Assembly: GCA_964442705.1 (NCBI GenBank)
Contig: CAYUAQ010000006.1
Location: 1-60,921, forward strand
From: an uncultured Desulfobacteraceae bacterium
GTDB taxonomy: Bacteria > Desulfobacterota > Desulfobacteria > Desulfobacterales > JALSRD01
Direction of reading: 5' to 3'
DNA: 60,921 nucleotides
In this document: positions 1 through 60,921 of the stretch, piece by piece
How positions within the stretch are numbered: the stretch's first letter is position 1
Layout of the letters: each line of letters starts with the position of its first letter
Translations under genes and position numbers: made by a program
Notes under the pieces: generated by a model
What the model was told of the DNA's origin: nothing
Seen by the model: only the letters and a program-made list of their open reading frames with translations
Database searches by the model: none

Positions 1-7
1 GGAGGAA

Positions 8-95
8 GCCATCCGGTTGGTCGGCGTCAAGAATTTCAAGCTGTCTGAGGAGCGTAGCGACGAGTTCTTGAAATTCAGCCGGGCGGCTGGATGGC
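8..95. repeat. Long imperfect inverted repeat / REP-like hairpin upstream of nuoM
   Basis: gccatccggttggtcggc (8-25) pairs with gccgggcggctggatggc (78-95), with G-T wobbles and one mismatch. The inner gaatttcaag (31-40) pairs with cttgaaattc (67-76). Confidence 0.7.
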
Positions 96-181
96 GCCCC
101 GGATGGACACGGGAGCGGAACCGAAATGGATCTTGCGCGCAACGGTGGAATGTACTGAAACAGATCAAGAGTGAGAGATAA

Positions 182-1663
182 ATGCCCATCGCTTATGCCG
201 GATTTCCGCTTCTTTCCACCATCCTGCTGACCTGCGTGGCGGGGTTGCTGATCATCCTGTTCATTCCCGCCGAACAGACGCGGCAGATCAAGTGGGTCAG
301 CGCGGTGTGCGCCGGGGTGACCCTGGCCGTGAGCCTGTACCTCTTCGTGACCTACGACCACGCCAGCGGCGGGTGGCAGTTCGCCGAAAAGGTGGCCTGG
401 GTGCCGTCGCTGGGCATCCATTACTTCAACGCCGTGGATGGCTTCAGCCTGCCCATGCTGCTGCTCACGGGCATCGTCTTCTTCACGGGCGTGCTCACCA
501 TGTGGGAACTGGAACTGCGGGTCAAGGAGTTCTTCGCCCTCATCATCCTGCTGGTCACCGGTGTCTTCGGGCTGTTCATGAGCCTGGATCTTTTCTTCAT
601 CTTCGTGTGGTTCGACGTTTCCCTGTTTCCCATGTACCTGCTCATCGCCGTGTGGGGCAGCACCCGCAAGGAATACGCTGCCATGAAGCTGACGCTGTAC
701 CTGCTGGCCGGCAGCGCCCTGATCCTGCCGGGTATCGTCTACCTGGTGGTCAAGTCCGGCATGTTCACCTTCGACCTGACGGTGCTCATGGAGCCAGGCA
801 CGTTTACCCCCTTCGAGCAGAAGCTGGCCTTTTTCCTGTTCTACATCGGCTTCGGCATCCTGGCGGCGGTGTGGCCCTTCCACACCTGGTCGCCGGTGGG
901 CCACGTGGCCGCGCCCACGGCCGTGAGCATGATCCACGCCGGCGTGCTCATGAAGATCGGGGCCTTCGGCATCCTGCGCCTGGGCATGTTCCTGTGCCCC
1001 GTGGGCTGGCAGTACTGGGCGCCCCTGATGGCGCTGCTGGCCACCGTCGGCATCGTCTACGGCGTGCTGGCGGGCCTGCGGCAGACGGATCTCAAGTACG
1101 TCATCGGCTACTCCAGCGTGTCGCACATGGGCGTGGTGGGCCTGGGTCTGGCCACCATGACGGTCAGCGGGCTCAACGGCGCCGTCTTCCAGATGTTCGC
1201 CCACGGCGTGATGACGGCCCTGTTCTTCTCGTCGGTGGGCTACATCTACGACCGCACCCATACCAAAGCCATCGCCGAGTTGGGCGGGCTCAGCCGCAGC
1301 ATGCCGCTGGCCGCGGGCTTTTTCATCGTGGCGGCCCTGGCCGGCATCGGGGTGCCCTGCCTGGCCAGCTTCTGGGCCGAACTGCTGGTGTTCATCGCGG
1401 CCTTTAAAGTCTACCCGGTCTACGCCACCTTCGCGGTCGGCGCCCTGGCCGTCAGCGCCCTGTTCATGCTGCGCGTGGTACAGCGCACCTGCTACGGGCC
1501 GCCCGCCGACCGCGTCGCGCGGCTGCCGGACATCTCGCCCGGCCTGGCCGTGCCGCGGGCCATCCTGGTGTCGGTCATCGTGCTCTTCGGCCTGTTTCCG
1601 TCCCTGATGTACAACCTGATACAAACGGCTTCGATCCCGTTCATAGGCAGGCTGCCATGGTAA
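182..1663 (+). CDS. nuoM: NADH-quinone oxidoreductase (complex I-like) subunit M
   Basis: 493-aa very hydrophobic antiporter-like subunit. Motifs VDGFSLP, WPFHTWSPVGHVAAPT, GVLMKIG, IGYSSVSHMG, FQMFAHG, IYDRTHT. Confidence 0.92.
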   Translation: MPIAYAGFPLLSTILLTCVAGLLIILFIPAEQTRQIKWVSAVCAGVTLAVSLYLFVTYDHASGGWQFAEKVAWVPSLGIHYFNAVDGFSLPMLLLTGIVFFTGVLTMWELELRVKEFFALIILLVTGVFGLFMSLDLFFIFVWFDVSLFPMYLLIAVWGSTRKEYAAMKLTLYLLAGSALILPGIVYLVVKSGMFTFDLTVLMEPGTFTPFEQKLAFFLFYIGFGILAAVWPFHTWSPVGHVAAPTAVSMIHAGVLMKIGAFGILRLGMFLCPVGWQYWAPLMALLATVGIVYGVLAGLRQTDLKYVIGYSSVSHMGVVGLGLATMTVSGLNGAVFQMFAHGVMTALFFSSVGYIYDRTHTKAIAELGGLSRSMPLAAGFFIVAALAGIGVPCLASFWAELLVFIAAFKVYPVYATFAVGALAVSALFMLRVVQRTCYGPPADRVARLPDISPGLAVPRAILVSVIVLFGLFPSLMYNLIQTASIPFIGRLPW

Positions 1664-3078
1664 ACTGGATGACCCTCAGCCCCGAACTGTTCTACGGCCT
1701 CGTCATGACGGCGGTGTTCATGGTGCTGTGCCTCCTGCCGGCCAACCCCCGCCGGGACCACGCCACGGCGTTGATCCTGGCCGCCGTGGGCCTGGCCGTC
1801 ACCGGGGGCGCTATGGGGATGCGCGGCGACCTGTTCGTCGACACCTATCGCGTGGACCTGTTCTCACAGGTCTTCAAGGTCATGCTGTCGCTTGGGCTGC
1901 TGGTGGTGGTGCTGCTGTGCAGTGAGCTTGCGGGCGTGGACGAGAAGCGCCACGCACTGGTCTACCTGCTGCTGTCGCTGTGTACGCTGGCCATGATGAT
2001 ACTGGTCAGCGCCGTCAACCTGATCACCATCTACGTGGCCCTGGAACTCTCCAGCTACTGCCTGTACGTGCTGGTTTTCCTGCGAAAGGGGCAGGCGCGC
2101 AGCGCCCAGACGGCCATCCGCTATTTCCTGGTCGGGGCCTCGGCCTCGGCGGTGATGCTCTTCGGCCTGGCGCTGATCTACGGCGCGGCCCGCACCACCA
2201 GCGTGGTCGAGCTCTCCGTCGCCCTGCCGCACCTGATTTCCCGGCCGGATGTGCTTACCGGTCTGCTGCTGGTGCTGGGCGGGTTCTTTTTCAAGCTGGC
2301 CCTGTTCCCGTTCCACTTCTGGGCGCCCGATGTCTACGAAGGGGCCGCCAACCAGGTGGCGGCCTACATCGCCACGGCCTCCAAGGTGGCCACGGTGGCC
2401 GTGCTCATCCGCGTGGTGGCCATGGCCGGTGACGGCAGTCTTCTGCTGGTGCGCGCCCTGGCCGCGCTGGCCATCGTTTCCATGACGGTGGGCAACCTGA
2501 CGGCCATTGTGCAGAAGGACTTCAAGCGCATGCTGGCCTACTCCACCATCGCCCACGGCGGCTACATCCTGCTGGGCATCCTGAGCATGAGCCCCGAGGG
2601 GTTTGCCGCCGCGGTGTTCTACGCCCTCACCGTGCTGGTGCTCAAGTTCAGCTGCTTTTTCGTGCTGGCCAAGGTGGCGGCCGACGGCGCCAACCTGTCC
2701 ATCGACGGCCTGGCCGGCCTTCACCGGCGAAGCCCCCTGCTGGCCATGGTGCTGATGATGGCCCTGTTCGCCCTGGCCGGCATTCCGCCGACCATCGGAT
2801 TTACCGGCAAGCTGTTCATCTTCACGGCCGCCATGGCCAAGGGGCACCTGGTGCTGGTGCTCATCGCCATGTTCAACGTCGTTGTTTCGCTCTACTACTA
2901 CCTGCTGGCCATCAAGGCCGCCTACCTGACGGAGCCGGCGGTGGATCTTCCCGTCATCCGCCTGTCGGTGGGCGAACGGCTGCTGGCCGGTGCCCTGGTG
3001 GCCGTCACGGTGTGCGTCGGCATCTTCCCGGCGCCTCTGCTGGACCTGGCCGAAGCGGCCGTGCGCGCCGTCATATAG
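1657..3078 (+). CDS. nuoN: NADH-quinone oxidoreductase subunit N
   Basis: Motifs FFKLALFPFHFWAPDVYEGA, KRMLAYSTIAHGGY, ALAGIPPTIGFTGK, VSLYYYL. Overlaps the end of nuoM. Confidence 0.93.
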   Translation: MVNWMTLSPELFYGLVMTAVFMVLCLLPANPRRDHATALILAAVGLAVTGGAMGMRGDLFVDTYRVDLFSQVFKVMLSLGLLVVVLLCSELAGVDEKRHALVYLLLSLCTLAMMILVSAVNLITIYVALELSSYCLYVLVFLRKGQARSAQTAIRYFLVGASASAVMLFGLALIYGAARTTSVVELSVALPHLISRPDVLTGLLLVLGGFFFKLALFPFHFWAPDVYEGAANQVAAYIATASKVATVAVLIRVVAMAGDGSLLLVRALAALAIVSMTVGNLTAIVQKDFKRMLAYSTIAHGGYILLGILSMSPEGFAAAVFYALTVLVLKFSCFFVLAKVAADGANLSIDGLAGLHRRSPLLAMVLMMALFALAGIPPTIGFTGKLFIFTAAMAKGHLVLVLIAMFNVVVSLYYYLLAIKAAYLTEPAVDLPVIRLSVGERLLAGALVAVTVCVGIFPAPLLDLAEAAVRAVI

Positions 3079-3079
3079 A

Positions 3080-3108
3080 TTGACAAAAAGGCAGGGATAC
3101 CGCAAAAT
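3080..3108 (+). promoter_or_regulatory. Putative sigma-70 promoter
   Basis: TTGACA-17 nt-CAAAAT directly after the nuoN stop, upstream of the CDS at 3229. Confidence 0.55.
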
Positions 3109-3123
3109 AATCCGGACAAAACA

Positions 3124-3209
3124 GTCAGTGGTCAATTGACGGTCGTCCGTCGGACTTGAGGATCCCGCTATCGCGACCACGGACAACGGGCCAGGGACGA
3201 CTGACCAAC
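3124..3209. repeat. Inverted degenerate heptamer array (GTCCGTY/RACGGAC family)
   Basis: gtcagtg-gtcaatt-gacggtc-gtccgtc followed by gaccacg-gacaacg-ggccagg-gacgact. Confidence 0.6.
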
Positions 3210-3228
3210 CCAAAGGAGAATCGACGGC

Positions 3229-3843
3229 ATGAACTTCAAACACCACCTTGAAAGAGCCTGGCGCCTGACCATCGACAACCTGGTGCCCCTGATCCTGATG
3301 ACGCTGGTCATGGTGGTGGTCAGCGGCCTGACCCTGGGCATCCTGGCCATGGTCACCCTGGCCGGCTACACCAAATCCATCCTGTCGATGATGCGCACCG
3401 GGCGCGAACCCAAGCTGGGCGACGTGTTTTCGGAGATGCCACTGTTCCTGCCCCTGCTGGGCTACAGCCTGGTGGCAGTCGTCATCACCGCCATCGGTTT
3501 CATGCTGCTTTTCATCCCGGGGGTCATCCTGGCGTGCGCCATCGCATGGGCCAGCCTGTACATGCTGCCGCTGATGGTGGACAAGCGCATGGGTGTCGTC
3601 GAAGCCCTCAAGGAGAGTTTCCGCATCGTCAGTTCGCGGGAGGACATCATGGACCACATCGTACTGCTGATCCTGCTGGTGGGCATCTCCGCGGTGGGCA
3701 GCTCGGTGTTCATCGGCTGGCTGTTCACCCAGCCTTTTGCCATGATCCTGCTGCTGTCGGCCTACGAGGAAGAAGTTGCCGGGGCAAGGGCCGCGCCACC
3801 GGAAACCACGCCTCCCCCGCCGCCCGGGGAGTCTGAAGCTTGA
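3229..3843 (+). CDS. Conserved hypothetical membrane protein (about 4 TM, Pro-rich C-terminal tail)
   Basis: AAGGAG SD, hydrophobic segments, LLFIPGVI...LPLMVDKRMGVVEALKESF pattern. Confidence 0.8.
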   Translation: MNFKHHLERAWRLTIDNLVPLILMTLVMVVVSGLTLGILAMVTLAGYTKSILSMMRTGREPKLGDVFSEMPLFLPLLGYSLVAVVITAIGFMLLFIPGVILACAIAWASLYMLPLMVDKRMGVVEALKESFRIVSSREDIMDHIVLLILLVGISAVGSSVFIGWLFTQPFAMILLLSAYEEEVAGARAAPPETTPPPPPGESEA

Positions 3844-3885
3844 AGTCAGAAGTTAGAAATCGTTGATAAAGATCGGCCTGTCATC

Positions 3886-3931
3886 GACATCGAACGTCGA
3901 ACGATGCGATTCGACGTTCGGTGTCTTTTTT
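3886..3931 (+). terminator. Intrinsic terminator-like hairpin between convergent genes
   Basis: gacatcgaacgtcgaa / ttcgacgttcggtgtc stem followed by a T6 run. Confidence 0.65.
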
Positions 3932-3943
3932 CATGAGTTGGCT

Positions 3944-4780
3944 TCAGCCTTCCAGCACGGCCCCCACGGTGCCGAAGAAGAAGCGCCGGCCCAGCTTGGC
4001 GTGCAGCAGGGAGGCCTTTTCGAGGCCCGTGCAGTGGGACACGCCCAGGCGCTCGATGCGATACTGGTCGATGACCTTGACGGTTTCGTCGAACTGCTCG
4101 TCGCTGGAGAATCCCAGGTGGGTGCCACCGATGACGGCGAAAATGCGGTCGCGTTTGAGCTGTTCGATGGCGTAGTTGAGGATGTTGATCATGCCGGCAT
4201 GGGCACAGCCCAGCACGATCACCAGCCCCCGGTCGGTTTCGACGATCATGGACAGGTCGTCGTGCAGGGGATCGGGCCGGACGTGCCGACCGTCGCCGGT
4301 GATCATGGTCATGTTGGGGTCGCCTTTTTCAAAGGCGCTCTTGCGCGGCACTTCGCCGGTGAGGTACACGCCGGGTCCGATCTCCACCATTTCCGTGCCC
4401 AGCTTGAAGCGGGCGCCCAGTGATTCCAGGTACCCCCGGCGAAAGGGGATGCCGATGTCCCGGGTGATATTCCCCTTGGACCAGATGCGCCGGGCGAACA
4501 TCTCGGTGTGTCCATAGACGTCCACCGGCCCCCTGGACTTCAGCACCGCCGGCAGGCCGCCGGTGTGGTCATAGTGGCCGTGGCTGATCATGACGGCCTG
4601 GATGGACCGCAAATCTTTTTTAAGGGCCAGCGAATTCTGGATGATGCCGTAACCCTGGCCCGTGTCGAACAGGTAGCTGCCGGCATCGGTTTCCACGAAA
4701 CAGGCGAAACCGTGCTCACCGATGACGTCAAAGGGCACTGCAACCGAATTTTCACACAGGATGGTCAATCGCGCTTTCAT
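3944..4780 (-). CDS. MBL-fold metallo-hydrolase (COG1237-like)
   Basis: GEHG, LFDTG, ISHGHYDHTGG (HxHxDH), GCAHAG, GGTH, HCTG motifs; AAGGAGG SD. Confidence 0.9.
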   Translation of the reverse strand: MKARLTILCENSVAVPFDVIGEHGFACFVETDAGSYLFDTGQGYGIIQNSLALKKDLRSIQAVMISHGHYDHTGGLPAVLKSRGPVDVYGHTEMFARRIWSKGNITRDIGIPFRRGYLESLGARFKLGTEMVEIGPGVYLTGEVPRKSAFEKGDPNMTMITGDGRHVRPDPLHDDLSMIVETDRGLVIVLGCAHAGMINILNYAIEQLKRDRIFAVIGGTHLGFSSDEQFDETVKVIDQYRIERLGVSHCTGLEKASLLHAKLGRRFFFGTVGAVLEG

Positions 4781-4826
4781 GCTCGTCCTCCTTGTCAGTC
4801 AGGCACTTTACCGTTCCACAGGATTC

Positions 4827-4855
4827 ATTTTAGGCCTCACGGCGTCGATAATCAA
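4827..4855 (-). promoter_or_regulatory. Putative sigma-70 promoter of the MBL hydrolase
   Basis: Minus strand TTGATT-17 nt-TAAAAT. Confidence 0.5.
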
Positions 4856-5378
4856 GCCCCATGTGCGCACCGGCGTTCTGGGCCTTGCAGGTGCGGGACT
4901 GATTGGAGGAGATTTTATATCTCACTGACGGGGAAACCAGGGTAACCCAAGTAACAAGTGGCCTGCTTGATGCGGACAGCCTTCGTTATGCGGGTGCCTT
5001 CGTGTGCCAGGGGCGGGCAGGTTTCGGCTGCGCGCGGTTGGAGAACCGGCCGGAGCATCCCCGCCGGGGATCGCGGAGTGCAGACGATGCCTGCCCGCCA
5101 CGGCGGGGCCAGGCTGCGGGCGTGACGCTCCCAAAGAGGGTTGCTACTTGCCATCGCCCTGACAGGGAAAGGTAAATTTCTTGACAAGTTGCGTGCCTTC
5201 ATCTACCAATCTGGCTTCAGTGAAAAAACGTCTTGCTTTTCAAACCCCGAAGGTTCCGCCTGCCTGCGTTTGACACTTTGCCGTACAACAACGTTGCGCT
5301 CGGCTTCTGCGCCCAGCCGCACAGGCGCCACGGATTTTGAAACAGGTCCATACTATAAACGAAGAAGGAGCCACCCCG

Positions 5379-6296
5379 ATGGTATCTCCCAGAAGATCGA
5401 TCCTCTCGGTCCCGGGCCACCGTCCCAAGATGCACCGCAAGGCCCGCGAAAGCGCCGCCGACGTCGTCATGCTGGACCTGGAGGACAGCGTGCCGCTGGA
5501 TGCCAAGCTGGCCGCCCGGGCGGCGGTCATCGACGCCCTCAACGATGTGGATTGGGGGGGCAGGACCGTCACCGTGCGGATAAACGCTTTCGACACCCCC
5601 TTCGGTTTCCGTGATCTTCTGGAGGTGGCCCAGGGGGCCGGCGAGGTCCTGTCGGCCGTGGTGCTTCCCAAGGTGGATGAAGCGGCCGACATTCACTGCG
5701 CCAGCCGCCTGCTGGACGGCATTGAAATGGAACGTGGCACCGAGACCGCCACCGGCATCGAGGCGACCATCGAATCGGCCCGGGGCATGCAGAACATCAC
5801 CGCCATCGCCGCCGCCAGCCCCCGCTTGGTGAGCCTGGTCTTCGGTATCGCCGATTACTCGGCCTCCATCGGCGCCCGGCTGGTGTCCCTGTCGGGCCAC
5901 GGCGAGGCCGAGGAGCAGATCTACCCCGGACACCGCTGGAATTTCGCCCTTGGCCGGGTGGTGATGGCGGCCAAGGCCAACGGTCTGCTGGCTATAGACG
6001 CCCCCTACGGCAACTTCAAGGACCCACAAGGTCTGCAGCGGGCGGCAGCCATGTCCTGCGCGCTGGGCTGTGACGGCAAGTGGGCCATCCACCCCGGCCA
6101 GATCGAGATCATCAACCGGGTTTTCTCACCGTCGGTTGAAGAAATTTCCCGAGCCAGAAAGATCCTGGATGCCTGGAAAGCGGCCCGCAGACAGGGATTG
6201 GGTGCGGCCGCCATAGACGGACGTATGATCGACCAGGCCACCGTGCGCCTGGCACGCCGGCTGTGGGAACAGGCCAGACAGATGGGACTGATTTAG
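5379..6296 (+). CDS. CitE/HpcH-family CoA-ester lyase (citrate lyase beta / malyl-CoA lyase-like)
   Basis: RRSILSVPG, ADVVMLDLEDSV, VRIN, PKV, TIES, FGIADY, GKWAIHPGQI. Start moved to ATG 5379, which follows AAGGAG. Confidence 0.88.
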   Translation: MVSPRRSILSVPGHRPKMHRKARESAADVVMLDLEDSVPLDAKLAARAAVIDALNDVDWGGRTVTVRINAFDTPFGFRDLLEVAQGAGEVLSAVVLPKVDEAADIHCASRLLDGIEMERGTETATGIEATIESARGMQNITAIAAASPRLVSLVFGIADYSASIGARLVSLSGHGEAEEQIYPGHRWNFALGRVVMAAKANGLLAIDAPYGNFKDPQGLQRAAAMSCALGCDGKWAIHPGQIEIINRVFSPSVEEISRARKILDAWKAARRQGLGAAAIDGRMIDQATVRLARRLWEQARQMGLI

Positions 6297-6342
6297 CGAA
6301 ACCGATAATCGAGAACTTTCTCTGAACAATGGGGTTTTTCAT

Positions 6343-9300
6343 ATGAAGATCATCGCCCGCATTTTTTTGACGGCCCTGCTGCTGTCCACCACCGCAACCA
6401 TCCAGACCGCGGCGGCCGTACCCGGTATCAATATAGACGTCCAGCAGTTCACCTTGGAAAACGGCATGCAGTTCCTGGTGGTCGAGCGGCACGCCAGCCC
6501 CCAGGTGGCCTGCCGTATCGCCATTCGGGCGGGATCGGCCCTGGAGGCCACCGGCAAGACCGGCATTGCCCACATGCTGGAACATATGATGTTCAAGGGA
6601 ACCAAGAATTTCGGCACCCTGGACTACAAAAAGGACGAGGAACTGCAGCAGCGCATCGAAGCCGCCTACCAGGTGATCCTGGCGCAGAGAGATAAGCGCC
6701 AGCCCGACCAGACGATCATCGACCAGAAACTCTCCGAAATGGCCCAGCTGCGCCGGCAGGTGCAGGCTATCTACATACCGCAGGCCTTCTCGGCGCAGCT
6801 GGGAAAAAACGGCGCCGTCAATATCAATGCCTACACCACCAAGGACCAAACCCAGTACATGACCTCGGTGCCGTCGGACATGATCGAACAGTGGTTCTCC
6901 ATCATCAGCGAGCAGCTCTTCGAACCCGCCTGGCGGGAATTTTACGTGGAACGTGAGGTAGTGCAGCGCGAATGGGCTTTCCGCTATGTAAACAAGCCTG
7001 CCGGCGCCGCCTGGCTGGACTTGAGCGCCACGGCGTACAACGCCCATCCCTACCGCAACCCGACCATCGGCTGGCCGTCAGACATGGCCCGCTTTTCCAC
7101 CACGGACGCCATGGACTTCCACCGGCGCTACTACAACCCGGCCGATGCGGTCTGCGTACTGGTGGGGGACATCACCGTGGCCCAGGCCAAACACTTGGCG
7201 GAGATCTACTTTCCGCGCTATCCGGCTGGAAAAAGGGCTCCGGAAAGGGTTACGGACGAGCCCAAACAGCAGGGAGCACGGCGTAGTGTTCGCTATCTGC
7301 CCGGCGCCCGCACCCCGCTGGTGCGTCTGGGATACCACGGTGCGCCCATGGGCAGTGAAGATTTCTACGCCCTGGATGTCGTTACCATGCTGCTCAGCCT
7401 GGGCCGCAGCGCCATCCTTACCCAAGACATCGTCGAAAAGGGGCTGGCCGTGTCAGCCTGGGCGGGCAATCCCGACAACCGCTACGGCACCCTGTTCGTC
7501 ATGGGCGGAACGTCCAATGAACCGGCGGAACTGAAGGCCGCCGAGACCGATGAAGCCGCCCGGCGGCAGGCCACCGTCAAGGCCTGCCGGCAGCTGGAGG
7601 ATCTGCTGGCCGACCAGATCCGGCGCCTGCAGACCGATCTGGTCAGCCCCGCCGATCTGGCACGGGTCAAAAAGCTCAACCGGCGGGATTTTCTCGACCG
7701 GCTGCGCAACAACGAATCCCTGGCCGAGACCCTGGCTACCCTGGAAGTGCAGATCGGCTGGCAATACCTGCGCAACTACCTGAAGCAACTCGACAAGGTC
7801 ACCGCCGCGCAGGTGCGCCGGGCGGCCCGTAAATATCTGCAGCCGGAAAACAGGACCAGCGTCTATGTCATTCCGGGCGGCAAACCGGCCACCCCACCGC
7901 AGCAGTACTCCGAAATCCGCAACGTGGGCGGGGCAGCGGCGGCACGCCTGAAAAAACCGGCCTCGCTGGAGAATCACTCCATCTACCCCACGCCCAAGGG
8001 CTGGAAACACCCCCTGTCCTTCGAGCGCCACCCCGAGCGCATCCACTACCCCGAGGCTGCCCGCTGGCAGTCCGGTGACACGACCGTCTTTTTTCTTCCG
8101 GACCACGAACTTCCTCTGGTGGAACTGACCCTGCTGATCAAGGCCGGCCGCGTCGATGTGGCGGACGACCAGGCCGGCCTGGCGGCGCTTCTGAACCAGT
8201 GCCTGATACGGGGCGGCACCGCCGACCACGACCCCCGCTCTCTGGCGCTGGTGCTCGACCGCAATGCCATCCGCCTGTCCGTGAATGTCAAACAGGAGGA
8301 CACCGTCGTTCAGCTGTCGGTCCTCAAAGACGACTGGCAGAAAGGGTTGTCGCTGCTGCGGGAAGTGCTGACCGCACCGGCCTTCGACGACGGGGTGCTG
8401 AAGGTTGCCAAAGCCCAGGAAATCACGGCCCTGAAGCGCCAGGGAGGCAATGCCCAGGCCGTGGCCATTCGAGAGCTGATGATCCGCCATTTCAGGGGAC
8501 ACGTTTACGGGCGTGACCCCCTGGCGGCCTTGCAGACCATTGGACACATCACCAGGCAGGATCTGGTCGACTTCGTGCGCCGTTACCTGGTTCCGGCCAA
8601 CATGGTGGCCGCCGTGGCCGGAGACATGGATGAAGCCGAGGTCCGCAGCAGCCTGGATGCCTTTTTCAGGGGACTGTCCAGCGCCCCGGCCCCTGGCCGC
8701 AACCTGCCGCTGCCGTCACCGACACCACCGGTTCTGACCGTCATCAACAAACCGGGACAGGTGCAGTCCCAGGTTTTCATGGCGCTGCCCGGCCTGCGCC
8801 GCACCCAGCCCGGCTACTGGCAGAACAGCCTGCTGATGGACATCTTCGGCGGCAACGACTCCCTGATGTACACCCGTCTGCGCGATGACCTGGGTCTGGT
8901 GTACACCGCCCAGTTCGTCCAGCTATACAAATGGAAGGCCGGGATGCTGCTGGGCTATATCGGCTGTAAAGCCGACAAAACCGCCCTGGCCATCGCGGAG
9001 ACACTGAATATCATGCGCCGTTTGCGCCGCGAGATTCCCAGGCCGATGTTCGAACAGAAACGCCTCGACGCCCTCAACAGCTTTGTTTTCAATGTCGACA
9101 CGCCCCGAGACCTGGTGGTGACCTATGGGAGCTATTTCCTGCGCCGGGAGCCGCTGGACACTCTGGAGCGCATCCAGACGGCCTTCATCAATGCCACCGT
9201 CGAGGAACTCCAGAAACTGGCCGACGAACTGCTCGATCCCCGCAAGGTCCAGATTGTGGTAGTTACCGACCTGAACACACCGGTGCACGAGCAGGCAGGG

Positions 9301-9378
9301 GTCTCCACCATTGGAAATGCGCTGAAAAAACTGGCCGGGCACGAGGGCCTGCCATACAGCGAAGCGCCGCTGCGCTGA
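6343..9378 (+). CDS. Secreted M16 (insulinase/PqqL-type) zinc peptidase, two halves fused
   Basis: Signal peptide; GIAHMLEHMMFKGT (HxxEH); NAYT; second half DHELPLV...RDDLGLVY lacking the Zn motif. Confidence 0.9.
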   Translation: MKIIARIFLTALLLSTTATIQTAAAVPGINIDVQQFTLENGMQFLVVERHASPQVACRIAIRAGSALEATGKTGIAHMLEHMMFKGTKNFGTLDYKKDEELQQRIEAAYQVILAQRDKRQPDQTIIDQKLSEMAQLRRQVQAIYIPQAFSAQLGKNGAVNINAYTTKDQTQYMTSVPSDMIEQWFSIISEQLFEPAWREFYVEREVVQREWAFRYVNKPAGAAWLDLSATAYNAHPYRNPTIGWPSDMARFSTTDAMDFHRRYYNPADAVCVLVGDITVAQAKHLAEIYFPRYPAGKRAPERVTDEPKQQGARRSVRYLPGARTPLVRLGYHGAPMGSEDFYALDVVTMLLSLGRSAILTQDIVEKGLAVSAWAGNPDNRYGTLFVMGGTSNEPAELKAAETDEAARRQATVKACRQLEDLLADQIRRLQTDLVSPADLARVKKLNRRDFLDRLRNNESLAETLATLEVQIGWQYLRNYLKQLDKVTAAQVRRAARKYLQPENRTSVYVIPGGKPATPPQQYSEIRNVGGAAAARLKKPASLENHSIYPTPKGWKHPLSFERHPERIHYPEAARWQSGDTTVFFLPDHELPLVELTLLIKAGRVDVADDQAGLAALLNQCLIRGGTADHDPRSLALVLDRNAIRLSVNVKQEDTVVQLSVLKDDWQKGLSLLREVLTAPAFDDGVLKVAKAQEITALKRQGGNAQAVAIRELMIRHFRGHVYGRDPLAALQTIGHITRQDLVDFVRRYLVPANMVAAVAGDMDEAEVRSSLDAFFRGLSSAPAPGRNLPLPSPTPPVLTVINKPGQVQSQVFMALPGLRRTQPGYWQNSLLMDIFGGNDSLMYTRLRDDLGLVYTAQFVQLYKWKAGMLLGYIGCKADKTALAIAETLNIMRRLRREIPRPMFEQKRLDALNSFVFNVDTPRDLVVTYGSYFLRREPLDTLERIQTAFINATVEELQKLADELLDPRKVQIVVVTDLNTPVHEQAGVSTIGNALKKLAGHEGLPYSEAPLR

Positions 9379-9389
9379 GTCGGTGCCTA

Positions 9390-10067
9390 ATGGAAAACCT
9401 TCTGCTGGAGAAAGAACGCCGCTTGGTCGTCGAATTCGGCCGCCAGCTGGTCACCCGCAGGCTGACCAGCGGCACGGGCGGCAATCTGAGCGTTCTGCGA
9501 CGAGACCAGGGGCTGGTGGCCATCAGTCCTTCGGGACTGGATTACTTCCACACACGGCCCGAAGACGTGGCAGTGGTGAATTTTTCCGGGCAGGTGATTG
9601 ACGGCATCCGGCGGCCCTCTGCCGAAACCGCCATTCACACCGGGCTATACGCCCTGCGCGGCGACATCGGCGCCGTGGTGCACACCCACTCGGTCTACGC
9701 CACCACCTTCGCCTGCCTGCACCGCGAGATTCCCGCCACTCACTACCTGGTGGGCTTCTGCGGCACCCGGGTGCCGGTGGCCCCCTACGCCACCTGCGGC
9801 ACTTCCCTGCTGGCGAAACATGTCACAGCGGCCATGAGGTCCTTCAACGCGGTGCTGATGGCCAATCACGGCTTGGTGGCGGTGGGGGCCAGTATCCAAA
9901 GGGCCCTGGCCACCGCCGAAGCGGTGGAGTTCGCAGCCCGGGTGCATTATCAGTGCCTGGCCATCGGCGATCCCGTAATCCTGCCGGATCGCGAGATGCA
10001 GCGGGTGATCCGAAAAATCGCCGATTACGGGCCGGGAACCGAAAAGGTGGACGGCAGCGAATCCTGA
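9390..10067 (+). CDS. Class II aldolase (L-fuculose-1-phosphate aldolase-like)
   Basis: GTGGNLS, ISPSG, PSAE, VHTHS, LMANHG Zn-binding motifs. Confidence 0.88.
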   Translation: MENLLLEKERRLVVEFGRQLVTRRLTSGTGGNLSVLRRDQGLVAISPSGLDYFHTRPEDVAVVNFSGQVIDGIRRPSAETAIHTGLYALRGDIGAVVHTHSVYATTFACLHREIPATHYLVGFCGTRVPVAPYATCGTSLLAKHVTAAMRSFNAVLMANHGLVAVGASIQRALATAEAVEFAARVHYQCLAIGDPVILPDREMQRVIRKIADYGPGTEKVDGSES

Positions 10068-10240
10068 GAAATAATTGAACCAGGAAAATCAGAGCTACCC
10101 TCAGACCGGGTCGAGGCCCTGGAATCAGAACTCCCACATTTTGTCCGCCATACTGACATTTTTTGACCGATGCGGTCGCGGCAGCATGAGACCAAAGGCC
10201 TATCCTGTTGATTCATCGGGAATTTCAATCAGCACGAAAC

Positions 10241-10256
10241 GGGCATGTATTTTGCT
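10241..10256 (+). promoter_or_regulatory. Putative sigma-54 (-24/-12) promoter
   Basis: gGGCATgtattTTGCT with exact GG-N10-GC spacing, about 90 nt upstream of the CDS at 10344. Confidence 0.55.
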
Positions 10257-10343
10257 TCTCTCTGGTGTCAGCTATAGGGACGATACCCTGTTTCGTTGGG
10301 GGGACGACACCAATCACGCACTTGTTCTATGGAGAAGCGAGGA

Positions 10344-10571
10344 ATGGCACAGACAATCACCAGTACCGCGTTCATGACCAAAAAATGTCACAACTGCCTG
10401 ACCAGCATGCCCGTCGACGCCCGCCGATGCCCGGAATGCAACAAGAAAGTAGGGGATGTAGATAAACTCGGTTTTGCCAGAAAGCCCGTGCAATGGGTGG
10501 CCTACATCACCACGCTGATCTGGTTTCAGGGCTTCTGCCTCTTCGTGTGGTGGGCCTTTCTGAAATCCTGA
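10344..10571 (+). CDS. Small zinc-ribbon membrane protein (75 aa)
   Basis: CHNC...CPEC followed by one C-terminal TM helix; purine-rich SD region before ATG 10344. Confidence 0.7.
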   Translation: MAQTITSTAFMTKKCHNCLTSMPVDARRCPECNKKVGDVDKLGFARKPVQWVAYITTLIWFQGFCLFVWWAFLKS

Positions 10572-10700
10572 AAACCCGATCGGCAAAGGGCGCAGGGGAC
10601 AACCGCACCGGAACTTCCAGGACTGTTCACTGAGCCACGGCTGGCAACCAGATCTGCGGCTTCCCGGTGCCGGCCGCAGCCAAAGCCGCTTTTCCTCCAC

Positions 10701-10731
10701 AACGCACAACCGGCCACGGACCACGGACAAC
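10701..10731. repeat. Degenerate heptamer tandem repeat
   Basis: aacgcac-aaccggc-cacggac-cacggac-aac. Confidence 0.6.
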
Positions 10732-10918
10732 CCCGTCTGTTCCGGGCTGTGGCCCTGCCGCCACCGGTTGCCTCGCTCATTTCACAAGCTTCCATCTTGC
10801 CATATTCGACAGATGTGATATAGATGAACCTTGCCTTTCATGCCACTGTCCCGGCATGATGCAGCAACCCCGTTGATTCCGATCCATTCCCGTAACCGCA
10901 ACCTAAGGAGGAAGGCTT

Positions 10919-12232
10919 ATGAAGGTATTTCTGAAATTCGGTGTACTGTGTCTCAGTGTCGCTCTGGTGGCCACCCTCGTGGTGCTGCCGGGTTCGCCGG
11001 CGGCCCGGGAAATCAAAATCGGTGTGCTTTACCCGTTGACGGGGGGGGCCGCCGCAGCCGGGCGGGAGTTGAAAGCCGGGGCCGAACTGGCAGCCGAAAT
11101 CGCCAACAAGGCCATGCCCGAAATCGATATGACCATGGCCAAAAATGCCGGCATCCAGAGCCTGGGCGGCGCCACCATCAAGCTGATCATCAAGGATCAC
11201 GAGGGCAATCCCACCCTGGGGGCCGACCTAGCCAAGAAACTTATCCTGGACGACAAGGTGGACGGCATCCTGGGGTGCTATTACAGTTCGGTGACCAAAA
11301 CGGTCAGCGCCGTGGCCGAACAGTACGGCATCCCCATGATCAACGGCACGTCCACCTCACCGGGGCTCACCACGCGGGGATTCAAATGGTTCTGGCGCAC
11401 CACGCCCCACGACAAATGGTTCACCAAGGACCTGTTCGAGCTGCTCAAGGGCCTCACCGAGGGCAAAGTCAAAGGCGTGGCCGCGGTTCCCAAAAAGCAG
11501 CTGCAGACCATCGCCTCGGCCTGTGAAAAGACCGAGTGGGGCTCCCACGTCTCGGAGCTGATCAAGTCCATGTCCAAGGAATACGGCTTCAAGCTCAGAA
11601 AGTCTTTGCTCTACGCCGCCAAATCCGCGGATCTGTCCAGTGAAGTGCGTTCCCTGAAAGCGGCCAAACCGGACGTCATGCTGTTCGCCTCCTACACCTC
11701 GGATGCCATCCTGATGGTCAAGACGCTGAAAGCCCAAAAAGCCCAGCCTAAGATCATATGGGGGCAGGATGCCGGTTTTGAAAAACCCGAGTTTCGCAGC
11801 ACCCTGGGCAAAACCATCGAGGGCATTCTGACCCGTACCGTTTTCCTGCCCAAGGTGGTGGAGATCAAACCGCTGGCCGGCCAGATCAACAATCTCTACA
11901 AGGCCAAAACCGGCAACGACCTGGGTGGCGCCTCGGCGCGCGCCTTCACAGGGCTGCAGACATGGGTGTATGTCCTGGAAAAAGCGGGCTCCACCAAACC
12001 GGCCGACATCCAAAAAGCCGCTAACAGCATCGATATCCCGGGCAAGGAGCTGGTGGTTCCCTGGGCCGGCATCAAGTTTTCCACCACGGGCGACGAGATC
12101 GGCCAGAACGTGCTGGGCTCCGGGCTGATAGGCCAGTACCGGATGGGCAAAGACGGCCAGATCGGGCTGGAGATCGTCTATCCCTTTGACGTGGCTTCGG
12201 CCGACATGATCTTTCCGTTTCCGGGATTTTAG
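10919..12232 (+). CDS. ABC transporter substrate-binding protein, LivK/HAAT family
   Basis: Signal peptide; IKIGVLYPLTG; GCYYSSVT; precedes livHMGF-like genes. Confidence 0.9.
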   Translation: MKVFLKFGVLCLSVALVATLVVLPGSPAAREIKIGVLYPLTGGAAAAGRELKAGAELAAEIANKAMPEIDMTMAKNAGIQSLGGATIKLIIKDHEGNPTLGADLAKKLILDDKVDGILGCYYSSVTKTVSAVAEQYGIPMINGTSTSPGLTTRGFKWFWRTTPHDKWFTKDLFELLKGLTEGKVKGVAAVPKKQLQTIASACEKTEWGSHVSELIKSMSKEYGFKLRKSLLYAAKSADLSSEVRSLKAAKPDVMLFASYTSDAILMVKTLKAQKAQPKIIWGQDAGFEKPEFRSTLGKTIEGILTRTVFLPKVVEIKPLAGQINNLYKAKTGNDLGGASARAFTGLQTWVYVLEKAGSTKPADIQKAANSIDIPGKELVVPWAGIKFSTTGDEIGQNVLGSGLIGQYRMGKDGQIGLEIVYPFDVASADMIFPFPGF

Positions 12233-12265
12233 CGCCTTTCACTTCAATCCTGTCATGAAAAATTG

Positions 12266-12343
12266 ACCGCAGAGGTCACGGAGACACGGAGATCACGACG
12301 TTTCAAAGGCGCTACTCTCTGTGTTCTCCGTGCGCTCTGTGGT
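12266..12343. repeat. Inverted 9-mer-array hairpin between the SBP and permease genes
   Basis: accgcagag-gtcacggag-acacggag versus ctctgtgtt-ctccgtgcg-ctctgtggt. Confidence 0.75.
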
Positions 12344-12360
12344 GAAAAAGCCAAATCCAC

Positions 12361-13275
12361 ATGGATATTCTGATAAGCTCACTTGTGGCGGGACTGCTGA
12401 TCGGCATGATCCTGGCCCTGGTGTCCCTGGGGCTGACGATCATCTTCGGGGTCATGGATATCGTCAACTTCGCCCACGGCGAATTCCTGATGCTGGGCAT
12501 GTACACGACCCTGTTCACGGCCCAGGCCACGGGCATCGACCCGCTGCTGACCCTGCCCATGGCCGCCCTGGTGGGGTTCGTGCTGGGGGTGGCCTGCTAC
12601 TACGGATTCATCCAGTTCCTGCTGCGCGGCCCCATGGTGGCGCAGCTGCTGGGAACCTTCGGGCTGATGTTGCTGCTGCGCAACCTGGCTCTGCTCATTT
12701 TCGGCTCCGAGGACCGCGCCCTGCACCACGGGCTGCTGGTGGGCAAGAGCTTCGACATCGGCATGGGCGTCATCATCCCGGCCACCAAGCTGGCGGCGGC
12801 CGGCCTTTCCATTGTGACTTTCGCGGCCGTGTGGCTGCTCATGAACCGCACCCGCATCGGCAAGGCCCTCACGGCAACGGCCCTCAACGCCCAGGGGGCG
12901 CGTTACATGGGCATCCCCACCAGCCGTATGAACGCCCTGGCGTGGGGCATCGGCGGCGGTAGCGTCACCCTGGCCGGCGGGCTGCTGGTCAACTTCTGGT
13001 CGGTCAACCCTTTCGTGGGGCTGTTGTTCACCATGATCGCCTTCACCATCGTGGCCCTGGGCGGGTTCGGGTCGGTGCCCGGCGCCTTCTTCGCCGCCCT
13101 GGTGGTGGGTCTGATCATGGAAATCCCCGGCTTCTGGGACTTCATCACCTACACCTTCGACATCGGCTGGATGACCGACGTGCCCATGACATCCTTCAAG
13201 TACACCTGGGTGTACCTGGCCTACTTCATCATCATGGTCGTCAGACCGCGGGGGCTTTTCGGATGGAAACACTGA
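12361..13275 (+). CDS. livH: Branched-chain amino acid-type ABC permease
   Basis: GLTIIFGVMDIVNFAHGEF; LGGFGS; RPRGLFG. Confidence 0.9.
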   Translation: MDILISSLVAGLLIGMILALVSLGLTIIFGVMDIVNFAHGEFLMLGMYTTLFTAQATGIDPLLTLPMAALVGFVLGVACYYGFIQFLLRGPMVAQLLGTFGLMLLLRNLALLIFGSEDRALHHGLLVGKSFDIGMGVIIPATKLAAAGLSIVTFAAVWLLMNRTRIGKALTATALNAQGARYMGIPTSRMNALAWGIGGGSVTLAGGLLVNFWSVNPFVGLLFTMIAFTIVALGGFGSVPGAFFAALVVGLIMEIPGFWDFITYTFDIGWMTDVPMTSFKYTWVYLAYFIIMVVRPRGLFGWKH

Positions 13276-14273
13276 AAAACGCCTTCGACTTCTCCGACTT
13301 TCCCCGCAGCGACCTGGTGGTGGCCGCCGCGGCGGCCCTGGCGCTGGCGGCCTTTCCGTTCATGTCACCGTCGTCCTTTGCCATGGCCACCATGATCCAG
13401 TTCTTCATGTTCTCGCTCTACGGCATGGGCTGGAACACCATCGGCGGCTACGGCGGACAGGTGGACCTGGGCAAGGCTCAGTACGTGGGCATCGGGGCCT
13501 ACACCACGGCGGTGATGCTGATCCGCTGGGACATCCCCTTCTGGGTATCCATGCCGGTGGGCATGTGCCTGTCGGTGATCTGGTCGTTCATCATCGGCTA
13601 TCCCCTCTTCCGGCTCAAGGGCCACTACTTCGCCATCGCCACCATCGCCACCTCGCTGGTATTGAAAGACCTCTTCGAGGTGTGGGATTTCGTGGGCGCG
13701 GCCCGGGGACTGGAGATCTCCCCCATCAAGTACCACCCGCCCGACTATCTCCGGCTGATCTTCCGCGAGGACATCTACTACTACTTTGTCATCTTCGCCA
13801 TGTTCCTGGCGGGCATCGTGTACATCAACTGGTTTCGCAAGTCGCGCCTAGGCTTTCAGCTGCGCTCCATCAAGGACAACGAGGAGGTCGCCCGCTCGCT
13901 GGGTATCAATGTGCACTGGGCCAAGATCAAGACCTACGCCATCGCCACGGCCTTTGTCAGCGTAACCGGCTCTTTCCATGCCTGCTACATCAAGAACATC
14001 GAACCCGAAGACACCATGAGCCTGGACATCTCCATCCTGATTGCCCTGATGGCCATGCTGGGTGGCGCCGGCTCCCTTTGGGGCCCCATCATCGGCGCCG
14101 GCATCCTGATCCCGCTCAAGAGCTACCTCAAGGAGTGGCTGGGGGCCCGGGCCGGGCTGGTGGGCATCGACCTGATCATCTACGCCCTGATCATCATGAT
14201 CATCTCAGCCAAGGAACCTCGCGGGATCTGGGGCATCGTGGAACGGGTGCGCCGCAGGAAGAGGCGACGATGA
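13263..14273 (+). CDS. livM: Branched-chain amino acid-type ABC permease
   Basis: GYGGQVDLG; RLKGHYFAIAT; LGGAGSLWGP. Confidence 0.9.
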   Translation: METLKNAFDFSDFPRSDLVVAAAAALALAAFPFMSPSSFAMATMIQFFMFSLYGMGWNTIGGYGGQVDLGKAQYVGIGAYTTAVMLIRWDIPFWVSMPVGMCLSVIWSFIIGYPLFRLKGHYFAIATIATSLVLKDLFEVWDFVGAARGLEISPIKYHPPDYLRLIFREDIYYYFVIFAMFLAGIVYINWFRKSRLGFQLRSIKDNEEVARSLGINVHWAKIKTYAIATAFVSVTGSFHACYIKNIEPEDTMSLDISILIALMAMLGGAGSLWGPIIGAGILIPLKSYLKEWLGARAGLVGIDLIIYALIIMIISAKEPRGIWGIVERVRRRKRRR

Positions 14274-15016
14274 AAATCCTGGAAGTCAAGCATCTGGTCA
14301 AGGAATTCGGCGGGCTGCGCGCCAACGACGACATCTCTTTTGCCCTGGAAAAAGAAGAGCTGACCGGCGTCATCGGCCCCAACGGCGCGGGCAAGACGAC
14401 CCTGTTCAACTGCATCGCCGGCCTGCACCCGGTGACCAGCGGCCAAATCCTCTTCCACGGGCGGGACATCACCGCGCTGCGGGCCCACGAGGTGGCGCGT
14501 CTGGGCCTGGCGCGCACCTTTCAGGTCTACACCGCCGCCGGCGACCTCAACGTGGAGGAGAACGTCATGGTGGGCTGTTTCATGCGTACCGCCGCGCGCA
14601 GCGCAGCCCGCCGCCGCGCCCGGCAGATTCTGGCGGATCTGAACCTGGAGGCGCACGCCGACGCCCTGGTGAGCGAGCTTCCCGTGGCCGCCCAGAAGCA
14701 GGTAACCATGGCCACAGCCCTGGGGACAGAACCCAAAATGCTCCTGCTGGACGAAGTGGCCGCCGGCCTGAATCCTTCTGAGATCGAGCAGATCATGGCC
14801 ACCATCCGTCACCTGCACCACGACCTGGGAATCACCATTGTGCTCATCGAGCACGTCATGGAACTGGTCATGAACGTGTGCCAGCGCCTGATCGTGCTGG
14901 ACTACGGCAAGAAAATCGCCGACGGCGGCCCCGGGGACATTGCCGGCAACCCCCTGGTGATCAAGGCTTATCTGGGGGAACGCTACGTGGCCGAACACGC
15001 CGAGGAGTTCCGTTGA
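14270..15016 (+). CDS. livG: ABC ATP-binding protein
   Basis: Start ATG 14270 overlaps the livM stop (ATGA); GPNGAGKT; RTFQ; LLLDEVAAG; IEH; KAYLG. Confidence 0.9.
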   Translation: MKILEVKHLVKEFGGLRANDDISFALEKEELTGVIGPNGAGKTTLFNCIAGLHPVTSGQILFHGRDITALRAHEVARLGLARTFQVYTAAGDLNVEENVMVGCFMRTAARSAARRRARQILADLNLEAHADALVSELPVAAQKQVTMATALGTEPKMLLLDEVAAGLNPSEIEQIMATIRHLHHDLGITIVLIEHVMELVMNVCQRLIVLDYGKKIADGGPGDIAGNPLVIKAYLGERYVAEHAEEFR

Positions 15017-15019
15017 GCC

Positions 15020-15736
15020 ATGCATGCACCACTGCTTGAGATCGAAGACATATGGGTACGCTACGCCGGCTTGCCGGTGATCCAGGGGGTCTCCCTGGCG
15101 GTGGGCAGCGGAGAGACCGTCTGCGTGGTGGGGGCCAACGGCGCCGGCAAATCCACCCTGCTGCGGGCCGTGATGGGCAAACAGCCGCCATTCAGGGGAA
15201 CCATACGCTTCGGGGGCCGTGACATACACAAACTGTCCACCGAGGAGATCGTGCGCCTGGGCATCGTCTACGTACCCGAGGAGAAAATGCTGTTCGGGCC
15301 GCTTTCGGTGGAGGAGAATCTCAGGCTGGGGGCCTACATTCTAAGGGATCCCCAGAGAATCGAGCAGAACCTGGATTTCGTCTTCAGCCTCTTTCCGCGC
15401 CTGCAGGAACGACGCCGCCAGCCGGCCACCACCCTTTCCGGAGGCGAGCAGCAGATGGTCGCCATCAGCCGTGGGCTGATGTCCAACCCGCGTATTCTCA
15501 TGCTGGATGAGCCCTCCCTGGGCCTGGCGCCCATTTTGGTGGACGAGGTACTGGACACGGTGCGACGGCTAAAAAAAGAGGGTATGACCATCCTGCTGGT
15601 GGAACAGAACGTACGCGAAGCCCTGGAACTGGCCGACCGGGGCTACGTGCTGCAGACCGGCCGCATCCGGGCCGAGGGCGGCGGTCGGGAACTGCTGGCC
15701 AGCGATATGTTCCGCAAGGCCTTCCTGGGGATGTGA
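15020..15736 (+). CDS. livF: ABC ATP-binding protein
   Basis: GANGAGKS; LSGGEQQM; LDEPSLGLAP; VEQN. Confidence 0.92.
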   Translation: MHAPLLEIEDIWVRYAGLPVIQGVSLAVGSGETVCVVGANGAGKSTLLRAVMGKQPPFRGTIRFGGRDIHKLSTEEIVRLGIVYVPEEKMLFGPLSVEENLRLGAYILRDPQRIEQNLDFVFSLFPRLQERRRQPATTLSGGEQQMVAISRGLMSNPRILMLDEPSLGLAPILVDEVLDTVRRLKKEGMTILLVEQNVREALELADRGYVLQTGRIRAEGGGRELLASDMFRKAFLGM

Positions 15737-15881
15737 GGGGCAAGGGGTTAGAGGTACAAAGTGAAAGGAAGAAAATCTATTTTATTTCCCATCCGCGAAA
15801 ACCACGGAACACATGAAACGACGAACGGGGTTGCGGGAAGCACTCGCAAGCTCGTCCTGTCTGATTTGGGGAGAAAATATA

Positions 15882-16664
15882 ATGAGTGAAAATTTGAGCG
15901 GGGCGCAGCTGCGGGAGCTGATCCGCAGCGGCAAATGGCAGGGCCAAACCTCCGGGGCGGCCAAGGGATACGTGCAGGCCAACCTGGTGATGATGCCCCG
16001 CGAGGCGGCTTTCGACTTTCTGATGTTCTGCGTGCGCAACCCCAAGCCGTGCCCGGTGCTGGACGTGCTCGAAGCGGGCCGCAGCGAGCCCTCCATCGCC
16101 CCCGGTGCCGACTTGAGGACCGATCTGCCCCGTTACCGGATTTTCCGCAACGGCCGGTTCCATGAGGAGGTCAGCGACGTCGGCGATTATTTCCGCAAGG
16201 ACACGGTCAGCTTCCTGCTGGGGTGCAGCTTCTCCTTTGAAAACGCCATGCTGGCCAAAGGGCTGCCGGTGCGCAACATTGAGGAGGGCAAGAACGTCTC
16301 CATGTACATCACCGACCGGCCGTGCCGGCCGGCAGGCCCCTTTTCTGCTCCCCTGGTGGTCAGCATGCGCCCCCTGACGCCGTCCGATGCCGTCAGGGCG
16401 GTGCAGGTCACCACGCGGTTCCACATCACCCACGGCGCGCCGGTCCACATGGGTGACCCGGCGGCCATCGGCATCCGCGACATCGGGCGGCCCGAGTTCG
16501 GCGATGCGGTGGAGATCCGCGCCGGGGAGCTCCCGGTCTTCTGGGCCTGCGGGGTCACCTCGCAGCTGGCGGCCACCTCGGCCCCCCTGCCGCTGGTGAT
16601 CACCCACAGCCCGGGGCACATGTTCGTCTCGGACCTGACGGATGAGGAGATGACAATTTTCTAG
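15882..16664 (+). CDS. DUF1445 / D-glutamate cyclase-family putative hydro-lyase (YcsI-like)
   Basis: QANL, RNPKPCP, DLRTDLPRY, GCSFSFE, VVSMRP, HGAPVH, FWACGVT, THSPGHM. Start ATG 15882. Confidence 0.9.
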   Translation: MSENLSGAQLRELIRSGKWQGQTSGAAKGYVQANLVMMPREAAFDFLMFCVRNPKPCPVLDVLEAGRSEPSIAPGADLRTDLPRYRIFRNGRFHEEVSDVGDYFRKDTVSFLLGCSFSFENAMLAKGLPVRNIEEGKNVSMYITDRPCRPAGPFSAPLVVSMRPLTPSDAVRAVQVTTRFHITHGAPVHMGDPAAIGIRDIGRPEFGDAVEIRAGELPVFWACGVTSQLAATSAPLPLVITHSPGHMFVSDLTDEEMTIF

Positions 16665-16691
16665 TCCGTTGTTTGTCGTCAGTTGCCCGTT
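16664..16691. repeat. Degenerate heptamer tandem repeat
   Basis: gtccgtt-gtttgtc-gtcagtt-gcccgtt. Confidence 0.6.
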
Positions 16692-16739
16692 GCAGCAACT
16701 ACCGTTTTGTGGACATGCATGCATTTGAGGAGTGAGACG

Positions 16740-17513
16740 ATGAGCAGCATCGATCTGAACAGCGACATCGGTGAGAGTTTCGGTGCCTACACCGTGGGCA
16801 TGGACGAGGGCGTGCTGAAGGTGATCACCTCTGCCAACGTAGCCTGCGGCTGGCATGCCGGCGACCCCATGGTAATGCGCAAAACGGTGGCCCTGGCAGC
16901 GCAATGCGGCGTGTCCGTGGGGGCGCATCCAGGCTACCCGGATCTTTTGGGCTTTGGCCGCCGCAGCCTGGACTGTTCCCCGCAAGAGGTCCGCAACTAC
17001 GTCATCTACCAGGTGGGTGCCCTGCAGGCCTTTTGCCGGGCCGAGGGTATCCGGCTGGCTCACGTCAAACCCCACGGCGCTCTGTACACCACGGCCGTGG
17101 CCGACCCGCGGGTAGGCCGCGCCATCATGGAGGCCGTGGCGGCCGTGGACCCCGGCCTTTACTACGTGGCGCTGGCAGGGGCGGGCGCCGAAGCGGTGCG
17201 CCGGCAGGCAGACCAAGTGGGCATCCGGGTCGTGTTCGAGGCCTTCCCGGACCGCTCCTACACCCCGGAGGGACGGCTGACGCCCCGCAGCCAGCCGGGC
17301 GCCGTGATCCACGATCCCGGGGAAGCCGCCCGTCGGGCCCTCCAGATGGCCCGCGACGGCAGCGTTACCACCAGTGACGGCACAGTCATATCCCTGTCCG
17401 CCCAGACCCTGTGCGTTCACGGCGACAACCCCCAGGCCCTGTCACTGGTGAAAACCATCCACGATACCCTGACCAGGGCCGGTATCGAGGTGCGTGCCCT
17501 GGGGCAGGATTGA
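16740..17513 (+). CDS. pxpA: 5-oxoprolinase subunit A (LamB/YcsF)
   Basis: IDLNSDIGESFG, SANVACGWHAGDP, GAHPGYPD, HVKPHGALY, TLCVHGD; GAGGAG SD. Confidence 0.93.
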   Translation: MSSIDLNSDIGESFGAYTVGMDEGVLKVITSANVACGWHAGDPMVMRKTVALAAQCGVSVGAHPGYPDLLGFGRRSLDCSPQEVRNYVIYQVGALQAFCRAEGIRLAHVKPHGALYTTAVADPRVGRAIMEAVAAVDPGLYYVALAGAGAEAVRRQADQVGIRVVFEAFPDRSYTPEGRLTPRSQPGAVIHDPGEAARRALQMARDGSVTTSDGTVISLSAQTLCVHGDNPQALSLVKTIHDTLTRAGIEVRALGQD

Positions 17514-17528
17514 GGGACCGCATCTGAA

Positions 17529-18248
17529 ATGGCCGGTTCAAACGTACAGACACCACGGGAAACCATCGGCTTCCGCGTCATGGGCGACCAGGGCCTGCTG
17601 GTGGAGTATGGCGACGTCATCGACGACGCTGTCAACCAGAAAGTACGCAGCGTGGCTGCTGCGATAGCCAAGAACCCGCCGGACGGGGTGCTGGAAACCG
17701 TACCGGCTTACCGGTCCCTGCTGGTCATCTACGACCCGCTGACCACCACGGCCCGCCGGTTGGAACTATTTTTCCGACGGCTGGAAGACCGCATCGACCG
17801 CATCGACATCCCGCCGCCGCGCACTATCGATATTCCAGTGTGTTACGGCGGCGAATTTGGGCCGGACATGGATTTCGTGGCCCGCAGCCACAATCTCACG
17901 ATCGACGAAGTAATCAGGCTGCACACCGGCCGTACCTACAACGTGTGCATGATCGGATTTTCACCGGGATTCCCTTTCCTGGGCGGTTTGGCCCCGGAAC
18001 TGGCGACACCGCGTCTGAAAACCCCCCGCGCCCGTGTACCCAGAGGATCGGTGGCCATTGCCAACAACCAGACCGGCATCTACCCCCTGGAAAGCCCCGG
18101 CGGGTGGCAGCTGATCGGCAGAACGCCGCTGAAACTGTTCGATCCCGTGGCAGAACCGCCGCTTCCGTACCAGACCGGCGACAGGATTCGCTTTGCGGCC
18201 ATATCCCCTCAGGAGTATCACTGCATGCGGGAGGCCCAAGTCCCATGA
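17529..18248 (+). CDS. pxpB: 5-oxoprolinase subunit B (KipI)
   Basis: VPAYRSL, IPVCYGGEFGPD, IGFSPGFPFLGG, YPLESPGGWQLIGRT. Confidence 0.93.
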   Translation: MAGSNVQTPRETIGFRVMGDQGLLVEYGDVIDDAVNQKVRSVAAAIAKNPPDGVLETVPAYRSLLVIYDPLTTTARRLELFFRRLEDRIDRIDIPPPRTIDIPVCYGGEFGPDMDFVARSHNLTIDEVIRLHTGRTYNVCMIGFSPGFPFLGGLAPELATPRLKTPRARVPRGSVAIANNQTGIYPLESPGGWQLIGRTPLKLFDPVAEPPLPYQTGDRIRFAAISPQEYHCMREAQVP

Positions 18249-19198
18249 ACACTTTTGTCGTGATCGAACCGGGCGCCTTTACCACCGTACAGGATCTGGG
18301 CCGTTTCGGCTACCGGCACATGGGCGTCCCCCCTTCGGGAGCACTGGACACCTTCGCCTGCCGGGTAGCCAATTTGTTGGTGGGGAACCCGGAAGGCAGC
18401 GCCGTGCTGGAAATGACCTTCACCGGTGTCGTCCTGGCGGTGCTCGGTGCAGTGGATGTGGCCCTAACCGGAGCCGACATGGCTGCCTCCGTAAACCGGA
18501 ATCCCGTCGACAACTGGTCTACCGTGCGGTTGTCACCGGGAGACCTGCTGACCATGGGTCCGGCCCGGAGCGGCTGCCGGGGATATCTGGCCGTCACCGG
18601 GGGCATCGATGTCCCCTTGGTCATGGGCAGCCGTTCCACCAACACCATGGCCCGCATGGGCGGTTTTCGGGGGCGACCCTTGAAAAAAGGGGATTTCCTG
18701 GCAAGCGGCCCCGGACGTCTGCTGGACCGGCCACGGGAAGTCCCTTCGCAGTCAAGACCCGTCTGTACAGATCCCATAACGCTGCGCGCCATTCCCGGTC
18801 CTCAAGACGACTTCTTCACTGAGGGCCTGCAACGCCTTTTTACCCGGCCCTTTACGGTAAGCGCCCGTGCCGACCGCATGGGTTGCCGCCTGGATGGTCC
18901 CGATATTCCCTTCAGGAAGGATATGCCCGAAAGCATTATCTCTGAACCCATCGTGCCCGGCGGCATTCAAATCCCGGCCGACGGCCAGCCCATCATCCTG
19001 CTCAACGAACAGACCGCCGGCGGTTATGCCAAAATCGCCACCGTGATTTCCCATGATCTGCCCGAAGTGGCTCAGGCTGCAGCCGGCGACAGAATTCATT
19101 TCAAACAGATCGACCTGCAGAGCGCCCGGTGCATCGGCCACAAAAAGCGGCAGCACTTGGCTCAACTGCAGGAAATGCTGAGGGGTGGTCAGGGATAG
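18245..19198 (+). CDS. pxpC: 5-oxoprolinase subunit C (KipA)
   Basis: Start ATG 18245; TTVQDLGR, GVPPSGALD, ANLLVGN, DRMG, QTAGGYAKI. Confidence 0.92.
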   Translation: MNTFVVIEPGAFTTVQDLGRFGYRHMGVPPSGALDTFACRVANLLVGNPEGSAVLEMTFTGVVLAVLGAVDVALTGADMAASVNRNPVDNWSTVRLSPGDLLTMGPARSGCRGYLAVTGGIDVPLVMGSRSTNTMARMGGFRGRPLKKGDFLASGPGRLLDRPREVPSQSRPVCTDPITLRAIPGPQDDFFTEGLQRLFTRPFTVSARADRMGCRLDGPDIPFRKDMPESIISEPIVPGGIQIPADGQPIILLNEQTAGGYAKIATVISHDLPEVAQAAAGDRIHFKQIDLQSARCIGHKKRQHLAQLQEMLRGGQG

Positions 19199-19276
19199 GT
19201 TAAATTCGGCCTACAGGGGGGAATTTCTGAGGTTATTGAATTACTTAAGGACGTCCCCCAGAAAGGATAAAGAGTC

Positions 19277-19765
19277 ATGGGACTGCTGCATACTCTGGAG
19301 CGCTTGCTGAACAAATCCCCTGAAAAAGAGCAGGTGGTCGAGCTCAAGGAAATCTTCTGCCAACCCAAAGGGAGGAAGCCTGTCGAGCAGTTCAGAACCG
19401 CTGCCGTAGGCTGCCAGTACAGCAACCTGGACGGTAGCAGCCGTCAGGATGCGTTGCAAAAACTCAAAACCGGAGAAAAAGTGCGCCTCATCTGGAACAG
19501 CGGCAGTTCGGGCGGCAAGGACAGGATCTATCTGCTCAGAGGCGGCAGGGGTCAGGAGCTTTCCATGCCGGACTGCTTCGGGCGTCTGGACGACAAGATT
19601 GCCGCCAAGGTGATCCGCTGGCTGACACGCGACAACATCGTCACCGCAGCACGGGTGGTCAAGATCACCGGCGGTGTTCGCAGGCAACCACGCCTGGGCT
19701 GCGTGCTGGAACTGACCACCTACCCCGGCCCCAAAGAAAAAAACAAGGCTGCGCGCAAATCATAG
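19277..19765 (+). CDS. HIRAN-domain-like protein
   Basis: FRTAAVGCQYSNLDGSSRQDALQKLKTGEKVRL...GRL... resembles a stand-alone HIRAN fold, judged by eye. Confidence 0.55.
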   Translation: MGLLHTLERLLNKSPEKEQVVELKEIFCQPKGRKPVEQFRTAAVGCQYSNLDGSSRQDALQKLKTGEKVRLIWNSGSSGGKDRIYLLRGGRGQELSMPDCFGRLDDKIAAKVIRWLTRDNIVTAARVVKITGGVRRQPRLGCVLELTTYPGPKEKNKAARKS

Positions 19766-19782
19766 CGTCTCGCCGGCAGGAC

Positions 19783-19938
19783 TCACCTGCCGCCGTACTG
19801 GCCTCCCCATCCCGGCGGCATATTCCGGCCGGAGCTGGAGGGGTTTTTCACACCATGGCTGGTCTGGGTTGACGTGGCACAGGAAATACTGAACAGCGCA
19901 ATGATGAGCATTGCGAAAATGACAACCAGTTTCTGCAT
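19783..19938 (-). CDS. Small putative lipoprotein (51 aa), not in the ORF track
   Basis: Hand translation MQKLVVIFAMLIIALFSISCATSTQTSHGVKNPSSSGRNMPPGWGGQYGGR; purine-rich SD; promoter-like sequence upstream. Confidence 0.6.
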   Translation of the reverse strand: MQKLVVIFAMLIIALFSISCATSTQTSHGVKNPSSSGRNMPPGWGGQYGGR

Positions 19939-20012
19939 TTTTTCACTTCCTTTCCCCTGATGGCTTCCTCGGGTTCTGCTTGATCCCCGGGATCCTGTCT
20001 GGTATTCTGTTT

Positions 20013-20041
20013 ACTATAAGCACCTGAAGACACATTGTCCA
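20013..20041 (-). promoter_or_regulatory. Putative sigma-70 promoter for the small lipoprotein
   Basis: Minus strand TGGACA-17 nt-TATAGT. Confidence 0.5.
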
Positions 20042-20127
20042 CAGTCACGCCCTTGCGGCCGCAAGACGGAACAGGGAGGCGAATGCCGTCAGCGCCGGAA
20101 CCTGCGGTTGCCGAGGATACAAACGAC

Positions 20128-20156
20128 TTGACACATTGTGGTATATGCAGTATTTT
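20128..20156 (+). promoter_or_regulatory. Putative sigma-70 promoter of the hdr operon
   Basis: TTGACA-17 nt-TATTTT. Confidence 0.55.
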
Positions 20157-20419
20157 TTGTTGATGCGGCCAGGAAAAGGGAAGTTTTTTGCATGCGCCAT
20201 TTTATCCGATAAGGCTGACACAGGGGAGAAGATAAAACCGAACGGCTACGCAGCACAGAGGGAATCCGCCGACTGATCCGGCGGGGACGACGACAATTCC
20301 GGGTTCGCGAAAATCTCGATTTTTACGCGCCCGAGGATTTCAAAGCCGCCGAGAGGCAGTTCATCACCGCCTGCATCATTGCCGGGCGCTGCCGGCGGCA
20401 AGACGAGGAATGACACGGC

Positions 20420-21040
20420 ATGAAATACGCTGATTCTGCCGCGGCAGAAACGGGCGGAGACGCCGAGCGCAAGCTCATTGGTGAAAGCGGCAGCCTGTTT
20501 CTCAGCCGCCTGCAGGGGGAAACCGGCGTCGACATCGGCGCTTGCTACCAGTGCGAGCGCTGCACCAACGCCTGTCCGGTGGCCGGCTACATGGACATCA
20601 AGCCCCACCAGGTCATCCGCTACACCCAGCTGGGATGGCGCCAGGAGCTGATGCACTCGGTGACCATCTGGGTGTGCCTCTCGTGCGAGATGTGCACCAC
20701 CTACTGCCCCAACGAAGTGGACGTGGCCGAACTGATCAATCACCTGCGTAACATGGCGGCGCGATCACCTATCGAGCCCCGCGAAAAAGATCTGGCCGAG
20801 TTCCACCACGTCTTTCTCCATGAGCTGCAGCGATTCGGCCGGGTCAACGAATTCTGGCTCATGGCGGCCTACAACCGCCGGCTGAACGTCCTGAAAAACA
20901 AGATCCGCGACGGCAGCCTCAGAGAGGACCTGCGTCTTGGCTATACCCTTTGGCGCAAGGGACGGCTCAAGCTGCTGCCCCACCGCTCAAGGGCCATCCA
21001 GGATATCCGTCGGCTGTACCGGCGGCGGGGGATCACCTGA
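20420..21040 (+). CDS. hdrC: Heterodisulfide reductase-like subunit C
   Basis: CYQCERCTNACP and CLSCEMCTTYCP 4Fe-4S motifs; FGRVNE. Confidence 0.9.
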   Translation: MKYADSAAAETGGDAERKLIGESGSLFLSRLQGETGVDIGACYQCERCTNACPVAGYMDIKPHQVIRYTQLGWRQELMHSVTIWVCLSCEMCTTYCPNEVDVAELINHLRNMAARSPIEPREKDLAEFHHVFLHELQRFGRVNEFWLMAAYNRRLNVLKNKIRDGSLREDLRLGYTLWRKGRLKLLPHRSRAIQDIRRLYRRRGIT

Positions 21041-21873
21041 TGAAGCTGACGTTCTATCCAGGCTGCTCCCTGGAGGGCATGGCCAACGACTACGGTCACA
21101 CCATCACAGATGTCTTCTCCGACTTGGGCATCGAATTGGTGGAAATCGACGACTGGTCCTGCTGCGGCGCCACGGCCGCTCACAGCCTGAGCGAGGCCAT
21201 GTCGGTGGCGCTGCCGGCCCGCAACCTGGCCGCGGCCGACAAGATGGGGCTGGACATGGTGACCCCCTGTGCCATGTGTTTCAACCGCCTGCGTTTCTCC
21301 CAGCAGGCGGTGCAAAAAGAGCTCTACGATGTCCCCTGGCGTGTCAGCCAGGATCTGATGGTCCACGACATGACGCGCTTCATGGCAGGGGAGGACGTGC
21401 TGCGCCGCATCGCCGAGCGGGTGGTGCGGCCGCTTAAAAATCTCAAGGTGATCTGCTACTATGGCTGCCAGATGGTACGCCCGCCCAAGATCACCGGATA
21501 CACCGACTTTGAAAACCCCCAGACGCTGGACCAGATCATGAGGGCCCTGGGCGCCCAGGTCAGGGACTGGTCCTTCAAGTCCACCTGCTGCGGCGCCAGC
21601 ATCGGCATCAGCCGTCGGGACATCCGCGACTCCCTGACCAACCGCATCCTGGACAAGGCCCGGCAAACCGGCGCTGAGGCCATGGTGGTTTCCTGCCCGC
21701 TGTGCCAGGCCAATCTGGATACCGTGCAGGCGAACAGCTCCAAACGGCGACTGCCCGTTTTCTATTTCACCGAACTGATGCAACTGGCCTTCCGCAAGGA
21801 CGCTGTCGGCGCCTGGCTTGAAAGCCATATCACCGATCCGCGTCCGCTGCTGAACGCCAGAGGGCTGGTTTAA
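21040..21873 (+). CDS. hdrB: Heterodisulfide reductase-like subunit B
   Basis: Start ATG 21040; two CCG domains: YPGC..WSCCGA..PCAMC and YYGC..CCGA..CPLCQ. Confidence 0.92.
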   Translation: MKLTFYPGCSLEGMANDYGHTITDVFSDLGIELVEIDDWSCCGATAAHSLSEAMSVALPARNLAAADKMGLDMVTPCAMCFNRLRFSQQAVQKELYDVPWRVSQDLMVHDMTRFMAGEDVLRRIAERVVRPLKNLKVICYYGCQMVRPPKITGYTDFENPQTLDQIMRALGAQVRDWSFKSTCCGASIGISRRDIRDSLTNRILDKARQTGAEAMVVSCPLCQANLDTVQANSSKRRLPVFYFTELMQLAFRKDAVGAWLESHITDPRPLLNARGLV

Positions 21874-24800
21874 ATGACGGACGCCACAGGCAAACCGCTT
21901 TCGGGCAGCGTGATGGTCATCGGCGGCGGCATCGGCGGCATGCAGTGCGCCCTGGATCTGGCCGACACCGGCTTCCATGTCTACCTGGTGGAAAAATCGC
22001 CCACCCTGGGCGGCACCATGGCCCGCCTGGACAAGACCTTTCCCACCAACGACTGCTCCACCTGCATGATTTCTCCCAAGCTGGTGCAGGTGGCGGGGCA
22101 CGCCAACATCGAGATTCTGACCCGCGCCCGGCTGCTGGCGCTGGAGGGGGAACCCGGCCGCTTCAGCACCCGGGTGGAAATACAGCCCCGCTACGTCAAT
22201 GCCGAAAAATGCATCGCCTGCGGCGCCTGCAGCGAAAAATGCCCCAAAAAGGTCCTCGACGGCTTCAACGGCGAACTGTCCACGCGCAAGGCGGCCTACC
22301 TGACATTCCCCCAGGCCGTACCCCTGAAATACGCCCTGGACCCGGAAAACTGCCTGTACCTCACCCGCGGCCGCTGCGGCCTGTGCAAGAAGATATGCCC
22401 CACCGAGGCCATCGACTTCGACCAGCAGCCCGAAATCCGGGAACTGTCGGTGGGTGCCCTGGTGCTGGCCGGGGGCTTCGAACTGGCCCTGACCCACGGG
22501 CACGGCGAGTACGGCTTCGACCGTTACCGCAACGTGGTCTCCAGTCTGCAGTATGAACGGATCCTGTCGGCCACCGGGCCTTACGGCGGCCACATCCGGC
22601 GCCCTTCAGACGGCAAAACACCCGCCCGGGTGGCCTGGATCCAGTGCGTCCTCTCCCGCGACCCCTCCCGCGGGCGGCCCTTCTGCTCCTCGGTGTGCTG
22701 CATGCACGCCGCCAAGCAGGCCGTGCTGACCCGCCAGCACCACCCCGAGACCGATGCTACCATCTACTTCATGGACGTGCGCGCCCACGGCAAGGGATTC
22801 GACAGCTATATCGACCGTGCCCGCGAGCACTACGGGGTGCGCTACCGGCGCTCCATGATTTCGCAGGTCTACCTGAACCCGGAAAACGACAATCTCGTCA
22901 TTGAAACCTTCGATCACCACCTGGGGCGCAAGGTGGAAGAAGAGTACGAAATGGTGGTGCTGTCCTCGGGGTTCAAACCCACGAAGGATTTTTCCGATCT
23001 GGCCAAAATGCTGGAACTGGAGATGAACCCATACGGGTTCGTGGCCACCGAGTTCGACCGGCCGGTGTTCACCTCTTCGCCCGGCATTTTTGTCTGCGGC
23101 AGCGCCGAGACGCCCAAGGACATCCCCGAGACGGTCATTCAGGCCGGGGCGGCGGCGGCAGCCGCCTCGGCCCTGATCAGCGATGCCCGCGGGCAGGACA
23201 TCGTTGTCGAGCCCCCGCCCCGGGAAACGGCCATCGACCCAGAACCGCGCATCGGTATTTTTGTCTGCCACTGCGGCACCAATATCGCCGGCGTGGTGGA
23301 CATCCCGCGGGTGGTGAACTACGTGAAAAAACTGCCCCACGTGGCCTATGCCGCCGATTTCATGTTCTCGTGCTCCAACGACACCCTCAACCAGCTGGTG
23401 GCGCTCATTCAGGAACACCGGCTGAACCGGGTGGTGGTGGCCGCCTGTTCGCCGCGCACCCATGAACCCCTTTTTCGGGGCGCCCTGCGCGAAGCCGGCC
23501 TGAACCCCTACCTGTTCGAGCTGGCCAGCATCCGCGACCAGTGTTCGTGGGTGCACGGCGATGACCCCGCAAAGGCCACCCGCAAATCCATGGATCTCAT
23601 CCGCGCCAGTGCGGCCCGGGCGGCCCGCTTGGAACCGCTCACCGACCCTTCCTTCGAGGTCTGCAAGGACGGGCTGGTCATCGGGGGCGGCATCGGCGGC
23701 ATGACGGCGGCCCTGACCATCGCCGACCAGGGCTACAGCGTACACCTGGTGGAAAAAGAGGCCGAACTGGGCGGATTCGCCCGCGACCTCACCGAAACGC
23801 TGGAGGGCAACTCGCCGGCCGGCATGATCCGCCTGCTGAAAGAACGCGTGGTCAACCACCGCCACATCCGCCTGTACACCAACAGCCGGCTGACAGACCA
23901 CGGGGGGCACATGGGGGCCTTTTCCGGAACCATCCGCCAAGCCGACGGCACCGATTGGCGGAAGCATCGCATCGACTACGGGGCCGTGATCGTCGCCACC
24001 GGCGGGCAGGCCTACGAACCCCGGGAATATCTCTATGGCCAGGACCCGCGGGTGATGACCCAGGTACAGCTGGCCCGGCGGCTGAAAAAAGAGCCCCACT
24101 GGGCCCGCAGCCTGAAGAGCATCGCCATGATTCAGTGCGTGGGCTCGCGCAACGAGCACTTCACCTTCTGCAGCCGGGTCTGCTGTTCGGCGGCGGTCAA
24201 GAACAGCATCCGCATCAAAGAGCTCAATCCCGCTGCCCGCGTCACCGTGCTGTACCGCGATGTTCGCACCTTCGGCTTCAAGGAACTTTACTACCTCCAG
24301 GCACGACGCAGTGGCGTGCTTTTCTTCCGATTCATCCCCCAGGCGCCCCCTGTCGTCTCCGGCACCCATGATCATCTGAAGGTAGACTTCACCGACCGCA
24401 GCACCCATCAACCGTTTCGCATCCACGCTGACCTGCTGGTGCTCTCCACCGGCATTCGCCCCAATCCCGAAGCCGAACAGATCGGACGACTGCTCAAGCT
24501 GCCCGTCTCCGAAGAAGGATTTTTCCTGGAGGCGCACGTCAAGCTGCGGCCCGTGGAGATGGCCACCCCCGGGGTCTTTCTGGCCGGGCTGGCCCACAGC
24601 CCGCGCTTCATCGAAGAGACCCTCACCATGGCCAGGAGCGCAGGCCAGCAGGCCGTCAAAATCCTGTCCCGGAACACCATGACCACCTCGGCGGCGGTGG
24701 CCGAAGTCGACGCCGACCGCTGCACCGCCTGTCTGGTGTGTGTGCGCGTGTGTCCCTACGGTGCGCCCTATATCACTGCAGAAGGCGTCTCCTGCATCCC

Positions 24801-24924
24801 GCCGTCGTCCTGCATGGGCTGCGGCATCTGCACCGCCGAGTGCCCCGCCGGGGCCATCAGCCTGAAACACAGCACCGACTCCCAGATCCTCTCCAAGATA
24901 GAAGCCCTGCTGGCCCAAGCCTAA
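21874..24924 (+). CDS. hdrA: Large HdrA-family flavoprotein (two FAD-binding modules plus ferredoxin domains)
   Basis: Two GGGIGG motifs; LDKTFPTNDCSTC; CSSVCC and CSRVCC; VCHCGTNI; ACSPRTHE; IRDQCSWVH; FLEAHVKLRP; C-terminal 2x4Fe-4S. Confidence 0.92.
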   Translation: MTDATGKPLSGSVMVIGGGIGGMQCALDLADTGFHVYLVEKSPTLGGTMARLDKTFPTNDCSTCMISPKLVQVAGHANIEILTRARLLALEGEPGRFSTRVEIQPRYVNAEKCIACGACSEKCPKKVLDGFNGELSTRKAAYLTFPQAVPLKYALDPENCLYLTRGRCGLCKKICPTEAIDFDQQPEIRELSVGALVLAGGFELALTHGHGEYGFDRYRNVVSSLQYERILSATGPYGGHIRRPSDGKTPARVAWIQCVLSRDPSRGRPFCSSVCCMHAAKQAVLTRQHHPETDATIYFMDVRAHGKGFDSYIDRAREHYGVRYRRSMISQVYLNPENDNLVIETFDHHLGRKVEEEYEMVVLSSGFKPTKDFSDLAKMLELEMNPYGFVATEFDRPVFTSSPGIFVCGSAETPKDIPETVIQAGAAAAAASALISDARGQDIVVEPPPRETAIDPEPRIGIFVCHCGTNIAGVVDIPRVVNYVKKLPHVAYAADFMFSCSNDTLNQLVALIQEHRLNRVVVAACSPRTHEPLFRGALREAGLNPYLFELASIRDQCSWVHGDDPAKATRKSMDLIRASAARAARLEPLTDPSFEVCKDGLVIGGGIGGMTAALTIADQGYSVHLVEKEAELGGFARDLTETLEGNSPAGMIRLLKERVVNHRHIRLYTNSRLTDHGGHMGAFSGTIRQADGTDWRKHRIDYGAVIVATGGQAYEPREYLYGQDPRVMTQVQLARRLKKEPHWARSLKSIAMIQCVGSRNEHFTFCSRVCCSAAVKNSIRIKELNPAARVTVLYRDVRTFGFKELYYLQARRSGVLFFRFIPQAPPVVSGTHDHLKVDFTDRSTHQPFRIHADLLVLSTGIRPNPEAEQIGRLLKLPVSEEGFFLEAHVKLRPVEMATPGVFLAGLAHSPRFIEETLTMARSAGQQAVKILSRNTMTTSAAVAEVDADRCTACLVCVRVCPYGAPYITAEGVSCIPPSSCMGCGICTAECPAGAISLKHSTDSQILSKIEALLAQA

Positions 24925-24949
24925 AGTATCGCGTCTTTTTTACCGATAG
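24922..24949 (+). promoter_or_regulatory. Putative sigma-28 (FliA) promoter
   Basis: TAAA-N16-ACCGATAG; the TAA is the hdrA stop codon. Confidence 0.6.
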
Positions 24950-25000
24950 CAGAGGGTAGGCAAACCGATATCCGTACATCTGCCCTGGACGAAAGGTTCC

Positions 25001-25945
25001 ATGGAAAAAGACAGCCAGCTGGAAAATCTGGTGGCCGAACGTACCGCCTCCCTGGAAGCCTCACTGCGGGAGCTGGCGAACAACCAGGGCCGGCTGCTGC
25101 AAACCGAAAAACTGGCCTCCATCGGCCAACTGGCGGCCGGGGTGGCCCACGAAATCAATAACCCCGTGGGCTACATCAAGAGCAATCTGAATGCCATGAA
25201 GGACTATGGCAATGATCTGACCCGGCTGCTGACCGCTTATCTGCGTCTGGAAGAAATGGTCCGCAACGATGGAGAGCCGGACAAGCGCATGGCCCGGCTG
25301 CTGGACGATATCGCCAGCATCCGGTCCGAGATCGATCTCGGCTATATCCTGGAAGACTGCGCCAACGTCATCGAGGAGTCCCTGGAAGGGATCGAAAGGG
25401 TCATCGGCATTGTCTCGGACCTGAAAAACTTTGCGCACCTGGACGGCGACGAGTTCGAGGCGGCCGATATCAACAGCGGGCTCGAAAGCACCTTGAACAT
25501 CGCCTGGAACGAACTCAAATACAAGGCCGAAGTCGTGCGGGAGTTTCACCCCTTGCCGGAAGTCAGGTGTTATCCCCAGCGGCTCAACCAAGTGTTCATG
25601 AACATCCTGGTCAACGCGGCGCAGGCCATCGAGGGCAAGGGTACCATCCGTATTGCCACCAGGGATGCGGGAGATCACGTGGTGGTGGAAATCTCGGACA
25701 ACGGTCAGGGAATCGCACCGGAGGCACTGGACCGGATCTTCGACCCCTTTTTTACCACCAAGGAGGTGGGCAAAGGCACCGGCCTCGGACTGAGCGTGGC
25801 CTACCACATCATCAAGAGCCATCGGGGAAGCATCGAAGTGGCCAGCATACCCGGTCAGGGCACCACATTTACCATCTGCATACCCGTTAACGCCGAAAAA
25901 GGCCATCGCCATAACGCCTCCAGGGGAGGCCCGCATGCAGCCTGA
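25001..25945 (+). CDS. NtrB-type histidine kinase with no recognisable sensor domain
   Basis: [21 protein letters not shown]-box; [10 protein letters not shown]; DNGQGI; FDPFFTTK; GTGLGL. Confidence 0.9.
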
Positions 25946-27041
25946 AAGAGCCCTTCTCATTGTCGACGATGAAAAAAACGTGCTCCACAGCATGAAAAGA
26001 CTGCTGAGAGGGGAGAACTACCGCGTGTACACCGCCACCTCGGCGATGGAGGGGCTTGACCTCCTGCAGCGCCAATATATCTGCGTAGTCATTTCCGATC
26101 ACCTCATGCCGGAAATGGACGGGATCACCTTCCTCCAAGAAGTCAAACGACGCCGGCCCAGTGTCATCAGAATACTGATGACCGCCTACGGCAGCCTGGA
26201 AAACGCCATGGCTGCCATCAAGCGCTGCCGTATCTTCGAGTACATCACCAAACCCTGGAACGATGCCGTTCTGAAGGGCTGCATCGACCGGGCCTTCGAC
26301 CACCACGCCCTGCTGGAAGAAAACCGCCGGCTGCAGCAGCTTACCCGCGAGCAGAACGAAGATCTGAAAGCCATCAACGATGACCTGGAAAACCTCGTCC
26401 GAACAAGAACCGCTCAACTGGAAGAGGCGGTGCGCGAGGGCATTCTGATGCTGGCCATGGCCTCGGAAGCCAGGGACGACATGACCGGCAATCACATCCG
26501 GCGCATCCAGCAGACCACCGGCCGCATCTGCCGACAGCTGGGCCTGGATACAGACACGACCGAAGAAATCAGCTTCGCCAGCATCCTCCACGATGTGGGC
26601 AAAATCCATATCCCGGACCACATTCTGAAAAAACCGGGACCCCTGACAGACAGCGAATTCGCCCTCATGCAGACCCATACGGTGGTCGGAGAACGCATTC
26701 TGGGCCACAAGCCTTTCTATGCCACCGCCCGGCAGATCGCACGCCATCACCACGAACACTGGGACGGCAACGGTTATCCCGACGGACTCAGGGCCGAGGC
26801 CATCCCCCTGGCGGCACGCATCGTGACCGTGGCCGATGTCTACGATGCACTGATACACGAACGTCCCTACAAACCGGCCTGGAAACCCGAAAAGGCGCTG
26901 GCCGCCATGGAGGTCTTTTCCGGAAAGATCTTCGACCCTGAAATTCTGAGGGCTTTCCTGGCGATGCAGAAACCGAATCGCAACCCTCTTCCGCTGCATA
27001 TCGAAGAGGAAGTGATGGGTCTGCAGCACGCGCTGCGGTAA
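25935..27041 (+). CDS. Response regulator with HD-GYP domain (RpfG-like c-di-GMP phosphodiesterase)
   Basis: VDDE..SDHLMP..KPW receiver; LHDVGK, HHEHWDGNGYP, ADVYDAL, RPYK. Confidence 0.92.
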   Translation: MQPERALLIVDDEKNVLHSMKRLLRGENYRVYTATSAMEGLDLLQRQYICVVISDHLMPEMDGITFLQEVKRRRPSVIRILMTAYGSLENAMAAIKRCRIFEYITKPWNDAVLKGCIDRAFDHHALLEENRRLQQLTREQNEDLKAINDDLENLVRTRTAQLEEAVREGILMLAMASEARDDMTGNHIRRIQQTTGRICRQLGLDTDTTEEISFASILHDVGKIHIPDHILKKPGPLTDSEFALMQTHTVVGERILGHKPFYATARQIARHHHEHWDGNGYPDGLRAEAIPLAARIVTVADVYDALIHERPYKPAWKPEKALAAMEVFSGKIFDPEILRAFLAMQKPNRNPLPLHIEEEVMGLQHALR

Positions 27042-27048
27042 CCGGACG

Positions 27049-27933
27049 ATGACCACGCTGCACGCCCACAACCCCATTGCCGAACAGGCGGAATTCTTCC
27101 GACGACTGGACCGCATCGATGACCTGCCGACCCTGCCGGCGGTGGCCCTGGAGGTGGGGCAGCTCCTGCAGAACTACGACACGCCCATCGAAGCCGTCTG
27201 CGAGACCATCGAAAAAGACCAGGCCATGGTACCACGCATTCTCAAACTGGTGAACTCCGCCTTTTTCGGGCTGCGCTCCAATGTCAGCAACATATCCCAC
27301 GCTGTAGTACTATTGGGCTTCAACACCATACGCAACGCGGTGGTTTCCGTGGCCGTAATCCAGGCGATGCCCGGCAAGCGGGAATTGGAAGGTTTCGATG
27401 TCACCCAGTTCTGGTCACATGCCATATCGGTCGCCGTCACCAGCAAACATCTGGCCGAAAAGAGTCATCTGCACTATGCCGGAGACGCTTTCACCGCCGG
27501 CCTGCTGCACGATGTGGGCAAACTGGTGATGTACCTTCACTTCCGTGATCTTTTTATCAGAAGCTGGTCCAGAACCCGGCAGGAGGCCTGCCCCTTCCAT
27601 GTAGCCGAACGGCAGGAAGCGGCGGTCACCCATGCCGATATCGGCGCCTATCTGGCCCGGCGCTGGCAGCTTCCCGCCCGCCTGGTGGAGACCATTGGTT
27701 ACCACCATGACATAGAGGAGGAAGTGACCGATCTGAATCTGCTGCTCATCGTCCATGCCGCCGATGTCATCGCCAACAGCGTTGCGGGCGACAACGGCGC
27801 CATGCCCGATCCGCAACGGTTTCACCCCCTGGCTCTGAACACAATGGGCGGCTGTCTGCAGGATATGGCGGCGTGGTATCCCCAGACCCGCGAGGAGATC
27901 GCATCGGCCTGCCGGTTTTTCCTGGGGTCTTGA
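27049..27933 (+). CDS. HDOD-domain protein
   Basis: LPTLP, ILKLVNSAFFG, FWSHAI, AGLLHDVGK, HADIG..LARRWQLP, YHH. Confidence 0.92.
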   Translation: MTTLHAHNPIAEQAEFFRRLDRIDDLPTLPAVALEVGQLLQNYDTPIEAVCETIEKDQAMVPRILKLVNSAFFGLRSNVSNISHAVVLLGFNTIRNAVVSVAVIQAMPGKRELEGFDVTQFWSHAISVAVTSKHLAEKSHLHYAGDAFTAGLLHDVGKLVMYLHFRDLFIRSWSRTRQEACPFHVAERQEAAVTHADIGAYLARRWQLPARLVETIGYHHDIEEEVTDLNLLLIVHAADVIANSVAGDNGAMPDPQRFHPLALNTMGGCLQDMAAWYPQTREEIASACRFFLGS

Positions 27934-27965
27934 GGAGCGCCGAACATCGCATCTGGAATGGAAAA

Positions 27966-28829
27966 ATGGCGGAGAAATTTCACACGGTTTTGTGCGTCGA
28001 TGACGAACCCAACATCCTGAGTTCACTGCGCCGCCTGTTCAGAAAAGAGCCTTACAGGCTGCTGACCGCCCGCAGCGCGGCCGAAGCCCTGCAGCTTCTG
28101 GATCACCACCGGGTTCAGCTGGTGATCTGCGACCAGCGCATGCCAGACATGAGCGGCATCACCTTTCTGAGCCAGGTCAAAGCCAGCTATCCGGACATCA
28201 TCCCCATCATTCTGTCCGGATTCACCGACGTGGACGCCATCACCGAATCCATCAACAAGGGACACCTCTACAAGTTCTTCCTGAAACCGTGGAACGATCG
28301 CGACCTGAAGATTGAAATCCGGAAGGCCCTGGAACACTATGATCTTGTTCAAACCAATCGGGCCCTCAACCGGCAGGTGATGGAACAGAATGAGGCTCTT
28401 CGGCAGATCAACGAAAACCTGGAACAGGCCGTGAGGGAGCGTACCCGCGTGCTCGAGATTCAAAACCAGGCCCTGGAGCTTTCCCACGCCATCGTGGAAG
28501 ACCTGCCCCTTCCCATCATCGGCGTCAGCGCCGAGGGTCTCATCGTCCTGGTCAACCGCCATCTCAGCTCTCTGGAGATTCGCGGTCGCCGCATCGAGGT
28601 GGGCCGCAGGCTGTCTGATTACTTCCCGGATCCCATCATCGCTGGCGTCAGGTCGGTCCTTTTATCCGGAACCCCCCAGACCGTCGCACCGGGGCACGTA
28701 CCGGGCCACCCCTTTGCCGTCAACATCACGCCGTTATCAGGAAAGTTTCAGGGAAAAGGCGTCATCATGGCCATGGAAAACGGCGCTAGAAAGCGCTCTC
28801 GCCACTCACTTCATCCACCTGCGACTTGA
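27966..28829 (+). CDS. Response regulator (REC, coiled coil, C-terminal PAS-like domain)
   Basis: VDDEPNILSSL..CDQRMP..KPW; C-terminal EDLPLPIIGVSAEGLIVLVN. Start ATG 27966. Confidence 0.88.
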   Translation: MAEKFHTVLCVDDEPNILSSLRRLFRKEPYRLLTARSAAEALQLLDHHRVQLVICDQRMPDMSGITFLSQVKASYPDIIPIILSGFTDVDAITESINKGHLYKFFLKPWNDRDLKIEIRKALEHYDLVQTNRALNRQVMEQNEALRQINENLEQAVRERTRVLEIQNQALELSHAIVEDLPLPIIGVSAEGLIVLVNRHLSSLEIRGRRIEVGRRLSDYFPDPIIAGVRSVLLSGTPQTVAPGHVPGHPFAVNITPLSGKFQGKGVIMAMENGARKRSRHSLHPPAT

Positions 28830-29340
28830 TAAACCTCAGAATATTTGACATGCGCGTATACTCCATGGCCACGGCGATGATCTCGGCCAGCAACTGCAGA
28901 GAGTCAAGGTCGCGTTCGGATATTTTCCATGGCTCGTAATGATACAACCGCAGCCGGCCAATGATTTTTCCCCTGATCTGAACCGGCACCGAGACGATGG
29001 CACCGATGCCCTCTCTTTTGGCATCTTCGGGATACTGGAGTTGGTCAGACCTGGAAATGTCTCCGATGACAATGGGCTCGCCCCTGAGTTGGCGATCGAT
29101 GCTCTGCTCTATCAGAATGGGTCCCTTGTTCAAGTAGTTGAGACTCAGGCCCGTGCTTGACAGAATCTCCAGTTCGCCGCTCTCCGGGTTGAGCACAAAA
29201 AGAGTGGCCCCCTTGATCCCCATGGCACCCACCAGCAGCTGGGTGAGGTGATCGGACATATCCTGGAGGCTGTCCGACTCGGCGATGGATCGGCTGATAA
29301 TCTTGAAAATATCAATATCTATTTTGTCATGGCTGGTCAT
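28786..29340 (-). CDS. Stand-alone GAF-domain protein
   Basis: GLSLNYLNKGP; LQYPEDAKREGIGAIVSVPV..IIGRLRLY; GGAGG SD before ATG 29340. Confidence 0.85.
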   Translation of the reverse strand: MTSHDKIDIDIFKIISRSIAESDSLQDMSDHLTQLLVGAMGIKGATLFVLNPESGELEILSSTGLSLNYLNKGPILIEQSIDRQLRGEPIVIGDISRSDQLQYPEDAKREGIGAIVSVPVQIRGKIIGRLRLYHYEPWKISERDLDSLQLLAEIIAVAMEYTRMSNILRFIKSQVDEVSGESAF

Positions 29341-29421
29341 AAAGCCCTCCTCCTCTTCCGGCGTGTAGAAGCGCACTTCCACAGGCCGCCTGCTGAAGCC
29401 ATTGCGACTGGCAACGGGTAA

Positions 29422-29886
29422 TCACGTAATCACGAATACCGTCTTGGCGCTCAGGGCCGGGACCACACGGCTGTACACCGTGCCGCTGAAAAAACGCGTG
29501 GCCCGGCGCGGCTTGTTGTGCAGCACCACGATGTCGAACCCGCCTTGGTTCGCCTGGTCTACGATTTCGCTGGCTATATCCTTTTTACGGGCTGTAAAAA
29601 TGCATTCCACGCCTGACTCCGGGAATCCACCATCGATCAGCCGGCGACGAGCGTCTTCGAGGGAATTTTTCTGATCCTCGACAACCCGTTCCAGATAAAC
29701 CAGGTCGGCGGCCATGCGATCCAGAACGGGACTGTCTTTCCTGTCGATTTTGGGAGGCGGCGTGTAGACGAAGAAAAGCGTGATTTTGACATCGCCGCGA
29801 TGGACGTAGGTCTGTCTGATAAACTCCAGGGCTCTCAGGTCGTAGGCGGTAAAGCTGAAGGGCAGAAGAATCTTCAGGCTGTCCAT
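29422..29886 (-). CDS. Universal stress protein
   Basis: KILLPF..; DIASEIVDQANQGGFDIVVL..FFSGTVYSRVV; AGGAGG SD. Confidence 0.8.
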   Translation of the reverse strand: MDSLKILLPFSFTAYDLRALEFIRQTYVHRGDVKITLFFVYTPPPKIDRKDSPVLDRMAADLVYLERVVEDQKNSLEDARRRLIDGGFPESGVECIFTARKKDIASEIVDQANQGGFDIVVLHNKPRRATRFFSGTVYSRVVPALSAKTVFVIT

Positions 29887-30123
29887 GGTGTCCTCCTTCC
29901 ATCGCTGAGTGGTTTAAAAAGTTGAACAACTCGGGCAGCGCCGCAACAGAAGCATTCCCTTCTTTAGGGAAGCGGACATCAACGGAGAATGCGTGCAATT
30001 GGAGAAAAAACAGCCAGAACAGGAAGAGACGCCCGGTCGGGAAATCATATCATTACAACGGTAATGAGAGGCAGGTTCCGTCAGAACAGGCACATACCTT
30101 TCGTCCGCAGAGGCTTTTATTTT

Positions 30124-30153
30124 AAAATAATCATTTGAGAGGGAATATGTCAA
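30124..30153 (-). promoter_or_regulatory. Putative sigma-70 promoter upstream of the USP-GAF pair
   Basis: Minus strand TTGACA-18 nt-TATTTT. Confidence 0.5.
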
Positions 30154-30171
30154 GTGGGCTGTAGGCGTGGA

Positions 30172-31290
30172 TCAGCTCAACTGCTTCTCAGTGGCCACAC
30201 GGTTTTTTCCGCCTGCCTTGGCCGCGTATAGCGATTTGTCCGCCCTGGCGACGACGGCTGAAACCGTGTCGCCTCTGCGGTAGCTGCTGACGCCGATGCT
30301 CACCGTCACCCCCAGAACCCCACGCTGGTGTTCTTCGTCCAATTCGTAGCGGGTGTCGGCGATTTTACGGCAGAGCTGCTCCGCACGCTTGCGGGCGACC
30401 CGTAGGGAAACCCCCGGAATGACGACGGCAAACTCTTCGCCGCCATACCTTCCGATGAAATCGTCATCCCGGATGATGGTCCGACATTGCCGGGCTACGG
30501 CAATCAGCACCCGGTCACCCACCTGGTGACCGAAGGTGTCGTTGACGGCCTTGAAGTCGTCGATGTCCAGCAACAGCAGGCAGAAGGGTTCTCTGCGGGC
30601 CAGGTTCCGTTCCACCAGATCGATCAGATACCCGTCCAGGGCTTTGCGGTTGTATACCCCGGTGAGGCCGTCGGTCATGGACTCCGCCCTGGTGGCCTCC
30701 AGCTCCCGGTTAAGGGTTTTGACCCGTTTGGAAAGATTCTCCAGTCGGCGGCTGTCCCTCATCCGCTTCTCACGCACCGCCGTTCTCAAGCGGCTGACGC
30801 CTATACTGAGGGAGTCCTTGATCTTGCGGATATCATCGAGCTGTCTCAACTCCTCGATTTTCTCGGTCTGCTGATATACCGCCTGGTTGAATACCTGGTT
30901 GTCGGCATCCAGGGTCGCCATGGCCCTGGTGAGGAGATCGATGATCTCCTTCAGCTCCGCCTCGCGTGCTGCCAGGTAAGCTTTCTGCCCCGTGATGAAG
31001 ACGTAAATCTTCTTCCTGTATTTTCTATACACGGCCGCCAGTGAACGGGTTTTTCCCGTGGTGGCGAACTTTTCTGAAAGACCGTTGATTTCCTGCCTGA
31101 ACCGCTGCGGGTCGACTTCCTGGTCGTTCAGATCCATGGAAAAATCTTTTAAAAAAACCAGCAAAGACCTGACCGTCTCCAGCAGAAACACATTGCGCTC
31201 CTGCCGGCTGGCCAGCTCTTCTTTCAGGCTGTGGACGAATTTCTGGTCCAGGGTCGGGTCGTCGGATCTGGCTCTGGCAAACAGCGGCAC
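30172..31290 (-). CDS. Diguanylate cyclase (helical N-terminus plus GGDEF domain)
   Basis: TDGLTGVYNR, DIDDFKAVNDTFGHQVGD, RDDD I-site, GRYGGEEF; GTG 31290 follows AAGGAG. Confidence 0.92.
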   Translation of the reverse strand: MPLFARARSDDPTLDQKFVHSLKEELASRQERNVFLLETVRSLLVFLKDFSMDLNDQEVDPQRFRQEINGLSEKFATTGKTRSLAAVYRKYRKKIYVFITGQKAYLAAREAELKEIIDLLTRAMATLDADNQVFNQAVYQQTEKIEELRQLDDIRKIKDSLSIGVSRLRTAVREKRMRDSRRLENLSKRVKTLNRELEATRAESMTDGLTGVYNRKALDGYLIDLVERNLARREPFCLLLLDIDDFKAVNDTFGHQVGDRVLIAVARQCRTIIRDDDFIGRYGGEEFAVVIPGVSLRVARKRAEQLCRKIADTRYELDEEHQRGVLGVTVSIGVSSYRRGDTVSAVVARADKSLYAAKAGGKNRVATEKQLS

Positions 31291-31303
31291 GTGACTGTCT
31301 CCT

Positions 31304-31858
31304 TCATTCACTTTCGGTCTGGGTCTTGCTGATATTGATAAGTTCACGCTGCCGCTGAAAGGTGTACTTGACGATCAGTTCCCGATCCTCTTCATGTATG
31401 ACCACGAATCTCAGGCGGTTCAGGAATTCGCGGCCGTTGGTCGCTTCGGGGACGTCGATGACTTCGCCCACTGCCCGAACGTGTATGGGGAGCTCAAAAG
31501 GCAGTACCAGGGACAGCGCCAGAAGCTGTCCGGCAGGAAATTTTTCGGGACCGCTGAAACTGAGTCCGGAACCGCTGATCTCCATTTCGCGGCGCTGCAG
31601 GGCGGATTCTTCGATACCCAGATGGTTTTTAATAAGCTGCAGATCTTCCTTGACTTCGGCCAGGGCGGCATGCATCAGGCGGAACATGCCGGCCGGCTCG
31701 GAAAGGTCCACGGCACCGGGCAGTTCCGCAGTCCCCCGGCTCAGATGCAGCCGCGCCGTCTTCTCCCAATGCCGCGGTAGATGGGAAAGAGGCGCGTAGC
31801 CAAAATAGATACAGGCATCCACCCGCGTAAAGGCCCGCTTGTTTTTCTCCAACTCCAT
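31304..31858 (-). CDS. PilZ-domain protein
   Basis: RAFTR (RxxxR), EISGSG, C-terminal RFVVIHEEDRELIVKYTFQRQRE. Confidence 0.82.
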   Translation of the reverse strand: MELEKNKRAFTRVDACIYFGYAPLSHLPRHWEKTARLHLSRGTAELPGAVDLSEPAGMFRLMHAALAEVKEDLQLIKNHLGIEESALQRREMEISGSGLSFSGPEKFPAGQLLALSLVLPFELPIHVRAVGEVIDVPEATNGREFLNRLRFVVIHEEDRELIVKYTFQRQRELINISKTQTESE

Positions 31859-31866
31859 GGGGTCCC

Positions 31867-32412
31867 TCATGGCGCTTTCCCGTTTGGCGTTAGGTTTTGT
31901 TTACGATAATACTTCAGGCCTTGATCGATGGCCGCCTGCCCCTGGGAGACCGCATCGAATCCCAGATCGATCATATGCAGGGCGGCGTTATTGGTCACCT
32001 TGCCATAATTGGCCTTCATGCTTTCGAGGGTGTAGCCGGTGATTTCCCCGAGGGCTTTGAGTTCCTCGAAGCGCCGCTGTCGGAAAAAATCTACGTACTC
32101 CTTCCTGATGAGCAGCGCAACCCCCATCAGCCTGGCTTCGCACTGGAACCTCGTCGCCAGCAGGCTCAGGGAGTTCATTATCAGACGCTGACTGCTGAGG
32201 CTGTTGACATCCTTGGAGACATCGCTGGCCAGGATCTGCTGGAGATTCTGGCGCAGGTCCAGCAGCCGCCGGCCGCTCCGATTGAGCCGGGAGGCTATTT
32301 GTTTGATGTCGTCCACGCTCGTATCCCCGGTCACCAGTGCGCCAGCGGCCGCTGCCACCACACCCGCCAGCAGCAGTATCATGACGATTATCGCAAGACT
32401 TTTCGACATCAT
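31867..32412 (-). CDS. Hypothetical exported helical protein
   Basis: N-terminal signal/TM segment; co-oriented with and 8 nt from the PilZ gene. Confidence 0.65.
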   Translation of the reverse strand: MMSKSLAIIVMILLLAGVVAAAAGALVTGDTSVDDIKQIASRLNRSGRRLLDLRQNLQQILASDVSKDVNSLSSQRLIMNSLSLLATRFQCEARLMGVALLIRKEYVDFFRQRRFEELKALGEITGYTLESMKANYGKVTNNAALHMIDLGFDAVSQGQAAIDQGLKYYRKQNLTPNGKAP

Positions 32413-32422
32413 GCCAAGACAT

Positions 32423-32449
32423 TCAAGTTACGGCCGGGGCGGCCGATAG
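32423..32449 (+). promoter_or_regulatory. Putative sigma-28 promoter
   Basis: TCAA-N15-GCCGATAG upstream of the small CDS at 32527. Confidence 0.55.
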
Positions 32450-32526
32450 TTATCAGTAAGGGCCTGTTCAGCACTATGGCAGCGCCTCGTATTCATCGTA
32501 CAGCAACAGCCGGCCCTCACGGGAAC

Positions 32527-32706
32527 ATGTTGATGATCAGAAAACTCCTCATCCTGGGTACCATCATTTACTTTCTGCTGGCGAGGAACACGGGAGACCA
32601 GCTCTACGTTTTCCTTTCGACCTATCTGGCCGTACTCACCCTGGCGGTGTGGTTTCGCAAGAAGGAAACGCCGCCGCCAGTTAAAAAAAGCAAAGAAAAA
32701 CCCTGA
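32527..32706 (+). CDS. Small 2-TM membrane protein (59 aa)
   Basis: MLMIRKLLILGTIIYFLL..LYVFLSTYLAVLTLAVWF followed by a Lys/Pro tail; this is the 3' part of ORF 31897..32706. Confidence 0.6.
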   Translation: MLMIRKLLILGTIIYFLLARNTGDQLYVFLSTYLAVLTLAVWFRKKETPPPVKKSKEKP

Positions 32707-32718
32707 GCATCCTTTTCT

Positions 32719-34599
32719 TCATTCCAGCAGTTCGTTGATCCTGCGGGCCACCTCGTGGATGTCGAAGGGTTTCTGGATGAAACCCGCGCAACCTCTTGCC
32801 AGGATTTCCTCGGCCTGCCCGTCCAGGGCATAACCGCTTGACAGCAGCACTTTGACATCCGGCTTCAGCCCTTTGAGAATGTCGAAGACCTCCCCACCGC
32901 TCATCTGCGGCATGATCATGTCCAGAATCACCAGGTCGACGGCATCGGCATGGGCTTTGAAGACGGCCACGGCCTCTTCACCGCTGTCGGCCCGCAGAAC
33001 AGTAAAGCCCAGTTTCTCGAAAAGGGCACAGCTGACCTCCAGCACCATCTGCTCGTCATCCACTACCAGGATCGTACCCTTGCCCACCACCCGCGGCCGG
33101 CGAATCGTCTTTTCCCTGGCGGCCGTCCGGCGGGAAGCCGGCAGGTAGATGCAAAATGTCGTGCCCCGGCCCCTTTTCGAGTCCACTTCTATATAGCCGT
33201 GATGGCCCTTGATGATCCCGTAAACCGTGGCCAGCCCCAGTCCCGTTCCCCGGCCCATCTCCTTGGTGGTGAAAAAAGGCTCGAATATGCGCCGACGGGT
33301 TTTCTCATCCATGCCCTCTCCGGTGTCGGTGACCGAAAGCCGTACATAGCGTCCCGGTTTGGGTTCATAGAGGACACTGGCAATATCTTCATGGGAAACA
33401 TTGGCCGTGCCGATGGTCAGCTCACCTCCGCTGGCCATGGCCTGCCAGGCATTGATGTACAGGTTCAGGAGAACCTGCTCCATCTGCCCCTGGTCGGCCT
33501 CCACGGCCGCAAGATCGGGGGCCAGGTCGGTATGAATGACAATCTCCCTCCGGGCACGACCGAAGGTCTCGGCGGTTTCACGCACCAGCCGGTTCAGGTC
33601 CATGGGCTTGATTGCAAAGCGGCCCTTGCGGGCGTAACCAAGCAGTTGCCCGGTAAGCTTGGCGCCGTTTTTCACCTGGTTTTCAATCTGTGTCAGCCCC
33701 TTGTAATGCGGGTGAGAAGCATCCAGGTCGAAGAGCAGATAGGACACCATTCCCTGGATGGCCATCAGCAGGTTATTGAAATCGTGGGCCACACCGCCGG
33801 CCAGGGTGCCGATGGCCTCCATCTTCTGGGCCTGCTGAATCTCCGCCCGGAGGCGGGTGCGTTCCTGCTCGGCGTGCTTACGGGCCGTGATATCACGGGC
33901 CACACCCGCGATACCCACGATCTCGCCGCCATCTCCGAAAACCGGACTCACCAGGGTTTCGATCCACCCTTCGATACCATTGGAATCGGTAAATGAGGCT
34001 TCTTCGCAAACCGCCCGGCCGGCGCTGAGCACTTCCAGATCCTGTTTGCGCAAGTGATCGGCCATTTCCGGCGGCCAGACATCCCTGTCCGTCTTTCCGC
34101 GGATCTCGTTCCGGGACAGGCCGAATTCATCGGCAAAGGCGCGGTTGACCAGTCGATACCGTCCGTCAGGGCCCTTAAGCCAGGTCAGATCCGACAGGTT
34201 GTCCACCAAGGCCTCCAGTTCACTCCTGCGCCGGTCCAGTTCGGCTGTCCTCTCCTCCACTTCCGTGATATCCCAGGCGGTCTCCACCACCTGCAGGACA
34301 CCGCCGGCATCACCGAAGATCGGGCTGGCCTGCATCATCCAGATGCGCCCGTCCGGCGTGGCATGCCTGAACCTATGGGATTGTCCCGACTCGAACGCCT
34401 TGGCCGCCGGGCAGTCCCCACAGGGCTCCGATCGCCGCGCCCAGTGCTCGAAACAGTGCTGCCCGATGAGTTCGGCGGCCGGTCGCTGCATGTATTCGGC
34501 CGCCGCCCGGTTGACGTAGCCGATGACAAAATCCCGTTCTACAAGCAAAACAGGCATCTCCATGGCTTCCAGCATCAGCACGGCAAAGCCCTCTGCCAT
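32719..34599 (-). CDS. Hybrid sensor kinase PAS-PAS-HisKA-HATPase-REC (CckA-like)
   Basis: [19 protein letters not shown]; [14 protein letters not shown]; VVDDE..LDMIMP..QKPF. Confidence 0.92.
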
Positions 34600-34697
34600 G
34601 GCAGGCTTTCCCCCGTTTTGATTCTGATGCCGCCTGAAACTGCTCCGCATGGTGAAGCCCTTTACTGCTGGAAAGAAAATTGAACCCTCACAACGTG

Positions 34698-34725
34698 TTA
34701 TCGGCCATTCGGGCAGGCGGCTTTA
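34698..34725 (-). promoter_or_regulatory. Putative sigma-28 promoter for the hybrid kinase
   Basis: Minus strand TAAA-N16-GCCGATAA with a consensus -10 box. Confidence 0.7.
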
Positions 34726-34961
34726 GGGTCGGCACATACGGCTTTAGAGGTGACTCCCTCCGCCGGTCGCTTCTCTTTGCACCCCTGTCGGCGCCTGAAT
34801 GACAAACAGGGTTTTCCCGAGGCCATCTTCACTTCCCACGATGGCAGAACTCTGGAGCGAAACCCCATGGCCCGGCAGCCGTGGGGAAATTGCGGATTCC
34901 AGGTAACGAAGTAGTGGCGACAGCGGTGGCAGTCGATGCCGGGAGAGGTGTTTCTCTTCAT
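34698..34961 (-). CDS. Small Cys-rich protein (CxxCxHYxxTW..GC..C)
   Basis: CHRCRHYFVTWNPQFPHGCRAMGFRS..PC..F; putative metal-binding. Confidence 0.7.
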   Translation of the reverse strand: MKRNTSPGIDCHRCRHYFVTWNPQFPHGCRAMGFRSRVLPSWEVKMASGKPCLSFRRRQGCKEKRPAEGVTSKAVCADPKAACPNGR

Positions 34962-35018
34962 TGACTTTCGGGGCCGCTAGGATTAAAAAAGGATATCTGT
35001 CCAAAAAAAGGATAATCC

Positions 35019-36359
35019 ATGTTTCAGCTACAGAGATACCACGTCAATGCCGGCACTTTTTATGTCAGCCAGCGCAAGCCCATGATACTGGAGGCCTATC
35101 TGGCCACCTGTGTGGGTGTGGCCGTGTACGACGCCACCAACAACGTGGGCGGCCTGGCGCACCTGCTGCTGCCCGAGCCGGTGTCGGCCGATGCCGTCGG
35201 TGATCCGGCCAAATACGCCACCACCGGCCTGCCTCTTTTCCTGGAGGCACTGCTGGATGCGGGAGCGGATCCGGACCAGCTGAAGGCCTGTATTGCCGGC
35301 GGCGCCCTGGTCAGACCCCTGGCCGAGATGGATCTTTCCCTGAATACCGGCGGACGAACCGAATCGGTGGTGCGGGCGTTTCTGGATAAACACAAAATTC
35401 CCCTCGAGAAGGCCGAAACCAGCGGTTACCTCACCTGCCGTTTGAGCCTGGACACACACCGCTGGGAAACGTCCATCCATCCCACCCTGGAGGACCGGCC
35501 CGCATCCGAAGAGGCCATTGCGCCGCCGACGAGCCGAGACATTCAGGCGGCCATCGATGCCCTGCAGCCCATACCGCAGATCGCCCTGGAGATTCTCAAC
35601 ACGCTAGACGACGATAACTACGACGTCCAGATCATCGCCGATCAGGTACGCCAGGAGCAGGTCATCGCCGCCAAAACACTGCAGCTGTGTAATTCCAGCT
35701 TCTACAACCGCGGCAGGAAAATCGAAACCATCGATCACGCCATCATCATGCTGGGCCGGGACCTGTTCGTCAAGCTGGTGATCTCGTCCATCATCGAAGA
35801 TTTTTTCAGCCGTTATGTACAGGGCTACTCGCTGTGCAAGGGCGGCCTGTTTTCCCACTCACTGGGAACCGCCATCACCGCGGAGCGTATTGCCCGCCTG
35901 ACCGGGATGACGGCACCAGCCGTAGCCTATTCGGCCGGCCTTTTGCACGATATAGGCAAGGTCGTGCTGGACCAGTTCGTCGCCGATGTTTATCCGCTTT
36001 TCTACCGCCGCCTGCAGGATAAAAAAACGGACTTCCTCACAGCGGAACAGGAGATTTTCGGCACTGACCACGCCCGGGTCGGTTTTCAACTGGCCCGCAA
36101 ATGGGCCTTTCCGCAGTCTCTCACAGATGCCATCGGTTTTCACCACCGCATTGACGATCCAACGGACAGCTCGTCGCTGCTGATCCTGGTGCAGCTGGCC
36201 AACCACCTGATGACGAGTTTTCACGCCGGCTTCAACCTGGGCGGGCAGCATGCCACCCAGGTGGCGTGGTGTCTGGGAAAGCTGGGCATCCCCCTGGCCG
36301 ATTATGCTAAAATTGTCGACCTCGTCCCGGTTGAGTTTGCGGATATTCGGGGTCAGTAA
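35019..36359 (+). CDS. CheD-HDOD fusion protein
   Basis: N-terminal YLATCVGVAVYD..GGLAHLLLP..KYA..IAGGA (CheD); C-terminal LQPIPQ..CNSSFY..SHSL..GLLHDIGK..DHARVG..W.FP..FHH (HDOD). Confidence 0.88.
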   Translation: MFQLQRYHVNAGTFYVSQRKPMILEAYLATCVGVAVYDATNNVGGLAHLLLPEPVSADAVGDPAKYATTGLPLFLEALLDAGADPDQLKACIAGGALVRPLAEMDLSLNTGGRTESVVRAFLDKHKIPLEKAETSGYLTCRLSLDTHRWETSIHPTLEDRPASEEAIAPPTSRDIQAAIDALQPIPQIALEILNTLDDDNYDVQIIADQVRQEQVIAAKTLQLCNSSFYNRGRKIETIDHAIIMLGRDLFVKLVISSIIEDFFSRYVQGYSLCKGGLFSHSLGTAITAERIARLTGMTAPAVAYSAGLLHDIGKVVLDQFVADVYPLFYRRLQDKKTDFLTAEQEIFGTDHARVGFQLARKWAFPQSLTDAIGFHHRIDDPTDSSSLLILVQLANHLMTSFHAGFNLGGQHATQVAWCLGKLGIPLADYAKIVDLVPVEFADIRGQ

Positions 36360-36856
36360 ACATACAGGCGCATATTGTCCAGCATGCGCCACGCCCGCTG
36401 GCGCTCTTCCGCGTCGGCATTGCGCGTGCTGGCGATGATCAGGTCACGGATGATCTCGTCGCTGACGCCCCTGGCCTTGAGCCTTTCGATATCCTGAATA
36501 CTGAGTGACTTTATGCCCCGCGTATCCTCGCCGTAATGTACCGGATGCCGGCTGCGGACGAACGACTTTTCGATCACCAGCGCTTTGATCTGGCCGTCGG
36601 TGAGGCCGCTTTTTTTCAGGGCAATCAACTCGTCGACGGTCAGGGAGCGGGTTTCAACGGTTTTTTCCCGGATGATGGTCTGCAGCAGATCGCCCCTGAT
36701 GCCCGCCCGGTGCAGCTTCTGGATTTCTTCACCGGTCAGGCTCCTGGCCGGGCCGGCCAGCAGAACAAGCATCCCCAAGGCCATCAGAACCGTCACGGGT
36801 GTCCGCCCGTTTCTCCTTGTTCGTGGCCTCTTGCCGATGGTGGTCGCTTGCGGCAT
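36353..36856 (-). CDS. Hypothetical exported protein with three short helical repeats
   Basis: Signal peptide; LTGEEIQKLHRAGI, LTVDELIALKKSGL, LSIQDIERLKARGV. Confidence 0.75.
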   Translation of the reverse strand: MPQATTIGKRPRTRRNGRTPVTVLMALGMLVLLAGPARSLTGEEIQKLHRAGIRGDLLQTIIREKTVETRSLTVDELIALKKSGLTDGQIKALVIEKSFVRSRHPVHYGEDTRGIKSLSIQDIERLKARGVSDEIIRDLIIASTRNADAEERQRAWRMLDNMRLYVY

Positions 36857-36887
36857 CGTAGCTACCTTCCCGCAATTTTGCGGTTGA

Positions 36888-37775
36888 TCATTTCAGGAAA
36901 TCCACCAGCGTCTGGGAAATGACCCGGGAGGTGGCCGACAACGCGGCCTCGTATGCAATCCGCTGAAGCTGCAGGTCCACGGCTGCCTCGTTCAGGTCGG
37001 CATTTTCGGTATCGGCCAGCAGGGTCTCCAAATTCATCTCTTCCCTCTGCCAGTGGGTCCGGGTGGACTGGAGTCGATCGTAGGTGGCCGCATATTCCCC
37101 CTGGACCTCTCTCAGCTGGGCGATGGCCCGGTCCAGGTCGTCAACCTGGCCCGCCACCGCGCTCGAATCTCCGGCCTCCAAACCGTCAATGATGTTTTTG
37201 AGGGTGTCGAAAATCCGGGGGGCTCCATTTTCGAAAGGGTCTTTTCCGCCTGCATTGAGACTCACCTGGACGCCGTCACCGATGGCCAGGCGCACATCAC
37301 CATCGTCTCCCGACCAAGTGTAGTCGTAACTGTCATACCGAATAACAGGGGGTGTATCCGACCGATGACCGGCGAAAATATACTGATCGCCATGGCGCAT
37401 GTTGGCCATATCCTTGATCTGGTCATAGATGTCCTTGATCGCATCGATCGCCGTCTGCCGGGTGCTGTCATCGTATCCGCCGGGATACTCGACGGCGATG
37501 CTCCTGGCCTCGTGCAGCAGCTTGTCCACCAATTCCAGAGCCGAGTCGGCTACTTCGAGGCGCGACTGGCCCACTGAGATGTTGTCCCGGTACTGTTTCA
37601 CCGATGCAATCCGGCTGCGAAAGCGTAAAATAGCTTTGGACCCGCCCGGGTCGTCCGAGGGTTTCAGCACACGCTTGCCGGTGGCCAGCATCTGCTGGGC
37701 GCGGCTGAATTTACCCCGGCTGGCCGCCAGGTGTCTGCCCGCCGCTGCTGCCTGCATATTCTGGGTGATTCGCAT
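36888..37775 (-). CDS. flgL: Flagellar hook-associated protein 3
   Basis: MRITQ..ATGKRVLKPSDDP; YIFAG; YEAAL..TLVDFLK. Confidence 0.93.
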   Translation of the reverse strand: MRITQNMQAAAAGRHLAASRGKFSRAQQMLATGKRVLKPSDDPGGSKAILRFRSRIASVKQYRDNISVGQSRLEVADSALELVDKLLHEARSIAVEYPGGYDDSTRQTAIDAIKDIYDQIKDMANMRHGDQYIFAGHRSDTPPVIRYDSYDYTWSGDDGDVRLAIGDGVQVSLNAGGKDPFENGAPRIFDTLKNIIDGLEAGDSSAVAGQVDDLDRAIAQLREVQGEYAATYDRLQSTRTHWQREEMNLETLLADTENADLNEAAVDLQLQRIAYEAALSATSRVISQTLVDFLK

Positions 37776-37802
37776 GGGCCTTTTCCTGTTCTGTTTGACT
37801 CG

Positions 37803-39182
37803 CTACACCATGTTGATAAGGGTGTCCAGCAGTTCGTCGGTGGCACTGATCAGCTTGGCCGCAGCCGCATAGGCGTTCTGGAACTGCACCAGGTTGACCA
37901 TTTCTTCATCCAGGGAAACCCCGGAAACTTCCTCACGGTAAGCTTCCAGCTGTCCCATGGTGACCTGCTGCAAATCGTAGCGACTGTTGGCCGCCCGGGT
38001 GTCGTTGCCCACATCGGCCACCAGAGCGGTGTAATAGTCCGAAAAAGTCTCCGTGCCGCCGCTCATGAGCGGCTGGAAGGCCAGGTCGGCAATGGCCAGC
38101 GCATTGCCGCCGTCCCCCGGAAGAGAACTCGAAGCAGTCGCTGCGGCAATACGCTGGGGATCGTCGAGAATGTCCGCATCCACGGCGATGTTTTCCGCCG
38201 ACGAGGCAGTCAGGGCGAAAAAATTTCTGCCCGTGGAATTGTCCAGTCCCCATCCCGCGGCATGCTGGGCATTGACTGCGTCGATAATCTGGCTTGCCAT
38301 GGCATCCAGACGATCACCGTAGTCCGGAATGACATCGTTTTTCATGGCCAGCAGTCCGCCCAGGGTACCCGCCGTGATGTCTCCATGGGCGATGGGGTCG
38401 GCTGTCCCGGTGCCGGGATCCGTAACGATGAAATCGGTCCCGTCATAGGAAAGCTCCCAGGCGGTGTCACCGTCCACCAGTGTTTCTCCAGCGAGTGTAA
38501 CATCGATGACCGACCCGTTTTCGGCAGTACTTACATCGGCCAGTTTGGAAAGGGTTTTCAGGGCTTCATCACGCTGGTCCTTGAGGTCGTTGGGTTCCTG
38601 GCCCAGGTTTTCGGCCCTGCGGATACTTGCATTCAACCGCGCGATCTCCTGTGCGGCTTCATTGATATCCACCACGGCCTGCTCGATACGCCCTTCGACT
38701 TCCGTGGCGATGGACGACAGATCGGCGGCCATGTTCCGGAAGCGATCGGTCATGTCCTCGGCGCGGGATACCAGGTTGGAGCGTTCCACCGATCCGGCCG
38801 GATGGTTGGCCAGGTCCTGCCAGGCGTTCCAGAATGCGTGCAGGGACTTGTTCAGACCTTCATCGTCGGTTTCGTTGAACACGATCTCCAGACGGTCCTG
38901 AATCTGTTTGCGCGCTTCCCACTCTCCCAGCTCCTGGCTTTCACCCCGGATTTCGCCGGTGATAAACCGATCGTACATTCGCCGGACCGCGGCCACCTTC
39001 ACACCACCGCCCATCTGGCCGGGCGTGTCGTTGATTGCCTCCCCGTTTACAAGCTCGGCTCGCTGCCGGGAATACCCGGGCGTGTTGACGTTGGCGATGT
39101 TGTTGCCGGTTACCGAAATCGCCTTCTGCTGGGCCTGCAGCGCACTCCGGCCAATGTTCAAAATCGATGAAAACGTTGACAT
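37803..39182 (-). CDS. flgK: Flagellar hook-associated protein 1
   Basis: TGNNIANVNTPGYSRQ; NDLKDQRD; SGVSLDEEMVNLVQFQNAYAAAAK. Confidence 0.95.
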   Translation of the reverse strand: MSTFSSILNIGRSALQAQQKAISVTGNNIANVNTPGYSRQRAELVNGEAINDTPGQMGGGVKVAAVRRMYDRFITGEIRGESQELGEWEARKQIQDRLEIVFNETDDEGLNKSLHAFWNAWQDLANHPAGSVERSNLVSRAEDMTDRFRNMAADLSSIATEVEGRIEQAVVDINEAAQEIARLNASIRRAENLGQEPNDLKDQRDEALKTLSKLADVSTAENGSVIDVTLAGETLVDGDTAWELSYDGTDFIVTDPGTGTADPIAHGDITAGTLGGLLAMKNDVIPDYGDRLDAMASQIIDAVNAQHAAGWGLDNSTGRNFFALTASSAENIAVDADILDDPQRIAAATASSSLPGDGGNALAIADLAFQPLMSGGTETFSDYYTALVADVGNDTRAANSRYDLQQVTMGQLEAYREEVSGVSLDEEMVNLVQFQNAYAAAAKLISATDELLDTLINMV

Positions 39183-39381
39183 GCATCCTCCTCCGGCACC
39201 GTTCAGGCCGCCTGCCGGGTCTGTTGGAGACCTTGGATAACAGCGGCCTGAATAGGTTCCAGGCCAGGCACTCCATCCACCACCCTTTTTCTATGGCCGC
39301 TTTGGCGCACCCAAAACAACGCACGATTTTTCGTTCTGGGCCGGGGTGAATGCACCCCGGTGCCGCATTTTCCGCATTCTG

Positions 39382-40248
39382 CTAGAATTCCTCCTCGAAA
39401 TGAAGCGCGAAGCTCTCGGACAGCTCTGCCACCCATCCGACAGCCTGGGCCGCCACCACCTCCAGTTGCCCACTCCTGAGCCCCAGCCGCCGGGCAGCGG
39501 CTTCAGAGGGCGCATACTGGAGCCCTTCACGGCCGATGCCGATGCCGATCATGAGGCACAACACGTTGGCGATGTGCACCATATCGATCAAGTAGCCGGT
39601 TTCATCGGCGGCATCGGGGTCATGGTGCCAGCGCACAGCAGCTACGATGCTTTCCGGAAACGACCAGTTGGTTAAAATGCGGGCACCAATCTCGGCATGA
39701 TCGGTGCCGAAGAGCCGACGTTCGACTTTTTCGAAGGAGACCTCCCGCAGGGACTCATCGTCGACGCTGCCGGTATTCTCGTGGATGAAATCTCCCAGCA
39801 CCAGCTTGCCCACGTCGTGCAGGAGTGCCGCCGTGAAAATCTCGTCGACGCCGGTGATGCCCAGTTCCCGGGACAGCCCTTCGGCCACCACGGAAACCGC
39901 AATGGAGTGACGCCAGAGTTCACCGGGCTGCAGATCGTAACCCGGCACCGGTCTGACCATGACCGCAGAGGCACAGGCCGACAGGATCAGCTGGGCCAAT
40001 TTCTTCCAGCCCAGCAGGACCAGCGCCTGATGGACCGACCCCACCTTGCTGGGCAGACCGAAGTAGGACGAATTGGTCAGCTTCAGAATATTGGCCGTGA
40101 GACCCGGGTCATAGCGCAGGATCTCGCCGATCTGCTGGGCTGAAGTATCTGGATCGTCCAGCAGTGAGAGGATCTTGGCCGCTGCCGGGGGAATACTTGG
40201 AAAGGCATCGATCCTGGCGATGATCTCCTCTTTACATGGCCGTTTCAC
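39382..40248 (-). CDS. HDOD-domain protein
   Basis: FPSIP, DPGLTANILKLTNSSYFG, LWRHSI, LLHDVGK, DHAEIG, WHHDP. Confidence 0.92.
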   Translation of the reverse strand: MKRPCKEEIIARIDAFPSIPPAAAKILSLLDDPDTSAQQIGEILRYDPGLTANILKLTNSSYFGLPSKVGSVHQALVLLGWKKLAQLILSACASAVMVRPVPGYDLQPGELWRHSIAVSVVAEGLSRELGITGVDEIFTAALLHDVGKLVLGDFIHENTGSVDDESLREVSFEKVERRLFGTDHAEIGARILTNWSFPESIVAAVRWHHDPDAADETGYLIDMVHIANVLCLMIGIGIGREGLQYAPSEAAARRLGLRSGQLEVVAAQAVGWVAELSESFALHFEEEF

Positions 40249-40718
40249 AGCTCTTTTCTCTTTTCCTTGATCCTGACGATGGCCTGACCGGTGGCAATGT
40301 CCACATGCACGGTACGGCTGTCCGTGCCGCCCACATCTTCGGCTTCCAGCAGCACGTTGTTTTTCCGCAGCAGTTTTTTCAGAACCGTATAGTTGCGTTC
40401 ACCGATCTTGAACATGGCGTTCTTGCCCAACGGGCTGCCGCAGCCGGTGACCTTGACGATCAAGCGCTCTTTCTGGCCGCCCATCTGGTAAACGGTGTTA
40501 AACAGCAGGGGCACCCCCTTGTCGACAAACATGTAAGGGTGTGATTCGGCTTTCTGGGGATTGATCCTGGAAAGCGGCAGCATGGCGTGCAGCAGCCCCC
40601 CCACCCTGGCTACCGGATCGTACACGATCAGCCCCAGACAGCTCCCCAGTGCGTGGGTGACGAGAATATCCCCGTCCTTTCCAACTTTCATGTCCCCCAC
40701 CGCCACGATCTGCTTCAT
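40245..40718 (-). CDS. cheD: Chemoreceptor glutamine deamidase CheD
   Basis: THALGSCLG..YDP..GGLLHAMLP; IGERN; AEDVGG..RTV. Start ATG 40718. Confidence 0.9.
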   Translation of the reverse strand: MKQIVAVGDMKVGKDGDILVTHALGSCLGLIVYDPVARVGGLLHAMLPLSRINPQKAESHPYMFVDKGVPLLFNTVYQMGGQKERLIVKVTGCGSPLGKNAMFKIGERNYTVLKKLLRKNNVLLEAEDVGGTDSRTVHVDIATGQAIVRIKEKRKEL

Positions 40719-40842
40719 AAGCCGTACTTTCGCTCCCCCCGGGCCGGTGCACAGGCCCCTTCTCATTTCCCTGGGGATCGGATGGTCTCTACGGCGGCCT
40801 CATCTGGTTCTGTCACGGCGAAGCGTTCCTGGTCCGTATATC

Positions 40843-41343
40843 TCATACACTTCCTGAAAGCAGCCGTCCCGCCCCCGCGTTTTTCTCCATTTTTCCGCCG
40901 GCATGATAAACGCAGCAGTCTGCCAGGCCCCCTTCCAGGAATCGCAGCGAATTGCGGGTGAGTTTGAGCCCGTGGTCTACGAGGTCCCGGTTGCTCTGCT
41001 GCAAGGCGCGCACCCTGGTAAGAATCGCCTTGAACCAGGTGCGCTGCTCGGCAAACCGTTCCCCCCATGGCACCGGCAATAGCGCGGCCAGGCGCTTCAT
41101 GGTCAAGGACTTTGCCGGGAGGCCCAACTCCCCGGCCAGGTCCTTGAGCACCTCACTCCGCCGCCGCTCCAGGTGCTGCAACCGCAGCAGCAGGTCCTGT
41201 TTGACCGTCATACCGCCGGTGAACTGCTTCAGGTCCAACTTGAGCAGGGACTCTTTTTCGGTTTTTAAGACTTCCAGCAGCTCCCCGTACAGCAGTCCCT
41301 CTTCGTTTAGCAGCTGGCTGAACTCCTGCAGCAAGTTATTCAT
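40843..41343 (-). CDS. flgN: Flagellar export chaperone FlgN
   Basis: Helical protein after flgM; QQSNRDLV..SLRFL..YHAGG. Confidence 0.85.
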   Translation of the reverse strand: MNNLLQEFSQLLNEEGLLYGELLEVLKTEKESLLKLDLKQFTGGMTVKQDLLLRLQHLERRRSEVLKDLAGELGLPAKSLTMKRLAALLPVPWGERFAEQRTWFKAILTRVRALQQSNRDLVDHGLKLTRNSLRFLEGGLADCCVYHAGGKMEKNAGAGRLLSGSV

Positions 41344-41389
41344 GGATAACCCCCTGACCGCCGTCAGAGCGGTTCATGCTGAACGGTAT

Positions 41390-41713
41390 CTACAGCAGGT
41401 CGTCCAGCAGCGACTGGTCAATCATCTTGTCGGCGACCTTCTGGGCATCGATATGGTAGGTTCCGCTGGAAACCTGGAGTCTCAGGCGGGCCACTTTTGC
41501 ACTGTCAACATCGGGAAGAGCCGTAACCACGTTTTTCGCCTCCGAAATCTGTTTCGACTTTGATGAAAGTACCACCTTATCTTCCTGGAGGACCTGTCCG
41601 GCATTTTTGCCCGGTGAAGCACCTGCTTTTGAATGCCCTCTGATCTGCTTTTCGCCAACCTGCCTCAGATAATTTTCCAGGTGTATGGAGTCGTCTTTTC
41701 CGGTCACTTTCAT
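41390..41713 (-). CDS. flgM: Anti-sigma-28 factor FlgM
   Basis: DKVVLS..PDVDSAKVARLRLQVSSGTYHIDAQKVADKMI. Confidence 0.92.
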   Translation of the reverse strand: MKVTGKDDSIHLENYLRQVGEKQIRGHSKAGASPGKNAGQVLQEDKVVLSSKSKQISEAKNVVTALPDVDSAKVARLRLQVSSGTYHIDAQKVADKMIDQSLLDDLL

Positions 41714-41861
41714 TTCCCTCTCCTCCTTTGACCGCCGGATGCAGGGCCCTTACCGCCGGCATGCAGCCGCCCGGGGCAACCGCTCCGGCCGCTGCAGACC
41801 GAACCGCAATAAATATCAGGCCCGGCTTTTCCGTGATTTGTCTTCATCGTTCCCAACTTAT

Positions 41862-41889
41862 TTATCGGTCAATGTCGGAGAGAGCTTTA
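41862..41889 (-). promoter_or_regulatory. Putative sigma-28 promoter of flgM
   Basis: Minus strand TAAA-N16-ACCGATAA at the expected position upstream of flgM. Confidence 0.7.
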
Positions 41890-42257
41890 GAGGTAAGTGT
41901 CAATTTTTTGGCATTCGAATGATACCTATATTCCCCAACCGCCTTTAGATTGTTGAAAATAAGCTCCGCCAGACCGATACCCCCTTCCCTGGCCAGCTGG
42001 CGGGACAGCTGCATGTCGATGAGCGTTGTGTGGATTTCCCGTCCGGCGCCGCTTCCTGTCAGCCCCGAGTGGGGCACGGTGGCCCGCATCTCTTTTAACA
42101 GCTGATGAATGAAAAGCGACTCCAGTTCGACGGCGGCCCTGCGCAGGGCCTGGTCATCTTTTCCGGCTTTGGCCACCTCCCGGCGGATATTCTCCAACCG
42201 TCGGGCGTTGGTATCGTTTGACGGCGCCGCCGGTCCTACAAGCGCACCCCCCATCAT
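41862..42257 (-). CDS. flgJ: Rod-binding protein (FlgJ N-terminal domain only)
   Basis: LRRAAVELESLFIHQLLKEMRATVP..GGIGLAELI; no muramidase domain. Confidence 0.85.
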   Translation of the reverse strand: MMGGALVGPAAPSNDTNARRLENIRREVAKAGKDDQALRRAAVELESLFIHQLLKEMRATVPHSGLTGSGAGREIHTTLIDMQLSRQLAREGGIGLAELIFNNLKAVGEYRYHSNAKKLTLTSKALSDIDR

Positions 42258-43399
42258 ATAATCTCCAGTTTGGCCTGCAGGGCCCCTGAGGCTTTCATGG
42301 CCTGGAAGATGGAAATCAGATCACGCGGCGAAACCCCCAGCGCGTTGAGCGCCCGCACCACATCGCCGATGCTGACCCCCGAATCGACCACGAACAGCGG
42401 CGACTTACCTTCCACGGCGGTCACATCGGTGCGCGGCACCACCGTTGTCACCCCTCCCCGTGAAAAGGGCAGCGGCTGGCTGACCTCCGGGTTTTCCTGG
42501 ATCTGCATGCTCAGGTTGCCGTGGGCGATGGCCACCGTCGAGATGCGCACGTTTTCTCCGATGACCACCGTGCCGGTGCGTTCGTTAATCACCACCTTGG
42601 CCTCGTTGTCGGGCACCACATTGAGTCCTTCGATGAGGGTGACAAACCCCACCGGGTTTTGGCGGTAGCGTTCCGGAATGAGGATTTCGATGGTCCCCGC
42701 ATCCAGCGTGCTGGCCAGGTGCATCCCCATCATGGCGGCGTTGACCGCCTGGGAGATGCGGTTGGCGGTGGTAAAATCAGGATTCTGCAGCATGAGGGTC
42801 AGGGTCTTCTGGCGGCCGAAATCGGTGGCCAGTTCTCTTTCCACCAGGGCACCCTCCACCACGCGCCCCACGGTGGGAAAGTTCTTCTGCACTCCGGCAC
42901 CGGCACCGGCCAGCCGGAAGCCCCCGGTACTGACCGGCCCCTGGGCCACGGCGTAGACTTTGCCGTCGGTGGCTTTCAGAGGAGTGAACACTAAGGTCCC
43001 CCCCTGTAGATTGACGGCATCACCGATGGAACTGACCAGCACGTCCAGCCGGGTTCCGGAGCGCACGAAAGGCGGCAGGTCACAGGTCACCATCACCGCC
43101 GCTACGTTTTTGACTTTGATGTCCTCGGGATTGACGGTCAGTCCCATCTTCTCCAGCATGCTGGCCAGGGACTGAAAGGTGAACTTGGTCTTGTCCTTGT
43201 CGCCGGTTCCCATGAGGCCCACCACCAGGCCGTAGCCGACCAGCTGGTTGTGGCGCACGCCCTTGATCTCGGTGATATCCTTGACGCGTGCGGCCTGCAC
43301 CGGTAAGGACGACAGCATGAGCGCCAGCACCACCGCCAGGAGAATGAGGCAGCGTGGCGCCGCTCTAGGTCCTCTTCTTTGTAATTTCAACTGGTTCAT
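42254..43399 (-). CDS. flgI: Flagellar P-ring protein
   Basis: GVRHNQLVGYGLVVGL, KNVAAVMVT, NERTGTVV, ALNALG. Confidence 0.96.
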   Translation of the reverse strand: MNQLKLQRRGPRAAPRCLILLAVVLALMLSSLPVQAARVKDITEIKGVRHNQLVGYGLVVGLMGTGDKDKTKFTFQSLASMLEKMGLTVNPEDIKVKNVAAVMVTCDLPPFVRSGTRLDVLVSSIGDAVNLQGGTLVFTPLKATDGKVYAVAQGPVSTGGFRLAGAGAGVQKNFPTVGRVVEGALVERELATDFGRQKTLTLMLQNPDFTTANRISQAVNAAMMGMHLASTLDAGTIEILIPERYRQNPVGFVTLIEGLNVVPDNEAKVVINERTGTVVIGENVRISTVAIAHGNLSMQIQENPEVSQPLPFSRGGVTTVVPRTDVTAVEGKSPLFVVDSGVSIGDVVRALNALGVSPRDLISIFQAMKASGALQAKLEII

Positions 43400-43435
43400 A
43401 ACATCTTCACTCCCGCTGGAGGCAAGTTGGTGTCC

Positions 43436-44188
43436 TTAAAACGGGAAAATAACGTCAAAAAAGCGTGCCAGCCATCCCGGACGCTGGCGATCGTTGACAA
43501 CGCCTATGCCGTTGTACGTGATGCGGGCGTCGGCGATACGCGAAGACAGCACCACGTTCTCCACCGAAATATCGCGGGGGCGGATGATACCGGTCAGCGT
43601 GATTAGTTGGGCCTCGTTGTTGATCATCACCTGACGAAAGCCCCTGATGCGCAGATTGCCTCCGGGCAGCACTTCAACCACCCGGGCCGTGATTTTAGCG
43701 TCCAGTTTTCCGCTGCGTTTGGTGGCCCCCTTGCCCTTGAAGGTGCTTTCCAGGCCCGCCTTGATCTCGCCGAAAGGATTGAAATTGGCGCTTTCTTTGG
43801 GATAGTCATTCTGGAGGCCCAGAAATTTTTCTATCTGGGCGGAGAATTCAGAGGCCCGCTGGGTATCCGTGGAGGCCTCGTTGGTGGCTTTCGAGGACTC
43901 CACGATCATTACGGTGACAATATCCCCGATGCGCCCCGCCTTGGGATTGACAAACAGCTCGTTGAGTGGACCGTTGTCGTTCCAGAGCGATCCATCCCGG
44001 CCGGTGCTGTTGGCCCGCGGCATTTTGGCACTCAGATCCTGAGCCATGATGCGCTGTTTCTGCCGGGCGGCCTGTTTGGGCTGCTCGGACCCCAGACACC
44101 CACCCAGGGCCATGGCACAGGCCGTCAGGCAGAACAGTCGCCAGAGCACTCCGGCAGTTGGTTTTTCGGCGTTTACCGACATTTTCAT
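43436..44188 (-). CDS. flgH: Flagellar L-ring lipoprotein
   Basis: LGGC lipobox; GDIVTV; GIIRPRDI; IADARI; GWLARF. Confidence 0.95.
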   Translation of the reverse strand: MKMSVNAEKPTAGVLWRLFCLTACAMALGGCLGSEQPKQAARQKQRIMAQDLSAKMPRANSTGRDGSLWNDNGPLNELFVNPKAGRIGDIVTVMIVESSKATNEASTDTQRASEFSAQIEKFLGLQNDYPKESANFNPFGEIKAGLESTFKGKGATKRSGKLDAKITARVVEVLPGGNLRIRGFRQVMINNEAQLITLTGIIRPRDISVENVVLSSRIADARITYNGIGVVNDRQRPGWLARFFDVIFPF

Positions 44189-44197
44189 GCGTTCTCC

Positions 44198-45211
44198 TTA
44201 AAAATCCACGGCCACCGTGCTGCTGTCCACCACCCGCGCGTACACGGTTTTCTTGGAGTCCAAATTGACCACTTTGATGCGGTCACCGCGGCGCCCTTTC
44301 TGGCGGGCCTCCCCCAAGGTGGTCACCTGCATGCCCTTCATGCTGGCCATGATGACCACCACGTCCCGTCGGTGTACCAGACAGGGAATTTCCACCATAT
44401 CCGGGCGCAGGGCCGCAGAGGCGGTGATTTTACGTTTGGTTTTCTTGCCTATTATATCCGCCACATTATCGATGTAGTTTCTGGGCAGCGCCGATCGTGG
44501 TACCTGACGCAGTTCCACGTCGCCCTCGCCGATGACGTGGTTACGCTTGAGCACCTGCCGGGAAAAAACCGCCTGGCACATCACGTCCACATCCACGGTG
44601 GCGAACACTTTCTTTTCCACCCGGCCGTCTACCAGCAGGGTCACTCTCAGCGGCAGCCGCCCCCTGGGCAAACCGCGTTTCAACGGCTCCACGCGCAGCT
44701 CCAGTGTGCCCGGGGAAACAACCGCCTCCCGACCGATATGGATGTCGCCGATGCGCAGGTCTTCGGACTGGGCGGATCTCCAGACCGTCAGGAAGCGGGA
44801 TACGGCCGCCTTTATCCGAGTTGTCGGCACGCGTTGAAATCCCCTTGCGATGGTCACTGGCGCCGGCATGTGCAGCCGGATGCGAGAGGCGTCCACACCG
44901 TGCTGCTGCAGGCGCATCATGATAAACTGGCTGTCCAGGGTCTTGGCACTGCCCGGCGCTGGAGACCTGCCGATGACCACTTCCTGGAGCAGTGTGCGGC
45001 GGCGCGCATCGTCGTGGCCGATACGCGCGATGTCTCCCAGCCGGATGAGCTTCCCGTCCACGGTCGCCCGGCTGGATATCTCTATGACGGCTTGATCGGC
45101 ACGGCAACTCCCGGCGCCGGCGGCCAGCAGGATGAAAACACCCATCAGACAGCCCGCAACGCCGGTCACCGTTTTTCTCAGTGGGAGGCTTCTATCGCAC
45201 GGTATGGTCAT
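44198..45211 (-). CDS. flgA: P-ring formation chaperone
   Basis: IRLGDIA; SAF domain; GEARQKGRRGDRIKVVNLDSKK. Confidence 0.92.
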   Translation of the reverse strand: MTIPCDRSLPLRKTVTGVAGCLMGVFILLAAGAGSCRADQAVIEISSRATVDGKLIRLGDIARIGHDDARRRTLLQEVVIGRSPAPGSAKTLDSQFIMMRLQQHGVDASRIRLHMPAPVTIARGFQRVPTTRIKAAVSRFLTVWRSAQSEDLRIGDIHIGREAVVSPGTLELRVEPLKRGLPRGRLPLRVTLLVDGRVEKKVFATVDVDVMCQAVFSRQVLKRNHVIGEGDVELRQVPRSALPRNYIDNVADIIGKKTKRKITASAALRPDMVEIPCLVHRRDVVVIMASMKGMQVTTLGEARQKGRRGDRIKVVNLDSKKTVYARVVDSSTVAVDF

Positions 45212-45226
45212 TTACCCGTCCCATCG

Positions 45227-46015
45227 TTACCGTTTCAGGTTGTTGGCCACTTCCAGCATCTCGTCGGCCGCCTTGACGGCCTTGCTGTTGGTTTCGTATG
45301 CCCGCTGGGCGGCAATCATCTTGACCATCTCGTCCACCACACTGACGTTGGACATCTCCAGATAACCCTGGGCGATGGTGCCCAGCCCGTCTTCGCCCGG
45401 TGCCGCGGTGGTCGGGGAACCGGAAGCATCGGTTTCCAGAAACAGGTTGCGACCCCGGCTGCTCAAGCCGGCCGAATTCACGAATCGGGCCAGTTCGATG
45501 GTGCCGATCTCCGACGGCTCCACCTGGCCTTCCTGGATGACGGAAACCGTCCCGTCCGGGGCCACCGAAACCGATAGGCTGTCGGTGGGCACGGTGATGG
45601 CAGGCTCCAAGGTATACCCCTGGGCGTTGACGACTTTGCCGTCCTTGTCCACGGTAAAGGAGCCGTCCCGGGTGTAGGCCGTATCCCCGTCGGGCAGCAG
45701 CACCTGGAAAAAACCGCCTCCCTCGATGGCCATGTCCAGCGTATTTTCGGTCTGCTCGAGGCTGCCCTGCAGAAAAATCTTCTGGGTGGACACGGGCATG
45801 GTGCCCAGCCCGACTTCAATGCCGGTGGGCGTCTGGCTGCCTTCGGCGGCGGACACACCTGCCGGCCGCAGCGTCTGGTAAATCAGGTCCTGGAAGTCCG
45901 CCCGCCCCCTTTTGAAACCGGTGGTGTTGAGATTGGCGATGTTGTTGGAGATCACATCGACGTTGAGCTGCTGTGCCTGCATGCCGGATGCGGCAATGGA
46001 CAATGCCCTGTTCAT
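45227..46015 (-). CDS. flgG: Flagellar distal rod protein
   Basis: AASGMQAQQ..ISNNIANLNTTGFK; FQDLIYQ; YTRDG; LEMSNV..QRAYE. Confidence 0.96.
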   Translation of the reverse strand: MNRALSIAASGMQAQQLNVDVISNNIANLNTTGFKRGRADFQDLIYQTLRPAGVSAAEGSQTPTGIEVGLGTMPVSTQKIFLQGSLEQTENTLDMAIEGGGFFQVLLPDGDTAYTRDGSFTVDKDGKVVNAQGYTLEPAITVPTDSLSVSVAPDGTVSVIQEGQVEPSEIGTIELARFVNSAGLSSRGRNLFLETDASGSPTTAAPGEDGLGTIAQGYLEMSNVSVVDEMVKMIAAQRAYETNSKAVKAADEMLEVANNLKR

Positions 46016-46048
46016 GGAAACCTCCTGTGGAGCTTATTCGTTTTCTTT

Positions 46049-46804
46049 TCAGGAGCGCACTCTGCCCAGCTCGTTGACCGCCTTGGACTCCACACTGTCC
46101 AGGGTTTGAACGGTCTTCTGGTAGCTTTCATATCCGCGCAGCACTTCAATCATTTCGGTCATGATACGGACCGTGTCGACGTTGGCGCCCTCCACGGCAC
46201 CCTGCTGAACACGGACCGTTTCGGGAGTACTCTCGGTTGCACCGGCCACCGGCCGGAAGAGGTTCTTGCCGGCCTTGACCAGTGACTGCGGGTTTGCGAA
46301 CGCGACGATTTTCAGTTTACCCGTCTGCTCGCCGTCCACGATCACGTTGCCGTCGGCGTCCACGGTCACCTGTTCACCGCTGATTTGAATGGACCCGCCC
46401 TCCCCCAGCACCTTGAATCCCTCCTGGGTCACCAGGTTTTCCTCGCTGTCCACGGTAAAGGAGCCGTTGCGCGTATAGCGTGTGCCTGCCGGTGTTTCGA
46501 CGGCAAAAAATCCATCGCCGTCGATGTATACATCCAGCGGATTGCCCGTTGTCTGGACCGGCCCCGGCGTAAAATCGGTGTAAGTTTCCACCGGCAGGAG
46601 AGACGTCGAACTGCCGGGCAGTCGGGCAGCGGTTAGCTGGTCGGTATATCCCTGGCTTTGGGACTCCGGCAGGGCGGTGAGCTGTGCCACACCATCGGCC
46701 TTGAAACCTATGGTCTGCATGTTGGACAGATTATTGGCCAGGGTAGCCAGTTTGATTTCATAGATCATGGCGCCTGGCACGAGTCCGGCAATGTTCCCGC
46801 TCAT
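46049..46804 (-). CDS. flgF: Flagellar rod protein
   Basis: LANNLSN..GFK; TGNPLD; YTRNGSF; EGANV; upstream of flgG; AAGGAG SD before ATG 46804. Confidence 0.9.
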   Translation of the reverse strand: MSGNIAGLVPGAMIYEIKLATLANNLSNMQTIGFKADGVAQLTALPESQSQGYTDQLTAARLPGSSTSLLPVETYTDFTPGPVQTTGNPLDVYIDGDGFFAVETPAGTRYTRNGSFTVDSEENLVTQEGFKVLGEGGSIQISGEQVTVDADGNVIVDGEQTGKLKIVAFANPQSLVKAGKNLFRPVAGATESTPETVRVQQGAVEGANVDTVRIMTEMIEVLRGYESYQKTVQTLDSVESKAVNELGRVRS

Positions 46805-46894
46805 GGCTGTGTTCTCCTTGGCGGATGCTGGATGCATCCAGTGGTTATCCGGTTGCAGCGACCGCAAAAGATGTCCGCTCTCAGCAATACCTTC

Positions 46895-46910
46895 AGCAAT
46901 TTCCGTACCA
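46895..46910 (-). promoter_or_regulatory. Sigma-54 promoter of the flgF operon
   Basis: Minus strand TGGTACggaaaTTGCT. Confidence 0.8.
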
Positions 46911-46935
46911 TGTCACTAGGTTTCTGCGATTTATA

Positions 46936-46948
46936 CAACCTCTTGATT
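46936..46948 (-). promoter_or_regulatory. IHF binding site
   Basis: Minus strand AATCAAgaggTTG matches WATCAA-N4-TTR, next to an AT-rich tract just upstream of the sigma-54 box. Confidence 0.65.
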
Positions 46949-47046
46949 TATCATTATTAATATTATTTCATGAATTCTCGCTGCACGAATTTGCCCGGCA
47001 AATTTTTCCAAACCACCTGCTTTTGCCGGCACCACTGGGGCCAGCG

Positions 47047-47808
47047 TCAGGGATCGTCGATGAGGCCTTCACGGCGCAGCCGCTTTCTGAGGCTGAGCAC
47101 CGCCTCGGTGTGGATCTGGGAGATACGCGATTCGGTGAGTCCCAGCACATGCCCTACCTCTTTCATGGTCAGCTCTTCCTGGTAGTACAGGGAAATCACC
47201 AGCTTCTGCTTCTCCGGAAGATCCTCAATGGCTCTGGCCACGAAGCCTTTCAATTCTTTCAGGCGGGTCAGGCTGAGAGCATCGTCTCCCTCGTTGTTCA
47301 CCAGGTAGGCCATCATCTTACGACGGTCCTTTTTCGAAGAACAACCGATTTCGTCCAGGCTGATGAAGGAGATACTGGCAATTTTCTTGACCTGTCGAAC
47401 CTGTTTGAGACTCATCCCCAGCTCCACGGCAACCTCCTCGTCACTGGCCTGACGGCCCAGGCGCTTTTCCAGCTTGAGATAGGCTTTTTCCAGTTCACGC
47501 ACTTTCTTGCGGCTGGAACGCGACAGCACATCCCTGGACCGTAGTTCGCTCAAAATGGCGCCCCGTATTCGGAAAGTGGCAAAAGTCAGCAACTTGGTTT
47601 CCCGCGAGGGGTCGTAGCGCTCGATGGCCTGAATCAACCCGATGACCCCGGCGTGCACCAGGTCTTCAAGCTCTATGCTGGCAGGCAGGTAAACCGCAAA
47701 ACGCTGGACAATACGGTTAACCAGGGGCAAATACTCGGTTACCAGCTGATTGCGCAGATTCAGGTCGTCCTTGTAAGGATGTTTCGGGCTTGCGGCTGAA
47801 TAATTCAT
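47047..47808 (-). CDS. fliA: Sigma-28 factor
   Basis: EDLVHAGVIGLIQAIERYD; RIRGAILSELR; YYQEELTMKEVG..LTESRISQIH. Confidence 0.95.
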   Translation of the reverse strand: MNYSAASPKHPYKDDLNLRNQLVTEYLPLVNRIVQRFAVYLPASIELEDLVHAGVIGLIQAIERYDPSRETKLLTFATFRIRGAILSELRSRDVLSRSSRKKVRELEKAYLKLEKRLGRQASDEEVAVELGMSLKQVRQVKKIASISFISLDEIGCSSKKDRRKMMAYLVNNEGDDALSLTRLKELKGFVARAIEDLPEKQKLVISLYYQEELTMKEVGHVLGLTESRISQIHTEAVLSLRKRLRREGLIDDP

Positions 47809-47821
47809 GGGAACTCTCTCT

Positions 47822-48730
47822 TCAGTCGGTTTTATCCCGGGAGATATTCTCCCAGAAAGAAGCGTTGCCACCGCCGCTGGATGCAGACGGCAGTGACGCA
47901 TTTGACAGTTTGCGGGCCAATGAGAGCAGACACCGGCTGGCGTCGGTTTCCGGGTAAAGCTGCCTGACGGCCTTCTGGCGTTTTACGCCGGAAACCACGT
48001 TGCGGTCGTACTTGACGTAGCCGATATATTCGATATTCACGTCCAGAAATCTGTCCGTAACGATGCTGAGCTGCCGGAAGACTTCCTGGGATTCCTTGGT
48101 ATTGGCGGCCATGTTCACCAGCAGTTTGAACTTGTGCGCATCGTACTTCACCGAAAGTACTTTAATGAGGGCATAAGCGTCGGTGATGGAGGTGGGCTCC
48201 GGTGACACCACCACCACGATTTCGTGGGCCGCCGCAGCAAAATAGGTAACGTTGGAGGAAATGCCGGCAGCTGTATCGATGAGCAGAATGTCGACGGACT
48301 CCAACAGCCCATCCAGGTCACTCAGTATCCTGGCACGTTGTTCGTCGTTGATGGATGTCAGCTCATCGATGCCCGACGCGGCCGGCAGTATCTGGATGTT
48401 TTCCGGTCCACAGACGACTACCTCCTCAAGGCTCCTGCTTCCGTTTAGAAAATGTGAAAAGTTATAGCGGGGTGCCAGGCCCAGCAGGATGTCCAGATTT
48501 CCGAGTCCCATATCGGCATCCAGGATCATGACCCTCTTGCCGAGCTGGCTCATGGTAATTCCTAGGTTGGCTACGATATTGGTCTTGCCCACGCCGCCTT
48601 TGCCGCTGGTGATGGTAATCACCTTGGTAGGAGTCGTCTTCTGCGACCCTTCCTGAGACAGATCCCGCCCCCTTCTCTCCACGAGTCGATCCCTGAGGTG
48701 GATTACGTTTCCGGTTTGCTGTTTGTGCAT
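47822..48730 (-). CDS. flhG: MinD-like flagellar number regulator
   Basis: TSGKGGVGKT, DADMGLGN, DTAAGIS, PEPTSITDAYALIK. Confidence 0.93.
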   Translation of the reverse strand: MHKQQTGNVIHLRDRLVERRGRDLSQEGSQKTTPTKVITITSGKGGVGKTNIVANLGITMSQLGKRVMILDADMGLGNLDILLGLAPRYNFSHFLNGSRSLEEVVVCGPENIQILPAASGIDELTSINDEQRARILSDLDGLLESVDILLIDTAAGISSNVTYFAAAAHEIVVVVSPEPTSITDAYALIKVLSVKYDAHKFKLLVNMAANTKESQEVFRQLSIVTDRFLDVNIEYIGYVKYDRNVVSGVKRQKAVRQLYPETDASRCLLSLARKLSNASLPSASSGGGNASFWENISRDKTD

Positions 48731-48818
48731 CAAATTTTCCTTGCAAGAACACGGTGGTCCGATTCAGACGAATTTTTTCTTTTTGCCGGATCACGCGTCG
48801 CTATGGCCGGCGACACGC

Positions 48819-50009
48819 TCAGCCCGCCATCCACTTCAGCCGCTCGGTGGATTCATCCTGATCTGCTCCCTCAACGTGATCCCAGCCTGCCAGCACAATA
48901 TCCGCCAGCTTCTCGAGGGTGGCGATTTTCAGATCCTCGGGAATATTCTGGCCCTGGGAAAAGTAGGAAACCGGGGTCTGTGTATGGTACATGACATCCA
49001 CCAGATTTCCGTGGGTGGATGATTCGTCCAGCCGGGTAAACAGCAGACGGCTGAAGGAGAGTGTCTCAAAACTTTCGGCCATTTTCAGCATATCCTCCTC
49101 CTTGGTACTGGCCGCCAGCAGAAGGTGTATCTCTACCCTGTGCCGGCAACGCTGGAAGAAGTTTTTCAGTTCCAGCACACGGTTGCGGTCACCGTTGTTG
49201 ACCCCGGCCGTGTCAACCAGCACCAGGGCCGCCTTGCGGAAATAGGCCAGTGCCCGGGCGAATTCGGCCGGCTTTCTCACCACATGAACCTCCACCCCCA
49301 CCAGGGCGGCGAAATTCAGGAGCTGTTCCACGGCACCCATGCGGGTATTATCCACCGCGACGATGCCGACCCGCTCGGCGCCCAGCCGGTTGCGTGCCAG
49401 GGCCGCGAGCTTGATCACCGTGGTGGTCTTGCCCACGCCCGGCGGTCCCACCAGGGCCGCCACAGTGGCCGCGCCCTGCCGGATGCGGATGCGCTCGCAG
49501 TTCAATCCCAGTTCCGCAAACACGGAAGCCAACCCCTGGCGTACATCCCGGAGGGAGGTCTCCGGATCGAAAAGTGCCATTTCCCGGACCAGTTCATCGG
49601 TCAGCTCCCGGCCGATGCCCTGCTGCCGCAGGTGGCGGCGGAGAGCGGGGTTTTCCCGGTAGGCGACCGCAGATAGCCCCTTGGGATCTGCAGCCGCTGG
49701 TCGGTGCCGGGTCCCTGCGGCGGGAGGTGAGGGTTTAAGCCGGTAGGCCTGCATGGCCTGCCAGGGTCTCGGCGTCGGGAAATCAAGGGATCTGCTTCCT
49801 ACAGGCCCGGCGGCTGCCCCGGCCTTCCGATTTTTTTTCATCTGCAGGGCAGGGCTGTCGGTGGCGGCGGTGACTTCCACACGGCGATTCCTCAGCAGTC
49901 CTCCTTTTACACTGCGTGCCGAAAGAATGACCGCTTCCGGTCCGAATTCGCGTTTGACCTGCAGCAGTGCCTGATTCATGGTCTCGGCCTCAAAAATCTT
50001 AATATGCAT
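48819..50009 (-). CDS. flhF: SRP-family GTPase FlhF
   Basis: GPPGVGKTTT, GAVEQL, DTAG, TRLDE; N-terminal FEAETMNQAL. Confidence 0.92.
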   Translation of the reverse strand: MHIKIFEAETMNQALLQVKREFGPEAVILSARSVKGGLLRNRRVEVTAATDSPALQMKKNRKAGAAAGPVGSRSLDFPTPRPWQAMQAYRLKPSPPAAGTRHRPAAADPKGLSAVAYRENPALRRHLRQQGIGRELTDELVREMALFDPETSLRDVRQGLASVFAELGLNCERIRIRQGAATVAALVGPPGVGKTTTVIKLAALARNRLGAERVGIVAVDNTRMGAVEQLLNFAALVGVEVHVVRKPAEFARALAYFRKAALVLVDTAGVNNGDRNRVLELKNFFQRCRHRVEIHLLLAASTKEEDMLKMAESFETLSFSRLLFTRLDESSTHGNLVDVMYHTQTPVSYFSQGQNIPEDLKIATLEKLADIVLAGWDHVEGADQDESTERLKWMAG

Positions 50010-52104
50010 CGGGATGTCCTACCATGCCTAGAGTTTGAATGGTCACATCACTTGAGATTTCGTTGTACGACAGAACCGCCAGATTGGGGATGAAGCGGTC
50101 TGCCAGCTTTTTGAAATGGCTTCTGATGCGTGCCCCGCAGAGGATAACCGGTTGCAAACTCAGCTGGGAAAACTTCTCCAGCTGGCCCGCCAGGCCGCTC
50201 ATGACCCTCTGGGCGAAATCCGGTTCGATGGCCAGGTAAGAGCCGTGATCGGCGGATTTAACCGCCTCGGCAATGAAACGCTCCAGTTCCGGGTCCAACG
50301 TCAGGGCAACTATTTTTCCGTCGCCAGTCTGGTACAAGCGGCTGATGGTGCGGGCCAGGGCCTGGCGCACATACTCCGTGAGCACTTCTGTGTCTTTGGT
50401 GACGGGGCTCCAGTCGGCCAGGGTTTCAACGATGGTCAGCAGGTCGCGGATGGGCACCTGCTCCCTGAGCAGGTTCTGCAGAACCTTTACCGTACCCCCC
50501 AGGGACAGGAGGTTGGGCACCAGCTCTTCGACTGCCTTGGGGTGGGATTCGGCCAGCGTATCCAGCATCTGCTGAACATCCTGACGGCCGATCAGCTCAT
50601 GGGCAAAGCGCCGGATGACGTCGGTTAGATGGGTGGTCAGGACGGTGGCATTATCCACCACGGTGTAGCCCTTTTCGATTGCCTCGTCCTTGTCTTTCTC
50701 CCGTATCCACAACGCCGGCAGCCCGTAGGTGGGCTCCCGGGTGGCCTGCCCCTCGATGTCGTGCTCGTCGCCCGCCTCCGGCTTCATGGCCAGGTAGTAA
50801 CTGGTCATCAGTTCCCCGCGGGCCACCTCGTTGCCCTTGAGGAGGATGGTGTACTCGCCGGGCTTAAGCTGCATGTTGTCCTGGATGTGCACGGACGGAA
50901 CGATGATCCCCAGTTCCTGTACCAACTGCCGGCGGATAGACTTGATACGGTCCAGCAGTTCGCCATTCTGGTCGATGTCCACCAGCGGAACCAGCCCGTA
51001 CCCTACTTCCAGGGCCAGCATATCCAACGGAGGCAATGGCTTTACAGCCGCCAGCACCGGCTCTTCCTCGGCTGTACCCACGGGAAGGGCTTCTTCCTGT
51101 CGTCTTGTTTTTTCGGCCTGGAACAGGTAGTAGGCGATTGCACCGGCGGTGAGAGAAAGAACCAGGAAGGGAATGGTGGGCAGTCCGGGAAAAACGCCGA
51201 AGACAAATAGCACTACAGCGGCAATGGCGATGGCCCGCGGCTGGGTGATGAGCTGCGAAGAGATCTCCCTTCCCAGGCTGGCCTCGGACCCGGCCCGACT
51301 GACAACAATGCCGGCGGAAGTAGACACCACCAGGGCCGGAATCTGGGACACCAGCCCGTCACCGACGGTCAGCAGCGTGTAGGTCTGGGCGGCATCGGAA
51401 AAGCTCATGTGGTCTTGAAAAACACCGATCAGCAGGCCGGCGATGATGTTTACCAGGGTGATCAGGATGCCGGCGATGGCGTCTCCGCGCACGAACTTGT
51501 TGGCACCGTCCATGGCCCCATAGTACTCGGCCTCCCTGGCAATCTCGGCCCGGCGGGCCTTGGCCTCCTGGTCGTTGATCAGGCCGGCGTTCAGATCGGC
51601 ATCGATACTCATCTGCTTTCCAGGCATGGCGTCCAGGGTGAAGCGGGCGGCCACTTCCGCGATGCGGCCGGCGCCCTTGGTAATGACGACGAAGTTGATC
51701 ACCACCAGGATGAGGAAGACGATGAGCCCCACCACGTAGTTGCCGCCCACCACGAAACTGCCGAAGGCGTTAATGACGCTGCCGGCGGCCAAGGGGCCTT
51801 CGCTGCCGTGCAGCAGGATGATGCGGGTGGAGGCAATGTTGAGCGAAAGCCTGAACAGGGTGGCCAGCAGCAGAATGGAAGGGAAAGAGGACAGGTCCAG
51901 GGGCCGGTGAATATACATGCCCACCAGCAGGATCACCAGTGAGCAGGTGATGTTGAAGGAGAGCAGCATGTCCAGGATGATGGAGGGCAGCGGAATCATC
52001 ATGATCAGCAGGATGCCGACCACGCCGGCGGCCATCATGATATCGGTATTGCGCGACAGCGGCGTTGTCCCCTCCATCAGTGTGTTCTGCATGTCGTAGG
52101 CCAT
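49999..52104 (-). CDS. flhA: Flagellar export gate protein
   Basis: AEVAARFTLDAMPGKQMSIDADL; YGAMDGANKFVRGDAIAG. Confidence 0.97.
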   Translation of the reverse strand: MAYDMQNTLMEGTTPLSRNTDIMMAAGVVGILLIMMIPLPSIILDMLLSFNITCSLVILLVGMYIHRPLDLSSFPSILLLATLFRLSLNIASTRIILLHGSEGPLAAGSVINAFGSFVVGGNYVVGLIVFLILVVINFVVITKGAGRIAEVAARFTLDAMPGKQMSIDADLNAGLINDQEAKARRAEIAREAEYYGAMDGANKFVRGDAIAGILITLVNIIAGLLIGVFQDHMSFSDAAQTYTLLTVGDGLVSQIPALVVSTSAGIVVSRAGSEASLGREISSQLITQPRAIAIAAVVLFVFGVFPGLPTIPFLVLSLTAGAIAYYLFQAEKTRRQEEALPVGTAEEEPVLAAVKPLPPLDMLALEVGYGLVPLVDIDQNGELLDRIKSIRRQLVQELGIIVPSVHIQDNMQLKPGEYTILLKGNEVARGELMTSYYLAMKPEAGDEHDIEGQATREPTYGLPALWIREKDKDEAIEKGYTVVDNATVLTTHLTDVIRRFAHELIGRQDVQQMLDTLAESHPKAVEELVPNLLSLGGTVKVLQNLLREQVPIRDLLTIVETLADWSPVTKDTEVLTEYVRQALARTISRLYQTGDGKIVALTLDPELERFIAEAVKSADHGSYLAIEPDFAQRVMSGLAGQLEKFSQLSLQPVILCGARIRSHFKKLADRFIPNLAVLSYNEISSDVTIQTLGMVGHPDAY

Positions 52105-52116
52105 AACTGCCTCACC

Positions 52117-53196
52117 TTACGGGCGCGCTGCCCCCTTGAGTTCCCTGAGCCTGTACACATAGGCCAGAATTTCGGCTACCGCCTGGTAAAGATCCGCCGG
52201 AATGTAAGCTCCGATATCGACCCCCTTAAAAAGGCTGCGGGCCAGCGTCTTCTGCTCCACTATGGGAACCCCGTGCTCGACGGCCACGGAGCGGATGCGC
52301 TCGGCCACAAACCCGGCCCCCTTTGCCACCACCCTGGGGGCCGACATGGTGCCCGCATCGAACCTCAGTGCCACGGCCAAGTGCGTGGGGTTGGTGATCA
52401 CCACGGTGGCCTCCGGCACCTGATCCATCATGCGGCGGCGGGCCATTTCCAGCTGGATGGCGCGTATGCGAGACTTGATCTTGGGGTCGCCCTCGGTCTG
52501 CTTGAACTCGTCCTTGATCTCCTGCTTGGTCATGCGCAGGTCTTTTTCGTGCTGCCAGCGCTGAAAAGCGTAGTCCAGAGCCGCCAGCACCACCATGACC
52601 AGGCAGGTGTAAGCGCACACCCTGAAGGCCACCAGGCCGAAAAAGGCCAGGATGCCGGCCACACCCACCTGCATCAGGGAGGGCATGGCAGCGGCCTGGC
52701 CCTTGACCATGGCGAAGGCCACCAGGCCGACAAATCCCATCTTGAGCAGTGATTTGACCAGTTCGGCAAAAGAGCGCAGCGAAAACAACCGTTTGATGCC
52801 CGAAACAGGGTTCAGCTTGGAAAATCTGAAGGCGAATGGCTCCTCGATGACCAGGAAGCCGACCTGGGCAATGTTGGCCGCCACGGCCACCAGGATGACT
52901 ACCGCCAACAGGGGTAACAGCACCCAGAAAACCTGCTGCATGATTTCCCACAACAGCACAGGCACCGAACTCTGTTGCAGGTCCAGTGTGCCGATGTTCT
53001 GGTAGAAAGCATGCATGAATTCCGTGAAGTGCCCCACCATCTGCGCCCCCCAGAAGTAAAAGACTCCGGTGGCGCCGATCAGGATGGCGGCCGAAGAAAT
53101 TTCCCGGCTCTGGGCGACCTGTCCCTTTTTGCGCGCCTGGGCACGCTTCTTGGGGGTGGCCCTTTCGGTTCTCTCCTGATCGTTTCTTTCCGCCAT
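52117..53196 (-). CDS. flhB: Flagellar export switch protein
   Basis: TERATPKK; EGDP; NPTH autocleavage site. Confidence 0.97.
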   Translation of the reverse strand: MAERNDQERTERATPKKRAQARKKGQVAQSREISSAAILIGATGVFYFWGAQMVGHFTEFMHAFYQNIGTLDLQQSSVPVLLWEIMQQVFWVLLPLLAVVILVAVAANIAQVGFLVIEEPFAFRFSKLNPVSGIKRLFSLRSFAELVKSLLKMGFVGLVAFAMVKGQAAAMPSLMQVGVAGILAFFGLVAFRVCAYTCLVMVVLAALDYAFQRWQHEKDLRMTKQEIKDEFKQTEGDPKIKSRIRAIQLEMARRRMMDQVPEATVVITNPTHLAVALRFDAGTMSAPRVVAKGAGFVAERIRSVAVEHGVPIVEQKTLARSLFKGVDIGAYIPADLYQAVAEILAYVYRLRELKGAARP

Positions 53197-53203
53197 AGGT
53201 TCG

Positions 53204-53983
53204 TTACTTCATGGCCTTGAGCATCAGCGCAAGGTCGTTTCCGAGATTGACGAAAACATGGCCCAGGAATCCCGCCAGAAAAGGCAGTGCCAGGGCCATG
53301 AACACCAGACCGATGATGATTTTGACCGGCATGGCCACAATGAAAATGTTCATCTGGGGAACCACCCGTGCCACCAACCCCAGCGTCAGGCTGGTGAGCA
53401 GCAGGGCTACCATGACCGGGGCGGCGATTTTGACAGCGGTAACAAACATGCCGCCGGTCAGGTCTGAAAGCAGGGCCATCAAGGAGCGGTTGAAGCGGAA
53501 TCCCAGCAGCGGAACGAGGCGAAAACTCTCGGCCAGGGCCCGCAGAACAAGATGGTGGGCGTTGGCCGCCAGAAAAATCAGCATGGCGACGATGTTTTCC
53601 AGTTGGGAGACAATGGGCATCTGGGTGCTGGTGACCGGATCGAATACATTGGCGATGGCCAGCCCCATCTGAAACCCGGCCAGCTGTCCGGCCATTTCCA
53701 CCGCTGCAAAAATCAGCCGGACGGTAAAACCGATGATCAGGCCCACCAGAACTTCTCCAACAATACCGAAACCCAGCAGCGAAAATCCGTTTGCCGGCAT
53801 CGGTGTATCGACCCTCAGCAAGGGATAGAGCAGCACGGCCGCCGAGAGGGCCAGGCCGATCTTGAAGAGCACCGGAATGGCGCGGCTGTCAAAAAGGGGT
53901 GCCGAAAACACGATGGCTGCCACCCTAATAAATATCAGCAGGACCATCTGGATCTGGGATAACTTTAGGCTCAGGGCGATCAT
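53204..53983 (-). CDS. fliR: Flagellar export protein
   Basis: AGQLAGFQMG; PQMNIF. Confidence 0.95.
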   Translation of the reverse strand: MIALSLKLSQIQMVLLIFIRVAAIVFSAPLFDSRAIPVLFKIGLALSAAVLLYPLLRVDTPMPANGFSLLGFGIVGEVLVGLIIGFTVRLIFAAVEMAGQLAGFQMGLAIANVFDPVTSTQMPIVSQLENIVAMLIFLAANAHHLVLRALAESFRLVPLLGFRFNRSLMALLSDLTGGMFVTAVKIAAPVMVALLLTSLTLGLVARVVPQMNIFIVAMPVKIIIGLVFMALALPFLAGFLGHVFVNLGNDLALMLKAMK

Positions 53984-54001
53984 GGGCTTCAGTCCCTGCC
54001 G

Positions 54002-54271
54002 CTATCGAATATACAGCGGAATATTGTTGATCAGGTTCTCGGTGAACGTCACAACCATCTGCAGCATCCATGGGAAGAAAATGAGCATGGCGACGGCCAC
54101 GGCGATCATCTTGGGGATGAACACCAGGGTCATTTCGTTTATCTGCGTGGCCGCCTGAAACATGCTCACCAGCACGCCGGCCACCAGTCCGAAGAGCAGG
54201 ACCGGCGCCGCCAGCAGCACCGCCAGCTTGATGGCTTCGAAAAAAAATCCTGTGACAAATTCCGGCGTCAT
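54002..54271 (-). CDS. fliQ: Flagellar export protein
   Basis: FQAATQINEMTLVFIPK. Confidence 0.96.
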   Translation of the reverse strand: MTPEFVTGFFFEAIKLAVLLAAPVLLFGLVAGVLVSMFQAATQINEMTLVFIPKMIAVAVAMLIFFPWMLQMVVTFTENLINNIPLYIR

Positions 54272-54283
54272 GGCGTTGTTTTC

Positions 54284-55096
54284 CTATGCGAAGCTCTTGA
54301 CCAGTGACCCCACGATCAGATACCACCCGTCGGCCAGCACAAAGAGCATCAGCTTGAAAGGTAGTGAAATCATCACCGGCGGCAGCATCATCATACCCAT
54401 GGACAGCAGTACGCTGGCCACCACCATGTCGAGAATCAGGAACGGAACGTAGAGCAGAAAACCGATCTGAAAGGCGGTTTTCAACTCACTGATGATGAAG
54501 GACGGTATCAGCACCGAAGTAGGCACATCCTCGATGTTGCGGGGTTTCTTGAGTTTGGAAATCTTGACGAAAAGCGCCAGATCCTTTTCGCGGGTCTGAT
54601 GATACATGAACCTGCGAATGGGCTGTACTGCCTTTTGCAGGGCCTCCTGCTGGGAAATCTTCTTCCCCAGGAAAGGCTTTACGGCCTGGCTGTTCACCTG
54701 CTGCCAAACCGGCGTCATGATGAAAAAGGTCAGAAACAGCGCCAGCCCCAGGATGATCTGGTTGGGCGGCATCTGGTGGGTTCCCAGGGCCTGGCGTAGA
54801 AGTGAAAGCACGATGGCGATCCGTGTGAAAGACGTGACCATGATCAGGATGGCCGGTGCCAGGGACAGAATGGTCAGCAGGACGAAAATCTGCAAAACCA
54901 CGGTCATGTCTCCCGGATCATCAGAGTTCCGGTAGTCCACCTTGACCAATGGGAAGCCCTGTTCTTCCGTCTGGGCCCGGCAGACCCCGCCGGCAACGGT
55001 CGACAAAACGGCGACCAGCAGAACGATCGTCCAGAAAGCCCTTGCGCGCTGCCTTGACTTTGCGTATCCAACGGCCTGTCTGGTGGTCACTGTCAC
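54284..55096 (-). CDS. fliP: Flagellar export protein
   Basis: TSFTRI..QMPPNQ; [11 protein letters not shown]; [16 protein letters not shown]. Confidence 0.97.
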
Positions 55097-55464
55097 TTTC
55101 CTGTTTTCCCTGTGTGCTTGCGTAACTTGTTTAAATAGCTCTGAAAACTGTCCGCCGACCCGGCCTCATCGGACGGTGCCATCTTCCGGAGGGCTTCCGC
55201 GTCCTCGATCTTATCCAGCAGACTGATGCGGTCGCCGGTGACACCCAGCACCAGCACCGACCCAGGCACTTCCAGCAACATTATGTTTTTTTTCACGCCC
55301 ACGTACTGGCTGGCCAGGATACGCAGTCCCGACCCCCCCGCGCTGATCCGGCGATTCAGAAAACGCCTGGCGAACCAAGCGACCAGCAGCACCGTCCCCA
55401 GCACCAGCACCAGGGCGACGGTCATCTTGAGTCCACTGGACAGCATGTCGGGCGTGTAAGTCAT
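55093..55464 (-). CDS. fliO: Flagellar biosynthesis protein FliO
   Basis: One TM followed by [20 protein letters not shown]; lies between fliN and fliP. Confidence 0.88.
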
Positions 55465-55841
55465 CGCAGCGTCTCCACCCTCTCCATGGGGCTGATGATC
55501 TCCGTGAGGCGGATGGCATACTTTTCCTTGCTGACCACGACCTCCCCTTTGGCGATCAGGCGGTTGTTGGCCAGGATTTCAAGGTTCTCTCCCGCACTCT
55601 TGCCCAATTCGATAACCGATCCCTGGCCCAGCTTGAGGAGTTCGTTGATCTGCATGCGGGTACGTCCCAGTTCCACCCGGATTTCCAGCGGGATATCCAG
55701 TATGAAATCGATCTTATCTTCCGGGTCATGACGGGGCCCGGCGGATTCACTGCCGGTGGCCTCTTCCGGCTCGGCTTCAAAGCCCCCGGCCGGTTCCGGC
55801 GTCTGATTAGAGTGGTCCGTATCTTGTTTAAAATCCGACAT
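55461..55841 (-). CDS. fliN: Motor switch protein
   Basis: ILDIPLEIRVELGRT..GSVIEL..GEVVV. Confidence 0.94.
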   Translation of the reverse strand: MSDFKQDTDHSNQTPEPAGGFEAEPEEATGSESAGPRHDPEDKIDFILDIPLEIRVELGRTRMQINELLKLGQGSVIELGKSAGENLEILANNRLIAKGEVVVSKEKYAIRLTEIISPMERVETLR

Positions 55842-56823
55842 CTGCTCTGCGCCTCCTGTGGCGATTTATCTTCTCGGCAATTTCAACAGCCCGGCTTCCC
55901 TTGATGATACCGGGAAATCCCCGGAATTTGGGCACGCTGTTGACCTTTAGGGTGACAAAGTCCTTTGGCCCGGTGCCCAGCCGAATGATATCGCCCCGTT
56001 TGAGATTCAGAATATCCCGCACCGGCCGCGTGGTACGCCCCAGTTCGGCCACCACATCCAGCTCGGCGTCTTTGATCAGTTCACGGATTTCGCGGCCCCA
56101 CTTCCGCTCGATGTCTTTTTCGCGCATGTAGCTGGAGGAAAGCTTTTCTTTGATGGGTTCCAGCATGAGGTAGGAGACACAGAAGGCGATGGCCCCTTCG
56201 AATTCTTCGGCCTTGACCGAAAAGGAGGCTACCAGGATCATCTCAGACGGCCCGAAAACGTGCACGAACTCCGGTTTGGTTTCCAGCTTTTTAGACTCCA
56301 CGGTCGAGGGGCTGACCACCTGCCAGGCTTTTTCCAGCGCCTGGTTGAGCTCGGCATTCACTTTTCTGGCCATAGTCAGTTCGATGAGGGTAAATTCCCG
56401 AAGTTTCCCGAAAGGCTTCCCGGTGCCGCCGAACATGCAGTCGATGAAGGAAAACACCAGGCTTGGCTCCATGACGGTCAGTGCCGTGTTGAGCAGTGGC
56501 TCCATGGACAGGGTATCAAAGAGAGTCGGCGTGCTGCAGCCACCGATCAGCTTGTCAAAGGTCTTGACTTCCTTGGTGTCAAACACCACCCCGACTTCCC
56601 TCTGCAGGAGGGCCGACAGGGATTTCCGGAAAAGTGAAGCAAACTTGTCAAAGACCTCATCCAGAGCGCTGAATTCATCCTCCAGCTGCACTCTCTTGGA
56701 AGTCAGGTCATAAGCGGTGGCTTGGGTTTTCTTCTCTTTTTCCGCGTCTAGATCGACGTCGCCGTTGGCCATGGCCCCCAGCAGGGCGTCGATCTCTTCC
56801 TGTGACAGTATCTGATCGGCCAT
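55828..56823 (-). CDS. fliM: Motor switch protein
   Basis: ILSQEEIDALL CheY-binding peptide; MFGG; REFTLIE; C-terminal SpoA domain. Confidence 0.93.
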   Translation of the reverse strand: MADQILSQEEIDALLGAMANGDVDLDAEKEKKTQATAYDLTSKRVQLEDEFSALDEVFDKFASLFRKSLSALLQREVGVVFDTKEVKTFDKLIGGCSTPTLFDTLSMEPLLNTALTVMEPSLVFSFIDCMFGGTGKPFGKLREFTLIELTMARKVNAELNQALEKAWQVVSPSTVESKKLETKPEFVHVFGPSEMILVASFSVKAEEFEGAIAFCVSYLMLEPIKEKLSSSYMREKDIERKWGREIRELIKDAELDVVAELGRTTRPVRDILNLKRGDIIRLGTGPKDFVTLKVNSVPKFRGFPGIIKGSRAVEIAEKINRHRRRRADVGF

Positions 56824-56836
56824 TTTCCGTAACCGG

Positions 56837-57298
56837 CTACTGGATGACAAACTCTGTGAAGTAAATGTGGGTCACCGGTGCCTCTTTTAGAAACCCGTTG
56901 ATCTTCTTCATGATCTGCTGACGCAGGGCGATTTTACCCTCCACCGTATGCAATTCAGCGTATTTCTTGGTCGGCAGAATCATCAGGATGCTGTCCTTGA
57001 TTTTGGGCAGGTGATCCTCGACCTGTTTGACCATTTCGGCGTTTTTGACTTCCAGTTCCATGGTCACTCTCAAGAAGCGTTTACCGCCTTCGTCGGCCAG
57101 GTTGACGATAAAGGGATCCAGGTGGAAGGTCGGCCCCATTCCCGCCTCGGCTTTTTTCTCGGCCTCCTTGGCAGAGGCCTGCACATTCTGGACGCCGAGG
57201 GAGGCCAGTTTCTGCCACATGATGAAAAAGCCTGCCCCCAGACCGCCCAATACGACGACGGAACTTAAGATAACAATGATGAGTACTTTTTTTGACAT
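56837..57298 (-). CDS. fliL: Flagellar basal body-associated protein
   Basis: One TM; FIVNLAD; EGK..LR; IYFTEFVIQ; GGAGG SD. Confidence 0.93.
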   Translation of the reverse strand: MSKKVLIIVILSSVVVLGGLGAGFFIMWQKLASLGVQNVQASAKEAEKKAEAGMGPTFHLDPFIVNLADEGGKRFLRVTMELEVKNAEMVKQVEDHLPKIKDSILMILPTKKYAELHTVEGKIALRQQIMKKINGFLKEAPVTHIYFTEFVIQ

Positions 57299-57299
57299 T

Positions 57300-58091
57300 T
57301 CAGTTTTCCTCCGAAACCAGTATGATCTCAACCCTTCTGTTTCCGGCCCGGCCCTGGGCGGTAGCGTTGGAATGCAGGGGCCTGGAATCTCCATATCCCA
57401 CAGCCGACATGCGTACCGGCAGAATCGGTCCGGCTTTCATCAAAAACTTCAGAACGTTTACCGCACGCGCCACCGAGAGTTCCCAGTTGGAGGGATACAG
57501 TTCGGTGGCGATGGGAACATCGTCGGTGTGCCCCTCTATACGGATGCGGTTGGGCAGCGTTTTCAGCTTGGCGGAGATCCTGTCCAGCACGGCATATCCG
57601 CGCGGATCGATGCGGGCCTTGCCCGGCTGGAAGAGGATGCTGTTTTCAAGAGACAGATTGACGCCTTCACTGGAAAAACGGGCCTGGATTTCGGGGTCGG
57701 CCTCCAGTTCCCGCATGAACTGCATAAGTACCGGTGACTTCTGGCTGCCGGCGGCGGCCTGCGCCTGCTGCAGCGCATTGCGCAGGGTTTCGTCGCCCGG
57801 CCGCTGTTTTTCATCCTTGTCCCCTGTCGGCTGGGTTGCATAGTCAGGCGGAGGAAGGTCCGAAACGGCTATGGACACCCGCCGGCCGGACATCATCATG
57901 CCCAACGCACTTTGCAGGTTCTCGATAAGGCCCTCAGTGCGGTTGATGTCCAAGGTGCTCATGGAAAAAATAAGTACGAAAAAGACCATCAGCAGTGTCA
58001 TCATGTCGTTGAAAGTGGTCAGCCAGGTGCTGCCGTTTTTCTCCTCGGCTTCCTGGCTGAAACGTAGTTTTCCCCGCGTGGATCTCATCAT
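57300..58091 (-). CDS. motB: Stator B subunit with canonical Asp (MotS/PomB-like)
   Basis: WLTTFNDMMTLLMVFFVLIFSMS; OmpA-like EGHTD..NWELS..RA..NRRVEI. Confidence 0.92.
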   Translation of the reverse strand: MMRSTRGKLRFSQEAEEKNGSTWLTTFNDMMTLLMVFFVLIFSMSTLDINRTEGLIENLQSALGMMMSGRRVSIAVSDLPPPDYATQPTGDKDEKQRPGDETLRNALQQAQAAAGSQKSPVLMQFMRELEADPEIQARFSSEGVNLSLENSILFQPGKARIDPRGYAVLDRISAKLKTLPNRIRIEGHTDDVPIATELYPSNWELSVARAVNVLKFLMKAGPILPVRMSAVGYGDSRPLHSNATAQGRAGNRRVEIILVSEEN

Positions 58092-58813
58092 GGGGCCTCG
58101 CTGGTCTCTCTGCGGAAAACGATTTCGACGCGCCGGTTTATGGCACGGTGAGCGGCGCTGTCATTGTCCGTCAGGGGCTGAAATTCCCCGAACCCGGCCG
58201 CCGACAACTTGCCGGGGTTCACCCCGGCCCTTTCCGTCAGGAATCTCAGCACGTTCACGGCCCTGGCGGTGGACAGTTCCCAGTTGGAGGGAAAACGCCG
58301 GGTGCTGATGGGGCGGTCATCGGTATGGCCTTCGATGCGCACCAGGTGCTTACCGGCCTTGATGACGCGTCCGACCTTCAGCAGCAGCGGCATGGAGGCC
58401 GGCCGAACCTGGGCGGAACCGGTATCAAACAAGATGGCATTGGCAAGCCGCATGACCAGGTTCTTGTCGGTAAAAGCGATATCCACACTGTCCTCCAGCC
58501 CCAGCCGCCGGGCCTGGGTGATCACATCCCGGAAGATATCGGCCAGACTGCTCTTTTCGTCCACCATATCGACCGAGTCCGGCAGCGTGATGTCGCCCTT
58601 TTCAAGCTTTACGCCTCCGCTGAAGATGCTGACCGCCAGATTGAACGATTTCACGAACCGCGTCACCTTGGATTGCTGCATGGTGGAGAACGAGCACAGC
58701 ATGATGAAGAAGCACAGCAGAATCAGAATGAAACCGGTGTACACGATTTCCCAGCCGCTGCCCAGGGAACCGCCGTCGTCATGCTGTTTTCTGCTCCTGC
58801 GTCTCGGGAACAT
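58088..58813 (-). CDS. motB: Stator B-subunit paralogue lacking the TM Asp
   Basis: WEIVYTGFILILLCFFIMLCSFS; intact OmpA-like EGHTD..NWELSTARA..NRRVEI. Confidence 0.85.
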   Translation of the reverse strand: MFPRRRSRKQHDDGGSLGSGWEIVYTGFILILLCFFIMLCSFSTMQQSKVTRFVKSFNLAVSIFSGGVKLEKGDITLPDSVDMVDEKSSLADIFRDVITQARRLGLEDSVDIAFTDKNLVMRLANAILFDTGSAQVRPASMPLLLKVGRVIKAGKHLVRIEGHTDDRPISTRRFPSNWELSTARAVNVLRFLTERAGVNPGKLSAAGFGEFQPLTDNDSAAHRAINRRVEIVFRRETSEAP

Positions 58814-58816
58814 GGA

Positions 58817-59596
58817 CTAGGCCTCGACCTCTTCCGCCAGCTCTCTGGCCATCTCTTTGGGTGAGATGAAGGCTTTGAGCTTCTGTTCTATGATACGATG
58901 ATTTTCACCCGACTGAATGGCCAGTACACCCTCTATGACCATCTGTTTCGACAGTACTTCTTGCTTGCTGAGGGTTTTGAGCTTGCCCGCCATGGGCAGG
59001 AACAGCAGGTTGGCCAGGATGGTGCCGTAAAAGGTGGTCAGCAGCGCCACGGCCATGGGTTCGCCGATGGCACTGGGGTCCTCCATCTGCATCAGCATCT
59101 GAACAAGACCGATGATGGTGCCCAGCATGCCGATGGCCGGCGCGAAGGTGCCCATGGTGGAAAATATCTCCGAACCCAGCTTGTGCCGTTCCTGCAGAGC
59201 GGCCACTTCCGTGCTCATCACGTCCTCGATGGCGCCGGACTCCATGCCGTCGATGGCCATCTGGATACCTTTGGCCAGAAAGGGGTCTTCGATCTCCTGC
59301 AGCTGCGATTCAAAGGAAAGGATGCCCTCCTGGCGCGCTTTCTTGGCAAAATCCACGATGATCGGAATGAGTTTGCTGGCCGGCTGTGCTTTGTACAGGA
59401 ATACATTCTTAGCCACTCCAAAGACGCTCATTACCTCCGACAGCGGGTAGGCGATGAAGGTGGCGCCCATGGTGCCGCCAATGACGATCATCAGGGACGG
59501 ATAGTTGATGAACCAGGTGCCGGAACCCCCCATCAGAATGGAGCCGGCCACCAGGCCGCCGGCCACCAGGAGCCCAATGAAGGTGGTAATATCCAA
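58817..59596 (-). CDS. motA: Stator A subunit (PomA/MotP-like)
   Basis: TTG start after AAGGAG; ARQEGILSFE; APAIGMLGTIIGL; MAVALLTTFYG. Confidence 0.94.
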   Translation of the reverse strand: MDITTFIGLLVAGGLVAGSILMGGSGTWFINYPSLMIVIGGTMGATFIAYPLSEVMSVFGVAKNVFLYKAQPASKLIPIIVDFAKKARQEGILSFESQLQEIEDPFLAKGIQMAIDGMESGAIEDVMSTEVAALQERHKLGSEIFSTMGTFAPAIGMLGTIIGLVQMLMQMEDPSAIGEPMAVALLTTFYGTILANLLFLPMAGKLKTLSKQEVLSKQMVIEGVLAIQSGENHRIIEQKLKAFISPKEMARELAEEVEA

Positions 59597-59683
59597 AGCA
59601 ACTCTCCTTTGAAGCAACGACTTGGAAGTTTGCGAGCTGCCGTCATCCGGCAGGGTTCGCAATGCTACAGCACCACATGTTTG

Positions 59684-59699
59684 AGCAAAATATGTGCCG
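59684..59699 (-). promoter_or_regulatory. Sigma-54 promoter of the motA operon
   Basis: Minus strand cGGCACatattTTGCT (GG-N10-GC) with an AT-rich tract upstream. Confidence 0.75.
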
Positions 59700-59997
59700 G
59701 ATTGGATTTGCTGCCCGAATCGAATGGAAGAAAAAATTAGAACACTCTAACTTATAGAATTTCCTAGTTAATTTAATAACCAAGGCGGCCATGAAAAAAG
59801 GCAAAGCGCGTGGAGGGCAACCGAAAGCCGGCCAGGGGGGCGGGCCACCGTCAAAATGATCGCCGGTTGTCAACACTTTGACGTGCAGCGGCAGGGCAAT
59901 CGCAAGTAACATGACCCGATCTGCCGGGCGGGGGCATCGGCAGACCGGGCGGATCAGTGCATCGAAAGACAACGGTCAGGCCAGGGGCGTTATGTCC

Positions 59998-60852
59998 CTA
60001 CCGTTTGATGTTGATGAGTTCGGCCAGCATTTCATCACTTGTGGTGATGACGCGCGAGTTGGCCTGAAAGGCACGCTGGGCGGTAATCATGTTAACGAAC
60101 TCAGTGGCCAGATCGACGTTGGAAATTTCAAGGGTGCTGGAAATGACGTTGCCGAAATCACCGTTGCCGGGCACACCGAGGGTGGCATCACCGGAGTCCG
60201 CGGTCTGCCGCCACAGGTTGTTGCTCATCTTTCCCAGGCCGTTGATGTTGGCAAACTCGTAGAGGGCCACCTGGTACAAGGCCTGGGGCTGACCGTAATT
60301 GGGGTCCGTATCGGGAAGCGTGCTGTCGACACCGTAAAAAATGCCGTTGTTATCAACGGTAATGCTGTCCCACTGATCCAGGTCGACACTGATGTCCTCG
60401 GGATCGTAGGGAGTGTCCGGATCCGGAATGCCGTTGTTTAGAATATCAAACCCCTGGACGTTCATGCCGGACAGGGTAATCAGGTTGCCGTCCTTGTCAA
60501 AAGAGAAATCCCCGGCCCGGGTGTAGAAAGACTCGGTATCGTTCTCGACGCGGAAAAAACCACCGCCGTTGATGGAGAGATCGGTGGCGTTGCCGGTGGA
60601 CTGCAGCGGCCCCTGGGCCCAGTCGAAGCGGAGTCCCACCACGGCAACACCGTTGCCGATCTCGTTGCCGGAAAATCCGCTGTTGACGTTGGAGGATACG
60701 ATGTTGGTGGTCTGGTTCAGAACGTTGGCAAAAGACAGGGTCGAGCTTTTAAAGCCGGGCGTATTGACATTGGCGATGTTGTCGCCGATGGCCTCCATGT
60801 ATTGCTTGTTGGCGTTGAGGCCGGTGACTCCCGAATACAGTGATCGCATCAT
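59998..60852 (-). CDS. flgE: Short flagellar hook protein (FlgE-type, 284 aa)
   Basis: MRSLYSGVTGL..IGDNIANVNTPGFKSS; TGNATDLSINGGGFF; YTRAGDF; LEISNVDLATEFVNMITAQRAFQANSRVITTSDEML; GGAGG SD. Confidence 0.82.
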   Translation of the reverse strand: MMRSLYSGVTGLNANKQYMEAIGDNIANVNTPGFKSSTLSFANVLNQTTNIVSSNVNSGFSGNEIGNGVAVVGLRFDWAQGPLQSTGNATDLSINGGGFFRVENDTESFYTRAGDFSFDKDGNLITLSGMNVQGFDILNNGIPDPDTPYDPEDISVDLDQWDSITVDNNGIFYGVDSTLPDTDPNYGQPQALYQVALYEFANINGLGKMSNNLWRQTADSGDATLGVPGNGDFGNVISSTLEISNVDLATEFVNMITAQRAFQANSRVITTSDEMLAELINIKR

Positions 60853-60921
60853 GGTTTGCTTCCTCCGTGGTTGAGTGGCGTGTTGATTTCGATTTCAAGC
60901 GACCGGCGCGCAGCTTGCGGC

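Follow-up and report, generated by a model that had tools for sequence, protein, structure and literature searches.

An aspartate-less MotB paralogue encoded between motA and motB in a Desulfobacteraceae flagellar operon: a candidate second chain of an asymmetric stator

Organization of the Stator Genes

The stretch of DNA analyzed (the window) was 60,921 nucleotides in length and originated from an uncultured Desulfobacteraceae bacterium. On its minus strand, to which all features described below belong, three stator genes were found in the order motA (58817–59596), a gene designated here B′ (58088–58813), and canonical motB, designated B (57300–58091). The open reading frame of motA, the sole A subunit gene of the operon, spans 58817–59662; however, the likely true start is the TTG at 59596, because it is preceded by a ribosome-binding site read from the sequence (AAGGAG, 59604–59609) and yields the N-terminus M-D-I-T-T-F-I-G, matching that of orthologues. 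The resulting protein of 259 aa belongs to Pfam MotA_ExbB (1.5e-30); its best NCBIfam models were MotP and PomA, both under the cut-off. Comparison of MotA sequences revealed only clade-specific positions, e.g., Trp50 and Gln192 (numbering of the long reading frame), which we take to sit in periplasmic loops and which are possibly lineage marks.

B′ encodes 241 aa with Pfam domains MotB_plug and OmpA, while B encodes 263 aa with the same domains (59 and 72.7 bits, respectively, both over the cut-off). Directly downstream of B lies fliL (56837–57298; 153 aa; Pfam FliL, 7.3e-27), with its ATG at 57298, chosen according to orthologues, one base past the stop codon of B. The remaining operon consists of fliM, fliN, fliO, and fliP (54284–56850; Pfam FliM, FliMN_C, FliO, and FliP). 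Thus, B′ adjoins motA inside a flagellar gene cluster, as stator B subunit genes of the MotB/PomB type do.

The stop codon of motA (TAG, 58817–58819) is separated from the ATG of B′ at 58813 by TCC alone, and the TGA stop of B′ overlaps the start of B in an ATGA (58088–58091), both read from the sequence. The three genes are therefore translationally coupled, in agreement with a preliminary description of this locus, which had reported motA followed by two coupled B genes; such coupling fits a similar output of the coupled proteins. A promoter and terminator scan gave 13 weak sites versus 7.8 ± 2.5 in shuffled sequences, and no terminator separating motA, B′, and B was convincing. A weak terminator site inside B′ had a poor T tail. 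No Rfam families were found within 54000–60921. The best explanation of this layout is that one mRNA yields B′ together with MotA and canonical MotB.

Features of the B′ Protein

The transmembrane motif of B′ is G-S-G-W21-E22-I-V-Y-T-G27-F-I-L-I-L-L, and that of B is W23-L-T-T-F-N28-D29-M-M-T-L-L. BLASTP alignment of the two proteins (33% identity, E 2e-42) paired Gly27 of B′ with Asp29 of B, a position which we take to be equivalent to the ion-binding D32 of E. coli. The ion-binding Asp that characterizes B subunits of the MotB/PomB type is consequently replaced with Gly27 in B′; its codon, GGT, occupies 58733–58735, exactly where it had been placed before. Among the 120 closest homologues, the Gly27 column contained Gly in 119 and Ser in 1; Asp was absent. 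Glu22, next to the Trp (codon GAA, 58748–58750), was conserved in 117 homologues and replaced with Gln in 3. The position after Trp was Gln in 6 of 14 loci of the WE/WQ type.

All other parts of a stator B subunit were retained. B′ scored 43.9 bits with Pfam MotB_plug (PF13677; cut-off of 24) and 68.3 bits, also over the cut-off, with OmpA (PF00691). The AlphaFold2 model contained a transmembrane helix (residues 20–41; 58691–58756), a plug-like helix (residues 47–63; 58625–58675) in which K49, F53, S56, and F57 are invariant, and a periplasmic peptidoglycan-binding (PGB) domain of the MotB type (residues 89–234; 58112–58549) with pLDDT values mostly of 83–95. The top Foldseek matches of this domain were MotS-C (9ljl, E 4e-16) and PomB-C (3wpw); MotB-C was matched too. 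Asp165, Arg184, and N226-R-R-V were invariant across 30 homologues, so the PGB domain is indeed intact, as previously proposed. None of the NCBIfam equivalogs (MotB, MotD, MotS) could be assigned: the best, MotD, reached 152.1 bits with a cut-off of 283, and canonical B was likewise under this cut-off (189 bits). In six pairs compared, linker values were 140–141 for the proximal copies versus 145–165 for the distal ones. B′ is best explained as a conserved paralogue of the B subunit of flagellar stators, in which the transmembrane helix, plug, and PGB domain are kept and the ion-binding carboxylate is gone.

The motif of distal B had been regarded as canonical. Its Asp29 is present, but the preceding Asn28 (Asn28-Asp29, AAC GAC, 58005–58010) is unusual: Asn before Asp was found in none of 78 single MotBs and in 14 of 20 distal copies, and it is confined to B proteins partnered with WE/WQ-type B′. 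Common ancestry alone may account for the joint occurrence of this signature and the B′ type.

Distribution and Phylogeny

Of 41 genomes from the same order, no more than 22 gave any MotB match, and 12 carried the arrangement motA-B′-B(-fliL); motA-B′-motB-fliL was also present in other Thermodesulfobacteriota families and in one Nitrospirota MAG. A search of 401 genomes of the phylum with the N-terminal part of B′ gave 10 matching genomes, a lower bound, since this query is insensitive to diverged B′; the trio was present in 9 of them. Conservation of the gene order was thereby borne out. Among the matches listed for 80 named loci, the trio occurred at L035, L060, and L069; that scan used generic OmpA-domain patterns, its listed matches were mostly ordinary MotBs, and it is no census of B′.

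All 22 proximal copies fell on one side of a branch separating them from canonical MotBs (ultrafast bootstrap of 98, SH-aLRT of 90), with support of 99 and 97 for the same grouping in quick trees, while distal B grouped with canonical MotBs. On these trees, B′ is one old paralogue forming a clade separate from canonical MotBs. Two basal proximal copies (L121 and L123) retain Asp, and L120 has Asn; in relatives, the Asp is replaced with Gly, Ser, Ala, Pro, or Asn. Because the two basal members retain it, Asp was lost at least twice according to the well-supported branches, and three times according to the best tree. It was kept in 20 of 20 distal copies. On the trees, only the proximal paralogue lost Asp, and it did so repeatedly.

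At 13 diverged B′ loci, the mean pairwise identity of the transmembrane helix was ~0.5 versus 0.36 for the whole protein; the helix of B was more conserved (~0.7), whereas that of FliL at the same loci was less conserved than the whole protein (~0.27 versus 0.40). Conservation of the B′ helix above the protein average, together with the four invariant plug residues, fits a helix buried in protein. In the proximal copy of locus L025, the OmpA motifs are degenerate as well, while its partner is intact, which is hard to explain for a unit built of B′ only.

Authenticity of Gly27

In comparison with the nearest orthologue, B′ had a dN/dS of 0.095 and B one of 0.110; purifying selection on B′ is as strong as on motB. 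An independent contig from run X1, which is possibly the source sample itself, showed no differences over 58353–59662. A contig from run X2 covering 58502–58814 had two differences, one of them at 58616.

A single base separates GGT from GAT, and Gly27 could in principle be a sequencing or assembly error; alternatively, B′ could be a decaying duplicate. Both readings are almost certainly wrong. Asp was found in 0 of 120 homologues at this column, by which sequencing error was ruled out, and the X1 contig agrees, though with the reservation on its origin given above. The dN/dS of 0.10 and the occurrence of the B′ family across many families of the phylum also count against them. The earlier preference for a subfamily over a point error was therefore correct.

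Comparison with Known Systems

Like the canonical B subunits of MotA5MotB2 stators (MotB, PomB, MotS), B′ has one N-terminal transmembrane helix, a plug, a linker, and a C-terminal OmpA-like domain of the MotB type, and is encoded right after motA in a flagellar operon. It differs from them in the absence of the transmembrane Asp, in belonging to a separate clade, and in always standing beside a second, canonical MotB. Laboratory Asp-to-Asn mutants of E. coli MotB have a neutral ion site and still assemble; however, these are engineered, non-functional, and dominant-negative, whereas B′ occurs naturally, is conserved, and has a wild-type partner encoded alongside it. MotY-type helpers are soluble or lipid-anchored OmpA-like proteins without the MotB transmembrane helix and plug, and the MotB_plug region of B′ distinguishes it from them.

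The report on Aquifex aeolicus (Takekawa et al. 2015, PMC4525482) describes one motA followed by motB1 and motB2, the products of which have mutually unlike periplasmic regions and near-identical transmembrane helices, both with Asp. The layout is the same here, but the transmembrane helices differ and one is without Asp. Loci L121 and L123, with Asp in both copies, represent the Aquifex-like state within the present phylum. For the Myxococcus AglR-AglQ-AglS gliding motor, the predicted complex is AglR5-AglQ-AglS—an A-type pentamer round a B-type heterodimer with one long and one short linker (PMC11761067). Linker lengths are likewise unequal in our case, B having a longer one and B′ a shorter one of fixed length; in contrast, AglQ and AglS are TolR-like and non-flagellar, and AglR5QS is itself a prediction.

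Possible Role of B′ in the Stator

On this indirect evidence, the best reading is a stator that is heterodimeric and has a single ion site, its mixed axle of B′ and MotB being enclosed by the MotA ring; synteny, translational coupling, the conserved transmembrane and plug helices, the loss of Asp from proximal copies only, and a dimer model point to it, and we consider it about an even chance (probability of roughly 0.5). B′ would be the second axle chain beside MotB within the MotA pentamer (A5-B-B′) and would contribute another axle helix, another plug, and an additional anchor in the cell wall, held on a linker that is shorter and constant in length. Asp29 of B would be the single ion site in place of two alternating ones. 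We infer that B′ is located inside the ring, that B is its partner, and that the unit turns on one site.

For the B + B′ dimer model, the median score over three runs was 0.69, whereas the best control out of three stood at 0.00. Of 80 solved complexes, 58 attained this mark, as did 2 out of 110 mismatched pairs; the calibration is only rough, our own alignments having been used. At least 79% of contacts agreed between runs, partner pLDDT was at least 71, and contacts were predicted between the transmembrane helices and between the PGB domains. The model may pass only owing to its likeness to solved MotB homodimers. Moreover, the PGB interface is nearly the same in both proteins (W-E-L-S-x-A-R-A-V-N-V-L in each); hence, the PGB domain enforces no heterodimer over B2 and B′2. 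In the accepted stator model, two Asp sites alternate and each turn takes ten ions (PMC12890895), which counts against a single-site A5-B-B′ unit. On the other hand, a simulation preprint names at least one protonated (neutral) Asp as a prerequisite for rotation (10.64898/2026.04.14.718414). A Gly or Ser, which is always neutral, need not prevent rotation.

It is rather unlikely that B′ builds its own A5B′2 units with the shared MotA, acting as a non-conducting inert placeholder, brake, or structural support at stator positions surrounding the rotor. B′ retains all MotB features for assembly and anchoring, and with a PGB interface common to B, homodimers look possible; besides, the basal L121 and L123 copies and Aquifex MotB1/MotB2 keep Asp and could serve one MotA as alternative B subunits (PMC4525482). 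However, fixed co-translation with B leaves a brake without means of regulation, and an inert unit competing for sites at the rotor should lower torque, in spite of which selection maintains the gene (dN/dS of 0.10). In L025, where the proximal anchor is degenerate, a B′2 unit would be without any known activity. Location of B′ outside the MotA ring is unlikely: the intact MotB-type PGB domain, the closeness of the gene to fliL, and the PGB-PGB contacts predicted with B would suit an accessory protein anchored in the membrane and binding peptidoglycan, which scaffolds stators or sets their position, e.g., by binding periplasmic MotB or FliL, and is MotY-like in function, but the transmembrane and plug helices are the most conserved N-terminal parts of B′ and still match MotB_plug, while the transmembrane segment of FliL, a mere lipid anchor, is far less conserved. 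Descent of the B′ family from Asp-bearing stator subunits also speaks against an accessory.

The suggestion that Glu22 serves B′ as a displaced carboxylate carrying ions was not supported by the comparison and is very improbable. In spite of its presence in 117 of the 120 closest homologues, this residue is Gln in many lineages (the other 3 homologues, 6 of 14 WE/WQ-type loci, and 6 of 16 representatives of this type, with Val in 1 more), which makes the suggestion weak, and Glu is absent from the second Asp-less clade. In the dimer model, residues 22–23 face B, whereas Gly27 and Asp29 face outward.

Significance

We failed to find any description of an Asp-less MotB paralogue in the literature searched, subscription journals and supplementary files being outside the search; the paper on MotAB evolution (PMC12505986) made no mention of aspartate, D32, two MotB, or Desulfo. 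Databases label B′-type proteins plain “MotB”, and this name hides the difference in annotation.

Returning to the mixed B/B′ axle, it is possible, although somewhat short of an even chance, that many sulfate-reducing and syntrophic relatives swim with a naturally asymmetric 5:1:1 stator that has a single Asp, uses roughly half as many ions in each revolution, and has in B′ a second site that is always neutral. The torque model of the flagellum rests on two MotB aspartates alternating, with ten ions per turn, and a conserved Asp-less B′ is a natural test of the need for both. Should a single MotA ring hold both B and B′, a single-site stator would be at hand for cryo-EM, ion-flux, and torque–speed work; if the 5:1:1 stator is true, the two alternating Asp sites of the 5:2 model would not both be required. 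If, instead, B′ forms inert units of its own, it would represent a new kind of built-in stator placeholder.

Gene Organization

Two motB-type genes, B′ (proximal to motA) and B (distal), were found in a flagellar operon encoded on the minus strand in the following order: rod/hook gene, 335-base spacer, motA, B′, B, fliL, fliM, fliN, fliO, and fliP. The first gene is of the FlgE/F/G rod or hook type (59998–60852). TTG at 59596 is the most likely start of motA, because it yields the N-terminus M-D-I-T-T-F-I-G found in the orthologues and is preceded by AAGGAG (59604–59609). Three bases separate the motA stop codon (58817–58819) from the ATG of B′ at 58813, the stop codon of B′ overlaps the start of B in ATGA (58088–58091), and fliL starts one base past the B stop. 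A scan of the operon revealed no convincing terminators between motA, B′, B, and fliL; these genes are tightly coupled. The spacer (59597–59997) probably carries an operon-internal promoter region. It includes an ORF of 109 aa (59643–59972), for which neither Pfam nor Rfam gave a match.

Features of the Asp-Less MotB

B′ (58088–58813, minus strand, 241 aa) has the transmembrane (TM) motif W21-E22-I-V-Y-T-G27-F-I-L-I-L-L with the Gly27 codon GGT at 58733–58735, while B (57300–58091, minus strand, 263 aa) has the motif W23-L-T-T-F-N28-D29-M-M-T-L-L with Asn28-Asp29 at 58005–58010. The alignment of both proteins (BLASTP, 33% identity, E 2e-42) placed Gly27 opposite Asp29; thus, the Gly codon, motifs, and gene positions reported in the preliminary description were correct at every coordinate. 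B′ matched the Pfam families MotB_plug (43.9 bits, cut-off of 24) and OmpA (68.3 bits). Its AlphaFold2 model, built from an alignment of 30 homologues (mean pLDDT 73.9), consisted of a TM helix (20–41) and a plug-like helix (47–63), followed by a disordered linker and an OmpA-like domain modelled with confidence (89–234). The top structural matches of the periplasmic domain were the periplasmic domains of Bacillus subtilis MotS (9ljl, E 4e-16), Vibrio PomB (3wpw), and Helicobacter pylori MotB. The best Foldseek matches also included 3khn, a Desulfovibrio vulgaris structure from structural genomics entered as "putative MotB like protein DVU_2228". Across the 30 aligned sequences, residues of the motifs HTD, S-x-A-R-A, and NRRV did not vary. 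Apart from the missing aspartate, B′ has all the features of a MotB.

Conservation and Distribution

A search among 5.8 billion proteins gave 8000 scored candidates, 7968 of them with E ≤ 1e-10. The best 120 of these 7968 matches extended to about 51% identity; in none of them was Asp found at the ion-site column, which held Gly (119) or Ser (1), and Trp was followed by Glu (117) or Gln (3). This rules out a sequencing error at Gly27, in agreement with the earlier view of B′ as a subfamily rather than a point error. Decay of the gene was also ruled out: in comparison with the nearest orthologue, B′ had a dN/dS of 0.095 and the canonical B one of 0.110, at dS of about 1, which is near saturation. 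B′-like proteins are named "chemotaxis protein MotB" or "flagellar motor protein MotB" in databases.

The comparison within the order covered 41 genomes from 38 families, the source genome among them. A MotB-family match was present in 22, and 12 of these 22 encoded an Asp-less MotB-like gene between motA and the canonical motB, usually followed by fliL. The proximal motif was W-E-x-x-Y-[ST]-G in genomes G000–G003, G019, G027, and G031, and W-E-M-V-Y-A-S in G017; a second type without Trp (S-L-F-I-I-L-L-A-F-F-I-L-L-N) was found in G005, G006, and G008, and the proximal copy of G015 had degenerate OmpA motifs in addition to lacking Asp. The same trio was present, among 80 named loci, in Desulfobacteraceae, Desulfobacterales, and Syntrophaceae MAGs, and a variant of it in a Candidatus Troglogloeales (Nitrospirota) MAG. 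In 401 genomes of the phylum, at least 10 matched the N-terminal 71 residues of B′, a query insensitive to diverged copies, and 9 of those 10 had the order motA–proximal–distal. Of the 150 best-matching representatives in a library of 1.84 billion, at least 26 lacked Asp: classed by eye, 16 were of the WE/WQ type (Trp followed by Glu or Gln; Asp replaced by G, S, A, or P), 1 had Asn, and 9 were Trp-less. The motA-B′-B order, whose conservation the preliminary description proposed to check, is conserved well beyond the genus. Of the motif WE-x4-G proposed there, Gly held in all but one and Glu in most of the best 120 homologues, but Gln replaced Glu in 6 of 14 WE/WQ-type loci.

In the proximal gene of locus L009, Arg replaces the otherwise invariant Trp at the start of the TM motif (G-G-R-E-I-V-Y-S-G). 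In the Asp-less proximal copy of L025 (2181–2897, minus strand), the OmpA motifs have degenerated as well, HTD and NRR both being absent, next to an intact distal MotB; this copy is a more reduced partner subunit. In the Troglogloeales MAG (L044, 3680–5122), the Asp-less copy is followed by a single ORF of 480 aa with an OmpA-like domain, an Asp-bearing MotB TM helix (W-M-L-T-F-G-D), and a second OmpA-like domain, in that order; this ORF may have arisen by fusion or through a missed stop. Genome G000 contains, on contig C3 (L001, L004), two further motA/motB pairs outside the flagellar operon, with TM Asp kept (W-V-V-T-F-G-D and W-T-I-A-D), which brings its totals to three MotA genes and four MotB-type genes.

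Phylogeny and Loss of the Aspartate

Trees were built from proximal, distal, and single MotBs (88 rows, including 48 of 85 single MotBs, with duplicate loci of the same genes dropped; second set, 66 rows). One branch set all 22 proximal copies apart from the canonical MotBs (careful tree, ultrafast bootstrap 98 and SH-aLRT 90; quick trees, 99 and 97), and distal copies were placed among the latter. B′ is thus a paralogue of old origin and did not arise by recent local duplication of B. Proximal copies of L121 and L123, representing two families of the phylum, keep Asp, so that both tandem MotBs retain it, as in Aquifex aeolicus, whose motA/motB1/motB2 genes encode two MotB TM regions that are 97% identical (PMC4525482). 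L120, a close relative of L121, groups with them (trio support 99/96) and has Asn, which is a recent loss. The best tree, rooted on canonical MotB, contained three losses (Trp-less clade, WE/WQ clade, and L120), at least two of them demanded by well-supported branches, while 20 of 20 distal copies kept Asp. Thus, losses of Asp recurred, and all of them were in the proximal copy, which is always accompanied by a canonical MotB.

Possible Composition of the Stator

In 13 diverged loci, the mean pairwise identity of the B′ TM helix was about 0.5 against 0.36 for the whole protein; the corresponding values for FliL were about 0.27 and 0.40, and the canonical B helix reached about 0.7. Plug residues of B′ were invariant in the 30-sequence alignment. 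Such conservation is consistent with a helix surrounded by protein, for example within the MotA ring. Asn directly preceded Asp in 14 of 14 distal Bs of WE/WQ loci, and in 0 of 6 other distal copies; in the 78 single MotBs, the residue before Asp was A (34), S (26), G (16), F (1), or T (1) and never Asn. The two helices may have co-adapted, or Asn may be just a lineage mark of shared descent. The distance from TM to EGHTD in six WE-G loci was 140–141 residues in proximal and 145–165 in distal copies. MotA Trp50 and Gln192 (numbering of the 281-aa ORF), both in loops which we take to be periplasmic, occurred in 14 of 14 WE/WQ-type loci and were rare in 81 MotAs of single-MotB loci.

Over three runs, the B + B′ dimer model had a median score of 0.69, and the highest score among its three controls was 0.00. 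In the calibration, which is only rough because our own alignments were used, 0.69 was attained by 58 of the 80 solved complexes and by 2 of the 110 mismatched pairs. The runs agreed in at least 79% of contacts, with partner pLDDT of at least 71. The predicted interface involved both TM helices (B 21–47, B′ 22–46), including Glu22 of B′ and Asn28 of B, Gly27 and Asp29 not being named as touching, and both peptidoglycan-binding domains. This result may reflect mere likeness, since MotB homodimers are already solved.

In the accepted stator model, two Asp sites work in alternation and each turn takes ten ions (PMC12890895; 10.64898/2026.04.14.718414), and at least one protonated Asp is described in the latter preprint as a prerequisite for rotation. 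The earlier suggestion that Glu22 acts as a displaced ion-conducting carboxylate was not borne out: besides the replacement by Gln in WE/WQ loci, 6 of the 16 WE/WQ-type representatives had Gln and another had Val at this position, so the carboxylate is not obligatory, and such conduction is very improbable. Inert A5B′2 units are a possible but less favoured arrangement; the interface residues of the peptidoglycan-binding domains are almost identical between B and B′, so this domain does not enforce a heterodimer. A role of B′ as a separate anchor or scaffold is unlikely; its OmpA-like domain is preserved, and the conservation of its TM helix fits packing inside protein. In the openly accessible literature, we found no account of an Asp-less MotB paralogue, and the terms "aspartate" and "two MotB" were absent from the text of a 2025 paper on MotAB evolution. 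A heterodimeric axle is predicted for the AglR5-AglQ-AglS motor of Myxococcus (PMC11761067). With a probability of about 0.5, B and B′ would share one MotA ring as a mixed axle that has only one ion site.
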